Shown: positions 1-64,000 of the stretch, one piece after another | Layout: every line of letters starts with the position of its first letter | How positions within the stretch are numbered: position 1 is the stretch's first letter | DNA from: Candidatus Levybacteria bacterium RIFCSPHIGHO2_01_FULL_40_16 | GTDB taxonomy: Bacteria > Patescibacteriota > Microgenomatia > Levybacterales > UBA12049 | Length of the DNA stretch: 64,000 nucleotides | Direction of reading: 5' to 3' | NCBI GenBank assembly: GCA_001783805.1 | Contig: MFNS01000007.1 | Coordinates: forward strand, 89,975 to 153,974 | Position numbers and translations under genes: made by a program | The notes under the pieces: model-generated | The model's input: the letters and a program-made list of their open reading frames with translations, nothing else | The model's database searches: none | Told to the model about the DNA's origin: nothing

Positions 1-1
1 A

Positions 2-283
2 CAGGGAGGAAGAAACCAAGAAGTAGTTTTAGCAGTACTTCCTATTCTGGATGAAAAGACCACAATTGTCTCTTTTGATTCCGACGGCTGGGATAATTCG
101 CCTTTTGCCGGAGCCGTTGGAGACTTTCTAACAATCCAAAAAACCAAAGAGCTGGACATAAATCCGGAAACTTTCTTACAGGAAAATAATAGCTTCCTTT
201 TCTTTGAAAAGACCGGCGATGGAATTATTACGAACCGCCTTCCTTCCAATGTCTCAGATCTTCTGATTGTTCTAAAAAAATAA
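2..283 (+). CDS. C-terminal fragment of an upstream gene (unknown function), open from the window edge to a TAA at 281-283
   Basis: Frame 2 is open from position 2 to the stop at 283. No recognisable motifs; product unknown. Confidence 0.3.
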   Translation, partial: QGGRNQEVVLAVLPILDEKTTIVSFDSDGWDNSPFAGAVGDFLTIQKTKELDINPETFLQENNSFLFFEKTGDGIITNRLPSNVSDLLIVLKK

Positions 284-301
284 TTTTGTTATTATAAAAT
301 A

Positions 302-1159
302 ATGCCACAGGAATTAAACGAAGAGAAATTAAAGGATCTTAAGAATAAAGCAAATAAAGTCAGGCAGCTGATTATTGAAATGCTGGTCGAGGCAGGATCA
401 GGTCATTCAGGCGGACCGCTGGGAATGGCGGACATTTTCACTGCTTTTTATTTTCATATTTTGAACCACGATCCAAAAAACCCAGATTGGGACGATCGTG
501 ATCGATTAATTTTATCCAATGGACATATTTGTCCTGTCCGATATGCAACCATGGCACTATCGGGATATTTTCCAATCAAAGAGCTCAAAACTTTAAGAAA
601 GATCAATTCTCGTCTACAGGGACACCCTCATTGCGGTTCCCTTCCGGGACTTGAAACGACTTCTGGACCCCTTGGTGAAGGATTATCGCAGGCAATCGGC
701 ATGGCTTTAGCCGGAAGAATGGATAAAAAGTCCTATTACGTTTATTGCTTAACCTCGGACGGTGAACATGAGGAAGGAAATACTTGGGAAGCGGTGATGT
801 TTGCGGCAAAAAATAAATTAAATAATTTAATTCAGGTTATAGACCGCAATTATATTCAAATAGACGGGACAACAGAAAGCGTCATGCCTTTGGATCCCTT
901 AAAAGAAAAATATGAATCATTCAATTGGAACGCAATCGAAATAGACGGCAATGATATCAAAAGTTTTATTGAAGCAATTGCCAAAGCAAAGTTGGTGCCG
1001 GACAGGCCAACTATCATAATTGCCAGGACAATTCCGGGTAAAGGTGTCAGCTTCATGGAAAACGATTATCATTGGCATGGAAAACCGCCAAACAAAGAAG
1101 AAGCGGCAAGAGCACTAAATGAATTAAGAGTATTGCAAGAAAAAATTCAAAACGAATAG
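302..1159 (+). CDS. Transketolase, N-terminal (TPP-binding) subunit of a split transketolase
   Basis: GSGHSGGPLGMADI and GHPHCGS...TSGPLGEG motifs typical of the transketolase N-terminal domain. Followed by the C-terminal subunit gene. Confidence 0.9.
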   Translation: MPQELNEEKLKDLKNKANKVRQLIIEMLVEAGSGHSGGPLGMADIFTAFYFHILNHDPKNPDWDDRDRLILSNGHICPVRYATMALSGYFPIKELKTLRKINSRLQGHPHCGSLPGLETTSGPLGEGLSQAIGMALAGRMDKKSYYVYCLTSDGEHEEGNTWEAVMFAAKNKLNNLIQVIDRNYIQIDGTTESVMPLDPLKEKYESFNWNAIEIDGNDIKSFIEAIAKAKLVPDRPTIIIARTIPGKGVSFMENDYHWHGKPPNKEEAARALNELRVLQEKIQNE

Positions 1160-1310
1160 TAATAGCGAGGGGTGGCAAAAGAGGAAGGGCTCCCGACCCC
1201 ACTCCGCTTGAAAGCTTTGAGGGGCAAGCAGCGCTTAGCGGGCTGCGCCACTCCGAAGCCTTGGCGGAGGATGGAGGGATTACTTTTGACAGGACCCCGA
1301 GCAAATAAAT

Positions 1311-2309
1311 ATGCTTAATCCGGATTTAAAACTAAACCCAAAATTATTTGAGGCTGATGCGGAAGTTAAAGCAACCCGCGCCGGTTATGGCGAGGGGCTC
1401 CTACAGCTGGGAGAAGAAAATCCTAATGTAGTTGCGCTTTGTGCCGATCTAACCGAATCAACCTATGCCCATCTTTTTGCCCAAAAATTTCCTGAAAGAT
1501 TTTTTCAGGTTGGGGTTGCCGAGCAAAATATGGCAGCAATCGCAGCCGGCCTGGCAATCAGCGGAAAAATTCCCTTCATATCCTCCTATGCCACTTTTTC
1601 TCCCGGGAAAAACTGGGAGACTATCAGAACAACCATTATTTACAATCAAGCAAATGTTAAAATTGCAGGTCACCATGCGGGAATTATGACCGGACCGGAT
1701 GGAGCGACTCATCAAGCAACCGAGGATATCGCCAGTGTCCGTTCTTGGCCAAATCTAAAAATCTTGGTCCCATGCGACAGCATAGAAGGCAAAAAAGCAA
1801 CAATTGCAGCCGGAGAAACAGAAGGCCCTATTTACCTGCGCTTTACCCGCGATAAAACTCCAATTATTACAACTATTGACTCGCCTTTTGAAATAGGTAA
1901 AATTCAAACTTTTTGGACAAGCGAAAAACCTGTTGCCACTATTTTTGCAATGGGCTACATGCTTTATTATGCCTTAGTTGCCGCAAAAGAATTAGAAACG
2001 GAAGGAATTCAAGTCTTAGTTGTAAATGTTTCAACGATTAAACCTTTGGACGAAAACGCTCTCTTATCATTAGCAAAACAAACAGGAGCCTTTGTCAGCG
2101 TCGAGGACCACCAAGTAGCGGGCGGATTAGGAGGAGCAATTGCGCAGTGGAGTACAAAGAATATCCCAACTCCTATGGAATTCATCGGGCTTCAGGATAC
2201 TTTTGCAGAGTCGGGAAAGCCTGCAGAATTGATTGAAAAATACAAAATGGGAAAAGACCATATTAAAGCCGCTGTTAAAACAGTTATCCAAAGAAGCGCT
2301 AGATTATGA
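1311..2309 (+). CDS. Transketolase, C-terminal (pyrimidine-binding/C-terminal domain) subunit
   Basis: FQVGVAEQNMAAIAAGLA... motif region and a ~330-aa size typical of the split TktB-type subunit. Adjacent to the N-terminal subunit. Confidence 0.9.
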   Translation: MLNPDLKLNPKLFEADAEVKATRAGYGEGLLQLGEENPNVVALCADLTESTYAHLFAQKFPERFFQVGVAEQNMAAIAAGLAISGKIPFISSYATFSPGKNWETIRTTIIYNQANVKIAGHHAGIMTGPDGATHQATEDIASVRSWPNLKILVPCDSIEGKKATIAAGETEGPIYLRFTRDKTPIITTIDSPFEIGKIQTFWTSEKPVATIFAMGYMLYYALVAAKELETEGIQVLVVNVSTIKPLDENALLSLAKQTGAFVSVEDHQVAGGLGGAIAQWSTKNIPTPMEFIGLQDTFAESGKPAELIEKYKMGKDHIKAAVKTVIQRSARL

Positions 2310-3958
2310 TTCAAAATCTCCCGGAAGAGTTAAGAAAAATAATTAAAGGCGATGTTTTATCGGATGACCAAACCCTCAAAGACTATAGTCATGACTATAG
2401 TCTTTTTGAAGTGAAATCAAAAGTTGTTGTCTTTCCCAAAGATGCGCAAGATTTACAGGCATTGATTAAGTATGTTGCTGAGAATAAAAAAAATGATCCA
2501 TCATTGTCTTTGACAGCCAGAGCCGCGGGAACAGATATGGGCGGAGCCGCTATTAATGATTCTATTCTTGTAGAATTCACTAAATATTTTAATCATTCGC
2601 CAAAAGTAAATGGGGATATTGCTACAACCGAACCGGGTGTCTTCTTTAAAGATTTTGAGAAAGAAACTTTAAAGCATAACCTTATTTTTCCGTCTTACCC
2701 CGCATCAAAAGAAATTTGCGCCATGGGCGGAATCTTAAACAACAACGCGGGCGGAGAAAAATCCTTGCAATATGGAAAAACGGAGAAATACATTAGAAAA
2801 ATGAAAGTAATGCTAAGAGATGGAAATACCTATGAATTAGAAAAACTTTCAGAAGGCCAACTTCAGGAGAAACTTGCTCTTAAAACGTTTGAAGGAGAAA
2901 TCTACCAAAAAATGTACAAACTGATTACTGAAAATTATGACGAAGTTGCAAAAGCTAAACCCGATGTTTCCAAAAACTCTGCCGGATATTATTTATGGAA
3001 CATTTATGATAAGGCAAATAAAACTTTTGATTTAACTCAGCTTTGGGTGGGGGCGCAAGGCACACTGGGATTTTTACTTGAAGCGGATATTCAACTTGTT
3101 CCGACGTACCCCCATAGAGAAATGGAGATAATTTTTCTGCACGATCTTTCACATTTGGGAGAGATTATTGATGCAATATTGCCACTTCAGCCCGAAAGTT
3201 TTGAGTCGTATGATGACAACACTCTTAAACTTTCCCTTAGGTATTTTCCGGAATTTGCCCGCAAATTGGGCATCTGGGGGCTTATCCAGTCCGGACTGGC
3301 ATTTCTACCGGCATTTTTGGAGATGTTAATCGGCAGACTTCCTAAACTTATTTTGCAAATTGATTTTACAGGCAACAGTCCCGAGGAACTTCAAAAAAAA
3401 ATAGCCACCCTCCGCGAAAAGCTTAAGCCACTGCATCTACAAACCCGGACTGCTATTGATGATGCAGAAAAAAAATATTGGCTGATTAGAAGAGAAAGTT
3501 TCAATTTATTACACAATAAAATAAGAGATAAACACACCGCCCCCTTTATTGATGATTTCGTGATCGACCCGCATTTAATCTCGGAAGTTATTCCGAGAAT
3601 AACCACAATTTTGAAAAAACATCCTGAATTCATTTTTACTGTCGCAGGCCACGTTGGAAACGGAAATTTTCACATCATTCCCTTGGTTGATATTGAAAAT
3701 CCCAATGTCAGAAAATATATTCCGATAATTGCAGATCAAGTCTATAATATTGTTAATAAATATCATGGTTCAATAACCGGAGAGCACAACGACGGATTAA
3801 TCCGAACTCCCTATCTGAAACAAATGTACGGAGAAAAAATTATTCAGCTTTTTGAAGAAGCCAAAAAGATTTTTGACCCTGACAATATCTTCAACCCGCG
3901 GAAAAAAGTCTTCGGAGATCTGAAATTCGTGATGAGCCACATTAGGCAAAAGTGGTAG
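2306..3958 (+). CDS. FAD-binding oxidoreductase (GlcD/D-lactate dehydrogenase-like FAD-linked oxidase)
   Basis: N-terminal FAD_binding_4-like region (ARAAGTDMGGAAIN) and C-terminal FAD-oxidase domain. 4-nt overlap with the upstream gene. Confidence 0.7.
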   Translation: MIQNLPEELRKIIKGDVLSDDQTLKDYSHDYSLFEVKSKVVVFPKDAQDLQALIKYVAENKKNDPSLSLTARAAGTDMGGAAINDSILVEFTKYFNHSPKVNGDIATTEPGVFFKDFEKETLKHNLIFPSYPASKEICAMGGILNNNAGGEKSLQYGKTEKYIRKMKVMLRDGNTYELEKLSEGQLQEKLALKTFEGEIYQKMYKLITENYDEVAKAKPDVSKNSAGYYLWNIYDKANKTFDLTQLWVGAQGTLGFLLEADIQLVPTYPHREMEIIFLHDLSHLGEIIDAILPLQPESFESYDDNTLKLSLRYFPEFARKLGIWGLIQSGLAFLPAFLEMLIGRLPKLILQIDFTGNSPEELQKKIATLREKLKPLHLQTRTAIDDAEKKYWLIRRESFNLLHNKIRDKHTAPFIDDFVIDPHLISEVIPRITTILKKHPEFIFTVAGHVGNGNFHIIPLVDIENPNVRKYIPIIADQVYNIVNKYHGSITGEHNDGLIRTPYLKQMYGEKIIQLFEEAKKIFDPDNIFNPRKKVFGDLKFVMSHIRQKW

Positions 3959-3959
3959 G

Positions 3960-4580
3960 TTAGATTTCCGCAACTTTTCTTCTTTTCGCGTAGAGAATAT
4001 AGGGGATGATACTTAATAAATTCGTGACTGCCACCAGATAAAATAAAAAGGCAAACCCATATCGATTGGCCACAAATCCTCCGATGGTGGCAGCCATTGC
4101 CATACCCATAAACACAAATCCGTCATAAATACTCCACTCCGTAACTTCTTTATCCTTATCCAGATGTGAAGAAAATAAAGAATTTTTTGCAGGAGAAGCA
4201 ATCCCCAATCCCGCACCAATAACACCATAATAGAAAAATAAAGAAAGAATATCTTTGGTTAAAGCAAACCCCAGATATCCGCCGCTCATGAGAATAATGC
4301 CGATAATGGTGACTATAAATTTCTGCATTTCGGATGAATGGGAAAGATATTTTCCGCTGATCAATTCAAAAACAACTCTCACAATTAGATAAGTACTAAA
4401 AGATGCTGCCGCAATCTCGGTATTCCCTTCGGGTATTTGAGTGGCCGCAAAAATAGCGAAAATCGGAATAATCGCATTCCAGGAAGACCAAAGGAAGATT
4501 TCGGAAATTATAAATGCCTTCACAACCGCATTCATGTGAAAATGTGAGGGTTTTCTTCCGAGAAAAACTTCTTTGATCAT
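3960..4580 (-). CDS. Six-TM membrane protein resembling the C-terminal half of an MFS transporter (possibly truncated)
   Basis: Hydrophobic profile with about six TM segments. Glycine-rich helices typical of MFS. Only a half-size transporter. Confidence 0.45.
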   Translation of the reverse strand: MIKEVFLGRKPSHFHMNAVVKAFIISEIFLWSSWNAIIPIFAIFAATQIPEGNTEIAAASFSTYLIVRVVFELISGKYLSHSSEMQKFIVTIIGIILMSGGYLGFALTKDILSLFFYYGVIGAGLGIASPAKNSLFSSHLDKDKEVTEWSIYDGFVFMGMAMAATIGGFVANRYGFAFLFYLVAVTNLLSIIPYILYAKRRKVAEI

Positions 4581-4601
4581 TTATCTTAGCTTATCACATT
4601 T

Positions 4602-5465
4602 TTACCAGGGTTTGAAATCCTCTTGAGCCAGAAATTTTATTAACTCCATTCCTGTTTTATATCCCGGACGCAGTCTGTAAAGAAAAAACTTATTTCGTAT
4701 TGTTTGTTTAATTCCCGGAATAGTTGAAACCGCATTTGTATATCCTGCATTTTTAACCATATTTATTGTCCGCCGGTCAAGCGCCCCGTACGGATAGGCA
4801 AAAGAATTAACCGAAAGCCCGGTCATATCTTCAAGCACTTTCTTGCTCTGCGCTATTTCATATTCTGCAGTTTTTTTATTGATGTCTTTAAGCCAGGTGT
4901 GATTGAGCGTATGAGATCCGATCTCAACCAAAGAGCTTTTGGCAATTTCTTTGACCTGAAAAGTGGACAGATAATTTTCTTGATTCAAAAAATTCGCAAC
5001 GACATAGACAACTGCTTTTACTTTTTCCTTTTTGAGGATGGGAAAAACATCCGTGTAAAAATCCGAATATCCATCGTCAAAGGAAAGAATAATTATTTTT
5101 TTAGGGAGTACTAACTCTCCAAGAAGATCTTTTATCAAATCGTCCGGAGCTACAAAGGTGTAGCCCGCAGTTTTTAAAGTTTTTATTTGAGCCTGAAGAA
5201 CATTCGGAGGAGTTGCAAAATTTTCTTTCTTCGGATCATTTTTTACATACTCCACGTAATGATACAGAAATATAGGTACTTTAATTTGTTTTTCAAATAA
5301 TTGCGGTCCTATTCCCGTATCCGATAGATTTTCCAGCTCCGGCGGAAGTACCGTCACCAAAGTATCCATACTTAATTCCGGAACCTTGCGTAATTGATAG
5401 GACATTAGTAGTCCTAAGATTGCAAGAAGAATAACGAGTGCTCTGATATTTTTTTTCCTAATCAT
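4602..5465 (-). CDS. Polysaccharide deacetylase (NodB homology domain), signal-anchored
   Basis: N-terminal TM segment. FDDGY...D/HTxxH (GSHTLNH) NodB motifs. Confidence 0.8.
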   Translation of the reverse strand: MIRKKNIRALVILLAILGLLMSYQLRKVPELSMDTLVTVLPPELENLSDTGIGPQLFEKQIKVPIFLYHYVEYVKNDPKKENFATPPNVLQAQIKTLKTAGYTFVAPDDLIKDLLGELVLPKKIIILSFDDGYSDFYTDVFPILKKEKVKAVVYVVANFLNQENYLSTFQVKEIAKSSLVEIGSHTLNHTWLKDINKKTAEYEIAQSKKVLEDMTGLSVNSFAYPYGALDRRTINMVKNAGYTNAVSTIPGIKQTIRNKFFLYRLRPGYKTGMELIKFLAQEDFKPW

Positions 5466-5498
5466 TTATTCCTGTATTATACGCAGTTTCAGAGTTGT

Positions 5499-6284
5499 TT
5501 GACAACGCAATCTCTTTATGATACATTTCTCCCAATGACAAGAGAAAAATCACCAAAATCCGATCTTGAACAACTTGCTATCTCCAGCATGGAAAAGCTC
5601 CGCCTTAATACTTATCCCGGAAGAGGCATAGTGATGGGATTTAATAAACAAGGGGATCAGGCAATTCAGATCTATTGGGTCATGGGAAGAAGTGAAAATT
5701 CCAGGAATAGAATTCTCGTTCAAGAGGGAAACGTTGTTAAAACAAAGCCTTTTGATGCAAGCAAAGTTAAAGACCCAACTTTGATAATCTATACGGCTAT
5801 GAAAGAAGTTAGGGGAGGACACCTCGTATCAAATGGAGATCAGACAGACAGCATAGCTCAAATAATAGAAAAAGGGGGCACCTTTGGAGAGGGGCTAAGG
5901 GAAAGGACGTATGAACCTGATGCGCCAAATTTTACTCCAAGGATTACAGGAGAATACTCGTCTGAATCTGAATCTCCATTTTTTATCCTTTCAATAATCA
6001 GAAAAGATCCCTTTAGTGATCGCCCAATACACAACCTTCAATTATATAAACCCGAGAGTGGAACAGGTAAATGTATTCATACTTATGAAGGAGATGGCAA
6101 TCCTTTACCATCGTTTAAGTTAGATCCTTATCTAGTCACCCTTGAGGGATCAATAGATCAGATAGCACAAACATTCTGGGATTTACTGAATGCAGAAAAC
6201 AGAGTAGCATTAGCTGTAAAAGGGGTCGATATAAGAACTGGAAAGGTAGACTTTAAAATAATTAATCAACTCGGTAATAAATAA
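5499..6284 (+). CDS. purO: Archaeal-type IMP cyclohydrolase (PurO family)
   Basis: YPGRGIV.G...Y.V.GRS..SRNR ... VSNG.QTD ... NFTPRI pattern matches PurO-type IMP cyclohydrolases. Immediately upstream of an AICARFT-only purH. Confidence 0.6.
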   Translation: MTTQSLYDTFLPMTREKSPKSDLEQLAISSMEKLRLNTYPGRGIVMGFNKQGDQAIQIYWVMGRSENSRNRILVQEGNVVKTKPFDASKVKDPTLIIYTAMKEVRGGHLVSNGDQTDSIAQIIEKGGTFGEGLRERTYEPDAPNFTPRITGEYSSESESPFFILSIIRKDPFSDRPIHNLQLYKPESGTGKCIHTYEGDGNPLPSFKLDPYLVTLEGSIDQIAQTFWDLLNAENRVALAVKGVDIRTGKVDFKIINQLGNK

Positions 6285-6460
6285 GAACTCTGAATACTCT
6301 TCACCCAACAAATGAGCAATTTCCTGAAAAAATTGCTCTGCGGGGGCGGAAAAAAATCGAACTTCGTTATGGGGAAAATCCGCACCAAAAAGCTGCAGTT
6401 TATTTTGAACCGAATAATAATTCTCCGCTTAATAACTTACAGAAATTAACCGGCAGAGAT

Positions 6461-7288
6461 TTGTCTTATGTTAATTTTACAGATGTTGCAGCGGGACTGG
6501 AGTCAGTCAGGATTTTTGCTGAACCTGCAGCTGTTGTCATTAAACACAACAGTCCTTCCGGAATTGCCTTGGGCTCCTTGCCTGCCCAGGCGCTTAAGCG
6601 CGCGGTGGCCGCAGATCCGGAATCCGCATTCGGCGGAATAATTGTTTTGAATAAACCTTTGGATATTCAAGCAGCCAAAACTTTCGCCGGTTTTAAAGAA
6701 AAGAACGGTGTACTAATCGATGTTGTTGCTGCCCATAGCATTACCAATGAGGCAAAAGAGTTTATCAGAACAGTCCGTAAAACTACCGGCATCTATACTT
6801 TCGGAAACATTCCTAAGCAGAGATCAAATTCGACTCATTTAAGATTTTTTGACGGCGGATTTGTAGTCCAGGAGTGGGATGATCAGATTGATTTTTCCAA
6901 ATGGAACATTGTCACAAGAAAAAAACCAACCTTCAAGCAAAGAAAGCAAATGGAGCTTGCCTGGAAATTTATCGGCAGAATTAGGTCAAATTCAATTATT
7001 GTGGTTGACAAAAATTTGCCAATGACCCGGGGTATTGGGTCGGGACAGACTTCCCGGGTAAGGGCTACCAAAATTGCTCTTGAGCAAGCAGGCAAAAACG
7101 CCAAAGCTGCGATTTTGGCAAGCGATAGTTTTTTCCCCTTTGATGATTCGGTAAAGCTGGCTGCGGAAAGCGGAATAGCCGCGATTGTCCAGCAAGGCGG
7201 ATCAATCAACGATCAAAAGTCAATTGATGCGGCAAACAAAGCAGGCATTGCCATGGTTTTCACCTCGGAGCGCAAATTCTGGCACTAA
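6461..7288 (+). CDS. purH: AICAR transformylase domain protein (PurH, AICARFT-only, lacks the MGS-like IMP cyclohydrolase domain)
   Basis: C-terminal ASDSFFPFDDS...QQGGSINDQ...AMVFTSERKFWH is the classic PurH AICARFT end. The conserved LRYGENPHQ motif is encoded upstream at 6362-6391 in the same frame, which is open from 6281. There is no ATG/GTG/TTG in that frame before the TTG at 6461. The true start is therefore probably a non-canonical codon near 6281-6340, or is translationally coupled to purO. Confidence 0.8.
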   Translation: MSYVNFTDVAAGLESVRIFAEPAAVVIKHNSPSGIALGSLPAQALKRAVAADPESAFGGIIVLNKPLDIQAAKTFAGFKEKNGVLIDVVAAHSITNEAKEFIRTVRKTTGIYTFGNIPKQRSNSTHLRFFDGGFVVQEWDDQIDFSKWNIVTRKKPTFKQRKQMELAWKFIGRIRSNSIIVVDKNLPMTRGIGSGQTSRVRATKIALEQAGKNAKAAILASDSFFPFDDSVKLAAESGIAAIVQQGGSINDQKSIDAANKAGIAMVFTSERKFWH

Positions 7289-7409
7289 TTCCTGCTCCGT
7301 AATCCTCGGATTAATCTGACTGACACTTTTGATTGTATTATAAAGGCTTTCCAAAATCCAATATGGGCGGAGCAGGCAAGAGAAAGACTGAAGGAGATTA
7401 AGATTTTAA

Positions 7410-8696
7410 TTAAAGGTAGTGCCGATTAACTATCTCTTCAGATATTTCTTTTCTTGAATTGCTGGCATTTGATAAATAGATATTCATTTTGTCCTGCGAG
7501 ATGTCATCAATATAAGTCTCCGTTATGTTAAAGTAATTCTTATCTATTTCACCATGATAATTTAATCCTGAAGTGTATAAAATAAAGTTGTTTGTATTTT
7601 TATCTTCTTCGTCATAGTCTTGCCATGTTCCATCGGAAAAATCAAGATAAACACCAAGGTATTCTGTGCCCGATTTGAGATTAAACTCCGAAATTTTTCT
7701 AATGTTTTTCTCGGTATCAAAGTTTGAAAGTTGAATTTTTATATCTTTTTGAGGAATGAGAACTTGAACTCTACGGGTTTGATTTAGGCTATATTGCTTA
7801 TTGCTATAAAGCCATTGTTTTTTGAGAGAATAATTTATTAACCAGTCAAGACAGAATTTAACGTTTAGTTCTGTCCAATTCTCTCTTCCCCAATAAACGC
7901 TTGTTTTAAATATTGTTTTATTTGTTTTTGTATCAATGCCAAACTCTGGAATAAAATTTTTAAACCTCCAATAAAAATAAGGGGTTAAACCGAGTTCTAA
8001 GTGATTTAAGGCAATTTCATTTACGTTCTTCTTGGGAAATTTATACCTGGCTCCTTTTTTATTAGGATTAGACAATCTATCAAACATATCTGCCAAAGAA
8101 GAAAGTGTGTAATTTTTCTCGAAATAATCAAAATAAATTTCACCAATTCTTAATAAAATCTCTCTATAAGTATTGTGGGTATGCTTTTTGTTTCCATATA
8201 ACTTTACCTCAACTTCTTCAATATTTTTCTTTAGTTTCTTATCCATTATAAGAGTTGAAAGGCTGATTGTATTCAGGTCAGTCCCAAAAATATCACTTAT
8301 TGTCTGATAAAAATCTACAATTATTTTATCTATAATTGATATTGTTTGGGGTATATTCGGAAGTAACGCGTGATGCTTATAAGAATCTCTAATACGACAT
8401 AAATTACTTAGGCTCGTTTTATCGAAAGATAATTTTTTCCCAACGGCCTTAATTAATTTTTCATACTTGTCAGGAATTGAGTTATCTTTAAGTGGAAAAT
8501 TTTTCTTTAAAGCTATTGCCCAAAATAAATTTTCAATTGAATCATGTAATAGCGATATGCCTATTGTAAAACCGTATTCGTTTGTTGTATCCCTTAAATA
8601 GTTTGATGCTTCTTCTAATGTATACCTGAGAAAAACCAATTTTTCTACTAAGCTCTTGCTTGGATTATTAGTCGCCTTTCTGTTTGCCTTTTTCAT
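7410..8696 (-). CDS. Hypothetical AT-rich protein with an N-terminal HEPN-like all-alpha region (RIRDSYKHH = Rx4-6H motif); candidate RNase/abortive-infection-type protein
   Basis: Long uninterrupted ORF. Noticeably more AT-rich than its neighbours. Four predicted helices followed by an R-x4-H-H motif near residues 90-135. Confidence 0.55.
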   Translation of the reverse strand: MKKANRKATNNPSKSLVEKLVFLRYTLEEASNYLRDTTNEYGFTIGISLLHDSIENLFWAIALKKNFPLKDNSIPDKYEKLIKAVGKKLSFDKTSLSNLCRIRDSYKHHALLPNIPQTISIIDKIIVDFYQTISDIFGTDLNTISLSTLIMDKKLKKNIEEVEVKLYGNKKHTHNTYREILLRIGEIYFDYFEKNYTLSSLADMFDRLSNPNKKGARYKFPKKNVNEIALNHLELGLTPYFYWRFKNFIPEFGIDTKTNKTIFKTSVYWGRENWTELNVKFCLDWLINYSLKKQWLYSNKQYSLNQTRRVQVLIPQKDIKIQLSNFDTEKNIRKISEFNLKSGTEYLGVYLDFSDGTWQDYDEEDKNTNNFILYTSGLNYHGEIDKNYFNITETYIDDISQDKMNIYLSNASNSRKEISEEIVNRHYL

Positions 8697-8825
8697 AAAT
8701 TGTTAAGGAAATAATGTTGATAGTTGAGGTTTTGTGGCAAATAACAATATGAATGTCAAAGTAATAGCTACCTTATTTTGCATATCTTAACAAAATCCCA
8801 ACATGGCCAGATTAAGAAAAATCGG

Positions 8826-8930
8826 CTCCTCCGAGAGGATTCGAACCTCTAACCTTGTCCTTAACAGGGACCTGCTCTACCTGCCCGCAATCGCTGAAGC
8901 GATAGCTTCTGCAGGCGGGCCATTGAGCTA
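8826..8930 (-). pseudogene. tRNA-Asn relic: nt 8-17 and nt 18-73 of tRNA-Asn separated by a 40-nt palindromic element in the D-loop; 5' acceptor strand missing
   Basis: 8826-8880 is identical to the 3' 55 nt of the intact tRNA-Asn at 8946-9000. 8921-8930 equals TAGCTCAATG of the D-arm. 8881-8920 is the inserted palindrome. Confidence 0.6.
8881..8920. repeat. 40-nt GC-rich palindromic element (copy b); outer stem GCCCGC/GCGGGC, inner hairpin ATCGC-TGAA-GCGAT
   Basis: Differs from the copy at 9298-9337 at 2 positions, one of them a compensatory C-to-T giving a G-U pair. Same termini as the element in ruvC (49641-49676). Confidence 0.7.
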
Positions 8931-8945
8931 CTATTAGCAATTCTG

Positions 8946-9017
8946 CTCCTCCGAGAGGATTCGAACCTCTAACCTTGTCCTTAACAGGGACCTGCTCTAC
9001 CATTGAGCTACAGAGGA
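8946..9017 (-). tRNA. tRNA-Asn (anticodon GUU), intact
   Basis: Folded by hand. Acceptor UCCUCUG/CGGAGGA with G73, D-arm GCUC-AAUGGUA-GAGC, anticodon loop CUGUUAA, T-arm AGAGG-UUCGAAU-CCUCU. Ends match E. coli tRNA-Asn. Confidence 0.85.
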
Positions 9018-9031
9018 GCAGAATTGCTAGA

Positions 9032-9280
9032 CTACTTTAATCTTCCTTTTAAATATTTTCTACCAAATCCTGTTTTCAGCGCCTTTTCTCTTTTAATAGC
9101 GTTTCCCCTTGATAAACATGCCTCATAGTATACCAAAACCATAGGCGACCTGCTTTTAGTTGCTGTTACTTTTCCCCTGTTGTGTTCTGATACTCTTTCA
9201 ACTAAATCATCGGACCAACCGATATACAAATTATTATCCTTTTTACTTTGCAAAACGTATGTATAAAAAAATTTTGCCAC
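9032..9280 (-). CDS. Small GIY-YIG nuclease family protein (YhbQ/UPF0213-like, 82 aa)
   Basis: FYTYVLQS...NLYIGWSDDLVERVSEHN...YYE...AIKREKALK is a typical small GIY-YIG domain. The likely start is GTG at 9280. The ORF-track ATG at 9340 is created by the tRNA D-loop/palindrome junction and is probably not used. Confidence 0.8.
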   Translation of the reverse strand: MAKFFYTYVLQSKKDNNLYIGWSDDLVERVSEHNRGKVTATKSRSPMVLVYYEACLSRGNAIKREKALKTGFGRKYLKGRLK

Positions 9281-9293
9281 ATCTGCACACTTT

Positions 9294-9354
9294 CTACCTG
9301 CCCGCAATCGCTGAAGTGATAGCTTCTGCAAGCGGGCCATTGAGCTACAGAGGA
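9294..9354 (-). pseudogene. tRNA-Asn 5' fragment (nt 1-17) + 40-nt palindromic element (copy a) + GTAG (nt 18-21), truncated by the GIY-YIG gene
   Basis: 9338-9354 is the reverse complement of UCCUCUGUAGCUCAAUG. 9298-9337 is the palindrome. 9294-9297 is GTAG of the D-loop. Confidence 0.55.
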
Positions 9355-9546
9355 ATGTTAGACAATTTTACCATTAAACAATGGATAAATCTAGGGCTTT
9401 GAAAAGCCTTGAAGGTGCTGGATAATTAAGTTACTATATTAGTGTTACGATTCTCGAGCCAATTTTTTTAGTCTTAGACTTTGATGACTCCGGTAGACAT
9501 TCGAATCTTTTTGGTATAATTACCCCATAAATAGGACGCCACATAT

Positions 9547-10164
9547 ATGAAATTATATCTTTCATCATATCGTTTGGGAAATAGTTCTGAAAAACTAAAA
9601 GAATTATTTTCTGACAATAAAAATATTGCTGTCATAGGCAATGCTATGGATTTTGTGGATGGGATACAAAGAAAAGAAAAGATAAAACAATCAATAACAG
9701 AGTTGAAGAATTTAGGAATGTTTCCCGAAGAAGTAGATTTGCGTGATTATTTTGGAAAACAAAAAGAACTGAGTAAAAAATTAAAGCATTATAATGCCGT
9801 TTATGTCAGGGGAGGAAATACTTTTATTCTAAGACGTGCAATGGCACAAAGTGGTTTTGATAATCTGATGAAAGAGAAAAATAAGGATCCGAATTTTGTT
9901 TATGCAGGTTATAGCGCAGGCATATGTGTATTATCGCCTAATCTTCATGGACTCGAACTTATAGATGATCCAAGCGCGGTTCCGGACGGCTATAATCAAG
10001 AAGTTATTTGGGATGGCTTGGATATTGTCGATTTCTCCATTGCGCCGCATTATAAATCGAACCATCCTGAATCTGAAAACGTAGACAAAGAAGTAGAATA
10101 TTTTCTTAAACACAAAATACCTTTCAAAACTCTTCACGACGGTGAGGTTATTATTAGGGAATAG
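9547..10164 (+). CDS. Peptidase E / S51 family dipeptidase (alpha-aspartyl dipeptidase-like)
   Basis: VYVRGGNTF...AGYSAGICVLSP motifs typical of the peptidase S51 (PepE/cyanophycinase) fold. Confidence 0.65.
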   Translation: MKLYLSSYRLGNSSEKLKELFSDNKNIAVIGNAMDFVDGIQRKEKIKQSITELKNLGMFPEEVDLRDYFGKQKELSKKLKHYNAVYVRGGNTFILRRAMAQSGFDNLMKEKNKDPNFVYAGYSAGICVLSPNLHGLELIDDPSAVPDGYNQEVIWDGLDIVDFSIAPHYKSNHPESENVDKEVEYFLKHKIPFKTLHDGEVIIRE

Positions 10165-10307
10165 TTTTATAATAAATTCTAGCTTCGCTCCATCCAGAGG
10201 CGGGCAAGCATCAGGCGGAGCTGCGTAAGACTATAACCCCAAGCTGGAATCGATCGACTCGGGACGTATAATTGACATCAAAGTTTAAAAGGACTATAAA
10301 CTAGTTA

Positions 10308-11054
10308 ATGAAAAAGTTAATTCCTGTTGGTGTATTTGTAGTAATTATTCTGGGGGCAAGTTTTCTTTTTATCTATAACTCTTCCTCCCCATTAACACCC
10401 GGATCAAAACAAACCAATGAAAGTTCTATTAATACTTCCTTTTCAAACCCTAAAAAAAGCGCTCACTATGAAAGTAATACTCCGGAGCATGGATCAACCT
10501 TAGCAGGTGTACCGATAAATGTAGTAATAAACTTTAATTTCGATCTCGCAGTTCCATCAGATATAAAAATAGAAAATGACGGGAAGGATTATGGAATTGG
10601 AGAAACCGAAATTGATGAGAATAAGCTATCCATGAGAAAAAATATGGACCCTAATTCGCCAAATGGAATTTATACTGTTAACTACAAGGCTTGCTGGCCA
10701 GATGGAAGCTGCCATGACGGAGGTTTCCAATTCGCAATAGACAGGACACAAGATTCTTCATATGAAGATATGATTGGACAAAATGAAATAACAATCAGAA
10801 TGAGCGAGATACAGTTTATGCCTAAGAATTTAAAAATCGGTAAAGGCACTAAAGTAACCTGGGTCAACAATGACGAAGTTGAGCATTTTGTAAACACAGA
10901 CTCTCATCCAGCGCATACATACTTCCCTAATCAAAACTCTAAAGCTCTAAAAACTGGAGACACCTATTCTGTTACATTCAGCGATACGGGAATTTATCTC
11001 TATCATTGCTCGGCTCATGCCGACTCAATGATTGGATCAATACTCGTAGAGTAA
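10308..11054 (+). CDS. Secreted CopC-like domain fused to a type-1 copper cupredoxin domain
   Basis: Signal/TM N-terminus. The C-terminus has VEHF...YHCSAH...SMIG, i.e. the H, C, H, M copper ligands of plastocyanin/azurin-like proteins. Confidence 0.6.
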   Translation: MKKLIPVGVFVVIILGASFLFIYNSSSPLTPGSKQTNESSINTSFSNPKKSAHYESNTPEHGSTLAGVPINVVINFNFDLAVPSDIKIENDGKDYGIGETEIDENKLSMRKNMDPNSPNGIYTVNYKACWPDGSCHDGGFQFAIDRTQDSSYEDMIGQNEITIRMSEIQFMPKNLKIGKGTKVTWVNNDEVEHFVNTDSHPAHTYFPNQNSKALKTGDTYSVTFSDTGIYLYHCSAHADSMIGSILVE

Positions 11055-11341
11055 TAGCTCCTCGACTCATCCATTAAGCGGAGTTTAATCCTGGATAATA
11101 TAACTATGATGTCGAACGGTTCTTGACCGACACACAGAGCCAGATATGATGCTGGAAGCATAAAGCGTCCCTTTTTATTGATATTACGGGCTTTTTCAAG
11201 GGCTCGAATAATCTTTGCGTGAACCTCGCTAGGAAAGCGATTTCCAACTTTCCCAACTTTAGGTTTATTTTGTGCTAAAATAGCGGTGACTACAATAGAT
11301 ACAATATGAAAACAATTTTCTGCGAGTTTCTCGACAGTCAA
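11015..11341 (-). CDS. Hypothetical ORF in a relatively GC-rich spacer (doubtful)
   Basis: ORF only. Overlaps the starts or ends of both neighbouring genes. No motif recognised. Confidence 0.2.
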   Translation of the reverse strand: MTVEKLAENCFHIVSIVVTAILAQNKPKVGKVGNRFPSEVHAKIIRALEKARNINKKGRFMLPASYLALCVGQEPFDIIVILSRIKLRLMDESRSYYSTSIDPIIESA

Positions 11342-11788
11342 GACAAAAACGGCACTATTACCATCAAACCGCTGGGAAAAGCAAAAAATAATATTACTAA
11401 GCCAACACTACCTGGCTGGAAGGATATAATCAGCGAGATTGTAATTGATAAAAGATATGCCAAAGGCTTAGACGGGATTGAGGATTATTCTCATGTAATT
11501 ATCGTTTACTGGATGGATAAGGAAAAGGAGTGTCATCTCAAGCATCATCCTCAAGGCAGAGAAGATATCCCATATATTGGAATCTTTGCTTGCCGTTGTC
11601 CGCAAAGACCAAATAGAATTGCTATCTCAACCGTTGAGTTAGTCAAAAGAAAAGGGAATATTTTAACGGTTAAGGGTTTGGATATTGTCAATGGTACACC
11701 AATACTTGACATCAAACCTTATACCCCTCAATATGACGAGGTTAAAAATGCTAAAGCCTCCGATTGGGTCAGTAAACTTGTTTTCTAA
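11306..11788 (+). CDS. TsaA/TrmO-like tRNA methyltransferase N-terminal domain protein (YaeB/UPF0066 family)
   Basis: GIEDYSHVIIVYWMD...GIFACRCPQRPNRIAISTVELV...GLDIVNGTPILDIKPY matches the TrmO/TsaA beta-barrel domain. Confidence 0.7.
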   Translation: MKTIFCEFLDSQDKNGTITIKPLGKAKNNITKPTLPGWKDIISEIVIDKRYAKGLDGIEDYSHVIIVYWMDKEKECHLKHHPQGREDIPYIGIFACRCPQRPNRIAISTVELVKRKGNILTVKGLDIVNGTPILDIKPYTPQYDEVKNAKASDWVSKLVF

Positions 11789-11935
11789 AAAACGCTAAAG
11801 TTGTAGATAAATAATAGGTTCTAATAGCCTTTCTGTAAGCTCAGTGTAAGCGGACAGGCGTTAAGCCGAGTAATCTTACCTCAGGATTGACAATTTCTGC
11901 TTTTGATGTATAACTATTATTAGTGCTAAAAGAAA

Positions 11936-12211
11936 GTGAAAATTATGTCTAGAGAAGCTAAGCTCTTAATTTTAACTTGGGTAATGATCGGATTATTGGT
12001 CGCTGGAGGAGTAGGTTTTTATCTTGGAAGGGCGACTGCTCCTAAGACTCAAGGAATCCTTCAGGATGGAATTCAACCGCCGGGGTCACAGCAGCTCGGA
12101 CCGCAAAGCGGACAGCTCCAGGGTTCGCCTTTTCCAACAGGAAGACAACAACCACCTCAAGGGCAACAAAATCCGCCAGATGGAGGAAGTCAACCCCTTC
12201 CGCAAAAATAG
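11936..12211 (+). CDS. Small membrane-anchored Pro/Gln/Gly-rich protein
   Basis: One TM helix followed by a low-complexity PQG-rich tail. Confidence 0.4.
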   Translation: MKIMSREAKLLILTWVMIGLLVAGGVGFYLGRATAPKTQGILQDGIQPPGSQQLGPQSGQLQGSPFPTGRQQPPQGQQNPPDGGSQPLPQK

Positions 12212-12300
12212 GTTAAAATAGCCCTTCTGTAAACTCAGGGTAAACTGTCCCTCCAGAGGCGGGCAAGCATTCGGCGGATAAAATTAGCTTCAAATCTCTT

Positions 12301-12621
12301 TTACTTAAGAAAAGCTACCACCACTTCAAAGATCGGGGGAAAAACCATCAGGGAAAATAAAACTATTGAGAAGCAAAACGCAAGAAAGGCTGATTTTTGA
12401 TTCTTTAATCTCATAATTCTAAATATAAAAAGGGCAATACCCATCACCAATATCGACGCCAAAAACAACCCCAGTAACGGACCCATGGGTGGGTAAAAGT
12501 TCAAAGTTGCTTTAACGCCCGGATAAGCTCCTTTCAGAATATTTAACACCCAAAAGAAAGTTAAACTGCTTACTGCTGAATATAATACGCCAATTGCCTG
12601 CTCAAGGTTCTTATTCTGCAT
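12301..12621 (-). CDS. Hypothetical integral membrane protein
   Basis: Three predicted TM helices. Tandem with the next membrane protein. Confidence 0.4.
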   Translation of the reverse strand: MQNKNLEQAIGVLYSAVSSLTFFWVLNILKGAYPGVKATLNFYPPMGPLLGLFLASILVMGIALFIFRIMRLKNQKSAFLAFCFSIVLFSLMVFPPIFEVVVAFLK

Positions 12622-12625
12622 ATAT

Positions 12626-13138
12626 TTAATAAACTTCTGCCGCTTTGGTTACTAAAACTGCTTCTCCTGCGACCATCAGAACAAATAATAACGAAAATAT
12701 TATGGCTGCCAGTGTCGCGTATCTTAAAAACCTATTTTTATCGGAATCTGAAAATGAGCTACCTAATTTAAAGACTATAAATAAGGCACAAAAAATTAAG
12801 ATAGGGGGCGCAAACGCTAGAAATTCTTTATGTTCAAAAACGATCTTGTGCAACCAGGCCGTATCCGGGAAGGACAATAACGTATCTCTGGGTCCGCCTA
12901 CTGCCCGATAAGGCATATAAACCAAAAGTCCGGCAAGATCCAGAAACACTAGGTCCAAAAATAAGATTAGTAAAACCTTTCTTAGCCAGGAAACCGAAGA
13001 TTTAACCCTGTCGGTCAAAAAATATAAACAAATCGCTCCTCCAAATAAGATCAGCGAAATCATCCCCAAAAGACCATGCAGATTTGCAAATTTGCTCCAA
13101 AAAGGCAGTTCGGAAATTCTGGTAAAAAATTCGACCAT
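12626..13138 (-). CDS. Hypothetical integral membrane protein
   Basis: Multiple TM helices. 4-nt spacing to the downstream membrane ORF. Confidence 0.4.
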   Translation of the reverse strand: MVEFFTRISELPFWSKFANLHGLLGMISLILFGGAICLYFLTDRVKSSVSWLRKVLLILFLDLVFLDLAGLLVYMPYRAVGGPRDTLLSFPDTAWLHKIVFEHKEFLAFAPPILIFCALFIVFKLGSSFSDSDKNRFLRYATLAAIIFSLLFVLMVAGEAVLVTKAAEVY

Positions 13139-13214
13139 TTTTGCTCTTATTCAGTATAATAAAGCTGTTTATTAAACGCAACAGGTTCAATCCCTCCCAT
13201 CAGGTGGTATAATT

Positions 13215-13910
13215 GTGGCGATGAAATCTTTGGAAAATAAAGTTGTGGTTATAACCGGCGGGGCCAAAGGAATCGGATTTGCGGATGCCAAGTTATTTTT
13301 GCAGCGAGGCGCCAAAGTGGCAATCTGCGATCTTTGGGAAAAAGAATTAATCAGTGCTAAAAAAACACTTAAAAAATACGGCGAAGTTTTTGCCAGAGCT
13401 GCGGATATACGCAAAGAAAAAGCAGTTGTAAAATTTGTAAAAGAAGTCATCGCTCATTATGGAAGACTAGATGTTTTGATAAATAATGCCGGAATTTTGC
13501 CTTCGCGCGCAGATTTTTCAGAACAATCACCTTCCGTAATAGATGATGTTATTGATACGAACTTAAAAGGAATTTTATACATGACCCGGGCTGTTATAAA
13601 CCATATGATAAATAAAAAATCCGGAATTATTATTAATATGTCCTCTGTAGCCGGCATTGAGGGGTATGCGGAAATGGCTGTTTATTGCGCCACAAAATTT
13701 GGGATCAGAGGTTTTTCCGAAGCTCTTGATGAAGAAGTTTCCGGACAAGGAATTAAAGTTTACTCAATCTGTCCGGGACCGGTCAAAACTGATTTGAATG
13801 CCGGATTTACCGGCCGGCCAGCGGAAGGAATTCCACCTGAAGAAGTAGCAGAACTGATCGTTAAAATCGTAGCCACTCTTCCCGCATCAAAAACTTGCTT
13901 CGAAATCTAA
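13215..13910 (+). CDS. SDR family NAD(P)-dependent oxidoreductase
   Basis: TGGAKGIG glycine motif, NNAG, and the S...YxxxK (YCATK) catalytic triad. Confidence 0.85.
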   Translation: MAMKSLENKVVVITGGAKGIGFADAKLFLQRGAKVAICDLWEKELISAKKTLKKYGEVFARAADIRKEKAVVKFVKEVIAHYGRLDVLINNAGILPSRADFSEQSPSVIDDVIDTNLKGILYMTRAVINHMINKKSGIIINMSSVAGIEGYAEMAVYCATKFGIRGFSEALDEEVSGQGIKVYSICPGPVKTDLNAGFTGRPAEGIPPEEVAELIVKIVATLPASKTCFEI

Positions 13911-13913
13911 ATG

Positions 13914-13962
13914 TGGCAAGATTTGGCAAGATATGGCAATATTCGGCAAGATCTGGTAAGAT
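13914..13962. repeat. Five tandem ~10-nt direct repeats TGGCAAGATn immediately upstream of the Fic gene
   Basis: TGGCAAGATt TGGCAAGATa TGGCAATATtc GGCAAGATc TGGTAAGAT, read directly from the sequence. Confidence 0.7.
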
Positions 13963-13983
13963 AATACTGAGTTTATCGAACGT

Positions 13984-14967
13984 ATGAAGATTCCGCCCTC
14001 ATATACCATTTCCGACGAAATGCTTTCGCTAATTACCAAGATTGAAGCGCAGCGTCTATATTTTTCTTCATTAAATCTTGAAAGTCAAATTAAAGAAAAT
14101 ATTCGAAGAGTCAGCCTGTTAAAAAGTTCGCTTTTTTCAGCCCGCATTGAAGGAAATCCTCTGAAAATATCCGATTTTGATTTTTTGTCGGAAACCGAAA
14201 AAGAAAAGAAAAAAGAGATCTTCAATATTGTTGAAGCAATCAACTTTATAGATAAAAAAATCACGAAAATTCCAATTACGAAAGATATTATCTTATCTCT
14301 TCATGCGTGGGTTTTGAAAAATTTATCTCCGGATGCAGGGCATTTCCGAAAAGAAGTCAGTGCAATTTTTAATCAGGCAGGGATGGCTGTTTACATGCCT
14401 CCCCCGCCATCCCAAATTTTAAAATTATTGGATAATCTTTTGATTTATATAAACTCTGAAGAAAAATTTCCTTTGCTTAGGGCTTTTGTTGTCCATCTTA
14501 TCTTTGAAAAAATTCATCCCTTTATTGACGGTAATGGCAGGGTCGGCAGGCTTTTGATTTCGGCAGTTCTTAAGTCGCAAGATTGGGATTTTACTTTCAC
14601 AGTGCCTTTTGAAGAGTATCTGGACGAACATAAAGACGAATATTATTCTCATTTGAATGACGGGTTGAAAAATACCAATGATTATCTTGAATTTATGCTT
14701 GAAGCATTTTACCAACAAATAGAGAGGATAAAAATTCAGGTTAATGCGGAAACCGCCAGAGAAAAGCATCCGTTTCTTCCTCCCCGCCAGGAAGAAATAT
14801 TCAACATTATTAAAGATCAATTTATAGCCTCTTTTGATATGATCCGTAGGCGTTTTATTCAGATTCCGGAAAGAACTCTTCGCTATGATTTAAAAAAGCT
14901 TTTGGATAGAAAACTGATTGAAAAGTCCGGCGAAACCAAAGGAAGATATTATCGAATAAGAAAATAG
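13984..14967 (+). CDS. Fic/DOC family protein (class II, N-terminal inhibitory helix SxxxEG)
   Basis: HPFIDGNGRVGRLL core Fic motif. SARIEGN inhibitory motif near the N-terminus. C-terminal winged-helix-like tail. Confidence 0.9.
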   Translation: MKIPPSYTISDEMLSLITKIEAQRLYFSSLNLESQIKENIRRVSLLKSSLFSARIEGNPLKISDFDFLSETEKEKKKEIFNIVEAINFIDKKITKIPITKDIILSLHAWVLKNLSPDAGHFRKEVSAIFNQAGMAVYMPPPPSQILKLLDNLLIYINSEEKFPLLRAFVVHLIFEKIHPFIDGNGRVGRLLISAVLKSQDWDFTFTVPFEEYLDEHKDEYYSHLNDGLKNTNDYLEFMLEAFYQQIERIKIQVNAETAREKHPFLPPRQEEIFNIIKDQFIASFDMIRRRFIQIPERTLRYDLKKLLDRKLIEKSGETKGRYYRIRK

Positions 14968-14988
14968 TGAATAGTGTATAATTTATTT

Positions 14989-15111
14989 ATGGGAAGAAAA
15001 CGTGTAAGAGTTGGAGCAAAGAAAAGATCTCATTCTTATAAAACCAAAAAACGGCTGGCAATAAAACGCGCAATGCTCTTGCAAAGAGCCAAGAAAAAAC
15101 ACAGAAAATAA
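14989..15111 (+). CDS. Putative 40-aa highly basic small protein (MGRKRVRVGAKKRSHSYKTKKRLAIKRAMLLQRAKKKHRK)
   Basis: Short ORF not in the ORF track. 17 K/R in 40 aa, ribosomal-protein-like composition. Lies in an intergenic gap with no competing ORF. Confidence 0.3.
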   Translation: MGRKRVRVGAKKRSHSYKTKKRLAIKRAMLLQRAKKKHRK

Positions 15112-15174
15112 ATAGCGCTGGTCCCCCCGGGTTAAAACATTGACATTGGATTTCTTTCCTGCAAGAATAGGCGT

Positions 15175-15609
15175 ATGGCGGAAGAGGAAAAGGGCTACAG
15201 ATATAGCAAAAGGCCATTGTGGCAATGGTTTGTAATTTATTTAATTATCGGAGCGCTTGTTTACGGCCTGATTTATTATTTTGTTTTTGCCAAAAATAGC
15301 TATAATAATTCGCAGCCAGCTCCCAACGCAAGTCAAGCCCCAACAACTTCAGTCCCCGCAGCTAAAAATGCTATCCAGATAGTAAATTTTAGTTTCTCCC
15401 CGGCAACACTAACAGTTAAAGTCGGAGATACGGTTACCTGGACAAATCAAGATGGCATTGGGCACAGTGCAACTGCAGATGACAAAAGTTTTGACACCGG
15501 AATTTTAAGTCAAAGAAGATCAAGAGCTGTTACTTTTGGTAAAGCCGGAACTTATACTTACCATTGTAGTCCTCATCCCAATATGCGCGGAACAATTATT
15601 GTCCAGTAA
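15175..15609 (+). CDS. Membrane-anchored cupredoxin (plastocyanin/amicyanin-like type-1 copper protein)
   Basis: N-terminal TM segment. GHSA...YHCSPHPNMRG copper-ligand pattern (H, C, H, M). Confidence 0.7.
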   Translation: MAEEEKGYRYSKRPLWQWFVIYLIIGALVYGLIYYFVFAKNSYNNSQPAPNASQAPTTSVPAAKNAIQIVNFSFSPATLTVKVGDTVTWTNQDGIGHSATADDKSFDTGILSQRRSRAVTFGKAGTYTYHCSPHPNMRGTIIVQ

Positions 15610-15646
15610 CTTTTTCCCTTTAAGTAACTTCTGCTAGACTAAGTGC

Positions 15647-16372
15647 ATGACCATTTTCTTTTTTCTTACGGCTCTTTTTGCAGAAATCGTGGGAACGATT
15701 GCCGGTTTTGGTTCATCGACTATTCTTTTGCCTTTAGCGACCTTCTTTTTTAACTTTACAACCGCGTTGGCTTTAGTTGCTTTTTTTCATCTGTTTGGGA
15801 ATTTAAGCCGAGTTGGCTTTTTCAGAGCAGGACTGGATAAAGAAACTATTCTTAAGTTCGGCATTCCCAGCGTCATTTTTAGTATAATTGGAGCACTCCT
15901 TGTCAAATATGTTTCACAAGATTTACTGAAAGGTATTTTAGGAATTTTTCTGCTTATCTATTCCACAACATTTTTATTAAAAGAAAATTTACAGATCAAA
16001 AAATCTCTTGTTAATGCACTTTTGGGCGGAAGTTTATCCGGGTTTCTGGCAGGTCTTATCGGAACAGGCGGCGCATTGCGGGGAGCATTCCTTAACTCCT
16101 TTAATTTACCAAAAGAAAAGTACATTGCAACCTCCGCTTTTATTGCCATTATAGTTGACGCAACCCGTATTCCGGCTTATCTGAAAGAGGGCTTTCTGCA
16201 AAGTTCTTACAACTGGTATCTACTTATTCTTTTCCCCATTGCAATCGTGGGGTCTTTTATTGGAAAAAGAGTTGTTGTAAAAGTGCCACAAAAAATATTT
16301 AAAAAAGTTATACTTATGGCAATTTTGCTGATTAGTATTCAATTTATCTACACAGGCTTATTGCACAAATAA
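15647..16372 (+). CDS. TauE/SafE (TSUP) family sulfite/anion exporter
   Basis: Eight-TM internally duplicated protein with GxGGG motifs (AGFGSST, GTGGALRG). Confidence 0.8.
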   Translation: MTIFFFLTALFAEIVGTIAGFGSSTILLPLATFFFNFTTALALVAFFHLFGNLSRVGFFRAGLDKETILKFGIPSVIFSIIGALLVKYVSQDLLKGILGIFLLIYSTTFLLKENLQIKKSLVNALLGGSLSGFLAGLIGTGGALRGAFLNSFNLPKEKYIATSAFIAIIVDATRIPAYLKEGFLQSSYNWYLLILFPIAIVGSFIGKRVVVKVPQKIFKKVILMAILLISIQFIYTGLLHK

Positions 16373-16427
16373 AAAGGCCGGCTTTCTTTATTTTTTAAAA
16401 ACATAGATTATTTGATAAAATATATTT

Positions 16428-16844
16428 ATGAAAATTATTAAACAAACTTATTTGATTAATTCTTCTATTGAGGATGTCTGGCAGGCGCTGGTTGATCCAA
16501 AATATATTAACGCTTGGGGAGGCGGACCTGCAAAAATGGCTGACAAAGTCGGAACGAAATTTGAGTTTTGGGGCGGAGATATTCATGGAAAAAACATCGA
16601 AGTTGTTCCAAAGAAAAAACTTGTTCAGGAATGGTTTGGCGGAAATTGGGGAAAACCCTCTCTTGTTACTTTCACTTTAACCCAAGAAAAAGATGCTGTT
16701 AGAATAAATCTTCTGCAAACCGATGTTCCGGATAACGAGGCAAAAGATATTGGTGAGGGATGGAAAGATTATTACTTGGGGCCCCTGAAAAAATATCTGG
16801 AAAATAAATCCAGCACCGAACCGGTGCTGAATAAAGCTTCTTAG
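16428..16844 (+). CDS. SRPBCC/AHSA1-like domain protein
   Basis: [13 protein letters not shown] start and size (138 aa) typical of Activator-of-Hsp90-ATPase-like/polyketide-cyclase-fold proteins. Confidence 0.65.
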
Positions 16845-17935
16845 TCTCCGAGGTAATCGCGGAGTTTGTTTCCCCGGGACGGGTGGCGGAGTTTTCGCAA
16901 AGCCTTTGCTTCAATTTGGCGTATTCGCTCCCGGGTAACCGCAAACATCCGCCCGACTTCTTCCAAGGTTTTCGGCTTGCCGTCTTTCAGGCCAAACCGT
17001 TCTTCCAAGACTCTTCTTTCCCGATCCGACAAAGTCATCAGCACTCCTTCAACCTGTTCTTTCAAAAGCTCCCGGGATGCGGAATCAAAAAGCGTTGGGG
17101 CTCCAGCATCATGAATAAAGTCTCCGAGCCGGCTGTCATCTTCATCCCCAACGGGCGTTTCCAAACTGGCCGGCTCCTGGGAAATTTTGATTATTTCCAA
17201 AGCTTTGTCAGGATCGATTCCCAATACTTTGGCTACTTCCTCCGGGGTCGGCTCGCGTCCCAATTCCTGCATCAGTTTCCTGGAAGTTCTTAAAAACCGA
17301 TTAATATTTTCAACCATGTGGACCGGAATTCTGATGGTTCTTGCCTGATCCGCAATTGCCCGGGTGATGCTTTGGCGGATCCACCAAGTGGCGTAGGTTG
17401 AGAATTTATAGCCTCTTCGCCAATCATATTTTTCAACCGCTCTGATCAGCCCTTGGTTTCCTTCCTGAATCAGATCCAAAAGCGTTAAGCCCCGTCCAAC
17501 GTATTTTTTGGCAATCGATACTACCAAACGCAAATTCGAGGTGGTCAATATTTTTTTTGCGGCTTTGTCTCCTTTTTCCACTCTTTTCGCCAGAGAAATT
17601 TCTTGATCGAATTTAAGAAGGGGGATTCTGCCTATTTCTTTAAGATACATCCTCACCGGATCCGAAACCGTTCCCTCGGTCAGAACCGTCAAAGCCTCGA
17701 GTTCCTTTTCCAAAGCCTCCATGGGCTTATTGTCTCCATCCTGATCTTTGACAACCGATTCGAAAACATCGATATTGGATTCCAGCAACTTGTTGTAGAG
17801 ATGATCAAGCTCTATCAAATGCTCTTCGGGTCTGGGGAAAATAGAGAGTATTTCATCTTGAGTGATGTACCCTCTTTTCTTAGCAGAAATTACAATATCG
17901 GAAAGTATATCCGGCGCTTTATCTTTTTTCTTCAT
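16841..17935 (-). CDS. rpoD: RNA polymerase sigma-70 factor RpoD
   Basis: Region 2.4-4.2 motifs: [27 protein letters not shown], and region 4 [20 protein letters not shown]...[15 protein letters not shown]. Confidence 0.9.
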
Positions 17936-17964
17936 AGCTATCTGAAGCCTTATTATACCACGCT

Positions 17965-19764
17965 TTAGGATTTTCCCAAAAGATTAATTGTTGAGGATAG
18001 CTCTTTTTCCAAATCATTAACTTTCTTGAGATCTTCATCTTTTTCACCTTTTCTAAGATTGTCTGAAATCTCCTTGATCTTATTTTTTAAGAAAAGCGCT
18101 CTTAATTCCCTAGCAACTTTTTCCACTTCTTCTGCATGTTTTTTATCCTCCCCAAACGAAGGTATTGGAAATAAATATGCTTTATCGAATGTTGCTGTCA
18201 ACTCTTTGGGAAGAAGATTCAAAAAATACCGGCTATCAAACTTACTATTACTTTTGAAATAATCAGCCAACTCAGAAATTATCTTTTGGTAAGAGTCAAT
18301 TTCAAATTTATAATCTCTGAGAATTGCCAGGCTTCTTTCCAAAATCATTTTTGGATTATCATGCTGGACTAGGAGTGACATTAAATAATCTTCCAAAACC
18401 TCAATTCTTGACCTTTTATCTTTTTTACTAATAAAAACATCTTCTTTCACAACTTCTTTTTTCTCGATTTTTTCTGCTTCCTTTGCTAAGGCATCCAAAG
18501 AAACATCCAGCTCGCGGCCTAACTTCTTCAAATAATGTTCTTTGACTATCTCGTTGGAAATTCTTATAAAAATAGGCAGTAATTCCTGAGCAATTTTTCT
18601 TTTCCCATACACTCTGTCTTTCTCAAAAGCGGAAAATGTTTTTGTGATTAGATAGTCATAAACCGGAATATCTTTTTTTATAGCTTTCTTAAAAGCTGCC
18701 GGATCATTTTTGATTGCTTCATCTGCATCCTTAGCCTGATCAAAAATACAGGTTGTGATATTTATTCCTTTTTTCTCCAAAGAGGGCAGACTTCTTTTTG
18801 TCGCCTCGTATCCCGCATCATCTTTGTCAAAGCAAAGACAGATATTGTTTGTGAAACGGGCGATAAGCGCAACCTGATCATCGGTTAAGGCTGTTCCTTT
18901 TACGGCAACTGCATTTTTAACGCCAATGCTAAAACACGAAATAACATCCAGTTCTCCTTCAACGATAATCGCCTTGTCCAGTTTTTTAATTTCTTCTTTG
19001 GCCGTATTTAAGCCAAAAAACATACTGCCCTTGTGGTAAACAAGCGTATCTCTGGTGTTGATATATTTTCCGCCGCTGTACGGTTCTTCTATCGCACGGC
19101 CTGAAAATCCCGTAATGTTTCCTCTGTGATCAAAAAGGGGAAACATTACTCTATTCCTAAAAAAGTCAAGCACGCTTGCTTGTCCTGAGCTAGTCGAAGG
19201 ACCTCTTCCGTAAAATGCCAGCCCTGCCTCTACCAAGTCTTCTTTTTTATATTTTTTTTTATTGATTAAATAATTGGACAAATCAACGCCATCTTTTGGA
19301 GAAAATCCAATCATAAAAGTTTCGATTAGTCTTTCATCCAACTTTCTTTCTTTTTTTAAATAAGTAAGCGCTTTTTTACCGGCCTTATGGCTGGTTAGGA
19401 CATAATGATAAAATTCCATTGCCAGTTTATCTAACTTGTAAATTATTTCTTTTTTTGAAGAGAGTCCCTCTTGAAAGCCGGATTCACGAAGATGTATTCC
19501 GGTTTTCTTTGCCAAAATGCGGAGTGCTTCTATAAATTCCAAATGTTCATACTCCATTAAAAATGTATAAACATCCCCGCCCTTGCTACATCCCCCGAAG
19601 CAATGCCAGATTTGCCGCTCAGGAGAAACAATAAAAGACGGAGTTTTCTCGTTATGAAAGGGGCAAATCGCTTTGAAATTCCTTCCCATTTTTTTTAGAG
19701 GAATATATTCGGAGATAAAAGAAACCAAGTCTATTCTTTCCCTGATTTGCGTAACTTCATCCAT
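17965..19764 (-). CDS. dnaG: DNA primase DnaG
   Basis: N-terminal zinc ribbon [11 protein letters not shown]...CFGC and TOPRIM EGELD...DKDDAG. Contains a GC-rich in-frame insert ([17 protein letters not shown], about 19180-19230). Confidence 0.9.
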
Positions 19765-19813
19765 AGGCAGCTCTATTCTATCATCTTAGGGATTGCTTTT
19801 CCTATGCCTGTGA

Positions 19814-21109
<1,296 letters not shown>

Positions 21110-21111
21110 TT

Positions 21112-22443
21112 ATGCCAGCACCAATACGTTACGCAGAACAAATTCCTGATATTGTGAACATTTGGGAACCCGAGGGCTATTTTCGGGCACAAGCTAAAAT
21201 TTGGGAAGCGCAATGCGAGGCCAGACATGAATTATATGGCAAACCAACCGCAAGGCAATTAAAACTAATCAAATCTGCTTTAAAATTAACTTCAAAAGAT
21301 ATTGCCACTCTTAGTGAGGCCAAAGGACATGAGACAAAAAAATTGCTCCGGACAATACAAGGCCGTCTTTCTCCTGAAATAGGAAATTCCATCCACTTAG
21401 GAAATACTAGCGCTGACGTTCTCGATACGAGTCTTTCTTTACAGATAATTGAATCACTGAACATGCTAGGAAACGACTTTAATCAACTGGGAAAATCTCT
21501 AAGAAAACTTGCTCTTAGACATAAGGGAACATTGCAGATAGGAAGAACTCATGGACAACACGCAATACCCCAAACCTTTGGTCGTCAAGTTGTAAGTTGG
21601 TATGCAGAAGTAATACGTGGCATTGAAAGGATCAATCAGGCAAAAGGAGTAATTGCTGTTGGAAAATTATCCGGAGAAATTGGAACACATGTCTTCATTG
21701 ATCCACAACTGGAAAAACTGGCATTAACAAAGTTAGGTCTCAAACCGGACGAAGCACCAACTCAAATTATCAGTCGCGACAGACATGTTCAGGTTGTAGG
21801 ATTAATGGTAACTAATAGCAGCACGCTTGCTCGCATTGCCGAAAACATTAGACACCTAGCAATGACGGAAATTGGCGAAGTGCAGGAACCGTTTGAAGGA
21901 TTAACTCATCCAGGCTCAAGCGCAATGCCGCACAAAAGAAATCCTGAATTATCAGAACGCATTATTGGTTTAGACAGAATAATTCGAAGCAAAATAACCG
22001 AAGAATCAGAAGCAACCAGAACTTTATTCGAAAGGGATATTAGTCATTCTTCAACTGAACGCTATGTTTTTCCTGACGTATTCGAAAATCTTGCTTATGC
22101 CGTTCGACTAACTAATTTTATTATTGATAATCTGGAAGTATTCCCCGGAAAGATGCGCAAAAATTTGGAGATTACTCATGGATCAATTTACAGCTCACAC
22201 TTACTAAATGCGCTTATCGACTCGGGAAAATATTCAAGAACTCAATCTTATGATATGGTAAGAAAACTCGCCCAACAAGCAATTGATCAAGAAATAAATC
22301 TCAAAACATTAGCTTCAAATGAACCACAAATTATAAAAGTATTGAAGAAAAAAGAAATTGACGAGCTTTTCAATCCCGAATTTTATCTTAAAAATATTGA
22401 TGTTGCTTTCAAAAGAACAGGTTTAATTTTTTCTAAAAGATGA
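21112..22443 (+). CDS. purB: Adenylosuccinate lyase
   Basis: Fumarase/ASL family signature GSSAMPHKRNP. Operon position after purA. Confidence 0.9.
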   Translation: MPAPIRYAEQIPDIVNIWEPEGYFRAQAKIWEAQCEARHELYGKPTARQLKLIKSALKLTSKDIATLSEAKGHETKKLLRTIQGRLSPEIGNSIHLGNTSADVLDTSLSLQIIESLNMLGNDFNQLGKSLRKLALRHKGTLQIGRTHGQHAIPQTFGRQVVSWYAEVIRGIERINQAKGVIAVGKLSGEIGTHVFIDPQLEKLALTKLGLKPDEAPTQIISRDRHVQVVGLMVTNSSTLARIAENIRHLAMTEIGEVQEPFEGLTHPGSSAMPHKRNPELSERIIGLDRIIRSKITEESEATRTLFERDISHSSTERYVFPDVFENLAYAVRLTNFIIDNLEVFPGKMRKNLEITHGSIYSSHLLNALIDSGKYSRTQSYDMVRKLAQQAIDQEINLKTLASNEPQIIKVLKKKEIDELFNPEFYLKNIDVAFKRTGLIFSKR

Positions 22444-22949
22444 AGAAAATATTAGTAGGAATTTTACTTGGTTCTGATTCGGACTTACCTGTAATGTCCA
22501 AAGCTTGTGAAGTTCTGGAAGAGTTTAAGGTTCCCTATAAAATTACAGTTTCTTCAGCGCACAGATCTCCGGAATTAACTGTTAAAAATATCGAAAATTT
22601 TAAAAAAATCGGCGTTAAGGTAATTATTGCCGGAGCAGGGCTGGCAGCGCATCTAGCCGGAGTTGTTGCCGCCCACTTTCCTCTTCCTGTTATCGGTGTT
22701 CCTTTAAGGGGTGGAGCGTTAAATGGAATTGACTCTTTATATTCAACTGTCCAGATGCCTCCCGGAATTCCGGTGGCAACTGTAGGAATTGACAATGCCA
22801 AAAATGCGGGACTTTTGGCTATTCAAATTCTGGCAACATCCAATAAATTACTTGAGAAAAAATTATTAGAATATAAAAAGGAATTGGCACTTGGCGTTTT
22901 AAAAAAAGCGGAAAAACTGGAAAAAGTAGGCTGGAAAAAATATTCATGA
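22440..22949 (+). CDS. purE: N5-CAIR mutase / AIR carboxylase catalytic subunit PurE
   Basis: GSDSDLPVM...AGLAAHLAGVVAA typical PurE motifs. 169 aa. Confidence 0.9.
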   Translation: MKKILVGILLGSDSDLPVMSKACEVLEEFKVPYKITVSSAHRSPELTVKNIENFKKIGVKVIIAGAGLAAHLAGVVAAHFPLPVIGVPLRGGALNGIDSLYSTVQMPPGIPVATVGIDNAKNAGLLAIQILATSNKLLEKKLLEYKKELALGVLKKAEKLEKVGWKKYS

Positions 22950-23878
22950 AGATTTTAAAAACTGTTGACTTGAAGGGATTTGGCAAAAAATATCAGGGAA
23001 AAGTCAGAGATTATTATATTCAAAAGAATAATCGGATAATCATTACCACTGACCGCCAGTCCGCATTTGACAAAATTTTGGGATTTATTCCTCACAAAGG
23101 ACAGGTTCTTACCCAATTGAGTCAATTTTGGTTTGACAAAACCCGGGATATTATTCAAAACCACTTAATTTCCATTCCCGATCCGAATGTAATGATTGTC
23201 AAAAATTGCAAAGTTATTCCAATTGAAATGGTAGTTCGGGGCTATATCAGCGGTTCTACATCTACATCTGCCTGGACTGCTTACGCAAAAGGGGACAGGA
23301 TAATTTACGGCATAAAATTTCCGGAAGGTTTGGAAAAAAATCAGAAATTAAAAACTCCAATTATTACCCCCACTACAAAGGCCGAAAGGGGGCATGATGA
23401 AAAATTAACAGAGAAAGAAATTCTCCAAAGAAAAATCGTAACAAAAAAAATATATTCTCAAATGAAGAAAGCTGCTTTGCAGCTATTTGAAAGAGGAACA
23501 AAAATTTGCGCCAAAGCCGGAATTATTCTAGTTGACACAAAGTACGAATTTGGCCTGGACGAAAAAGGGGAATTAATGCTGATCGACGAAATTCACACGC
23601 CGGATTCTTCTCGTTTTTGGATTAAAAAGACTTATAAAAAACGTTTTCAAAAAGGACAGGAACCGGAAAATTTCGACAAAGAATTTTTAAGACTTTGGTT
23701 TAAAGAAAAAGGTTATTCCGGAGAAGGAAAACCTCCCAAAATGCCGGAAGGATTTATTGCAAAAGTAAGTAAAAGGTATATCTCTATTTACGAAAAATTA
23801 ACCGGAAAGAGATTCAAAGCGGATTTATCCAACAATCCTTCCAAGAGGATTCAGCAAAATTTATCGACCTATCGCTGA
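22946..23878 (+). CDS. purC: SAICAR synthetase (long, ~300-aa form)
   Basis: GKVRD.Y...ITTDRQSAFD and LVDTKYEFG motifs of PurC. Confidence 0.85.
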   Translation: MKILKTVDLKGFGKKYQGKVRDYYIQKNNRIIITTDRQSAFDKILGFIPHKGQVLTQLSQFWFDKTRDIIQNHLISIPDPNVMIVKNCKVIPIEMVVRGYISGSTSTSAWTAYAKGDRIIYGIKFPEGLEKNQKLKTPIITPTTKAERGHDEKLTEKEILQRKIVTKKIYSQMKKAALQLFERGTKICAKAGIILVDTKYEFGLDEKGELMLIDEIHTPDSSRFWIKKTYKKRFQKGQEPENFDKEFLRLWFKEKGYSGEGKPPKMPEGFIAKVSKRYISIYEKLTGKRFKADLSNNPSKRIQQNLSTYR

Positions 23879-24280
23879 CCCAAATCTCTCTCTTCGTTTT
23901 TCCAGCGCAGCCCTAGCTGCTTTTCTAATCCCCCCTGTGGGTTTTTGTAAACTATCTATTACAGGCAACTCGTCTCTAGTTAATTTAGAAAAATTCACCA
24001 ATTCGCCCTTCTCAGCAGCTCTGGCAAAGATAACGCCTCTGGGGCTAATATTAACCCCTAAATTATTAAGTGCGACCTCCTTAGTTACAATCATTCCTTC
24101 ATCTGTTTTAACCGATTGCCTCAACAGCGTTTGCTCCGTATAATCATCTTCTACCACGGTTATTCTTGAAGCGGGACCATAATTCTTGGTAAGGATCCCT
24201 TTTTTGGGCATCAACCCGATAGCTTTAGCAATTTCTGGCAAACTTTTATTGGAAAATAAAAAAGTTGTTTCTGACGACAT
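23861..24280 (-). CDS. Hypothetical protein (139 aa)
   Basis: Clean ORF convergent with purC. No motif recognised. Confidence 0.4.
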   Translation of the reverse strand: MSSETTFLFSNKSLPEIAKAIGLMPKKGILTKNYGPASRITVVEDDYTEQTLLRQSVKTDEGMIVTKEVALNNLGVNISPRGVIFARAAEKGELVNFSKLTRDELPVIDSLQKPTGGIRKAARAALEKRRERFGSAIGR

Positions 24281-24349
24281 ATTTTTTCTTTTTACAAAAC
24301 TAGGAGCAGTATATTATAGCATTATTTCGTTGTCAATGACTATTAAAAC

Positions 24350-25912
24350 TTATTCCCATTCCATTGTTGCGGGGGGTTTGGTCGTAATGTCATAAACAAC
24401 TCTGGAAACACCCGGAATTTCATTCACAATTCTTGAGGAAATTTTTTGTAAAATTTCGTAGGGGAGTCGCGCCCAACTGGAGGTCATAATATCCTTGGAC
24501 TCAACCACCCTAAGCGCTACAACTTCTCCAAATTGCCTGCCGTCTCCTTTCACGGAAGTCGAATATGCATTTGTCATTACCGGAAAAGATAAAAAAATAT
24601 TCGGCAAAATCCCAGCTTTTTCAAGTTCCGACAAAACAATACTGTCTGCTTTTTTTTCCATCTTCAATCTTTCTTTAGTGACCTCTCCTCTAATTCTCAC
24701 TGCATATCCCGGTCCGGGAAAAGGCTGTTTGTTAACAAACTCTTCGGGTAACCCTAATTTTCTGCCGAGCATCCTTACCTCATCTTTATAGTAATTTCTC
24801 ACTGGCTCCAATAACTTTAATTTCATTTTTTTGGGAAGTCCGCCAACGTTATGATGGCTTTTTATCTTAGCCGAATATTTTGTGCCCTGACTTTCAATAA
24901 CATCCGAATAAATTGTACCCTGCAACAAATACTTTACCGATAGTTTTTGGGCTTTTAATTTTTTCATTTCGCGCTCAAAAATTTCTATATAAAAATTGCC
25001 GATAACCTTTCTTTTTCGCTCGCTATCTGTAATTTTTTTGAGTCGCAGTAAAGTCTCCCCTACCGCATTTATTACTACAGGCTTTATACCAATTTTCTTG
25101 AATATTCTAATTACATGTTTTTTCGTCCCTTCTCTCATCAACCCATTTTCAACATAAATTGGGATGAATCTCTTCCCTATTGCCTTGGCGGTTAAGGCCG
25201 CAGCCACAGTTGAGTCAACTCCGCCCGATACCGCTCCAATTACATAATCTTTCCCCCCAACTATTTTCTTAATTCTTAATTCTAAATTCTTAATTCCTAA
25301 TTCTACTTTATTTTCTGGAATAACTTTTAAGCCACATATTTCTATAAAGTTTCTTAAAATTTGACTGCCGAACTCCGTGTGCTCTACTTCCGGATGAAAC
25401 TGCAGTCCATATATTTTTCTATTTTTATTTTCAACAAACGCAAAAGGAACTCCCCCTGATGAGCCGATTATCCTAAATCCCTTTGGTAGCTTAATCACTT
25501 CATCGCCATGCGACATCCAGACAACGAAAGATTTTGGCAAACCTTTTGCAATTTTGACTTTTGATTCTCCATTGGAGAATTGAATTTTGAGTTTGGTTGG
25601 TCCGTATTCTTTCTTGCCAGAAATAACTTTACCGCCCAATAAATGCGCTGTTAATTGCAGTCCGTAACAAATTCCCAAAATTGGAATATTTAACGAGAAA
25701 ATTTTTTTATTAACAATGGGCGCATTTTTTTCATAAACCGATGCCGGCCCTCCGGAAAAAATAATCCCTTCAGGTTTGTCATTCTGAATTTGTTTCAGAA
25801 TCTCCTCCGGATGAACAATTTTTATATCGCATCCTAATTCTTTTATTCTTCTTGCAATGAGGTGTGTTGTCTGAGACCCGAAATCAACAATTATAATCAT
25901 AGTCCTTGTCAT
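24350..25912 (-). CDS. guaA: GMP synthase (glutamine-hydrolysing)
   Basis: GATase GLQFHPEV, ATP-PPase SGGVDS, and the C-terminal dimerisation motif ending TMEWE. Confidence 0.95.
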   Translation of the reverse strand: MTRTMIIIVDFGSQTTHLIARRIKELGCDIKIVHPEEILKQIQNDKPEGIIFSGGPASVYEKNAPIVNKKIFSLNIPILGICYGLQLTAHLLGGKVISGKKEYGPTKLKIQFSNGESKVKIAKGLPKSFVVWMSHGDEVIKLPKGFRIIGSSGGVPFAFVENKNRKIYGLQFHPEVEHTEFGSQILRNFIEICGLKVIPENKVELGIKNLELRIKKIVGGKDYVIGAVSGGVDSTVAAALTAKAIGKRFIPIYVENGLMREGTKKHVIRIFKKIGIKPVVINAVGETLLRLKKITDSERKRKVIGNFYIEIFEREMKKLKAQKLSVKYLLQGTIYSDVIESQGTKYSAKIKSHHNVGGLPKKMKLKLLEPVRNYYKDEVRMLGRKLGLPEEFVNKQPFPGPGYAVRIRGEVTKERLKMEKKADSIVLSELEKAGILPNIFLSFPVMTNAYSTSVKGDGRQFGEVVALRVVESKDIMTSSWARLPYEILQKISSRIVNEIPGVSRVVYDITTKPPATMEWE

Positions 25913-26004
25913 GCTGAATTTATTTCAGCATCTCATCACGTCGTTAACAACCTGCCTGCTGGCAGGAGATCCCGAAACAAGTTCGGGATGACACCGATAT
26001 GAAA

Positions 26005-27150
26005 TCATGTATAGTTTTTGCCGGGATTGGTAACGAAGATATCGTGAGGATGACTTTCAGTTAGTGATGCTTGCGTAATCTGAATAAAGCGGGTTTTCTT
26101 CCAGAGTTCAAGCAGATTTTTTGCTCCAATATAGTACATGCCGGATTTTATTCCACCGACTGCCTGATTGACCAGCTCTTCAACCGTACCCTTTACCGGC
26201 ACTAATCCTTCTACTCCTTCCGCTACCAAAACTCTATCTTTATAATTTTTTCCATGAAATTCGTCTTCCGATTTAATTTGGGCTCCCTTTTTCATTGCGC
26301 CTTCCGACCCCATTCCCCTGTATTCTTTGAATTGATAATATTTTTTCCTATTAGAAATTCTGTGAAACCGAGAAGGAAGTTCATTCTGTTTTAAAGTTAT
26401 GAGTTTCCCCGGAGCTTCAAGAGTTTGAGCAAAAAATCCTCCCATCATCACAGTTGATGCTCCCGCGGCCAAAGCTTTTACCATGTCTCCTGAATATTTT
26501 ATTCCCCCATCGGCAATAATCGGTACTCCAAATTTTTTGGCAACCTTAAATGTCTCCATGATCGCTGTTATTTGCGGAACACCCATACCGGAGATAATTC
26601 TGGTTGTACAAATTGCTCCCGGTCCCATTCCCACCCGTAATCCATCTGCTCCTGCGGCAATTAAAGCTTTTGCTCCATCATGGGTTGCAATATTTCCGCC
26701 AATTACATCTATATTTTTATAATTTTTCTTAATAAATTTTATTGTTTCGATTACTCTCTTGGAATAACCATGCGCGGAATCAACCACTACTACATCTACT
26801 CCAACTTTTACTAAGGCTTTTATCCTCGCTTCGAATCCACTGGATGCTCCAATTGCCGCGCCAACTAATAAATTTTTATTTTTGACTTTTTTAACTTCCA
26901 GTGCTTGATTTTTTATAGACAAATTTCGGTGAATAATTCCAATCCCCCCCAATTTTGCCAGCTCAATGGCAAGCTTATTCTCTGTCACTGTATCCATCGG
27001 AGCTGAAACCAAAGGAATGGAAATTTTTATTCTTTTGGAAAATTTAGTAGATAAATTTATATCCTTACGGGAAAAATCGCTGTATCCCGGGATAAGAAGA
27101 ATATCATCAAAAGTGAGGCCAAATTGAAAAGAAGGATTTCGTGGCTCCAT
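26005..27150 (-). CDS. guaB: IMP dehydrogenase lacking the CBS pair (381 aa); GMP reductase not excluded
   Basis: GGIGIIHRN, catalytic loop GMGPGAICTTR, EGVEGLVPVKG. No CBS insert. Adjacent to guaA. Confidence 0.75.
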   Translation of the reverse strand: MEPRNPSFQFGLTFDDILLIPGYSDFSRKDINLSTKFSKRIKISIPLVSAPMDTVTENKLAIELAKLGGIGIIHRNLSIKNQALEVKKVKNKNLLVGAAIGASSGFEARIKALVKVGVDVVVVDSAHGYSKRVIETIKFIKKNYKNIDVIGGNIATHDGAKALIAAGADGLRVGMGPGAICTTRIISGMGVPQITAIMETFKVAKKFGVPIIADGGIKYSGDMVKALAAGASTVMMGGFFAQTLEAPGKLITLKQNELPSRFHRISNRKKYYQFKEYRGMGSEGAMKKGAQIKSEDEFHGKNYKDRVLVAEGVEGLVPVKGTVEELVNQAVGGIKSGMYYIGAKNLLELWKKTRFIQITQASLTESHPHDIFVTNPGKNYT

Positions 27151-27202
27151 AATTAACTCTACACCGTTTCGGTCTGTTTGTCAAGCAAAAGAGGGGCATT
27201 TT

Positions 27203-27808
27203 TTACTTTCTTGGTCTCCCCACATTCTCAAAAGCACTATTAAAATCCCTGTAAAATAAATATCCTTTTTCTGGTGGAATAAGCCATTTTCTCCTACGCT
27301 TTCTTTTCGGAGCAATTTCAACAATTTCCATCTCTTCCCATTCATTTGGAACAACCGGCAGAATTAATTCTTGAGGAATATTCTTAATTACTATGACAGT
27401 TGCTGTCTTCCTTTTTAATTTTATTGCGAGAAGCATTCTATGCAATCCATCTATGACAACATTCTGTGTTTTACCATTTGAATTCTTAACACATTCTACT
27501 ATCGGAGGAATAAAGGTATATTTTTTATCATTAGACTCATACACGCAATAACCATTCATGTGAAAAATGTCTTCCCTATATTCTTTTTTAAAAATACTAT
27601 GCAAATCTTTGACGAGCTGATTAGATGATTTTAATTGATAAAGCTGAAGAGGAACTAGGTCTTTTATTTTTACTTCCTTTAATTCTATTAAGGTTTTTTT
27701 GTATACAAACACTCGCTTTCCTATTTTTTCGGAATTTAGCAGAATTACTTTTCGCAAATTCTTAATAAGCTCTTTTTTAGCATGTTTCTTATACTTTAAT
27801 ATTTTCAT
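27203..27808 (-). CDS. Hypothetical protein with a ParB/sulfiredoxin-like nuclease-fold motif (VVIDGLHRMLLAIKL)
   Basis: DGxHR-type motif preceded by a hydrophobic beta-strand region. Divergent from the kinase/nucleotidase pair. Confidence 0.4.
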   Translation of the reverse strand: MKILKYKKHAKKELIKNLRKVILLNSEKIGKRVFVYKKTLIELKEVKIKDLVPLQLYQLKSSNQLVKDLHSIFKKEYREDIFHMNGYCVYESNDKKYTFIPPIVECVKNSNGKTQNVVIDGLHRMLLAIKLKRKTATVIVIKNIPQELILPVVPNEWEEMEIVEIAPKRKRRRKWLIPPEKGYLFYRDFNSAFENVGRPRK

Positions 27809-27850
27809 ACAGGCAATTATATCAATTTATATTATAATAAGCTTAATTAA

Positions 27851-28510
27851 ATGACAAATAAGGGATTATTTATTGTTATCGATGGCCCAAGTGCCAGCGG
27901 AAAAGATAGTATTATCAAGCAAGTTCTTAAAGATTTAAGTGAATTGGGGGTAAAAGCCTTATCCATAGAAGAGACTAAAGAGAAGAATTATAATCGAAAA
28001 AAAATCCTGAAAGAAAAAAATAAAGGGAATCAAGAAGTCGCAAGAGCGATAATTGATGAAAGAAAAAAACTTTATCAGGCAAAAGTTATCCCCCAATTAG
28101 AATCTGGAACTTTGGTAATCGCAAATCGCGGAGAACCATCAACATTAATTTATCAGACTTTTGAAAATCAAATAACCATGGAGGAAATCTGGAATATGCA
28201 TAGAAACGAAACTATGCTCATTCCCGATTTGATAGTTATTGTTAATTGTAGTGTTGGTGAAGCGTTGCGAAGGGAGAGTTCAATGAAAATTTCAGATGAG
28301 AACAAAGATGAAAATTCTATGAGCGGCAAATTCACTAAGGATTTTGAAAGAAGAAAACAAATACATGCAAAGTTCGAAAAGGTGAGGAATTTCCTTGAAA
28401 GAAAAAAACTTCTTGTAATTTACCTTAGAACTGACATTATGGATATACAGGAAGAGAGCCAAAAGGTTGTAAATTTCATTAAAAATAAGCTAAACTACGT
28501 ACGTGAATAA
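27851..28510 (+). CDS. Thymidylate kinase-like (d)NMP kinase
   Basis: P-loop FIVIDGPSASGKDS. NRGEPS (DRY-like) and PDLIVIV.C lid/LID-region pattern as in Tmk. Confidence 0.55.
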   Translation: MTNKGLFIVIDGPSASGKDSIIKQVLKDLSELGVKALSIEETKEKNYNRKKILKEKNKGNQEVARAIIDERKKLYQAKVIPQLESGTLVIANRGEPSTLIYQTFENQITMEEIWNMHRNETMLIPDLIVIVNCSVGEALRRESSMKISDENKDENSMSGKFTKDFERRKQIHAKFEKVRNFLERKKLLVIYLRTDIMDIQEESQKVVNFIKNKLNYVRE

Positions 28511-29048
28511 AAAGATAATTTTAGTTGATATGGACGGCGTGCTGGCTGATTTCGAAACGAGATTCCTCGAGGAGTGGAAAAGGAAATTTCCTAATCATCC
28601 GAAGGTGCCCCTTGAAGAAAGGAAAACATTCTACTTAGCAGAAAGTTATCCCGGCGGACTGAAAAAGGAAATAGAAATCATTCTTTCTGCTCCCGGATTT
28701 TATGAAAATTTAGAGGCAATTTCCGGAGGAAAGGAAGCATTGGCTAAGATGCAAAAACTTGGGCATGACGTCTTTATTTGCACGAGTCCTATTTCAAAAT
28801 ATGAAAACTGTGTTCTTGAGAAATATCGCTGGGCAGAAAAAAACTTAGGTTTCGAGTGGACGAAAAAGATAATTATGACAAAGGATAAAGCTCTTGTTTT
28901 CGGAGATATACTTATTGATGATAAACCGGAACACAAAGGCGCAAGAAAACCCGCCTGGAAACATGTGCTTTTTGAGGCACCATACAATAAGCATGTAAAA
29001 GATAAACTCAGGATTACGTGGAGCAACTGGGAAAGAATATTAGAATAA
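28503..29048 (+). CDS. 5'(3')-deoxyribonucleotidase (HAD superfamily, NT5C-like)
   Basis: ILVDMDGVLADF HAD motif I and NT5C-family length/pattern. 8-nt overlap with the upstream kinase gene. Confidence 0.7.
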   Translation: MNKKIILVDMDGVLADFETRFLEEWKRKFPNHPKVPLEERKTFYLAESYPGGLKKEIEIILSAPGFYENLEAISGGKEALAKMQKLGHDVFICTSPISKYENCVLEKYRWAEKNLGFEWTKKIIMTKDKALVFGDILIDDKPEHKGARKPAWKHVLFEAPYNKHVKDKLRITWSNWERILE

Positions 29049-29060
29049 ATAATTCGTGAA

Positions 29061-30920
29061 TTAGGCTTTAACGGGAGCAAGAATTTTTTTGGGGCCTAAA
29101 AGCGTAATAAAACTATCCGCGTCAATTGTTTCTTTTTGCAAAAGTTCTTTTGCCAGAATATCCAGTTGTTTTTTTAATTGCGTTAGTATTGCAACTGCAG
29201 TTTTGTAACCGGCATCGGTAATTTTCTTAATTTGCTCATCAATTTTTGCAGCCATTACCGGCGAAACTGTTTTCTGCTCATAGAAAGTTTTTTGCTCCGT
29301 ATCCAAATTTATCGGACCTAAATCGCTCATTCCATATTCAACTACCATTGTTCTGGCAACTTCGGTTGCTTTGGCAATATCGTCAGCTGCTCCGGTGGTC
29401 ATCTCTTTGAAAATCATGTTTTCCGCAGCTCTGCCTCCAAGCATTACCGCAATCTGCTCAATTAATCTGGTCTTTGTTTCATGAACTCTTTCCGATGGTT
29501 CCATCATGGTGTGGCCCAGACTCATTCCGCGGCTGACAATTGAGATTCGGTGAACCGGATCCATATGCGGCATTTCCCAAGAAACAAGAGCGTGTCCAGC
29601 CTCATGATATGCGGTCATTTTCCTGTCTTCTTCCGATTGCAGTCTTTTCTTCTCGGGGCCTAACTTTACTTTTGTTGCCGCTTCCTCAAGATCTTTGGTG
29701 TCAATTGCTTTTTTTCCTAAGCGAGCCGCTAATATGGCGGCTTCATTAAGCATATTTTCCAAATCCGCTCCGGAAAATCCGACTGTTCGTTTGGCCACCT
29801 TATCCCAATTAACCCCTGGCGCAAAGGGTTTACCTCTGGCGTGAATTGCCAAAATCGCTTTTCTTCCAACAACATCCGGCATATCCAGAATAACTCTTCT
29901 ATCAAATCTTCCCGGTCGAATCAGCGCCGGATCCAAAATATCAGGTCTGTTTGTGGCTGCCATAACCACTAATTGTTCTGTTGGGGCAAATCCGTCCATT
30001 TCAACCAGAATTTGATTTAAGGTCTGTTCTCTTTCATCATGCCCCCCCATAAAACCTGCTCCGCGCTGTCTACCAATCGCATCAATTTCATCTATGAAAA
30101 TAATCGCGGGTTGGGCCTTTTTTGCAGTATTAAATAGATCGCGGACACGGGAAGCTCCAACTCCAACCAACATTTCCATAAATTCCGATCCAGCCATGGA
30201 GAAGAAAGCCACATTGGCTTCGCCGGCTGTGGCTCTTGCTAAAAGTGTTTTTCCTGTTCCGGAAGGCCCAACCATTAGAACTCCTTTTGGGGTACGGGCG
30301 CCCATGGCCTTATATTTGCCCGGGTTTTTTAAGAAATCCACGATTTCCGTTAATTCCTGCTTTGCCTCATCTACGCCGGCAACATCCGCAAAACTAATTT
30401 TTGGTGTATCTTTGCTAAAAAGCTTTGCCGAAGACTTGCCGAAAGAAAAAATATTTTCCTGAGCTCCGCGGGCCTGACGGAAGATAAAATAAAAAAATGC
30501 AACCATCAGAAGAATTGGAAGAACGGAAGAAATAATATTCAGCCAATTATTAAATCCCGTCTCATCTTTGATAACCACTTTTGTTTTATCCAACTGTACG
30601 CCGGCATCTTTAAATATTTGGTAGACATTTGCTCCTTGCTCCTTGAAGCTTTGAAAAGTCTCTTTTCCCTTTGTAAGTATAAGTTTATTTTCCAAAACTT
30701 GTATTTCCGTCACTTTCCCTGCATTTACATCTGCAACAACTTGAGAAAGAGGAATTGTCTTCATGTCGGAAGATGGTTTATTATTGGTTCCCATGAAGAT
30801 AAACATTGCAAAGAAAAACAAAAATGCATAGACCAGGAGATTTTTCCACGAAAAACGAACTTTAACTTTGACAATTTTATGTTTCCTGCTGTTACTGTTT
30901 CTCCTAATGTTGGAAGCCAT
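29061..30920 (-). CDS. ftsH: ATP-dependent zinc metalloprotease FtsH
   Basis: AAA Walker [12 protein letters not shown], and zinc site HEAGHAL. Confidence 0.95.
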
Positions 30921-30956
30921 AAGCCGGGTAATTATATCACAGCGAGCCTGAAAATT

Positions 30957-31949
30957 CTATGCAGAAATTCCCATTTTCTCTTTGACAATTTTGAGGGTTT
31001 GGGAGGATTTGGTCTTAGCAAATTCAGCTCCTTCATCTAAAACTTGTCTTAATAACTTATCGCCCGATCTTATTCCCTGATATTTTTTTTGGATTTGGCT
31101 CAAAGATGAAACCAGTAAACCCGCCAAAATAGATTTGAATTCGCCGTAAGATTTTCCTACTAATTCTGAAGTCGAGTTTTTGAAACTTTGATTTTTGAAA
31201 ACAGAATAAATTGTTACAAGATTGGCAATTGCTTCCGAAGGATTTTTGGAAATACTGGAGCCGGAATCCGTCACTGCTCTTCTTACCTTTTCCCTAATTT
31301 CTTTTTCACTATCTAATAAATTAATTGTTCCCAACGGATCTTTGTCGGATTTACTCATTTTGGAATTCGGATTTTGCAGACTCATTACTCTGGCAGTTTC
31401 TTTTTGAATTACCGGCACAGGAAGTTTAAAAGTTTCTCCATATTTTTTATTAAATTTTTCTGCCAGATCGCGGGTTAATTCAATGTGCTGTTTTTGATCT
31501 TCCCCAACCGGCACCTCATCTGTTTGATAAAGTAAAATGTCGGAAGCCATCAAAACCGGGTAATCAAAAAGCCCAACATTCGCTTCGTGTTTTTCGCTTT
31601 TTTCTTTAAACTGGGTCATTCTTTCCAGTTGTCCGAAAGGTGTAATCGTATTTAAAAGCCAGGTAAAATACGGATGGTCGGGATTTTCGGATTGAATAAA
31701 AATGTGCGCTTTTTTAGGATTAATTCCACAGGCCAAATACAAAGCGGCTACTTCCAATACTTTTTCTTGCAATATTTTCGGATCTTGAGGTACGGTGATA
31801 GCGTGCAAATCAACAATGCAAAAAAATAATTCTGAATTCTGAATTCTAGATTCTGAATTCTGCAGATTAACCCATTGACTTAATGCGCCAATATAATTTC
31901 CGATATGCAGATTTCCTGATGGCTGAACTCCGGAAAACACTGTTTTCAT
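30957..31949 (-). CDS. trpS: Tryptophanyl-tRNA synthetase
   Basis: HIGNYIGAL (HIGH) and KMSKS. Contains an in-frame tandem heptamer insert near the N-terminus. Confidence 0.9.
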   Translation of the reverse strand: MKTVFSGVQPSGNLHIGNYIGALSQWVNLQNSESRIQNSELFFCIVDLHAITVPQDPKILQEKVLEVAALYLACGINPKKAHIFIQSENPDHPYFTWLLNTITPFGQLERMTQFKEKSEKHEANVGLFDYPVLMASDILLYQTDEVPVGEDQKQHIELTRDLAEKFNKKYGETFKLPVPVIQKETARVMSLQNPNSKMSKSDKDPLGTINLLDSEKEIREKVRRAVTDSGSSISKNPSEAIANLVTIYSVFKNQSFKNSTSELVGKSYGEFKSILAGLLVSSLSQIQKKYQGIRSGDKLLRQVLDEGAEFAKTKSSQTLKIVKEKMGISA

Positions 31950-32036
31950 ATTCCAAACCTCCCGCTTGCCCTTCCGTAGCCTTGGCGAAGGAGGGAAAAA
32001 ACCGTTTTCATATTATTCCTAGTTTATCACAATTTA

Positions 32037-32300
32037 CTAGCTCCCATAAAGTTTTTCCATTTTATTAAGAGCTTCTATATAATAAATCTCGCAAAGTTGT
32101 CTTAAAGTATACGGTGAATTTCCATAATATGGTTCAGTTGCGCTTTTAGCTGTTACTATAACCAGTTTTCCATCTATCCTTGTGATTTCCTTGCCAACAG
32201 GAATTTTCGGAACTTTTTCTTTTTGATGAATTACGGGTGCAAAACCCAGTCTTCTCTCATTCATACACATCACCTCCTTTCTTAAGTAATGCCATAGCAA
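32037..32300 (-). CDS. Hypothetical small ORF (doubtful)
   Basis: ORF only. Partly overlaps the racemase remnant. Confidence 0.2.
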   Translation of the reverse strand: MLWHYLRKEVMCMNERRLGFAPVIHQKEKVPKIPVGKEITRIDGKLVIVTAKSATEPYYGNSPYTLRQLCEIYYIEALNKMEKLYGS

Positions 32301-32454
32301 TAATTTTTAACGGATTAAAAACTGGAAAAGTTTGTTTAGGAGGAAAAATTAAAGGCAATTCCGTACATCCCAAAATTATACCTTGTGCTCCTCTTTTTCT
32401 AAGATTATTGGCGGTAGAGAGAAGTATCATGCTGTCTTTGCGGTCAGGATTGAA
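32257..32454 (-). pseudogene. C-terminal remnant of an Asp/Glu racemase family gene (only ~65 aa incl. the GIILGCTELPLIF catalytic-Cys motif)
   Basis: ILGCTELPL is the conserved second catalytic-cysteine motif of the Asp/Glu/hydantoin racemase family. The roughly 150 aa that normally precede it are absent because murD ends at 32474. Confidence 0.45.
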
Positions 32455-32473
32455 AAGAGATTCTTCGCTTCGT

Positions 32474-33775
32474 TCAGAATGACAACTCCCTAACGGCTTT
32501 CTTAAACTGTTCTCCCCTATCTTTATAATCCTTAAATGTTCCGAAACTGGCGGAAGCAGGAGATAATAAACAAATTTTTCCGGGTAGAGTTTCTGCAGCT
32601 GCAATTCGCATTGCCTGCTCCATTGTTGTTACATCAAATTTTTCCGGACGGCTTCCTTCCGATGTAATTTTGCAAATTTCCTCCCAAATTCTTGCCCCAG
32701 ACGGCGGAAATAAAATCAAAGTTTTTATTTGCCCCCTACCCACATGTTGTGCCAAACCGGAGTAATCAAGTCCTCGGTCAAAACCTCCTGCAATCAGAGT
32801 CTGTGTATCGGGAAAGGTTTTAAGCGCTTCAATTGTCGCTTCCGGTATTGTTGCCAGGGAATCATTGTAAAAAAGTATGCCATTTTTCGCACCTGCAAAT
32901 TCTAATCTATGCTCCAAACCCGTAAATTCTTCTAAAACTTTCGCAATATTTGTCTTTGAAACACCGGCCAAAATTGCCGCGCAAACTGCTGCGCAAACAT
33001 TTTCTAAATTATGGCGACCTAAAAGCTTTATTCTCTCGATGTCAATAATTTTTTTCGCTTTACCATCGCGGCTCATCCAAACACTGTCTTCTTTTATGAA
33101 GCATCCGTTTTCTACTTCTCTTTCCCTGCTTACCCTGAAGATTCGTCCTGCTGTATAAATGTCCGACTCGTCGCTTGCCAAATAATCCTTATTTATAATT
33201 GTAAAATCTTGCGGATCTTGAAATTTTAAGATATTTCTTTTCGCATCAACATACGCTTCCTGAGTTTTGTGATAATCCAAATGCTCACTGGTAATCATGA
33301 GAACTACGGCAATATGCGGACTTATTTTTAGATCATTAAGCTGATAGCTGGACATCTCCAAAATCGTCCAGGAATTGTCATTTAAATTATCTATAAAATT
33401 CAAAGGAGATTGTCCGATATTTCCCCCCAAATACACATCGAGCCCTTGTTTTTTCAACATCTCAAAAATTAATGTTGAAGTTGTGCTTTTTCCTTTTGTT
33501 CCGGTTACCCCAATCACTTTCCCTTTGGCATTGGATAAAAAAATATTGGTTGCGGTTGTGTATGGAGTTGTTATTAATTCCGATTTTACTCCCGGAGATT
33601 TTATTGCAATGTCGTAACTTTTTTGTTTGTCCAAATAATTACTTCCATCTTTTTGATCAACAATATCAATTGTAGAATTTTGTAAATGTTTTTTAAGATA
33701 TTTAAGCGCAGCACTCCCTTCAATTCCTTTTCCGACAATTAAGATCTTTTTGTCTTTTAATTCCGCAAGTTTCAT
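32474..33775 (-). CDS. murD: UDP-N-acetylmuramoylalanine--D-glutamate ligase MurD (or L-Glu-adding MurD2)
   Basis: Mur ligase P-loop GVTGTKGKSTTSTLI, plus central and C-terminal Mur ligase domains. Confidence 0.9.
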   Translation of the reverse strand: MKLAELKDKKILIVGKGIEGSAALKYLKKHLQNSTIDIVDQKDGSNYLDKQKSYDIAIKSPGVKSELITTPYTTATNIFLSNAKGKVIGVTGTKGKSTTSTLIFEMLKKQGLDVYLGGNIGQSPLNFIDNLNDNSWTILEMSSYQLNDLKISPHIAVVLMITSEHLDYHKTQEAYVDAKRNILKFQDPQDFTIINKDYLASDESDIYTAGRIFRVSREREVENGCFIKEDSVWMSRDGKAKKIIDIERIKLLGRHNLENVCAAVCAAILAGVSKTNIAKVLEEFTGLEHRLEFAGAKNGILFYNDSLATIPEATIEALKTFPDTQTLIAGGFDRGLDYSGLAQHVGRGQIKTLILFPPSGARIWEEICKITSEGSRPEKFDVTTMEQAMRIAAAETLPGKICLLSPASASFGTFKDYKDRGEQFKKAVRELSF

Positions 33776-34989
33776 AAACTTTTAAAATGCTTCACAAGAA
33801 TTGTTTTATTAAATTCTCCTTTTCCTAAAATTCTTTCCAGGGCTTCTTTGACTTCTTCCGGCGTACCAACGCACTCAAAGGGTTTGAAATTTCTAATGCC
33901 AATTAATTCTTCAAAAAGCGGCAAAAGGCTTTTTTCCTCAAGCAGGTTCTTGCCAAAAATAGCTAACACTTCTTTTTTGGGAAGAAAAGCCGCAAGAGAT
34001 ATAAAAACAAACAGGCACTTCGGACATTCCCTGCACCATCGACTTGCCTTGAGCGAAGCCGAAGAATTAATTTTGTAATTCTTATTGCAGCTGGAAAAAA
34101 CTTTAAAATATTTAGGATATTTTACAAATTCTTCCACGGCTTGCAATTCGGTCATCTGCCTTAAAGGTGACGAATACGAAATGTCCGGCGTTATAAATCT
34201 TTTAACATAATCATTAAAAAGTTTTTCAAACTCTTCGGATTTGCTCCACTGATGATTAACCATTTCCCCCAAATATTCAACATTTCCATAGTTAGCACTT
34301 TTCTCATTTCCAACAATTACAGATCTATAATCAAATAACGCCGCCATTAAAAGGAGTATAAATGCGTAATATACAGAGATTGGCACGTGCCCATTGTAAA
34401 CGTCCGCCTCTTTATTTAACTCCAAAAGTTTGGGGTCTATTTCTTTGAATGTATTAATTATTTCTCCGCCGATCATCTTGGCAATTTCAATTTGTATCGG
34501 AAAACCTGAAGTAGCCAGATCAAATTGCTGATTGGATTGCCTTAAAAGTTCTGCTGCAACTATTGAATCTTTCCCCCCTCCAATTCCCAAAAGCGAACGG
34601 TTTTTTCTGGGAAAAGAAACTAATTTTTCTGAATTCTGCTTTGCAGAAGGAAAACTGACTAAGCCTCTAAAATCGATTTTGTTTTTATAAAAAAACTCCC
34701 CCATTCCTTTGGTATAAACAATATTCCAAAATTCCGCCTGTTCGTGGGTAAGAAAGTTATTCTCGACGACAATTTCCTTCGGACAGTAAGCCTTCCAATA
34801 CGAAATACCCAAAATCAGCATGAGATTGTTTAATAAAGATTTAAGTAAAGTTTCAGGAATTTTGTTCGTGACCGGAGGAAAAGAGATCTTTTCCGCAAAA
34901 TCTATGTTTTTCTCACCCCTGAAGCCAAAACTAAAAATTATTTCGCCTTTTTCGAGATTAGACTCGTGCCCTTTGAATACAAATTTCAT
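33772..34989 (-). CDS. PP-loop (SGGxDS-type, here GGGKDS) ATP pyrophosphatase-family protein with a C-terminal CxxC motif, translationally coupled to murD; candidate MurL-like epimerase
   Basis: LLGIGGGKDSIVAAELL PP-loop, CRECPKCLF. Start chosen at ATG 34989 (MKFVFKG) because the ORF-track start at 35022 overlaps tRNA-Met. ATGA overlap with the murD stop. Confidence 0.6.
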   Translation of the reverse strand: MKFVFKGHESNLEKGEIIFSFGFRGEKNIDFAEKISFPPVTNKIPETLLKSLLNNLMLILGISYWKAYCPKEIVVENNFLTHEQAEFWNIVYTKGMGEFFYKNKIDFRGLVSFPSAKQNSEKLVSFPRKNRSLLGIGGGKDSIVAAELLRQSNQQFDLATSGFPIQIEIAKMIGGEIINTFKEIDPKLLELNKEADVYNGHVPISVYYAFILLLMAALFDYRSVIVGNEKSANYGNVEYLGEMVNHQWSKSEEFEKLFNDYVKRFITPDISYSSPLRQMTELQAVEEFVKYPKYFKVFSSCNKNYKINSSASLKASRWCRECPKCLFVFISLAAFLPKKEVLAIFGKNLLEEKSLLPLFEELIGIRNFKPFECVGTPEEVKEALERILGKGEFNKTILVKHFKSL

Positions 34990-34995
34990 AAAAAG

Positions 34996-35067
34996 TACCA
35001 GGGGTGGGGATCGGACCCACAACCGCAGCGTTATGAATGCTGTGCTCCACCATTGAGCTACCCTGGC
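34996..35067 (-). tRNA. tRNA-Met (anticodon CAU), elongator-type, intron-less
   Basis: Hand fold: acceptor GCCAGGG/CCCUGGU, D-arm GCUC-AAUGGUG-GAGC, anticodon loop UUCAUAA, T-arm GUGGG-UCCGAUC-CCCAC. Confidence 0.8.
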
Positions 35068-35076
35068 GAGTGTTAA

Positions 35077-35787
35077 CTATTTTAACATTTTTAGTCCTTC
35101 AATCCAACCCTTCATCTTCAATAACCGATCTAAGCTTTCTCTTACATGAATCCTTAAAACTCCGTGATAATTAACCGTATTATACTGTTTTTTCCACTTC
35201 GAGGTTTGAAAAAAAGGTTTCGTAAACTGATCTAATGGTATTCCAATTGTTCTTGCCCAAAAACCTTGTATTTCATTAATCTTATCTTCATACAGACAAT
35301 TAAGCGTCAGTCTTGCAACTAATTGACTCTTATCGACGCCCAAATACTTTTCCAGCCAATAAATATAAAATTTAATCATTGCTGGATCGGAATTACAGAA
35401 ACCCAATCGGTGCTCATGCCTATTCTTAAATCCTTCTGCCCAATATAGGGAAACTCCCGCGATTAAAAAATCCCTAGGACTTAGTTTTCCAATTTCCTTT
35501 AGCCCAATTTCCAATAATTCTTTTTCATTTTTTTGCCTTTTTTCTTTCTGAACTGTCTGAAACCGCACTCTTCCCTTTTGCAATGATTTTTGAACACGGT
35601 TTTTCAAAACCAAAGCCTGGTTTTTAGATAAAATAATATCTCTAATCCAAGTACGAATAGTTGTACGAGGGACACCTGTATTTTGGAATATCTGGCCAAG
35701 ACTAAAGCCTTTCTGTCTTAGATGGCGAACTTTATTCTTTATATCTTGGCTATATTGCACATATCTATTATGCGCACTTATATGCAT
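35077..35787 (-). CDS. HTH-domain protein, possible LAGLIDADG-type homing endonuclease (FLIAGVSLYWAEGFK), lying between two tRNA(CAU) genes
   Basis: N-terminal HTH (GFSLGQIFQNTGVPRTTIRTWI) and a degenerate LAGLIDADG-like motif. Start placed at ATG 35787, because the longer ORF-track start would overlap the tRNA exon on the other strand. Confidence 0.45.
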   Translation of the reverse strand: MHISAHNRYVQYSQDIKNKVRHLRQKGFSLGQIFQNTGVPRTTIRTWIRDIILSKNQALVLKNRVQKSLQKGRVRFQTVQKEKRQKNEKELLEIGLKEIGKLSPRDFLIAGVSLYWAEGFKNRHEHRLGFCNSDPAMIKFYIYWLEKYLGVDKSQLVARLTLNCLYEDKINEIQGFWARTIGIPLDQFTKPFFQTSKWKKQYNTVNYHGVLRIHVRESLDRLLKMKGWIEGLKMLK

Positions 35788-35871
35788 AATGTCAATAAGA
35801 AATTGATAATCTCGAGCGTTGTACAATGTCGTATTGACTACAACCTCTAATTCTGATAAGATGCTTCTACG

Positions 35872-36143
35872 CGCGGGGTAGTGTACAGTGCACGTGAGGC
35901 TCAAAATGGGCCTCCCGCCAAGTAATTGACGGGAAGAACTTAGCTATATCGGTGAAACCCTAGATGGATTCAGGGTAATACCGAGGGAATCCCGATTCGA
36001 TCGGGAACTCCGTAGAGACTACACGCTAAGCCCCCTGCACATTTCAAAGATGTGAGAGGGGTGAAGATATAGTCCGACACTCTGGGTAACCGGAGCAACA
36101 GATGCATAATCTCACAGGTCGGGCGCAACTCCCGACCCCGCAA
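35872..36143 (+). tRNA. Initiator-like tRNA-Met (CAU) interrupted by a group I intron: exon 1 35872-35901, exon 2 36105-36143
   Basis: Acceptor CGCGGGG/CCCCGCA + A73 (C1xA72 mismatch, identical to E. coli tRNA-fMet). Anticodon stem UGAGG/UCUCA. Spliced loop CU-CAU-AA. Atypical D-loop (ACAGU) and T-loop (CGCAACU). Confidence 0.75.
35902..36104 (+). ncRNA. Group I self-splicing intron (203 nt) between U33 and C34 of the tRNA
   Basis: P1 is exon GAGGCU pairing with GGGCCUC, with U-G at the splice site. P-like AAUUGACGGGAAG (35924-35936). R CCGUAGAGACUACACG (36010-36025). P8 hairpin (36032-36061). S GAAGAUAUAGUCCGAC (36063-36078). P9 ACUCUGG-GUAA-CCGGAG (36079-36095). Terminal G at 36104. Confidence 0.8.
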
Positions 36144-36150
36144 CATATCC

Positions 36151-36486
36151 TCATTTAAAGAATAAATTCCACCACTTTTTCCAATTCGGATCGTTATCTT
36201 TCAGTATCTCTTGGGAGTTTTCCGATTCCTGCGGGATAAGTACCTTTTGCTCACCCTCTTTAACCATGAAGAGCTTGTCCCGAGCCTCTCTTTCGATAAA
36301 TTCCTGGGTTTGAGAATAGGAAAGTGCAGATTTTAATCTTTGATTCTCCTGCTTCTGGAAATCTAATTCTTTTTGCGCCTGTGTAACAAAATCTTTTTTT
36401 TGCCAAATATTAAACACGGAATTTACTAAATTATTAATAATAAAGAGTAGGATGACTACGATTATAATAAAGATAATTTTTTTCAT
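36151..36486 (-). CDS. Septum formation initiator family protein (FtsB/DivIC-like)
   Basis: N-terminal TM followed by a coiled-coil (QKQENQRLKSAL...). Size 111 aa. Confidence 0.65.
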   Translation of the reverse strand: MKKIIFIIIVVILLFIINNLVNSVFNIWQKKDFVTQAQKELDFQKQENQRLKSALSYSQTQEFIEREARDKLFMVKEGEQKVLIPQESENSQEILKDNDPNWKKWWNLFFK

Positions 36487-36536
36487 CTTGACTTACAACT
36501 CTTTTACTGATATTATAGGCTATCTAAATTCTAGAT

Positions 36537-37397
36537 ATGAAAGCAATTAACATCCAAGATGCACATCAAGCATTCAAAAAATACTTAAGCGAGAATAAGC
36601 GCTCGGCATCAACCATTGTAGCATATGGTAAAGATATTGAGCAGTTGGTTAATTTTTTGAAGGAGCTTTCCAAAAGCTACGTCCACGAAGCAACCAAAGA
36701 AGACCTTGAAGCATTTTTGGCTAAAATGGCCAAAAACGGCTATACTCCGAAGTCAATTTCCAGAAAACTCAACTCAACCAGAACGTTTTATAGGTTCCTT
36801 AAGGTAAATGACTCTGTGACCGCTGATCCTTCTCTGCTCATTGCGCATCCAAGATATCAATTGGCGGCCCCCAGAATTCTGACTCCCACAGAGTATCGGG
36901 CTTTGCGAGATGCGGCCAGAAATGATTCACGCATGTTTGCGATTATTGAGCTTTTACTCCAAACAGGAATCCGGATTGGGGAATTAGCTAACCTCAAACT
37001 CTCCGATATTCGCAAAGATGGATTGCATATTGCTCCCGCCGAAAAACATGGAGAAAGAATAGTTCCCTTGAACGCGAGAGCCAAGGAAGCATTAAATAAG
37101 TATTTAGAAATAAGACCGAAAACAAACACGGAACATTTATTTATCACCAAATCAGGCAAGCCATTTTTGATCAGAAATATCCGAACTGCGGTTGAGAGAT
37201 ATTTCCGCTTAGCCGAAGTGAAGAATGCTAAAGTGAATGATCTGCGCCATACCTTCGTGGCATATCATTTAAAACATGGTGTTTCTTTGGTTTTGATTTC
37301 AAAAGTTTTAGGACACAAAAGAATTTCTACAACCGAAAGATATCTTGAATATGTTCCTGACCGCGCGCATGAGAATAGCATCCTCAACGAACTCTAA
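36537..37397 (+). CDS. Tyrosine recombinase XerC/XerD family
   Basis: C-terminal catalytic R...HxxR...Y: LRHTFVAYHL...LGHKRISTTERYLEY. Confidence 0.85.
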   Translation: MKAINIQDAHQAFKKYLSENKRSASTIVAYGKDIEQLVNFLKELSKSYVHEATKEDLEAFLAKMAKNGYTPKSISRKLNSTRTFYRFLKVNDSVTADPSLLIAHPRYQLAAPRILTPTEYRALRDAARNDSRMFAIIELLLQTGIRIGELANLKLSDIRKDGLHIAPAEKHGERIVPLNARAKEALNKYLEIRPKTNTEHLFITKSGKPFLIRNIRTAVERYFRLAEVKNAKVNDLRHTFVAYHLKHGVSLVLISKVLGHKRISTTERYLEYVPDRAHENSILNEL

Positions 37398-38095
37398 GGA
37401 AGTTTGAGGCGGACGAAGTTTTCTGCGAATTTAAAGCCTTTTTTCTCTCCCAATATTCTTGCTCTCTCTAAAACTCTTTTTTTCACCTGCTTAAAATCTG
37501 CAAATTGACTGACATGCATGGACAAAGCTTTTATTTTTTGTTCAATATTTTTTGAAATATCTACCAGACGGTCAACCTTATCAAAGCTAACCATCCACAA
37601 TTCCTCGACCCGATGCGGAGTTAATCCATCTTTCTCCAATTCCTGGAAAGTTAAGCGGTCTCGGCACAAAGGAAAACACGCATCCATGGCTGCCAATCCG
37701 GCCGCGCGGTGATCCGTATGATTGACAAATCCCCTATCTTGTGAGTAATAAAATGTCGGATCCATTGAAATGACAATACTTGGTTTAACTTTTCTAATTA
37801 TCCTAACTATTTCTTTTTTGAGGATTAAGTCGGCAACTAATTGCGTGTCTGTGTGATTAAAAAAAAATATTTTTTTAAGGCCCAAAATCTTGCCTGAAGC
37901 TTCCTGTTCTTCTCGCCTAATTTTCACCAAACGCTGGTGGGTCATTTTGGGATCATCCGAACCACGGCTACCGTCTGTACAAATTATTAAATAGGCCTCC
38001 CAGCCTTCTTTTGCCAATTTAGCCAGAGTTCCGGATGCGCCGAAATCCATATCATCAGGATGTGCACCCACTGCCAAAATCGTTTTATTTTTCAT
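37394..38095 (-). CDS. PIG-L/LmbE family deacetylase
   Basis: ILAVGAHPDDMDFGASGTL (HPDDE-like zinc motif) and HxDH. Confidence 0.8.
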   Translation of the reverse strand: MKNKTILAVGAHPDDMDFGASGTLAKLAKEGWEAYLIICTDGSRGSDDPKMTHQRLVKIRREEQEASGKILGLKKIFFFNHTDTQLVADLILKKEIVRIIRKVKPSIVISMDPTFYYSQDRGFVNHTDHRAAGLAAMDACFPLCRDRLTFQELEKDGLTPHRVEELWMVSFDKVDRLVDISKNIEQKIKALSMHVSQFADFKQVKKRVLERARILGEKKGFKFAENFVRLKLP

Positions 38096-38102
38096 AATAA
38101 TG

Positions 38103-38173
38103 TAGGCCCAGGGGGAATCGAACCCGCATCAGGTGTGTATAAGACACCCGCTTTACCATTAAGCTATGGGCCT
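38103..38173 (-). tRNA. tRNA-Ile with anticodon UAU (reads AUA)
   Basis: Hand fold: acceptor AGGCCCA/UGGGCCU, D-arm GCUU-AAUGGUA-AAGC, anticodon stem GGUGU/ACACC with loop CUUAUAC, T-arm GCGGG-UUCGAUU-CCCCC (one C-C mismatch). Confidence 0.7.
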
Positions 38174-38217
38174 GTGAGTATTCAGATTTTAACAAACTTA
38201 GCCGTAATGAGCAAGGA

Positions 38218-40581
38218 CTAGAGGCGGGCGCGTTGGGCGATTGCGGCTTCGATCGTGGCTGCGTCTTTTCCAAATTTAAGTCTGGATAATTCTCTAACCA
38301 ATTCCGCTACCCTCGGATTGGCCAAGGCTTTTTCTTTTTCCAAATCCCGGGTTAAGTCCATAGAAAATGGCGTAACCGGCTCACCGCCAACAATGGTTTT
38401 GACATAAGTATTGTATCTTTCGACATTAATCAAATCTGCTTCTGCAAAAACAGGTTGGAATTCGTGTTGCAGGTAATTTGCATCATTTACTCCGACCCGG
38501 AAAGCCACCACAGTTCCAACATTGCCAAAAATAGCATTTTTGACTTCTTCCTCCATTTGTCCGATGAACTGATTGGCAACGATTAAATTCAGCTTGTATT
38601 TCCGGGCTTCCGACAAGATTTGCGCAAAATCAGGAGTGGCAAAATTTTGAAATTCGTCTACATACAGGAAAAAATCGCGCCTTAAATCTTTGGCCATATC
38701 TTGTCTGCTCATTGCCGCCACCAGGATTTTTGGAACAAGCACAAGACCCAAGAATTGTGAATTTTCTTCCCCGATTTTTCCTTTGGCTAAATTTATCAGA
38801 AGTATTTTCCCTTCATCCATGACTTTGCGAAAATTAAATGAGCTGTCTGACTGTCCGATAATATTCCTAATCATTTTATTGGTGACAAATCTGCCGAACT
38901 TGGAAACTATATAATCTAAAACTTCGGATTTATGGAAATCTGACGTTTGGGCAATTTGATCAGTCCAGTAACGGCGAATAATCGGGTCGGTAACTATCGG
39001 CAGGAGCTCTTGCACATAATTTGCGTCGGTCAAGACACGCACCACTTCGACAAAAGTTGCTCCTTGTTCGTACATAACTGTTAACATGGCATTACGGATC
39101 GCATGCTCAAACCGGGGTCCGATAATACCGGTTTTGTTGGGATCAAAAAGCTTGTACATTAGGCCGATAATCGAGGAAACAACATAATGTTTTTGTTCTT
39201 CGGTTTGGGCTTCCAACATATTTAATCCCATTGGCCTGCTGGTATCTGCCGGATCAAAAAGAATTACATCCTCGGCTCTTTTTGGCGGAATCATTGGTAA
39301 AATATCATCAATTAAATCTCCATGCGGATCTATTACCGCTAACCCCTGACCGCTACGAATATCCTGCATGATCATGTCCTTGAGAAATTCCGATTTTCCC
39401 GTACCGGTTTTACCAATAATATACATATGGCGTCTGCGGTCATCGATGTCCATATAAACCGGTTTGGCCAATCCCCGATAAGTGCTTTTACCCAAATATA
39501 GTCCCGAAGTTGGAATAGTTGCCGGAGCGGGAGCCCTTTTTGCATTCATCCAAAAGATATTTGGAGTTGTCACTGATTTATTCGGAAAATGATATAGAGT
39601 CGCCAGTTCTTCGCTGGTTAAGACCGATGATCCTCCCCACATCGGCAGATACCGATAAATGAAATCACTCATAAACATACCTTTTAGTCTGTGCTTAACT
39701 TTCTTGAATGAATTAATTCCTTCAAACTGGCTAAAGATGCTCATGATGTTGCCAAGATGCGTTTCCGCAGCTTCTTTGGATGTTGAAGAAACAACAATTC
39801 TGATTGTTGTTTCAAATCCGGGCTTACTGATTTTATTCTCAATTCCCTCTAATTCTTTGGCATCTGAAGAATATTTAGCTGTTTCCGGATTTGACTCCAG
39901 CTTTTTAGTTTTAGTCAGATAGCTTCTTCCATGCTTTTTCCAAGAACTACCGGCAGGAGTAATCAAAATCTGAATTGCCGCGCCCTCTCCCTCTGTCATT
40001 TTGGCCAAAACCGAAGTGATTGAAGATAAAGGATCGGTCGGCAGGTCTTTATAAACTTTTATTGGCTTATAATTTTCGGATTTAAGCCTCAAGGACGTAA
40101 AAGCCACCTTACCTTCTCTTGAGAAAATATTGTACTCATTTCCGATTACTATGCCCTCTCTTTTTATGTTATCTACGCTGACAATTTTTATCTCCGCATC
40201 CGGGTATGCTCCGTTAATTTGTTTCTCAACCAAATCTTGTAATTTTTTCGGCGTATGCACATAAAAACGAATATCCCCGGGCATTCCCACTATTTCAAAA
40301 GATAAATGCGGGGGCAATTTAAAAACTCCCCCTTTGCCAATCGCTGAAAGAGAAGAAAATAATTGTTCTGCGGTATCAATCTTGATTTCATTGTCCCGAG
40401 GAAGCGCAATTTGCAGCAAAACCGATTCCAGTGAAGTCTTTTCTCTTCCCTGATTTTTGTACCAAATGATTAATAATTTACTTAAATAATATAACCCAAC
40501 ACCTAGAATAATTAAGGCAAGAATAATCAGCACGAAATTCGTTAGATAAGCTATCGCATTGTCAATTGAAAAATTCTGCAT
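38218..40581 (-). CDS. Membrane-anchored VirD4/TraG/TrwB-like (FtsK-HerA superfamily) P-loop ATPase
   Basis: N-terminal TM. Walker A IIGKTGTGKSEF. Walker B FFLYVDEFQNF followed by NQ. About 787 aa. Confidence 0.55.
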   Translation of the reverse strand: MQNFSIDNAIAYLTNFVLIILALIILGVGLYYLSKLLIIWYKNQGREKTSLESVLLQIALPRDNEIKIDTAEQLFSSLSAIGKGGVFKLPPHLSFEIVGMPGDIRFYVHTPKKLQDLVEKQINGAYPDAEIKIVSVDNIKREGIVIGNEYNIFSREGKVAFTSLRLKSENYKPIKVYKDLPTDPLSSITSVLAKMTEGEGAAIQILITPAGSSWKKHGRSYLTKTKKLESNPETAKYSSDAKELEGIENKISKPGFETTIRIVVSSTSKEAAETHLGNIMSIFSQFEGINSFKKVKHRLKGMFMSDFIYRYLPMWGGSSVLTSEELATLYHFPNKSVTTPNIFWMNAKRAPAPATIPTSGLYLGKSTYRGLAKPVYMDIDDRRRHMYIIGKTGTGKSEFLKDMIMQDIRSGQGLAVIDPHGDLIDDILPMIPPKRAEDVILFDPADTSRPMGLNMLEAQTEEQKHYVVSSIIGLMYKLFDPNKTGIIGPRFEHAIRNAMLTVMYEQGATFVEVVRVLTDANYVQELLPIVTDPIIRRYWTDQIAQTSDFHKSEVLDYIVSKFGRFVTNKMIRNIIGQSDSSFNFRKVMDEGKILLINLAKGKIGEENSQFLGLVLVPKILVAAMSRQDMAKDLRRDFFLYVDEFQNFATPDFAQILSEARKYKLNLIVANQFIGQMEEEVKNAIFGNVGTVVAFRVGVNDANYLQHEFQPVFAEADLINVERYNTYVKTIVGGEPVTPFSMDLTRDLEKEKALANPRVAELVRELSRLKFGKDAATIEAAIAQRARL

Positions 40582-40584
40582 AAG

Positions 40585-41013
40585 TTAAAATCCCATTGCT
40601 TTGATTATTTTTTGTATCAATCCTGCCTGCCATTTTCCTGAATCGTCATCTTGACCGGTTTTAAGCTTATTCGTTATTTCTTCTTCTGACATTGGTAACT
40701 TAATCGGAGCTGATGGCTGAGTTAAAACAGTGATATTCGGTCCCGCATGCTCCATGCCTAATTCTTGGTGTTCAAGAGTTAAATTTGGTTTATCGGTTTT
40801 TACCTCAACACCTGATTCGGATACCTCCTGCGGAAGATTTGGACTAATCTCCGGACCGGCCGGCCTGACAAACTCGGATAAATTTGTTCCTATCGGGGTT
40901 TTCTCTTTATTCAAAGATCCCTGAGGCCCAGTTACGCCACCCGAAACAGGCGCAAAGACAGGTTTTTGATCTAAAACTTGTGTATCTGTATTCATATATT
41001 TATGATACCACAA
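40585..41013 (-). CDS. Hypothetical acidic Pro-rich protein, tightly linked upstream partner of the ATPase
   Basis: 4-nt gap to the downstream ATPase gene. No motifs. Confidence 0.4.
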   Translation of the reverse strand: MWYHKYMNTDTQVLDQKPVFAPVSGGVTGPQGSLNKEKTPIGTNLSEFVRPAGPEISPNLPQEVSESGVEVKTDKPNLTLEHQELGMEHAGPNITVLTQPSAPIKLPMSEEEITNKLKTGQDDDSGKWQAGLIQKIIKAMGF

Positions 41014-41036
41014 AATAAATGCTACTATAATAAGGT

Positions 41037-42569
41037 ATGCTGGCGAAAGTTAATTCTTCTGCGGTGGTTGGCTTGGATGCGGTTCCGGTTGAAGTTGAAA
41101 TAGATATTTCCTCACGAGGACTGCCCTCCTTTACAATTGTCGGTTTGCCGGATAAAGCAGTTGAGGAAGCAAGGGAACGTGTCAGATCGGCAATTCTTAA
41201 TTCCAATGCGACTTTTCCCGATCACCGTATCACTGTTAACCTTGCCCCGGCTGATCTACCTAAAGAAGGACCGTCCTATGATCTACCGATTGCTCTGGGA
41301 ATTTTGATCGCTTCAGGCCAAATCGAAGCGGATCTCGCGGACAGCATTTTTATGGGAGAGTTGTCTTTGGACGGCAGACTTAGGCATACCAATGGCGTTT
41401 TGCCGCAAGCGCTTCTGGCACAAAGCAAAAAATTAAAAAGGATTTTTTTGCCTAGCATTAATGCTAAAGAAGCGACAATCTTGAAGGGACTAAAGATTTA
41501 TCCACTGAATACTTTATCCGAACTATTTTTTCATTTAAAAAACCAGAGATTAATCAAGCCCTTAAAACATCTGAATTTAAAAGATCATTTTAATCAGGAA
41601 ACTTTTGAATTTGACATGAGCGAAGTCAAGGGGCAGGAGGGCGCCAAAAGAGCTTTGGAAATTGCTGCGGCCGGTAATCATAATATTTTGCTCAAAGGTC
41701 CGCCCGGCGCCGGCAAAACTCTTCTGGCCCGCACGCTTCCCTCAATTCTTCCCACTTTAACTTTACAGGAAGCTTTGGAAGTAACTAAAATTTACAGTAT
41801 TTCCGGATTGCTGAATAACAGAGCCCTAATTGTCACCCGCCCGTTTCGCTCTCCCCACCACACCACTTCTCATATTGGCTTAATTGGCGGCGGAACAAAT
41901 CCGCACCCCGGAGAAATTTCTCTAGCCCATCGCGGCGTTTTGTTCTTAGACGAATTTCCGGAATTTCCCCGCCATGTGCTGGAAACGTTAAGACAGCCGG
42001 TTGAGGACGGCATTGTGACTATTTCCAGATCTGCCGGACGGGTTAATTTTCCGGCAAAATTCATGCTGATTGCCGCACAAAACCCCTGTCCATGCGGATT
42101 TTTCGGCAATCCGACAAAGAATTGCAAATGCAGTCTTAATCAAATACTCCGCTACCAAAGACGCGTTTCCGGCCCAATGCTTGACCGGATTGACATTCAT
42201 TTGGATGTTCCGGCAGTAAAAGTGGAAAAATTGACTCAGCAAGGCAATTCCGAACCTGCTGAAGGATCTTTAACCATCAAAAAACGGGTACAGGCAGCCC
42301 GCGATATCCAAACTAAAAGATTTAGAAAATCCAAAATTACCTCCAACTCCGAAATGAACAATAAAGAAATCAAAGAATTTTGCGAATTGGATAAAAGCTG
42401 TATTAAGCTTTTGCAATTGGCAGTTGTCAGAATGAATTTATCCGCCCGCTCCTACAATCGGACGATAAAATTGGCCAGAACGATTGCGGATTTGGCAGGC
42501 TTAAAAAATATTAACTCAACTCATATCGCGGAAGCTCTTCAATTCCGGCCCCGTAATGATAATATATAA
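41037..42569 (+). CDS. comM: YifB/ComM family Mg-chelatase-like AAA+ ATPase
   Basis: Typical ComM N-terminus (VGLDAVPVEVEIDISSRGLPSFTIVGLPDKAVEEARERVRSAI) and AAA+ core GPPGAGKT. Confidence 0.9.
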   Translation: MLAKVNSSAVVGLDAVPVEVEIDISSRGLPSFTIVGLPDKAVEEARERVRSAILNSNATFPDHRITVNLAPADLPKEGPSYDLPIALGILIASGQIEADLADSIFMGELSLDGRLRHTNGVLPQALLAQSKKLKRIFLPSINAKEATILKGLKIYPLNTLSELFFHLKNQRLIKPLKHLNLKDHFNQETFEFDMSEVKGQEGAKRALEIAAAGNHNILLKGPPGAGKTLLARTLPSILPTLTLQEALEVTKIYSISGLLNNRALIVTRPFRSPHHTTSHIGLIGGGTNPHPGEISLAHRGVLFLDEFPEFPRHVLETLRQPVEDGIVTISRSAGRVNFPAKFMLIAAQNPCPCGFFGNPTKNCKCSLNQILRYQRRVSGPMLDRIDIHLDVPAVKVEKLTQQGNSEPAEGSLTIKKRVQAARDIQTKRFRKSKITSNSEMNNKEIKEFCELDKSCIKLLQLAVVRMNLSARSYNRTIKLARTIADLAGLKNINSTHIAEALQFRPRNDNI

Positions 42570-42571
42570 AT

Positions 42572-44935
42572 ATGGAAAAAGGATTAACCACTCTTGAGGT
42601 AGCGGAAAAACTAAAAAATTTTGGCAAAAATGAAATTACCACACAGGAAAGAATATCTGCTTTTTCTCTTTTTACCTCTCAGTTCCCGACTTTTATTAAC
42701 GGAATCTTGGTAATAGCCTCTATTCTCTCTTTCGTCATCGGAAACACGCTTGACGGAACACTTATTTTAATCATTCTGTTTCTTAACGCGCTCTTTGGCT
42801 TTGCGCAAGAATATCGGGCGGAGAAATCTTTGGACAAATTAAAAGCTTATGTAAAATCCGTAGTTCGCGTCATTAGGGATGGAAAAGTAATTCAAATCGA
42901 TGCGGCAGATTTGGTTCCGGGAGATATCGTGCGCCTGTCCGAAGGAGACAAGGTTCCGGCTGACGGAAAAATAATTTCTGATAAATTCTTGGAAGTTGAC
43001 GAGTCAATCTTAACCGGGGAATCTTTGTCTGTTATTAAAAATCGTAATGATACCGTTTACTCCGGAACCCTTGTCACTAAGGGTAATTCTCGCATACTGA
43101 TTGCAACCATCGGCAACCAAACCCGCTTTGGTCAAATTGCCCAAACTTTAGGTTCTGTTGTCCCGGATAAAACACCACTGCAAAAACGTCTGGATGGACT
43201 GGCAAAAATTTTATCAGTTATCATCCTTGTCATTGCAGCTATTATTGTCCCCGTTGGAATTCTTCAAGGCAAAGAATTTATACCTCTTCTTCTTATTGCT
43301 GTTAGCATTAGTATTGCCGCCATCCCCGAAGGACTGCCGGCCGTAGTCACGATTGCCTTAGCCATCGGAACTGCAAAAATGGCCAAACGGAAAGCAATTG
43401 TCAGGCGTATGCAATCTGTTGAGACTCTGGGAGCGGTCCAAATAATCATTACCGATAAAACCGGCACTTTAACTCAAAATACTATGCGAGTCAAAAAATT
43501 CTGGACATTTAAAAAAGAATATCTAACCGCGCTTATCCGAGCCTGCGTACTGGGAAATACCTCTTCCATAATTGAAAAAAAAGAAAATAATTCCTTTGAT
43601 GTAATCGGAGACAAAACAGACGGGGCTCTCCTTCTCTGGGCGAAAGAAGAAGCCGGAAGCCTGGAGAAAATAAAAGGTGAAGGGAAAATTCTTGAAGAAT
43701 ACTCATTTGATCCCCAAACCTCAACTGTCACCACTATCTGGCAAAACAAGGTCAAGCATATTTTTGTCAGGGGAGCTCCGGAAGTGGTTCTATCCAAAAG
43801 CAAGCTCTCTGAAAAAGAAAAAGAGGAAATCAATAAAGTTTATGAAGAATATGCCCGGGAAGGCTACCGGGTGATTGGATTCGGGACAAGAATTTCCCAT
43901 CATCAAGGAGATATTGAAAGAAAAGATGCGGAGAAAGACCTAACCTTTTTAGGGGTGATCGGAATCTACGACCCACCGCGATTGGAGGCAAAAAGGGCGA
44001 TTGAAGATGCTAGAAAAGCCGGAATTCAAACCATTATGGTAACCGGTGACAATATTCTTACTGCCGGAGCTTTGGCCCGGGAAATTGGACTGCTTGAAAA
44101 AGGAGATGATTTGGCAACGGGAGAAGAAATAGATAAATTATCCGATGAGGAGCTGGGAAAAATAGTTTTAAAAACCCGTGTTTTTGCCCGCACAAAACCT
44201 GAAGACAAATTAAGACTGGTCACGATCCTCAAGAAAATGGGTTACGTAGTTGGGGTAACAGGAGACGGAGTAAATGATGCGCTTGCCTTGAAACGCGCGG
44301 ATGTGGGACTAGCAATGGGAGAATGCGGAACAGATGTGGCAAAAGAAGCCAGCGACATTGTTCTGACAGATGACAACTTCTCAACGGTTGTTTCTGCAAT
44401 TGAAGAAGGTAGGACAATTTACAACAATATCTTAAAATCCATTACTTATCTTTTGACCGGCAATCTGTCCGAACTGTCTTTTGTTTTTTTCGCCAGCCTA
44501 ATCGGACTGCCGAATCCGTTTTTTCCAACCCAAATACTTTGGATCAATCTGGTCACGGATGGCATACCGGCTTTAGCCTTGGCTTCCGACAATAAAGACC
44601 ACACTGTGTTAAATAATAAACCGAGAAATCCCGCTGCGCCGATTTTAGGCAAAAGCCGTCTTTTATTCATCGGCATAATCGGCTTTTCTATTTCTCTATT
44701 TCTGCTGTTTGTTTTTAGAACTCTGCTTGAGAATGGTTCTTCGGAAACGCTTGCCCGGACCATAGTCTTTAATACTCTGATTATTTCCCACATGATTTTG
44801 GCTTTTATTGTCAGAGGAAAAACAATCTTTAGACTGAACAAATTCCTTATTTTAGGAGTGTTATTTACACTTATGCTTCAGGGGATTATCACTTTCAACC
44901 CTTTCTTCCAGCAAATCTTCAGGCTTGGGTTTTAA
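42572..44935 (+). CDS. Cation-transporting P-type ATPase (type II, Ca2+/Mg2+-like)
   Basis: DKTGTLT phosphorylation site, TGD, and GDGVNDA hinge. Confidence 0.9.
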   Translation: MEKGLTTLEVAEKLKNFGKNEITTQERISAFSLFTSQFPTFINGILVIASILSFVIGNTLDGTLILIILFLNALFGFAQEYRAEKSLDKLKAYVKSVVRVIRDGKVIQIDAADLVPGDIVRLSEGDKVPADGKIISDKFLEVDESILTGESLSVIKNRNDTVYSGTLVTKGNSRILIATIGNQTRFGQIAQTLGSVVPDKTPLQKRLDGLAKILSVIILVIAAIIVPVGILQGKEFIPLLLIAVSISIAAIPEGLPAVVTIALAIGTAKMAKRKAIVRRMQSVETLGAVQIIITDKTGTLTQNTMRVKKFWTFKKEYLTALIRACVLGNTSSIIEKKENNSFDVIGDKTDGALLLWAKEEAGSLEKIKGEGKILEEYSFDPQTSTVTTIWQNKVKHIFVRGAPEVVLSKSKLSEKEKEEINKVYEEYAREGYRVIGFGTRISHHQGDIERKDAEKDLTFLGVIGIYDPPRLEAKRAIEDARKAGIQTIMVTGDNILTAGALAREIGLLEKGDDLATGEEIDKLSDEELGKIVLKTRVFARTKPEDKLRLVTILKKMGYVVGVTGDGVNDALALKRADVGLAMGECGTDVAKEASDIVLTDDNFSTVVSAIEEGRTIYNNILKSITYLLTGNLSELSFVFFASLIGLPNPFFPTQILWINLVTDGIPALALASDNKDHTVLNNKPRNPAAPILGKSRLLFIGIIGFSISLFLLFVFRTLLENGSSETLARTIVFNTLIISHMILAFIVRGKTIFRLNKFLILGVLFTLMLQGIITFNPFFQQIFRLGF

Positions 44936-44941
44936 TTTAGA

Positions 44942-45976
44942 TTAATTTTTGTTGGTTTTTGTCTTCTTTAATTTTTTTCCCAAATGTGCGTAGGCGGATT
45001 TGGTGGCAACTCTCCCGGATTTGGTTCTTTTAATAAAGCCTAATTGCAACAGATATGGCTCAACTACTTCTTCTACTGTCCCTATATCCTCGGAAATCGA
45101 CGCGGCAATGGTTTCTATCCCAACCGGTCCTCCTCCATGCTTGTCAATAATATTTTTCAAATATCTTCTGTCAAGCGCATCCAGTCCGAACGGATCAACT
45201 CCCAACAAATCAAGCGCTGAAACAATATTTACCTTATCAATATCTCCGCCGGCTTTAACCTGAGCGTAATCTCTGGCTCTTTTTAATAGTTTAAGTGCGA
45301 TTCTCGGAGTTCCTCTGGCCCTTTTGGCAATCTCTTTAATACTTTCTTTATCGACTTTTACTTTTAATTTTTTGGCCGCATTGGCAATAATAATTTCCAG
45401 CTCGCTTGGGGCATAAAAATTAAGTCTGTGCACCAAGCCGAACCGATCTCTTAAGGGCGCCGACATGAGTCCGATTCTGGTGGTTGCGCCAATAATGGTA
45501 AATTGCGGCAGATCAAGTCTTAAACTTTTGGCTGAGGGTCCTTTGCCCAAGATAATATCCAAAGCATAATCCTCCATTGCCGGATACAAAGTTTCCTCAA
45601 CTACTTTATTGAGCCTGTGGATCTCGTCAATAAACAGGATATCGCCTTTTTCCAAATTAGTCAAAATGGAGGCCAAATCCCCTGCCCGCTCAACGGCCGG
45701 TCCGGAAGTCACCCGAATATTTGCCCCCATTTCTTTGGCAATTAGATGAGCCAGAGTTGTTTTACCCAGCCCCGGAGGGCCATAAAGCAAAACGTGTTCG
45801 ATGGCTTCTTTTCTTTTCTTCGAAGCACTGATGGTAATTTTTAAAGATTCTTTAATCGGAGTTTGCCCATGGAACTCATTCCACTGCTTAACCCTTAGAG
45901 AGGTAAATAACGCCTCCTCTTCAGGGTTTGCCTGTTCGCCAGAATTATTTTTTATTTTTGTTTTACTATCTTTCAT
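44942..45976 (-). CDS. ruvB: Holliday junction helicase RuvB
   Basis: [15 protein letters not shown] and the RuvB-specific sensor region. Downstream of ruvA. Confidence 0.95.
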
Positions 45977-46057
45977 AAATTTGAATTATGAATTACGAAT
46001 CAAGAGTCATGGAAGGAAAGGAATCCAATCCTTAATTCATGATTCATGCTTCATGAT

Positions 46058-46633
46058 TCATCTCCCCAAGTACTTCAGTGCTAATCTAATTGTTTCCTCA
46101 ACTTTTTGCCCTTCTTTCTTAACACTCTTTATCGCGTCATGAATTTCTTTAGTAGTAAATCCAAAACCCTTCAAGGCAATTACCGCTTCTTCGTTGCCAG
46201 ACAGATCATCGCCACTTAAATCAAGATCTGCAACTGACCCAAATTTACTTTTCAATTCAATAATGATTTTCTGCGCATTTTTTTGCCCCAATCTTGGTAC
46301 TGCCTTAAAAAAAGAGGTATCTGCTTTAACAATTGCCGAGATAATTTGATCTTTATTGCCAATTGAAAAAATATTCATCGCGGTTTTAGGCCCTATGCCG
46401 GAAACCCCAATTAAATTTTCAAAAAGCTTTAAATCTTGAGCCTCCAAAAAGCCAAACAAAGAAATATTATCTTCGCGGACATGAGTATAAATAAATAATT
46501 CCAATGGGGATCCCTTATGGGCTTTTGCCAAAACATCGCTGGCGGCTAAAACTTTATACCCAACCCCTTTGACATCCAAAATAATTGAATTACTTTCTTT
46601 AAAAATTACCTCACCGTTTAAATGGCCTATCAT
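46058..46633 (-). CDS. ruvA: Holliday junction DNA-binding protein RuvA
   Basis: MIGHLNGEV start, HhH motifs GVSGIGPKTA. Confidence 0.9.
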   Translation of the reverse strand: MIGHLNGEVIFKESNSIILDVKGVGYKVLAASDVLAKAHKGSPLELFIYTHVREDNISLFGFLEAQDLKLFENLIGVSGIGPKTAMNIFSIGNKDQIISAIVKADTSFFKAVPRLGQKNAQKIIIELKSKFGSVADLDLSGDDLSGNEEAVIALKGFGFTTKEIHDAIKSVKKEGQKVEETIRLALKYLGR

Positions 46634-46701
46634 AATTTATCCTGAGCAACGTCGAAGGATTTCGTCTTGATTATAGCACACGGATTATCTAATATAGATA
46701 T

Positions 46702-47127
46702 ATGAATTTCGACCCGAAGAATTTTTCCAATTCTCCTTATGTTAAACGCGTAGAAAAACCTTGGGGCTATGAATTGCACTGGGTGCCGGAAGATAAACCT
46801 TACATGGGAAAACTTCTCCATATTAATGCCGAAGCACGGCTTTCTTTGCAATATCACGATCAGAAAACCGAAAGTTGGTTTATTGTCAAAGGACAGGGCA
46901 AAGTAATTTGGGACAACGATAAGGGAGAGCTTGTCGAAACAGAACTTAAGCCGGGAGTTGGTTACACTAGCCAAATCGGCCAACGGCACAGACTTTGCGG
47001 GATAACCGATTGCGATATTATTGAGGTCTCCACTCCTGAAATGGGCACGACCTGGAGGCTGGAAGATGATTATAAAAGACCTGATGAAACTCCGCAGCAG
47101 CGCAAAAAAGAACGCGGGGAAACCTGA
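46702..47127 (+). CDS. Cupin domain protein
   Basis: KPWGYE...H...E...V.G.G...PG...H cupin motifs. The overlapping antisense ORF is judged spurious. Confidence 0.65.
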   Translation: MNFDPKNFSNSPYVKRVEKPWGYELHWVPEDKPYMGKLLHINAEARLSLQYHDQKTESWFIVKGQGKVIWDNDKGELVETELKPGVGYTSQIGQRHRLCGITDCDIIEVSTPEMGTTWRLEDDYKRPDETPQQRKKERGET

Positions 47128-47172
47128 TTTATTTTTACCTCTTGACAAAGGCATACAAGATACATACAATAA

Positions 47173-47442
47173 TTGTATATGAATACTCAAACATTCAACA
47201 TTGCTCTTCCTAAAGAACTCGTTAAGAAAGTTGACGAACAGGCTAAGGAAGAATATAGAAATAGATCTGAACTTATTCGGGAAGCTCTTAGGGTTTATTT
47301 AAATAGACGGGAAGAGTGGAAACAGATTTTTAAAGCCGGTGAAAAAGCCATGAAAGCTATGGGAATCAAAAGCGAAGAAGAGGTTAATGAAATAGTGTAT
47401 AAATATAGACATGGCCGCAAATCTAATCAAAGTAATTCTTGA
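47173..47442 (+). CDS. Ribbon-helix-helix antitoxin (CopG/VapB-like)
   Basis: N-terminal RHH pattern (TFNIALPKELVKKVDEQA...RSELIREALRVYL). Overlaps the downstream PIN gene. Confidence 0.55.
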   Translation: MYMNTQTFNIALPKELVKKVDEQAKEEYRNRSELIREALRVYLNRREEWKQIFKAGEKAMKAMGIKSEEEVNEIVYKYRHGRKSNQSNS

Positions 47443-47818
47443 TACCAATATTCTAATTTCAGGCATAGGTTTTGGAGGCAAACCAAGAGAAATTCTAAAC
47501 CTTATTTTGGACGACAAAATTGAAACAATTACTTCACCCATACTTCTGGCAGAACTTGAAGACATCATTAACAAGAAGTTTCCGAAATTAGCATATAGCT
47601 TTGCTCTAATTAACAGACAGATTAAGGATAAATTCAAGATAGTCAACCCCAAAAAATCCTTATTAGTTGCCAGAGATGAAGATGACAACCGGGTTCTGGA
47701 AGCGGCTCTGGAAGGCGGATGCAGTTATATAATAACCGGCGATAAAGATCTGTTGGATCTAAAAACTTTCAAAAATATAAAAATCCTTACTCCCGATACC
47801 TTTTTGGATATATTCTGA
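47411..47818 (+). CDS. PIN-domain toxin (VapC-like)
   Basis: VILDTNILIS start with conserved acidic residues (D5, E..., D...). 32-nt overlap with the RHH gene. Confidence 0.65.
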   Translation: MAANLIKVILDTNILISGIGFGGKPREILNLILDDKIETITSPILLAELEDIINKKFPKLAYSFALINRQIKDKFKIVNPKKSLLVARDEDDNRVLEAALEGGCSYIITGDKDLLDLKTFKNIKILTPDTFLDIF

Positions 47819-47847
47819 AAGTGTAAAAAAAACGAGGTGAAAATTAG

Positions 47848-49233
47848 TTACTTATTTAATCTTTCGACATCCCTCCAGCCAATATCTTTTCTATAATGCA
47901 AATTATTTCCCTCAACACTTATCTTTGACATTGCCCGATATGCCATTCTTCTCGCTTCAACAATATCTTTACCTTCGGCAACTATATAGAATAATCTTCC
48001 GCCCCAAGCATAATATTTACCATTAATTTCTTTGATTGCGCCGCTATATAATTTTACGCCATCCATCTTTTTTATTTCTTCCAGCCCAAAAATTTGTCTT
48101 CCTTTTGCCCACCTATACTCTTCTTCTCTTGGGTAGCCCTTTGATGCTCCTGTCACCGCTACTCTTACTCTTTTGTCATGACCAATCTTTACTTTAGAAA
48201 TATCCCCGCTTGAAACTGCTTTTCCCAACTCAAATAAATCACCTTTCAATCCCGGAAGAATGGCTTGCGCCTCGGGATCACCCCAACGAGCATTAAATTC
48301 AATAACGTATGGTTTCTGTTCATAAATATATCCAAAATTATCCGAACCTTTTATTTTATTTATTGCCATCCCCCCAAAATACAAAACGCCTTCATATGGC
48401 ATGCCTCTTTCTTTTAGCTCTGCTAATACTTTTCCTATTATTTCCTTGCTTTCTTTCATTAATCCAGGTGTAGCAAGAAGAGTTGGACTGCTACAGCCCA
48501 TGCTGCCGGTATTCTCCCCCTCATCGAAGTTATTTTCCCTCTTATAATCTTGGGCGTTGCCTAAAACTCGATAATGTTCACCGTCACTAATAACAAACAA
48601 GGAAAACTCTTCTCCCTGACTGCCGGCATCACCTTCTAGCCAGTCTTCAATTAAAAAAACTTTGCCGGCTTTCATTTTCGTCACTTCTATAATTTTTTCT
48701 TTAGCTTCCCCTCTATCTTTGGCTGCTTTCGCTCCTTTTCCGCCAGCCAAAAATGCAGCTTTTATAAATCTTGGCTTATTTGACTCCAAATCCATACGTG
48801 TTAAGGCAAAATTTAACTCATCTCTGGTATAAATATCAAAGCCAGGTTGAGGAAGTTGCAAGTGAAAACCAAGTTTTCTGGCAAATGCTTTATCCCATTC
48901 AATTCTGCCGGCTCCCCGAGTTGGCCCAACAACTGAAATTCCTTTCCTAATCAGGGCGTCTACTAGACCTGCCTCAACTGCCCTATCTTCGGCAACATCA
49001 ACTAAATCCACATCTTTTTGCTTACAAAGATAAACTATTTCTTTTACACTGGTTGTCTTCAGCTGAGGATAAATTTGCACCGGTTTATCTGTATTTAATT
49101 TCATCAAATCATTACCGGGAACTGCAATAACTTTCCCCACATGATTGCTCTGCGCGTATTTATCAACCAGTGCCGCGCCTCTTCCTCCGCCCTCAACAAC
49201 CAGGACTGTATTTCCCGTACTTCTTTCTTTCAT
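47848..49233 (-). CDS. purD: Phosphoribosylamine--glycine ligase
   Basis: ATP-grasp PurD pattern (VLVVEGGGRGAALVDKYAQS...). Size 461 aa. Confidence 0.85.
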   Translation of the reverse strand: MKERSTGNTVLVVEGGGRGAALVDKYAQSNHVGKVIAVPGNDLMKLNTDKPVQIYPQLKTTSVKEIVYLCKQKDVDLVDVAEDRAVEAGLVDALIRKGISVVGPTRGAGRIEWDKAFARKLGFHLQLPQPGFDIYTRDELNFALTRMDLESNKPRFIKAAFLAGGKGAKAAKDRGEAKEKIIEVTKMKAGKVFLIEDWLEGDAGSQGEEFSLFVISDGEHYRVLGNAQDYKRENNFDEGENTGSMGCSSPTLLATPGLMKESKEIIGKVLAELKERGMPYEGVLYFGGMAINKIKGSDNFGYIYEQKPYVIEFNARWGDPEAQAILPGLKGDLFELGKAVSSGDISKVKIGHDKRVRVAVTGASKGYPREEEYRWAKGRQIFGLEEIKKMDGVKLYSGAIKEINGKYYAWGGRLFYIVAEGKDIVEARRMAYRAMSKISVEGNNLHYRKDIGWRDVERLNK

Positions 49234-49751
49234 TTCAATTTTTTATTTGTAAACGAGTGGGTTAGGGCGGCGGCGATGGCGTCGACAGTATCGTCTAATT
49301 TCGGCAATTCTTTTAATTTAAGTATTGTTTTGACCATTCTGCCGACTTGAGCTTTGTCCGCTTTGCCATACCCGGTCACTGCAATCTTAATTTGCAAAGG
49401 CGTGTAGGAAGCAACCGGAATTTTTTGCATTGCGCCGGCCAAAATGATCACTCCCCTGGCCTCTCCGACTTTAAAAGCAGTTTTGGCATTATTAGTAAAA
49501 AACAACTCTTCAATTGCCAAAACATCCGGCTGATATTTTTTAATCAGCGCGCAAACTTGTTTGTAAACATCAACCAACCGCTCTTGCGAATCCTTATCTT
49601 TTGAAGTTTCTATGCATCCGCAACTTTGAACTTTGAACTTCCCGCCTGCCACGCTTTGCGAGGCATTGCGGGCAGGTGAACTTTGAACTTCCAACACCGC
49701 CCATCCCACCCTGGCATATCCCGGATCAATCCCAAGTATCACCATAGACAA
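49230..49751 (-). CDS. ruvC: Crossover junction endodeoxyribonuclease RuvC (with an in-frame palindromic-element insertion in the beta1-beta2 loop)
   Basis: ILGIDPGYARVGWAVLE...AIEELFF...ARGV RuvC motifs. The insert encodes VQSSPARNASQSVAGGKFK. Confidence 0.9.
   Translation of the reverse strand: MSMVILGIDPGYARVGWAVLEVQSSPARNASQSVAGGKFKVQSCGCIETSKDKDSQERLVDVYKQVCALIKKYQPDVLAIEELFFTNNAKTAFKVGEARGVIILAGAMQKIPVASYTPLQIKIAVTGYGKADKAQVGRMVKTILKLKELPKLDDTVDAIAAALTHSFTNKKLK
49641..49676. repeat. 36-nt GC-rich palindromic element inside ruvC, flanked by 15-16-nt direct repeats (GAACTTTGAACTTCC at 49628-49642 and 49678-49692)
   Basis: The reverse complement, CTGCCCGCAATGCCTCGCAAAGCGTGGCAGGCGGG, shares both termini with the tRNA-Asn D-loop inserts. 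Confidence 0.7.
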
Positions 49752-49777
49752 ATCGTATTGTAATCTAAGCTCATTTA

Positions 49778-50584
49778 ATGTACAATATCCAAATCATGAA
49801 AAGGTATAAATTGGCAGTTGAGGCAAGAAAAGTTTTGGGGAAAAAAGTTGCCAAACTCCGCAAAGAAGGTCTATTTCCGGCAAATATTTATGGAAAAGGC
49901 GTAAAATCTCTTTCCGTGCAAGTTCCCTACAAAGATTTTGAAAAAGTTTACAAAGAAGCAGGCCTTACAGGCATTGTGGATGTTGAAGTTGCAGGTGAAG
50001 TCAGACCATCCTTAATTCACAACGTTCAGCAAGATTATTACAAACACGTGCTCCTCCACGCAGATTTTTTCCAAGTTAATCTTAAAGAAAAAGTTAAGAC
50101 CATGGTCAAAGTCGTTACTCTTGGCGAGCCAAAAGCAGTTTCCGAGAAGCTTGGTTTACTCATGCAAACTCTTAACGAGGTCGAAATCGAGGCTCTTCCT
50201 ACAGATTTGCCGGACAAAATCGAAGTTAACGTTGAGTCCTTGGCAGTTCTAGATGCACAAATTGCTGTTGGCGAAATTAAGGCGCCAGTCGGCGTGACGA
50301 TTTTGACCGATGCATCTCAAGTCGTTGCCAAGATTGGCTCATTAATCAGTAAGGAAGCTGCAGAACAAGCCGCAGCCGAAGTTGCAGCTGCCGCAGCCGC
50401 TAAAGCAGCCGCCGCTCCGGTAACGCCCGAGGCAGGAGTAGAAGGAGCAGTCCCGGCAGAAGGAGAAGCTGCCGCGCAGCCCGCAGCCGAAGCCGGAAAG
50501 CCAACGGTTGGAGCAGAAAGTGCAGCCGCACCCAAACCGGAAGCTACAGCGGCTACTTCAGGACAAGCAAAACCACAAAAATAA
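49778..50584 (+). CDS. rplY: 50S ribosomal protein bL25 (Ctc form) with an Ala/Pro-rich C-terminal tail
   Basis: N-terminal bL25 domain (RKEGLFPANIYGKG) and Ctc-type C-terminal domain. Confidence 0.85.
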   Translation: MYNIQIMKRYKLAVEARKVLGKKVAKLRKEGLFPANIYGKGVKSLSVQVPYKDFEKVYKEAGLTGIVDVEVAGEVRPSLIHNVQQDYYKHVLLHADFFQVNLKEKVKTMVKVVTLGEPKAVSEKLGLLMQTLNEVEIEALPTDLPDKIEVNVESLAVLDAQIAVGEIKAPVGVTILTDASQVVAKIGSLISKEAAEQAAAEVAAAAAAKAAAAPVTPEAGVEGAVPAEGEAAAQPAAEAGKPTVGAESAAAPKPEATAATSGQAKPQK

Positions 50585-50585
50585 C

Positions 50586-51071
50586 TTACTTGTTTACGAG
50601 GAATTTTTCCAACCTTTGTCCGTCTGTAGAGCTTGGATCCAAAATAAGCCCTTTTTCAAGGTGCGTTTTTGCCTTTGAGGTATTTCCCAGCTTATACTCC
50701 AAAATAGAAGCTTGAAAATAGGCAATCGGATAATTTTGGCGCTTGGAAATAAAGTCTTTCCAGAAATTTAATTCTCTATTTAAAATTATTCTTTGGGAGT
50801 CAATATCTTGTTTTATCTGTAAATTTTCTTGAAAATCCAGTCCCACAATAATAACCGCCACGATAAAAATAAAGACAACAAAAACCCTCAAGGCTCCCCC
50901 ATAGAGCTTAATCAGGGTTACATGATTAATTTTTGGTAAAGAAAATTTAAAATTAACGGGTTTGCCCGCCGAAGCTTTAACGGATGCGGGAATAGCTCGG
51001 GAATTACTCGGGGATTGTTTGTTTTTTCCGCCAGCTGGCGGACTTTTCTTTTTTATGTTCTTAAACTTCAT
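50586..51071 (-). CDS. Hypothetical membrane-anchored protein with a TPR-like C-terminus
   Basis: One TM. 4-nt overlap with the valS stop. Confidence 0.4.
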   Translation of the reverse strand: MKFKNIKKKSPPAGGKNKQSPSNSRAIPASVKASAGKPVNFKFSLPKINHVTLIKLYGGALRVFVVFIFIVAVIIVGLDFQENLQIKQDIDSQRIILNRELNFWKDFISKRQNYPIAYFQASILEYKLGNTSKAKTHLEKGLILDPSSTDGQRLEKFLVNK

Positions 51072-53266
51072 AATGAGGGTTTACCCGCCGACTTGTCCGC
51101 CAAAGCTTTAGCGACGGCGAAGGCGGGCCATTTATCAATCATTACGGATTCCCCAAACTTAAATCTCTGATAAATTTCTTCTGTCACAAAAGGCATAAAA
51201 GGATGCAATAATTTGAGAAGTGTTAAGTATAATGTATTAAGTATTATGTATGATTCAGGATTAAGTCGATCTTTGATGTCTTCTATGTATTTATCAGCGA
51301 ATTCGTGCCAGGCAAATTCATATAAACTTTCTGCGGCATAGTTAAAATTATAAGATTCCAGATGTTTAGTTATTTCGTTAGTTAGCTGCTTAGTTTTTTC
51401 AATCATCTCCCTGTCATTATTATTCTTCGCCAATTCCAATAATTCTTCTATTGAATTTTGCTTGTCCGCCGACTTGTCCGCCAAAGCTTTAGCGACGGTG
51501 GAAGCTTTAGCGAAGGCGGAAGTTCGGTTCATTTCGATGAACCGCCCCATATTCCACAGTTTATTGGTAAACTTCCGCGTCGCGTCCAACTTGGGATAGG
51601 ACAAAGCCTGATCATTACCCGTGGCATTTCCGTAAATTAGGGCAAAACGTACCGCATCTGCCCCGTATTGATCAACCAACTCCAAAGGATTAATCGCATT
51701 GCCCTTGGACTTGCTCATCTTTTTCCCATATGGGTCATTAACCAAACCGTGCAAAACAACATTTCTAAACGGTACCTTCCCTGTTCTATAGATTCCTACC
51801 ATTACCATTCTTGCAACCCACCAACGTAGAATATCGTACCCTGTTTCCATTACGGAAGTTGGATAGAATCTATCAAAAAAACCACCTGATCCATCACAAT
51901 CGCAATTTGCCATTAAAGTTGAAAATGGCCATTGGGCTGATGAAAACCAAGTGTCAAAAGTATCCTCGTCCTGTTTCCAACTTTCTCCCTTTGGCGCTTC
52001 ACCCTCTGTAATCACCCATTCTCCGGTTTTCGAATTTTTCCAGGCTGGGATTCTTATCCCCCACACAATCTGACGACTAATGTTCCAATCTCTGATATTC
52101 TCCAAAAAGTCTAGATAAGTTTTTTCAAATCTTTGCGGATGAAATTTAATTTCTCCTTTTTTAAGAACATCTATCGCGGTTTTTGCCAATCTTTCCATTT
52201 TTACAAACCACTGCGGCAAAAGCATTGGTTCAATGGTTGTCTCACACTTATAACAAGTTTCTATAGTATGAATGTAGTTTTCATCAATCTTTTCTATCAA
52301 TCCCATCTTTTGCATGTCTTCTGCAACTGCCTTTCTTGCCTGTCTGACATACAATCCTTGATACTTTCCTGTTTTTTCATTGAGTTTTCCGTCGAAGCCA
52401 ATTACTTGAACAATATCTAAGTTGTGCTTTTTGCCTATTTCAAAATCTTTCATGTCATGAGCCGGAGTCACTTTAGCAACGCCGGTTCCAAAATTTGGAT
52501 CGATTAAATCGTCTGCGATAACCTTTACCTTAAATTTGCCATTTACTCCTTGCACTTCAATTTCTTTCCCAACCCATTTCTGATAACGCTTATCCTCTGG
52601 ATTAATTGCCACAGCGGTGTCTCCAAACTTTGTTTCCGGTCTAACTGTTGCCAAAACAAAAGGTCCGTATTTTATGTAATAAAAGGGGTCTTTTTGCTCT
52701 TTGTGATTAACCTCAAGATCCGAAAAAGAAGTGCCGCACTTGGTACAGTAATTTACAAGCCTATCTCCTCTGTAAATAAATCCTTCATCATACAGCTTTT
52801 TGAAGGTCTGATAAGCTATTTTGATGATGTCTTGATCAAGAGTAAATTTTTTCCGAGACCAATCCAGAGAGAAACCAAGTCTACGCAATTGACTCTCCAT
52901 TCCTCCCCTGTTCTCTTGTACAAAATCCCAAATCATTTTATAAAGAGTATTCCTATCAAAGTCAAACCTGGACTTACCTTCCTTCTGTAGTTTTTTTTCA
53001 AAAACAAACTGTGTTTCAAATCCGGCATGATCTGCTCCGGGAAGCCAAAGAGCTGCATTCCCGAGCATGCGGTGATAACGAATTAAAACATCTTCAACTA
53101 CATACATTGCGTGACCAAAATGAAGGGGTGCATTGGCATTTGGAGGCGGCAAAATAATGCAGTAAGGTTTACCTTTCGGATTTACTTCCGGTTTGAAATA
53201 ACCTTTTTCTTCCCAAACTTTATAGATTTTTTCCTCAACATCCTTGTGATTATAAACTTTGTCCAT
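51068..53266 (-). CDS. valS: Valyl-tRNA synthetase (compact, 732 aa) carrying two copies of an in-frame repeat (VAKALADKSA)
   Basis: PPPNANAPLHFGHA (HIGH region, ValRS-like PPPNxxG) and KMSKSKGN. Repeats at 51086-51118 and 51463-51495. Confidence 0.75.
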   Translation of the reverse strand: MDKVYNHKDVEEKIYKVWEEKGYFKPEVNPKGKPYCIILPPPNANAPLHFGHAMYVVEDVLIRYHRMLGNAALWLPGADHAGFETQFVFEKKLQKEGKSRFDFDRNTLYKMIWDFVQENRGGMESQLRRLGFSLDWSRKKFTLDQDIIKIAYQTFKKLYDEGFIYRGDRLVNYCTKCGTSFSDLEVNHKEQKDPFYYIKYGPFVLATVRPETKFGDTAVAINPEDKRYQKWVGKEIEVQGVNGKFKVKVIADDLIDPNFGTGVAKVTPAHDMKDFEIGKKHNLDIVQVIGFDGKLNEKTGKYQGLYVRQARKAVAEDMQKMGLIEKIDENYIHTIETCYKCETTIEPMLLPQWFVKMERLAKTAIDVLKKGEIKFHPQRFEKTYLDFLENIRDWNISRQIVWGIRIPAWKNSKTGEWVITEGEAPKGESWKQDEDTFDTWFSSAQWPFSTLMANCDCDGSGGFFDRFYPTSVMETGYDILRWWVARMVMVGIYRTGKVPFRNVVLHGLVNDPYGKKMSKSKGNAINPLELVDQYGADAVRFALIYGNATGNDQALSYPKLDATRKFTNKLWNMGRFIEMNRTSAFAKASTVAKALADKSADKQNSIEELLELAKNNNDREMIEKTKQLTNEITKHLESYNFNYAAESLYEFAWHEFADKYIEDIKDRLNPESYIILNTLYLTLLKLLHPFMPFVTEEIYQRFKFGESVMIDKWPAFAVAKALADKSAGKPSL

Positions 53267-53348
53267 GAAGCAATTTTAACACAGACGATATTAATCTCAA
53301 AGTTCAACTAGTAAGACCCAAAATATCAGAAGAATTATATATTAAATA

Positions 53349-53531
53349 CTACCCGCAGACGTCGTTCCATTTTTCGACATTCAGGCTACTTTGGATATCG
53401 GAAACGCCCTTCTTCTTGATTTCTGTTTTTGAACTACTTTTTTTTGCTACTTCTGGAACTGCAGTTTTGCTTATAATGGCATCTACTTCTCCTGTCTGCC
53501 GTTTTACAAAATTAACTTCTACATGATTCAT
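53349..53531 (-). CDS. Small hypothetical ORF (60 aa)
   Basis: ORF only. Confidence 0.2.
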   Translation of the reverse strand: MNHVEVNFVKRQTGEVDAIISKTAVPEVAKKSSSKTEIKKKGVSDIQSSLNVEKWNDVCG

Positions 53532-53655
53532 AATTAATTGTTCACTTTATATCACAACTGCAAATTCATTGTCAACTTGAGAAATCGATTCCCGAAGATT
53601 TAACGAAGAATTCCCTACTTCGGCCGCCATAGCTTTAGCGACGGCGGCAAGAGGC

Positions 53656-54957
53656 CTAGACTTCTACCATCTTGTAGCCTCTGGTTTTGACGGTTTGAAT
53701 TTCAAATTTGGCGTTTTGCGATTTTAATTTCACCCGTAAACGGGCAACCAATCTGTCAATCGCCCAGTCAGATACCCCAAGCTCTTCAACTTCGGACCAG
53801 ACTGCCTCAATGATCTCTTCTCTCTCGCAAATAACGTTGATTTTACTTTTAAGAAAAGTAAAAAGTAAATGTTCTTTTTTACTCAAGTCAACGCTCACAG
53901 CATTTCCCTTAGTAATTTGTCTTTGTTTTAAGTAATGGCTAAAAAGTGGACTAAACACCCCGCTTTTTCCTTTTTCCTCAGATATAAATCCGCTATCCCA
54001 CAAATAGGTTGCAGATTTTCTTTCTTCAGAAGTTATTTTTAGATCTTTTTCTATTTTTAATAAAACACCCTGTTCGATGCTATTTAAACTTTCCCATAGT
54101 TCTTCTGATTGCAAAATTATCCTTTCGTCTTTTGACAGAAAATCTAAAATTTCCGCTTTGTTTTTCAACCTTACGTCTGATTCATGAAGGGAAATTAAAG
54201 CCAGTTGCAAATATTGCACATAACCGTCAACAATCTCAAAAAGAGAATCTTTCAAAGAATCCGACAAGGCAAGTGTATATTTAGTTTTATAAGTATCAAA
54301 GATAATTTGCGTATCTTTATATTCGGCCGGTTTGATATACATGTTTTGCGCAAAAAGAGAAATTGAGGATTTTGTAAAAATCTCTGGCGCCAAATCTGTT
54401 AATCCCCTAAAACTGGTAAAAACATAAGAGACTTTTTGATTTGCCGCATCCTTTAACCCCTGCAGGTTTCCGAATAATTCAGATGTGATAATTTCTTTTA
54501 GTCGATCAAAGCGTATAAGAAATATTGTCGGCAAAACGTTTTCATTGGTTATCTTTGCCAGGCTTTTTTTAATATTTTCTATGGTTAAAAAGGTATCTTT
54601 TGACTGCATACTGTCTAAGAATAATCTTTCGATATATTTTTTGGTTGGTTCTTGCAAAACCGAATTCTCCACACTATCCACAATTCTTTTAAGTGTTAGT
54701 ATCCAAAAAGGAAAAATTTCTCTTTCAACCAAGTCATTGAGGTCAACGGGGATAAAAAGGTGCGAAGAGCCATCGGCAATATAGGTCTTGGCAATCCCTT
54801 GATGATTGAGAAAAAAACGGAGAAAATTACTGATGCCCACCCTCTTTATCCCAATCAGCACAACGTTATTGCGGTTTTTCAGATGCTGTCCCAAAGTCGC
54901 AGCATCGTCTTTCCTGAAGGAAATAGGATACAAAGCCTCAATTATTTTGTTCTCCAT
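53656..54957 (-). CDS. Putative regulator: degenerate NTPase-like N-terminal domain fused to a C-terminal OmpR/PhoB-type winged-helix DNA-binding domain
   Basis: C-terminal AIDRLVARLRVKL...VKTRGYKMV is a classic trans_reg_C. N-terminal VVLIGIKRVGISNF resembles a degenerate P-loop. Confidence 0.55.
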   Translation of the reverse strand: MENKIIEALYPISFRKDDAATLGQHLKNRNNVVLIGIKRVGISNFLRFFLNHQGIAKTYIADGSSHLFIPVDLNDLVEREIFPFWILTLKRIVDSVENSVLQEPTKKYIERLFLDSMQSKDTFLTIENIKKSLAKITNENVLPTIFLIRFDRLKEIITSELFGNLQGLKDAANQKVSYVFTSFRGLTDLAPEIFTKSSISLFAQNMYIKPAEYKDTQIIFDTYKTKYTLALSDSLKDSLFEIVDGYVQYLQLALISLHESDVRLKNKAEILDFLSKDERIILQSEELWESLNSIEQGVLLKIEKDLKITSEERKSATYLWDSGFISEEKGKSGVFSPLFSHYLKQRQITKGNAVSVDLSKKEHLLFTFLKSKINVICEREEIIEAVWSEVEELGVSDWAIDRLVARLRVKLKSQNAKFEIQTVKTRGYKMVEV

Positions 54958-55024
54958 ACCCTATTTTAATCGATTTATAACACTTTTAGCAACAGCTGTT
55001 GTCAAAATATGCTAAAATCGCTCT

Positions 55025-56134
55025 ATGATTGAGGATGGATCAACTAGCATCGGCATAGAGCAAATGAGTCTTGAACAGCTTAAAATTATTTCCAATAATT
55101 TTACGCAGGAAATCCGTAATGCTAATGCCGGAGAGAAAACTAGTTTGGCATTTATCATTCACGATCTTTCTCCTTCTCCAATTGTTAAAGATGGTGAAAC
55201 CTTTCAATCGCTGGTAATTGGCGGATCAGTTGGAAAAATAGCCACTCTTAAAAAGAATGAAAAGACAATTCAAATTCTAGACAAAAAAGAGAAGCCACTA
55301 TCTTTCCAGACTGAAGCAGAATTTTTTGATTTTATCAACAATGGGCTTCCGGACAACATAAACGCTCTCGCTCTTAATTTTGCCTATGCTCTTAAGCCCG
55401 TTTTTGATAACGGAATGCTGGACGGGTTTTTACTTGCTTTTTCAAAGGAGGGTAAGTTACGCGGACTAATTGGAAAACAAATTGGGCGAGAGATAGAAAA
55501 TCACGTATTTGAAAAGAGAAATAAAAAAATAAAAGTTGCTGTTGCCAACGATACTGTTTGTCTATTGACTTCAGGCCTTATTAAGTTCCGGGAAGAAGAG
55601 TTGGCCGGAGGAATTGTCGGAACAGGATTAAACTTTGGTTTTTTTCTTAACAAAAATAAGCTTGTAAATTTGGAGTCGGCAGATTTTAATAATTTTTCGC
55701 AATCAGCATCAGGAAAGAAGGTGGACGAGAACTCTTCCCAACCGAGCGCAAGTCTTTTCGAAAAAGAAACAGCCGGCGCTTACTTGTACAAGCATTTTAA
55801 TCATATTTTGAAGGAAACCGGTATTAACTACCCAAGTATTGCCTCGACAGAAGAACTTGATAGGGTAAGCCGTGCTAATGTCCTGCGAGTTTCGGAAATC
55901 GCTCAAAGTCTGCTAAAAAGATCTGCCCAGTTGGTTGCCTGCCAAATTGCAGGCATTACCACATTTAAAAAAAGGAGTATGATTTTTAATATGGAGGGCA
56001 GCCTTTTTTGGAAAGGAAAAAACTATAAAGAAACCGTTGAAAAAACGGTAAAAGAACTGGTTCCGGAATATAAAATAGATTTTGTCGAAATCGAAAATAG
56101 TGCAATTTTAGGTGCCGCAAAACTTATAAGTTAA
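55025..56134 (+). CDS. Hexokinase family protein (eukaryote-type hexokinase fold)
   Basis: Motifs aligned by eye to hexokinase: IIHDLSPS (LDLGGTN-like), VANDTV (NDTVGT), GGIVGTGLNFGF (GTGxNACY), SAILGAAKL (GSGVGAA). Confidence 0.55.
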   Translation: MIEDGSTSIGIEQMSLEQLKIISNNFTQEIRNANAGEKTSLAFIIHDLSPSPIVKDGETFQSLVIGGSVGKIATLKKNEKTIQILDKKEKPLSFQTEAEFFDFINNGLPDNINALALNFAYALKPVFDNGMLDGFLLAFSKEGKLRGLIGKQIGREIENHVFEKRNKKIKVAVANDTVCLLTSGLIKFREEELAGGIVGTGLNFGFFLNKNKLVNLESADFNNFSQSASGKKVDENSSQPSASLFEKETAGAYLYKHFNHILKETGINYPSIASTEELDRVSRANVLRVSEIAQSLLKRSAQLVACQIAGITTFKKRSMIFNMEGSLFWKGKNYKETVEKTVKELVPEYKIDFVEIENSAILGAAKLIS

Positions 56135-56137
56135 CTT

Positions 56138-58744
56138 TTATTTTTTTGCAAAATTGATAATTAAATTTTTATCTCCTGTAATTTTCTCAGAATACGACAA
56201 CGAGCTATCTTCTTTTTTCAAGCCTCCTGAATTAATCACACTTAAGCTATCGGGATAGTAAAGAGAAAAGGAATAAGGCAAAATATCAATACCTGGTTGC
56301 TTAAATATTTTTAAATTATAGGAAAAATTATTTGGATCAAAAACATTTTTTCTTAAAACAGTATATTGAATTTTAATTCTCACCAATTCACCTGCGGGAA
56401 CATTCACCAAAAATCCATAGATTGCTTTCTGAGTCTCAATTGTCTTTTCGATTTCAAGGTCTTTTGGTGCTTTGAAGTTTTTTGCTTCATAAATTTGCGG
56501 GGCAACAATCGCATCGACAATAACTTGAGAAACATCATTTACCGATAATGAGTTTAGGAGGGTGTCGATTGGTAAAATAATTCTTAAATAATTTTTATAA
56601 TTCCCATTCGGCTCAAAAGCAGCGTCATTTTTATAGCTTAAGCTTAATTCTCCAAATAGGCTCCCATCCGGCTCTATTTTTACAGTTTGAGTGACCTGTC
56701 TTTTAATAAAACCATTAACTCGATTCAGCCCTAAATTCGCTTCATTAATTCCCACAAAGTCATTCACGGAATCCCCGCTCTCTTTTCTTTCGTCCCAAAG
56801 CGAAGACGACCAGCCATTCACGGTAAAAATATTTTGTACATCTTTAAATTCAAACAATAAATGTTTTTGTGTAAGTGCGTTAGAAATTGCCTGCGCAATT
56901 AAAAGATAAGCTGTTTTCGCTACTATTGGCTTAGCTACTATTGATTTATAGAGAGATCTGGGAAAATCTTTATTCTGCGTATGGGACTGCATTAATTTAT
57001 AAAAATTATTTTCATCAACATTTTCCTTATAATTAGCAACATAAACCGGTCCGATTGCCTGCAGGATGTTTTTAACAAAGGTGTTGTCAACTGCCACAAC
57101 TCCCGAAACTTGCTGGCCTGTTTCAGCCAATAAAAAATTAGCTACAGAAAGAGCAGATTGAGCAAAGTCTACATCAAAATTGCCATCTTTCATGTACCAA
57201 TGCTGTTTTGAAAGATATCTCCTGATCGCAAAGGGCGGCTCCACATGGCCCCTTAATTGTTGGTCGGCATCATCCACATTGTAGATATCAAACTCCATAA
57301 TTTTGCCCTGGTTGAGTTTTAAAATACCATAAGAATTAATCAGTCCCCCACCAGGCCGGAGCTCCAGATTGTCTTGAAAAAGAATTAAATAGGTTTTAGG
57401 TGTTTCCATTCCTAAAATACCGGGCAATATATCCGTGGTAGCGGATAAAAGCTTAATTAAGGGATTAATGATTTCCAGATTTTGTGAAATCGATGCGGGA
57501 ATTTTTTCCTCTAGCTTTATCTTATTTAATGCGACCATTGAGTTTTTCAGATAATTTTCCGCTTTGGCAAAATCATCGCTTGGATTTTCGCTTTTGCCGG
57601 TTAAAATTTTGGAAAAATAAGTTCCTGAATCAAATATTTGTAATAAATTCCCCGAGATCTTCAGACCCGAGTCCAAACTTTGCGAATATTTCCTTATGTT
57701 ATCTTCTCCTCCAATAACTTTTGCTTGAAAAAATAGAATGTTCGAGGTTTGTTTTCCTAAATAAAAAAAAGTCTGCGACAGATGAAGAGAACTTTTGGCA
57801 TTAACAAAATTACCCTTATCCATTTCGCTCTTTGCGTTATAAAGAATATTTAATCCCAGAAAAGAGAAAAGTACCGTAAAAATAATAGGAGAAAATAATA
57901 AAAAAATCATTATCCAAATTATAAAAAGGGGGACGTTCTTTATTTTCTTTGTGTCTTCTTCCAAATTATTTCTTTGTGCTCTTCCACCAGCTGACGGGTT
58001 CTTTTTTATATCAATACTGCGTATTTTTTGAGCCAGTGGATATTTATCGCTTAACAAATATTCTCCGTTGGGAGGATAAAAAATGTTTTTCGGTCTTGGA
58101 TCGTGCCTGATGAAATCTATTGTAATTTCTGGATTGATTTTTTGAATCATGTGCGCTAAAGCCAGTTCGGATACCGGGTGTTTTGGGAAAATATAAAAAA
58201 GGGAATGTTTTTTTTGTATTCCAAATACCAGATCTATTAATCCATCCACTACGTCCGGCAAAAATACTGGGTAAGCCCCCCGCAGACCATCCCCCATAAC
58301 CTGTATTTTCCCAAATCTCTGAGCCTGATAAATAAATTTATTGATTACCGACTTATAACCTTCTCTCCCAAGAATTAATTTGTTATCAAAGACGTCTCCA
58401 AATATCGCTATTTCTGCGCCGGGACATACCCGCATAATCTTATCAGCTGCATATTCTTCCGCTAGGGACATTCCTTGAACGAAAATAAAATTCGCATTAA
58501 TGTCCTTAACTTTTTTTATAATTTTAGGTAATATTTCTAAATCCTGCCCCTTCTCATCAATAAATATAATATGGGAATATTTATTATCTGGAATGGTGGG
58601 AAATTTTCCAGAAAAAGGGACTTCCCCTCCTCGGCCGGCAAAGACTATTAAAAATTCTTGAGAAAGCTTTAGACAAAGAGATTCGCCAATTAATCCTTCC
58701 CTATCTATTACGAGAATTGGGCTTTTGGAAAAAGCAGACTTCAT
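56138..58744 (-). CDS. NAD-dependent epimerase/dehydratase-like N-terminal domain + TM + DUF4012-type extracytoplasmic domain
   Basis: Central TM (FIIWIMIFLLFSPIIFTVLF). LILFQDNLELRPGGGLINSYG resembles the conserved DUF4012 core. Confidence 0.55.
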   Translation of the reverse strand: MKSAFSKSPILVIDREGLIGESLCLKLSQEFLIVFAGRGGEVPFSGKFPTIPDNKYSHIIFIDEKGQDLEILPKIIKKVKDINANFIFVQGMSLAEEYAADKIMRVCPGAEIAIFGDVFDNKLILGREGYKSVINKFIYQAQRFGKIQVMGDGLRGAYPVFLPDVVDGLIDLVFGIQKKHSLFYIFPKHPVSELALAHMIQKINPEITIDFIRHDPRPKNIFYPPNGEYLLSDKYPLAQKIRSIDIKKNPSAGGRAQRNNLEEDTKKIKNVPLFIIWIMIFLLFSPIIFTVLFSFLGLNILYNAKSEMDKGNFVNAKSSLHLSQTFFYLGKQTSNILFFQAKVIGGEDNIRKYSQSLDSGLKISGNLLQIFDSGTYFSKILTGKSENPSDDFAKAENYLKNSMVALNKIKLEEKIPASISQNLEIINPLIKLLSATTDILPGILGMETPKTYLILFQDNLELRPGGGLINSYGILKLNQGKIMEFDIYNVDDADQQLRGHVEPPFAIRRYLSKQHWYMKDGNFDVDFAQSALSVANFLLAETGQQVSGVVAVDNTFVKNILQAIGPVYVANYKENVDENNFYKLMQSHTQNKDFPRSLYKSIVAKPIVAKTAYLLIAQAISNALTQKHLLFEFKDVQNIFTVNGWSSSLWDERKESGDSVNDFVGINEANLGLNRVNGFIKRQVTQTVKIEPDGSLFGELSLSYKNDAAFEPNGNYKNYLRIILPIDTLLNSLSVNDVSQVIVDAIVAPQIYEAKNFKAPKDLEIEKTIETQKAIYGFLVNVPAGELVRIKIQYTVLRKNVFDPNNFSYNLKIFKQPGIDILPYSFSLYYPDSLSVINSGGLKKEDSSLSYSEKITGDKNLIINFAKK

Positions 58745-58750
58745 AGTATT

Positions 58751-59176
58751 CTACGTAGTATTATCTAATGCTTCGTTAACAAACGCGTCTGCTATTGCAT
58801 TTTGTTCTCTGGGAATATGTTTATAAAACATTGGCAGGCATATTTGTCCTTCCCTATCCCGAACGTCCAGAAGTAAGTCTTTAAGAGCAACATTTTTTAC
58901 TTTAAAAATTCCAATTATCTGCGAGCAAACCAGCCTTGAGTCTAGAAAAAAATGTATTTTCGCATTTTCCGCTAAAGCTTTTTTATTCTCAATTATCCAA
59001 TCAAGCGCCTCAATTACTGCCTTGTATTCTGCAACATTGTTAGTGGATATTTCAATTGTTCTTCCAAAACCGGCAATTTTTTTATTTTTCTCATCTGAAA
59101 TATAAACTCCGATTGCTGCGGGCCCGGGGTTTCCTCTGGCTCCACCATCTGTAAAAATATTTAAAGCGTTTATCAT
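58751..59176 (-). CDS. rnhA: Ribonuclease HI
   Basis: FTDGGARGNPGPAA...AEY...D RNase H catalytic pattern. Confidence 0.85.
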   Translation of the reverse strand: MINALNIFTDGGARGNPGPAAIGVYISDEKNKKIAGFGRTIEISTNNVAEYKAVIEALDWIIENKKALAENAKIHFFLDSRLVCSQIIGIFKVKNVALKDLLLDVRDREGQICLPMFYKHIPREQNAIADAFVNEALDNTT

Positions 59177-59305
59177 GTTTTCAGTTTATCACGAAAGAGT
59201 ATATTTACAAAGAGGCTAATATGTTCATTTTCGCAAAAAGTTCTTATATTAAATTTCATCTAATGATTTCTTTTGGGATAAAATTGGGGGAGTAAATTGT
59301 GAAAA

Positions 59306-59776
59306 TTATTTAACTTTGGGGCTGACCACCAAAACTCTATCACGACCTTCACCTTGGGATCCGGAAATAACTTCATCATCTTTTTCTAGCAATAAGTGAA
59401 CTATTCTTCTTTCCCAAGATTTCAGCTCGGGAATTGCAATTTCTTTTCCTTCAGCCAAAACTCTTTCTTTTGTTTCCAGCGCCAAAGCTTTCAGCATTTC
59501 CGTTCTGTTTTTCTTGTAATCTCCAACATCAATTGAGATACGAACAAACCTTCCCAGATTTCTGGCAACACACAAAGATAAAGCTAATTGCAACCCTTCG
59601 AGGGTATCTCCATGATAGCCAATTACTACTCCCGTATCCTTGGTATTAAGAACTATTTCTACACCTTCCGCATCTTTACCCTTTGGTTCCAAGATCTCAA
59701 AATCTCCTTCAATATCCAGAAGTTTTAAGAGTTTTTCCGTTATTTCCTTAATGGTTTTTATTTCTTTTTTATCCAT
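59306..59776 (-). CDS. jag: Jag/R3H RNA-binding protein (KH + R3H)
   Basis: KH-like VIGYHGDTLEGLQ and C-terminal R3H (ELKSWERRIVHLLL). Located next to yidC. Confidence 0.8.
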   Translation of the reverse strand: MDKKEIKTIKEITEKLLKLLDIEGDFEILEPKGKDAEGVEIVLNTKDTGVVIGYHGDTLEGLQLALSLCVARNLGRFVRISIDVGDYKKNRTEMLKALALETKERVLAEGKEIAIPELKSWERRIVHLLLEKDDEVISGSQGEGRDRVLVVSPKVK

Positions 59777-60606
59777 GCGCTTAATCCCCCAAGCCCCGCA
59801 ATTTTATATTGCTGTATGATACCAAAAACCGTAAAAGTATTCCAGTACAAGGATAGTCCGATCGGAAAACCGAAAGAGAAAAATCCGATCATGATCGGAA
59901 ATATAAACATGGATTGCGTCTGAAAAGCACTGGCAAAATCACTGGCATCTTTTTTATCAATCTGCGTTTTCTTCTCAATATCTTTTTCCAAAATCGCAAC
60001 TCCCGTCTTTGCAGGAATCATCATTTTGGAAAGAATAAATTGAAAAACCCCCGTTAAAATAGGGACCAGTAATATTAATGAACTTACCGCGAATAAATTG
60101 TTAAAAGACATGATTTTTGAAGGCATTTCTCCAAGAGGAAGTCCAAAAAAAGAAATATCCCAAGCGTTTTTCAATTTTAAAAAATCAAAATAAACGATTT
60201 TATTAACCTCTGCAATGGCGGCTTCGGGTTTGAGGGTTACCATGCGTTGCAAAACCGAGTAAAGTGCCCAGATAATTGGCAGCTGTATAAGTACAGGCAG
60301 GCATCCCGCAGCAGGATTAATTCCATGCTCTTTGTAAAGCCTCATTGTTTCCTCCTGCATTTTTTTTGCATCCCCCTTATGTCTTTCCTTAAGTTTTGAC
60401 AAATGAGGAGCAATCTTCTGCATTTTCATTGACGCTTTTAGCTGGGCGGTGGTCATGGGATATAAAATAAATCTAATGACAATTGTCAGTCCGATGATCG
60501 CAAACCCCAGGGCATACGGAAGGTGTATAAAAGAAAAAACCGAATAAACGGCTACCAAAATATTTATAATTGGATTGATAAAAACTAAATTAAAAAAATC
60601 TCCCAT
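59758..60606 (-). CDS. yidC: Membrane protein insertase YidC (short form)
   Basis: Five-TM Oxa1/YidC core. Position in the rnpA-yidD-yidC-jag cluster. Confidence 0.9.
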   Translation of the reverse strand: MGDFFNLVFINPIINILVAVYSVFSFIHLPYALGFAIIGLTIVIRFILYPMTTAQLKASMKMQKIAPHLSKLKERHKGDAKKMQEETMRLYKEHGINPAAGCLPVLIQLPIIWALYSVLQRMVTLKPEAAIAEVNKIVYFDFLKLKNAWDISFFGLPLGEMPSKIMSFNNLFAVSSLILLVPILTGVFQFILSKMMIPAKTGVAILEKDIEKKTQIDKKDASDFASAFQTQSMFIFPIMIGFFSFGFPIGLSLYWNTFTVFGIIQQYKIAGLGGLSAWIKKK

Positions 60607-60617
60607 AAATTAATCCT

Positions 60618-60830
60618 TCAGCTGACGGGAAAAAACGGCTGGCATTTTAAGATTCTTATTGCGGATTTTTGCAAGCCCTGAAAAATGCCATTCTTGTTAA
60701 TTGAAATTTTTGCGTATTCGGAGCAGGTGGGGGAATGCCGGCACATTTTCTGCACTCCTAAAACATTTTTTAAAGCTACCGAAATAAAGCTTTGATAAAT
60801 ATCAATAATTAAAAGCAAAAATTTTTTCAT
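60618..60830 (-). CDS. yidD: Membrane protein insertion efficiency factor YidD
   Basis: CRHSPTCSEY motif. 70 aa. Confidence 0.8.
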   Translation of the reverse strand: MKKFLLLIIDIYQSFISVALKNVLGVQKMCRHSPTCSEYAKISINKNGIFQGLQKSAIRILKCQPFFPVS

Positions 60831-61159
60831 TTCTTAATAAGCCCTGCTTTTTCTAATGCACTTCTTACCATAAGCAAATTTTCTTCTTTAGTTTTACCAA
60901 TTATTCCTTTTTTTACAATAAGAAGTATATCATGTCCGACATTTATTTTTTTCTCTAAATTTAAAAGTGTTGTTCTAAAAAATCTTTTTATCCTGTTTCG
61001 GATAACTGCTCTTTTGTCAATTTTTTTTGAGACAACAATCCCAAACCTGTTAATTTCCAGTCCATTTTTTTTCTCTTTCAGCAAAAATTGGGGAGTAGAG
61101 ATGAGATGAGAATTGCTAAAGCTTATTCCTGGAACAAGACGGTTCTCTTTTTTAAACAT
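60827..61159 (-). CDS. rnpA: RNase P protein component
   Basis: Basic ~110-aa protein downstream of rpmH with an RNR-like motif (KRAVIRNRIKRFFR). Confidence 0.85.
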   Translation of the reverse strand: MFKKENRLVPGISFSNSHLISTPQFLLKEKKNGLEINRFGIVVSKKIDKRAVIRNRIKRFFRTTLLNLEKKINVGHDILLIVKKGIIGKTKEENLLMVRSALEKAGLIKK

Positions 61160-61258
61160 TTATCCAGCACCTTTCAAAACACCAAGCCAGACTCGGTAAG
61201 TTACCAACATTCTTTTTTTCCGTACTGTCCAATATCTCGCGGTAAAAAGGTGCTGGAT

Positions 61259-61402
61259 TTAGGCTTTCTTAACAGAAAGTTTTGCTCGGCCCTTTAATCT
61301 TCTTCTTCTGATAACTTTTTGCCCAGCATGAGATCTCATTCGCACCAAAAAGCCGTGTTTCCTAGCTCTTTTTGTTTTTTTGAGAGTGATAAATTTTTCC
61401 AT
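61259..61402 (-). CDS. rpmH: 50S ribosomal protein bL34
   Basis: MEKFITLKKTKRARKHGFLVRMRSHAGQKVIRRRRLKGRAKLSV matches the bL34 pattern. The ORF-track N-terminal extension was ignored. Confidence 0.85.
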   Translation of the reverse strand: MEKFITLKKTKRARKHGFLVRMRSHAGQKVIRRRRLKGRAKLSVKKA

Positions 61403-61580
61403 AGAAAATAGTATAGCACAAAAAAGACATAGTTGTATCCACTTCCTCATCTTGACCCTACACCAACTTAGTCGCCTAGGCGACAGCGCTTGGGCGGGGT
61501 CTGCGAGATACACTTGCCATAGTTTGGTCTAGTAATACTTCTTGACAAAAAGTTATCCACATAGTTAAACTTCATAGTAC
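61403..61580. promoter_or_regulatory. oriC region 1 (rpmH-dnaA spacer) with DnaA boxes
   Basis: Perfect TTATCCACA at 61553-61561. Near-consensus TGTATCCAC at 61433-61441. Divergent rnpA-rpmH / dnaA-dnaN arrangement. Confidence 0.75.
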
Positions 61581-62942
61581 ATGAATGAAGAAAATAATAT
61601 TTTGTGGAAAAAGGTTCTGGGGGAGATAGAAACCGAAGTCTCGCGCGCTAATTTTTTAACCCTTTTTAAGACCACTGTTCTTCTTTCTCTTGAAAATGGA
61701 ATAGCCTCAATTGCCGCCCCTTCAACTATGATCATCGATCTTTTGCAGAAAAGGTTTTATACGGTTATTAAAAAAACCGTGGACAAATATACCAAAATTG
61801 ATACGAAGATAATATTCATTCCGAAAATAATCAACAAAGAGTTTCGGGGGAGTATGACTGTTGCCCCATTACTTGCGCAAATTGAGAAAAATCAAACACC
61901 GGCAGTTGGACATCTTCCCAGAGTTAGAGCGGATTATACTTTTCAAACACTTGCCGTATCTTCAAGCAACCAACTGGCTTTCGTTTCTGCAACAACCGTG
62001 GCAAAGAAACCTGGCCTTGCATACAACCCTCTTTTTATTTACGGGCCGGTTGGTGTTGGTAAAACTCACCTGATGCAGGCAATTGCTAACGAGGTTTACA
62101 AAAACGACCCTGATAAAAAAATCATTTACACCACCAGCGAAGAGTTTACTAATGAGGTTGTTGAGGCAATAAGAAATAATGATACCGCGAGAATGAAAAG
62201 AAAATTTAGAAATGTTAATCTTTTGATAGTTGACGACGTGCAGTTTTTTGCTGGTAAAGATAGGGCTCAGGAAGAGCTTTTTCACACTTTTAATATTTTG
62301 ATTGACGCAGGAGCACAAATTGTTTTATCTTCGGATCGTCCCCCTTCCGAAATAAAAAAACTGGAAAAAAGACTTTCTTCCCGATTTGCCGGAGGACTAA
62401 CTGTTGACATAGAAGTAGCGGATTTTGAATTAAGATGCGCAATCCTTTTAATCAAGGCGAAAAAATATAACCTTGATCTTTCAATAGAAACTGCCAAAAA
62501 AATTGCAGAAAGAACGCACGATTCCAGAGAATTGGAAGGCCTACTTTTGAAAACGATTACCGTTGCAACCAATCGGGGAACTGCAGTTACTCCGGAGTTG
62601 GCAGAAAATGTCTTAAATAAAGGGATGGTTGAAGAAAAAAAATTTCTTCGTCCGGATGAAGTCATCAAAAACATTTGCTCTTTTTATAACATTAAAGAGA
62701 CTTTAATCAAGGGTCCAAAAAGAGATTCCAGACTTGTGAAAGCGCGGCAAATTGCAATGTTTATTTTAAAACAGGATTTATTATTAAGCTTTGTTGAGAT
62801 AGGTAACATTTTGGGGGGGAGGGACCATACTACAATTATATATGGTGTGAGAAAAATAGAGGGGTTACTTTTGGATAAAAATTTCTCTAAGGAGATCATG
62901 GGGATAAAATCTTTATTTCAAAAGCGGTGGGGGACACCTTGA
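61581..62942 (+). CDS. dnaA: Chromosomal replication initiator DnaA
   Basis: AAA+ GPVGVGKTHL, box VII/VIII, and the C-terminal DNA-binding helix (KARQIAMFIL...). Confidence 0.95.
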   Translation: MNEENNILWKKVLGEIETEVSRANFLTLFKTTVLLSLENGIASIAAPSTMIIDLLQKRFYTVIKKTVDKYTKIDTKIIFIPKIINKEFRGSMTVAPLLAQIEKNQTPAVGHLPRVRADYTFQTLAVSSSNQLAFVSATTVAKKPGLAYNPLFIYGPVGVGKTHLMQAIANEVYKNDPDKKIIYTTSEEFTNEVVEAIRNNDTARMKRKFRNVNLLIVDDVQFFAGKDRAQEELFHTFNILIDAGAQIVLSSDRPPSEIKKLEKRLSSRFAGGLTVDIEVADFELRCAILLIKAKKYNLDLSIETAKKIAERTHDSRELEGLLLKTITVATNRGTAVTPELAENVLNKGMVEEKKFLRPDEVIKNICSFYNIKETLIKGPKRDSRLVKARQIAMFILKQDLLLSFVEIGNILGGRDHTTIIYGVRKIEGLLLDKNFSKEIMGIKSLFQKRWGTP

Positions 62943-63079
62943 AAAACGGTTGGGTTTATTAACCTTCATACACATTGTTTTTCCACAAGTTATCCACATT
63001 TTTTTAATCTCTTTCCTTGCTTTTTTCCACTTTTCCAGATACACTACTACAACTACAAACTTAAAAACTGTAGATTAAA
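62943..63079. promoter_or_regulatory. oriC region 2 (dnaA-dnaN spacer) with DnaA boxes and an AT-rich tract
   Basis: Perfect TTATCCACA at 62991-62999 and TTTTCCACA at 62980-62988. Further TTTTCCAC copies downstream. Confidence 0.75.
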
Positions 63080-64000
63080 ATGAAAACTTCTCTAATTTTG
63101 GACCGTCTACAAAAGAAGATTTTATTCGTCAATCACGCGATATCCGCTAGGAGCCAACTACCCACACTGCTTAATTTTTTAATCGAAGCTAAGGAGGGAG
63201 GAGTGACAATTAGCGCAACCGACCTGGAAATAGGAATAATAGTAAGCGTCCCAGCAAAAACAGAAAGAAAAGGGTCGCTAATGGTTCCGGCAAAAACTTT
63301 CGTGGAGTTAATTGGAACAATTTCTTCTGGTAAAATCAACCTCGAAACAACACCCGAAGGACTAATGTTGACTGGAGATAGGGAAAAGGCGGTTTTTCAA
63401 ACCACCCCAACAGACGAATTCCCAAAACTATATGAAGATAGGGGTAAGTCAATAATGGTTCTAAAAAAAGAAACACTAGAGAAGGATTTTTCCAGAATTG
63501 TTTTTGCAGCCAGTCCGGACTCGGAAAGACCAGCGTTGTCCGGTGTCCTGATAAAGGAAAGTAACGAAGGTTTCTTGCTGGTGGCAACTGATGGATATAG
63601 GTTGTCATTAAAAAAGAATGCCCTACAAAGCGCAAAAAAAGAAAAAGGAGAAGGAGAAGTCTCCATGCTTGTTCCGGCCCGCGTGATTAGGGAGTTAATT
63701 CAGATGGAAAAAGATGAAGAATCTGAAGATGTTAAGGTTTTTGCTTCAAAGGAAGAAAACCAGATAATCTTTTCCCAAAGCGATACCATGTTAATTGGTA
63801 GGCTGATCGAAGCCGAGTTTCCTAATTATGAAAAGATAATCCCAACGGATTTTTCTACCAAAGCGGTTTTTGAAAGAGATAGTTTGCAAAAAGCCATTAA
63901 AGCGGGTTATGTTTTTGCCAGACAAACAGCCGGAATTATTAAATTAGCTATTCAAAAAAATAAAATATCTGTTTCCGCCAATGCTCCGTCAGTCGGAAAA
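63080..64000 (+). CDS. dnaN: DNA polymerase III beta sliding clamp (partial, runs off the window end)
   Basis: MKTSLILDRLQKKILFVNHAISARSQLPTLLNFLIEA... typical DnaN N-terminus. In-frame to the last base of the window. Confidence 0.9.
   Translation, partial: MKTSLILDRLQKKILFVNHAISARSQLPTLLNFLIEAKEGGVTISATDLEIGIIVSVPAKTERKGSLMVPAKTFVELIGTISSGKINLETTPEGLMLTGDREKAVFQTTPTDEFPKLYEDRGKSIMVLKKETLEKDFSRIVFAASPDSERPALSGVLIKESNEGFLLVATDGYRLSLKKNALQSAKKEKGEGEVSMLVPARVIRELIQMEKDEESEDVKVFASKEENQIIFSQSDTMLIGRLIEAEFPNYEKIIPTDFSTKAVFERDSLQKAIKAGYVFARQTAGIIKLAIQKNKISVSANAPSVGK

Follow-up and report, generated by a model that had tools for sequence, protein, structure and literature searches.

A 30-nt hairpin repeat nested at two sites of a Levybacteria valine-tRNA ligase gene, and its relatives in other bacteria

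The two repeats in the valine-tRNA ligase gene (valS) of the Candidatus Levybacteria genome analyzed here are nested double copies of a 30-nt hairpin element, which, among the matches listed, is present in more than 10 bacterial phyla besides this genome. We consider it fairly probable (about 0.7) that these repeats represent a short selfish hairpin of the REP/RPE type, which multiplies as DNA and persists in genes where its translation is harmless. Coding copies would survive at linkers and termini, and the spread may be due to an enzyme with single-stranded or hairpin DNA as its substrate, such as an HUH-type nuclease in trans, or alternatively to template switching at hairpins; the mode of spread is the weakest step of this proposal. 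Unless another locus is named, all coordinates refer to the window, i.e. the whole analyzed stretch of 64,000 nucleotides.

Exactly two copies of an identical 33-mer, CCGCCGACTTGTCCGCCAAAGCTTTAGCGACGG, are present on the + strand of the window, at positions 51085-51117 and 51466-51498, and 0 exact repeats of this length were expected by chance (100 shuffles). The pair had been recognized in a sequence-only reading of the same DNA, albeit with coordinates that were wrong by 1 to 3 nt. As that reading had claimed, both copies encode VAKALADKSA in frame, once at residues 591-600 of ValRS and once in its C-terminal tail (KWPAFAVAKALADKSAGKPSL, ending at the stop codon), and the distance between them is 381 nt or 127 codons, close to the earlier figure of about 130. 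The product has the expected length of 732 aa and contains the Pfam domains tRNA-synt_1 (1e-119) and Anticodon_1 (4e-29); its orthologues are named in their records as valine--tRNA ligase of Candidatus Levybacteria. The internal site is the linker that joins the catalytic body to the anticodon-binding domain, and the other site is the C-terminus. The 33-mer is not a unit in itself. It consists of one inner element plus 7 nt of the right arm of an outer element, which means that a nested double copy is present at each valS site. At the internal site, partial matches to our covariance model R1 (51461-51472 and 51503-51511) lie on either side of the inner copy, and the rejoined outer element, TCCGCCTTCGCTAAAGCT^TCGGCGGACAAG, is a consensus 30-nt element. 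At the C-terminal site, RNA folding of positions 51075-51135 (-23.6 kcal/mol, z -2.2) pairs the arm at 51080-51091 with 51122-51127; the outer loop here is 12 nt shorter than in the canonical 60-nt composite, a loss that keeps the frame. The suggestion of a repeat family was thus right, except that its unit is a 30-nt hairpin rather than the 33-mer and that it is not private to this genome.

The consensus of the element is YCCNCC-TTCGCTAAAGCTTC-GGNGGR-CAAG, which amounts to 30 nt or 10 codons: the arms YCCNCC and GGNGGR form a GC-rich stem of 6 bp around a 14-nt interior, TTCGCTAAAGCTTC, that is conserved, and CAAG follows as the 3' tail. Among the matches listed, the ends of the element are sharp, with an abrupt drop in conservation at positions -8 and +21, and the left arm, which was not constrained by the search pattern, is complementary to the right arm. 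Stem positions have changed in a compensatory manner, and two pairs covary: pair 1/26 is C-G in 52 cases, T-A in 51, A-T in 3 and G-C in 2, and pair 4/23 is G-C in 42, T-A in 30, C-G in 9 and A-T in 4. The fraction of stem cells that are paired is 93.5%, versus 86.1% in shuffles (0 of 500 reached the observed value) and 31-54% for slid partners. An alternative hairpin centred on AAGCTT was rejected because position 23, which would then pair with a G that never varies, in fact covaries with position 4. Newer copies are often found within the loops of older ones, which gives rise to a recurrent 60-nt nested double element. Unambiguous nested inserts, which are exact 30-nt additions, were seen in loci L024 and L006, and the preferred insertion point in nested copies is GCT^TCGG. 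The nested junction, composed in this order of CCCGCCTTCGCCAAGGCT, TCCGCCGACGCTAAAGCTTTGGCGGACAAG and TCGGCGGGCAAG, was found in 40 metagenome stretches with at least 15 distinct contexts, and the junction at the C-terminal valS site, GGCGGACAAG-TC-GGCGGG, was seen in 15 or more metagenome contexts that are unrelated to each other. No Rfam family matched the elements, either in positions 50500-54000 at E-values up to 10 or in the whole window at the gathering threshold.

The model R1 was built solely from copies in other organisms, with no window sequence included, and it finds at least 7 members in the 64-kb window (Table 1). The related copy that the sequence-only reading had placed in the non-coding spacer upstream of valS is indeed a member of this family. 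The 14-nt core AGCTTTAGCGACGG is also present in that spacer at 53631-53644, and with one mismatch at 51503-51516, so that the core has 4 matches in total versus 0.23 expected. Enrichment of the motif TCGGGAAT in the window was not significant (6 matches versus 2.9 expected).

Table 1. Members and parts of the 30-nt element in the window, with the host gene valS
Feature	Position	Strand	Evidence
valS, valine-tRNA ligase, 732 aa; hosts two composite inserts	51068..53266	-	ORF
Inner 30-nt element, internal valS site; sense TCCACCGTCGCTAAAGCTTTGGCGGACAAG, encoding STVAKALADK	51473..51502	-	R1 best match, 47.9 bits, E 5e-11
Outer element, left part, internal site; sense TCCGCCTTCGCTAAAGCT, encoding SAFAKA	51503..51520	-	Joins 51461-51472 into a consensus 30-nt element
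Outer element, right part, internal site; sense TCGGCGGACAAG, encoding SADK	51461..51472	-	Joins 51503-51520
Inner 30-nt element, valS C-terminal tail; sense TTCGCCGTCGCTAAAGCTTTGGCGGACAAG, encoding FAVAKALADK	51092..51121	-	R1 44.9 bits, E 3e-10
Outer hairpin, right arm and tail, C-terminal site; sense TCGGCGGGTAAA, encoding SAGK	51080..51091	-	Predicted pairing with 51122-51127
Outer hairpin, left arm, C-terminal site; sense CCCGCC, encoding PA	51122..51127	-	RNA fold and locus comparison
Intergenic member, preceded at 8 nt by the stop codon of an OmpR-like regulator gene (53656-54957); sense GCCGCCGTCGCTAAAGCTATGGCGGCCGAAG	53618..53648	-	R1 21.7 bits, E 7e-4
Member within the small ORF 50586-51071, which lies downstream of valS, in its N-terminal part; CCCGCATCCGTTAAAGCTTCGGCGGGCAAA, encoding PASVKASAGK	50961..50990	-	R1 26.2 bits, E 4e-5
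Intergenic member with a 4-nt loop variant; CCCCACTCCGCTTGAAAGCTTTGAGGGGCAAG	1197..1228	+	R1 34.4 bits
Partial antisense copy after the 1197-1228 member	1252-1271		R1 13.8 bits
Member whose loop is the variant CGCCAAGGC; the start codon of trpS (31949) lies 16 nt downstream	31965..31995	-	R1 20.1 bits
Shorter relative in dnaG; GTCCTTCGACTAGCTCAGGACAAG, within a 12-residue stretch	19179..19202	-	Weak R1 match, 10.8 bits, E 0.7
Short-loop relative ending in GGCGGGCAAG, 22 nt past the stop of ORF 9547-10164	10186..10208	+	R1 12.8 bits; direct repeat family D13
Second short-loop copy, pair of 10186-10208	12249-12267		R1 17.5 bits; direct repeat family D13

Orthologue alignments support the earlier proposal that the valS segments are insertions, since these segments are lineage-variable rather than ancestral sequence. 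The closest ValRS orthologue (P0002, 78-80% identity) lacks both segments, and in a second one (P0004, 73%) the sequence NRTSVFAKAST-DKQ equals that of the window minus exactly VAKALADKSA. In P0002, P0003, P0006 and most other orthologues, the C-terminus of ValRS is located at or just past a conserved WP. At the DNA level, a comparison of the valS linker in the window with that of the related locus L001 gives a difference of exactly 30 nt: the inner element is absent from L001, where the internal site (5747-5776 of that locus) carries an uninterrupted outer element with an R1 score of 48.7 bits. The presence of other members also varies between relatives. The spacer member at 53618-53648 has an orthologous copy in L001 (3895-3921) and none in locus L003, and at the place of the small-ORF member at 50961-50990 L001 has a double copy and L003 has none.

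To describe copies inside genes, ORFs were called after virtual excision of each copy. Among the matches listed, 41 of 86 copies in genomes with less than 50% GC, or about half, were located wholly within long ORFs. The element is readable in four of the six phases and the remaining two contain stops; given these four open phases and a length of exactly 10 codons, a copy within a gene leaves the frame intact. Of the 32 copies in ORFs of at least 200 codons in these genomes (matches listed), 31 were in an open phase, as compared to the two thirds expected by chance, and 23 of the 32 (72%) were in sense phase 0, which encodes (S/P)xFAKASx(D/G)K. The intergenic copies in the 120 loci listed showed no orientation bias relative to their neighbour genes (same/same 7, opposite/opposite 10, mixed 13), which led us to reject the idea that genic copies owe their sense bias to strand-specific insertion. 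Intron- or intein-like removal of the inserts was likewise rejected because copies in ORFs avoid the stop-containing phases. The phase and orientation bias in genes probably results from purifying selection on the peptide rather than from directed insertion. Judging from the reading frame and the structure model, the inserts would be translated and would provide ValRS with flexible Ala/Lys-rich segments outside the folded core. In the AlphaFold model of ValRS, pLDDT is 61-64 at residues 581-610 and 88-89 on the flanks, and falls below 50 at residues 717-732. Peptides predicted to span the junctions would include FIEMNRTSAFAK, ASTVAK and ALADKSADKQNSIEELLELAK.

A pattern scan for CGCTAAAGCTTNGRNGGNCAAG in one genome per species yielded at least 120 contigs, while about 9 chance matches are to be expected according to our own estimate, which assumes uniform base composition. 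Hosts among the matches listed belong to the Patescibacteria, Bacteroidota, Verrucomicrobiota, Proteobacteria, Planctomycetota, Acidobacteriota, Chloroflexota and other phyla, and they include cultured strains. In addition, 678 kb of loci from other organisms contained 23 extra copies beyond the seeded ones. A viral or plasmid vehicle was considered and rejected: just 4 viral contigs carried the element and 72,556 plasmids gave only partial Thermus matches, so that no vehicle between phyla is apparent. The DNA core was not present in the roughly 8 million full-text papers searched, nor were the peptides FAKASADK, FAKASEGK, SLKLRRT, RSFSEGG and FAKASAGK, and concept searches returned only work on REP, RPE and MITE sequences, with no description of the element. 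REP-type repeats are normally lineage-specific. Near-identity over 30 nt across phyla does not arise by chance, and it thus implies either horizontal movement or reading by a conserved cellular factor, each of which would be new for REP-type repeats. The 14-nt interior is near-identical across phyla among the matches listed, which exceeds the needs of a purely selfish hairpin and is a hint that a conserved factor recognizes it or that it has some function.

With regard to the insertion mechanism, target-site duplications around the copies listed were not observed for 4-mers (0 of 120) and were seen for 3-mers in 4 of 120 cases. The trinucleotide GCT is found on the 5' side of 17 of the 122 copies listed (14%, about 2 expected), which is an enrichment that is far from universal, and the coding copies listed are preceded by many different codons. 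Since GCT is present at only these 17 copies, a strict-target mechanism like that of IS200/IS605 is unsupported for most copies. Several copies follow GTAGCT, the start of the tRNA D-arm, and their contexts are tRNA-like fragments. Insertion inside tRNA genes was nevertheless rejected, as excision restored essentially no tRNA when the excised sequences were analyzed with ARAGORN. A nearby 'master' gene was also rejected, because an all-against-all BLASTP of 2930 ORFs revealed no recurrent transposase-like family. No mobilising enzyme was identified when the ORFs of the 8-kb loci around copies (120 loci listed) were clustered; the largest cluster near copies consists of class I aaRS genes that host copies. 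A more specific version of the selfish hairpin, possible but rather doubtful, is a minimal mobile DNA of a type not described before: a single-hairpin unit of 30 nt and 10 codons that would have spread between more than 10 phyla, or persisted in them, with its interior almost unchanged. Such a unit might enter single-stranded loops, both its own (yielding the 60-nt doubles) and tRNA-D-loop-like sequences, without target duplication, its four-phase read-through might write (S/P)xFAKASx(D/G)K into hundreds of unrelated proteins, and its interior would be a candidate recognition site of a widely distributed enzyme.

Several other explanations have to be weighed against the selfish hairpin. The hairpins could be functional RNA elements that are selected in place, as 3'-end stabilisers, terminators without a U-tract or processing signals, with the coding copies being signals that overlap gene ends; such roles have been proposed for REPs downstream of genes. 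In line with this idea, the intergenic copies at 53618-53648, 1197-1228 and 10186-10208 start 8 to 38 nt past the stop of a co-oriented gene, 13 of the 122 copies listed have a tRNA gene within 200 nt (ARAGORN), and the stem changes are compensatory. Moreover, a GC hairpin of differing sequence is found at the valS 3' end in all three orthologous loci examined (the window, L001 and L003), which may indicate selection there, and in L003 the stop codon of valS is a TAA in the loop of the element. However, intergenic copies have no orientation preference in the 120 loci listed, T-runs are absent behind the copies, the advantage of the RNA folds over shuffles amounts to only about 2 sd, and close relatives differ in the presence of copies without visible compensation. 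Many copies among the matches listed also lie deep in long ORFs, hundreds of codons from both ends, and we consider the RNA-element explanation improbable on balance. Selection for an Ala/Lys-rich protein linker or tail (FAKAS.., AKALADKS), with the DNA likeness as a by-product of codon choice, would account for the strong excess of one reading phase (23 of 32 coding copies) and for the synonymous loop variants GCTAAAGCT and GCCAAGGCT, which both encode AKA. Yet about half of the copies carry the same DNA in intergenic regions or in a stop-containing phase, in the left arm, which was unconstrained, conservation is no lower at third codon positions than at the other two, and the arms covary as base pairs; even the T-to-C plus A-to-G loop variant is a compensatory pair change. 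As the host proteins are moreover unrelated (they include aaRS, AtpD, DnaG and hypothetical proteins), selection at the protein level alone seems very improbable.

Two further explanations concern the duplicate in valS itself. Rather than being inserted independently, the second copy may have been made from the first, at a distance of 381 nt, if two outer elements were already in place and gene conversion or template switching took place between them. Such an origin would account for the fact that the 33-nt identity reaches 7 nt into the outer right arm and that both inner copies have GT at positions 7-8 and a T at position 20, a variant seen less often, and a conversion tract ending inside an element might leave the 12-nt gap in the C-terminal outer loop; L001, in addition, has simpler elements at both valS sites. 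On the other hand, the 7 shared outer bases are the family consensus, and the junction GGCGGACAAG-TC-GGCGG also occurs in other lineages. Its recurrence in at least 15 unrelated contexts implies that two independent insertions at GCT^TCGG would give the same identity, and we regard conversion as possible but rather doubtful. The source is a metagenome assembly, and short exact repeats can mislead assemblers, so that the duplicate 33-mer might be an assembly or chimera artefact. The likelihood of this is negligible: the identical 732-aa ValRS with both segments is recorded on 12 contigs of independent Rifle assemblies from separate samples (OGH24205.1, OGH28874.1; longest contig 776 kb), which excludes an assembly duplication, the 33-nt repeat is shorter than a sequencing read, and relatives have homologous elements at the same sites.

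Known systems resemble the element in part. REPs (repetitive extragenic palindromes) are GC-rich imperfect hairpins of 20-40 nt in the GTAG/CGTC superfamilies, including intragenic copies in 'REP-decorated' proteins (Di Nocera et al. 2013, PMC3733652), and some are located in frame in ORFs, where they add 10-30 residues, sometimes two per ORF and often in replication/repair genes (PMC3733652). Like REPs, the element is an imperfect GC-rich hairpin, one end of which carries a short, conserved tail that stays unpaired, and its copies are dispersed, often clustered or combined, frequently a few nt downstream of genes, and in some cases intragenic and in frame. A match to a REP or MITE family, which the sequence-only reading had raised, was nonetheless not found. 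The unpaired end is a 3' CAAG (CTTG on the other strand) instead of GTAG/CGTC, the bases beyond the 5' end are random, and unlike MITEs the element has no terminal inverted repeats with target-site duplication. Combined copies are nested loop-in-loop rather than arranged as head-to-head dimers, and whereas REPs are predominantly extragenic, about half of the element's copies among the matches listed are coding. The non-palindromic 14-nt interior that many phyla have in common (matches listed) is a further difference, as is the lack of a RAYT partner among the ORFs of the 8-kb loci around listed copies. RPEs (Rickettsia palindromic elements) are reportedly palindromic, present in frame in essential genes, translated, tolerated at surface or linker positions and variably present between orthologues. 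RPE-1 is about 100-150 bp long and is not known outside Rickettsia. The element resembles RPEs in being in frame in protein genes and absent from orthologues (ValRS, DnaG), but it measures 30 nt, resides in a Patescibacteria genome, extends over multiple phyla and strongly favours one phase in its coding copies. With IS200/IS605-type systems (REPIN/RAYT, PATE) it shares the absence of target duplications and terminal inverted repeats, a hairpin beside a conserved terminal tetranucleotide, and insertions 3' of GCT, in hairpin loops and in tRNA-D-loop-like sequences, which are single-stranded in folded DNA. It differs in having a single hairpin rather than two ends, in the absence of a Y1 transposase near listed copies, and in lacking a fixed 5' tetra- or pentanucleotide at every copy, given that GCT precedes 14%. 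By analogy, the element might conceivably work like IS200/IS605 transposition. Organelles provide another parallel, namely the GC clusters of yeast mitochondria and the repetitive hairpin-forming elements of sponge mitochondria (PMC2800124), which are also short GC-rich hairpins that invade intergenic and coding DNA of AT-rich genomes, in-frame insertions among them; these have other hosts and unrelated sequences, and are not common to bacterial phyla.

If the selfish-hairpin reading is true, essential enzymes of groundwater bacteria with small genomes, ValRS, DnaG and the ATP synthase beta subunit among them, are being lengthened by a selfish 10-codon cassette, which bears on how proteins acquire linkers and tails. 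It would also affect the alignment and annotation of Patescibacteria (CPR) proteins through spurious 'low-complexity' segments, shifted start or stop positions and stop codons that the element supplies. With the R1 model and the exact definition of the unit, a census is directly feasible, as is a search for the partner enzyme.

The sequence-only reading had concluded that several essential genes carry small GC-rich insertions, and orthologue alignments bear this out for valS and dnaG. In dnaG the in-frame segment is an insertion, since the corresponding 11 residues are missing in about half of the Levybacteria DnaG orthologues. For trpS, there is indeed a heptamer tract at 31831-31865, but it is AT-rich, and it is located inside the CDS at a distance of about 30 residues from the N-terminus, which is unchanged and not extended as had been thought. 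The residues SESRIQN are missing from most TrpRS orthologues, and the heptamer insert is a separate AT-rich microsatellite event in an internal loop.

The 33-mer CCGCCGACTTGTCCGCCAAAGCTTTAGCGACGG occurs exactly twice in the window (51085-51117 and 51466-51498; none expected by chance), both times inside the valS ORF, 127 codons apart, and each copy is read as VAKALADKSA, as the sequence-only reading had reported. Its 14-nt core recurs at 53631-53644; a further match, at 51503-51516, has one mismatch. These repeats form local GC peaks in a window of 38.6% G+C. The nearest relatives of the window's ValRS are from Candidatus Levybacteria (Patescibacteria lineage). Since independent assemblies of Rifle groundwater have yielded the identical protein on 12 contigs, up to 776 kb long, an assembly artefact is ruled out as the source of the duplication.

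The ValRS of the window was aligned to 31 orthologues, which confirmed that both segments are insertions. The internal site is a hypervariable linker that joins the catalytic body to the anticodon-binding domain, directly after the conserved NKLWNMxRFIEMKR. The closest orthologue (P0002) has no insert at the linker, another (P0004) has NRTSVFAKAST-DKQKSK, the window's sequence minus VAKALADKSA, and other orthologues have quite different short GC-type peptides at this spot. Most orthologues end at or just past a conserved WP, while a minority carry C-terminal tails such as FGSAQGKPTI or FDSFGKAQDKSAQSKPSI. At the DNA level, the valS linker of one relative (L001) contains a single element, CCGTCTTCGCTAAAGCTTCGACGGACAAG; the linker of the window is this element, split by exactly 30 additional bases, and a second relative (L003) lacks the element. 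The 3' end of valS carries a GC hairpin in the window, L001 and L003, each time of a different sequence, and in L003 the TAA of the hairpin loop is the valS stop codon. In the AlphaFold model, ValRS residues 581-610 have pLDDT values of 61-64, bordered by blocks of 88-89, and residues 717-732 fall below 50, which places both inserts outside the confidently folded core of the model. Five further orthologues (P0007, P0016, P0051, P0061 and P0011) carry other, unrelated short linker inserts, for example FHPLPFPLSPRRERAGVRG, DVILSGNEGSLDSSAPPQND and ELVSESSTEEDEMPKQVRHD, which resemble translated copies of other dispersed repeats, so that the linker seems to act as a landing site for insertions in general.

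The insertion suspected in dnaG was likewise supported: the segment after AGLAFY, (G) followed by ten residues, occurs in roughly half of the orthologues from Levybacteria, the others having an SGSRV-like sequence in its place. The GAATTCT heptamer tract of trpS, which had been counted among the small GC-rich insertions and thought to extend the TrpRS N-terminus, proved to be rich in A+T and to have no relation to the hairpin family; it leaves the N-terminus unaltered and adds SESRIQN in a loop after WVNLQ, an insert also found in a few orthologues. A GC-rich extension of another kind than the hairpin family was seen in the C-terminal part of ribosomal protein L25 (49778-50584), where a stretch of 65-68% G+C (50360-50570, + strand) encodes an Ala/Pro/Glu-rich low-complexity tail, AAEQAAAEVAAAAAAKAAAAPVTPEAG..., giving L25 a length of 268 aa.

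A pattern scan with CGCTAAAGCTTNGRNGGNCAAG of one genome per species returned at least 120 contigs, compared to about 9 chance matches estimated under the assumption of uniform base composition. In the pattern-aligned copies, conservation starts abruptly 8 nt upstream of the pattern and stops at the pattern end, giving the 30-nt consensus YCCNCC TT CGCTAAAGC TTC GGNGGR CAAG between random flanks. The left arm, which the search pattern does not constrain, pairs with the right arm, and compensatory changes are present (stem pair 1/26: C-G 52, T-A 51, A-T 3, G-C 2; stem pair 4/23: G-C 42, T-A 30, C-G 9, A-T 4, mismatches 30). Among 79 distinct copies, 93.5% of the cells are paired, a value reached in 0 of 500 shuffles, versus 86.1% after shuffling and 31-54% with slid partners. 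The two best matches in the window of a covariance model made from foreign copies alone (R1) are the valS inner copies (47.9 and 44.9 bits). R1 also recovered the related intergenic copy that had been noticed upstream of valS. Rfam 15 contains no family matching the element. Directly 5' of the element at 31965-31995 lies a 15-nt sequence, ATGAAAACGGTTTTT (31997-32011, - strand), that is almost a second copy of the true trpS start (ATGAAAACAGTGTTTT at 31949); this element seems to have detached the original 5' end of trpS, with a new start and its own GGGAGG site following.

Features of the window, with the basis of their assignment.
Feature	Position	Strand	Basis
valS, valine-tRNA ligase, 732 aa ORF	51068-53266	-	Pfam
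Family member	1197-1228		R1
Family member	50961-50990		R1
Family member	53618-53648		R1
Family member	31965-31995		R1
Short-loop relatives	12249 and 10186		R1
Weak match	dnaG insert		R1
Group I catalytic intron	35892-36096	+	Rfam, 67.9 bits, E 4.5e-15
tRNA-Met, adjoined by the intron	34995-35067	-	
tRNA-Ile, anticodon TAT (UAU)	38102-38173	-	ARAGORN

Both valS sites are nested doubles. On the sense strand, the linker reads TCCGCCTTCGCTAAAGCT / TCCACCGTCGCTAAAGCTTTGGCGGACAAG / TCGGCGGACAAG, a consensus outer element that is interrupted at GCT^TCGG, where a complete inner element sits, and the C-terminal site, CCCGCC / TTCGCCGTCGCTAAAGCTTTGGCGGACAAG / TCGGCGGGTAAA, is arranged likewise but lacks 12 nt of the outer loop. 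This nesting explains the 33-mer, which consists of the inner element from its fifth base on, followed by TCGGCGG from the right arm of the outer element. A scan of metagenomes for the 33-mer junction gave 40 stretches in at least 15 different contexts, nearly all with the full 60-nt nested double, reading PAFAKAS-ADAKALADKS-AGK within long ORFs. In other organisms the element is inserted in its own apical loop at CGCT^AAAG (loci L006 and L024, from unrelated organisms), in loops of other hairpin repeats (L023, L034) and in tRNA-like D-arm fragments at TAGCT^CAG (L020, L029, L051, L120). GCT precedes 17 of 122 copies, with about 2 expected, and a search for target duplication at the element flanks found none. 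In Bradyrhizobium (L034, L116) the element lies within a well-populated palindromic repeat of the CGTC-tagged type, CTGGATTGCT^...^TCGCTGCGCTCGCAATGAC; thus, one repeat family is inserted in the loop of another. Separately, window positions 8819-9360 (- strand) hold an intact tRNA-Asn gene (8945-9017) between two partial copies of itself, each with a 39-nt GC hairpin (CCCGCCTGCAGAAGCTATCGCTTCAGCGATTGCGGGCAG) in the D-loop at AATGG^GTAGA. The 102-aa ORF between the partial copies (9032-9340) looks from its sequence like a putative GIY-YIG nuclease, and the arrangement could be a trace left by some homing or mobile element targeting the tRNA gene.

For the behaviour in coding DNA, each copy was virtually excised and an ORF spanning the junction was then sought. 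Restricting the set to genomes below 50% GC, and to ORFs that have 200 codons or more and stay open for 20 or more codons on either side, left 32 copies, 31 of which are in a stop-free phase versus two thirds expected if phase were irrelevant (binomial P ~4e-5). Sense phase 0, reading (S/P)xFAKASx(D/G)K, is one of four open phase-orientation combinations and accounts for 23 of the 32. Because coding copies are almost all in an open phase, the inserts are probably read through and not removed. A separate ORF caller assigned 34 coding copies to the sense and 7 to the antisense orientation. Intergenic copies have no orientation bias relative to neighbouring genes, which argues against directed insertion and suggests that the sense bias in genes reflects selection on the encoded sequence. 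The host proteins are unrelated to each other; several class I aaRS genes and the ATP synthase beta N-terminus recur. Within Patescibacteria, the matches (at least 120 contigs) fall in many classes. The matches listed also include Verrucomicrobiota, Lentisphaeria, Planctomycetota, Bacteroidota, Balneolaceae, Ignavibacteriaceae, Gamma- and Alphaproteobacteria, Desulfuromonadota, Acidobacteriota, Omnitrophota, Elusimicrobia, Chloroflexota and Bdellovibrionota, and, among cultured strains, Bradyrhizobium spp., Chryseolinea serpens DSM 24574, Rhodohalobacter halophilus, Aliifodinibius and Geomesophilobacter. The element is nearly absent from viral contigs and plasmids.

The element is thus a discrete 30-nt hairpin unit, exactly present or absent, that nests in loops without flank duplication and is tolerated only where the phase is open and the position is a linker or a terminus. 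We infer that it belongs to the selfish repeats of the REP/RPE type, whose architecture and behaviour it shares. In the GTAG- and CGTC-tagged superfamilies, REPs are known inside genes, many of them for replication or repair, and sometimes as two per ORF; the classic translated palindromes are the Rickettsia RPEs (PMC3733652). However, the element lacks the defining REP tag, having CAAG where REPs have GTAG or CGTC, and its doubles are nested whereas REP doubles are head-to-head. It further differs from REPs and RPEs in that about half of its copies are coding, in its strict 10-codon length and in being almost unchanged across phyla. Neither its DNA core nor the encoded peptides were found in the searchable literature. 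Apart from the trpS tract, the observation and interpretation made from the sequence hold, and the repeat is more general and more unusual than was proposed.

As a selfish repeat, the element would persist in coding DNA where the flexible Ala/Lys-rich decapeptide does no harm. Its targeting of loops, together with its conserved CAAG end, suggests copying by a nuclease acting on single-stranded hairpin DNA, but the GCT flank is found in only 14% of copies; a recurrent transposase family was looked for near the copies and none was found. Template switching between hairpins is a possible alternative route and would fit the slight excess of 1-2 nt microhomology seen at the 3' junction. Some copies could instead act as RNA hairpins at gene ends, given that copies in the window lie 8-38 nt past stop codons and that all three relatives have a hairpin at the 3' end of valS; as a general explanation, this role is made less likely by the lack of orientation bias and by the many copies located mid-gene.

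Upstream of valS, a direct repeat with the sequence T(C/A)GGGAAT-N13-TCGGGAAT is conserved in all three genomes (window 53570-53605, - strand; L001 3925-3960; L003 895-930), where it directly adjoins the spacer element on its 3' side. CGGGAAT repeats resembling it are found at 50990-51020. Over the whole window, the motif shows no significant enrichment (6 matches versus 2.9 expected); the adjacent regulator, a winged-helix (Trans_reg_C) protein, could bind at the direct repeat. At 13908-13953 (+ strand), four 10-nt units (TGGCAAGATn) are arranged in tandem between the ORFs at 13215-13910 and 13984-14967.
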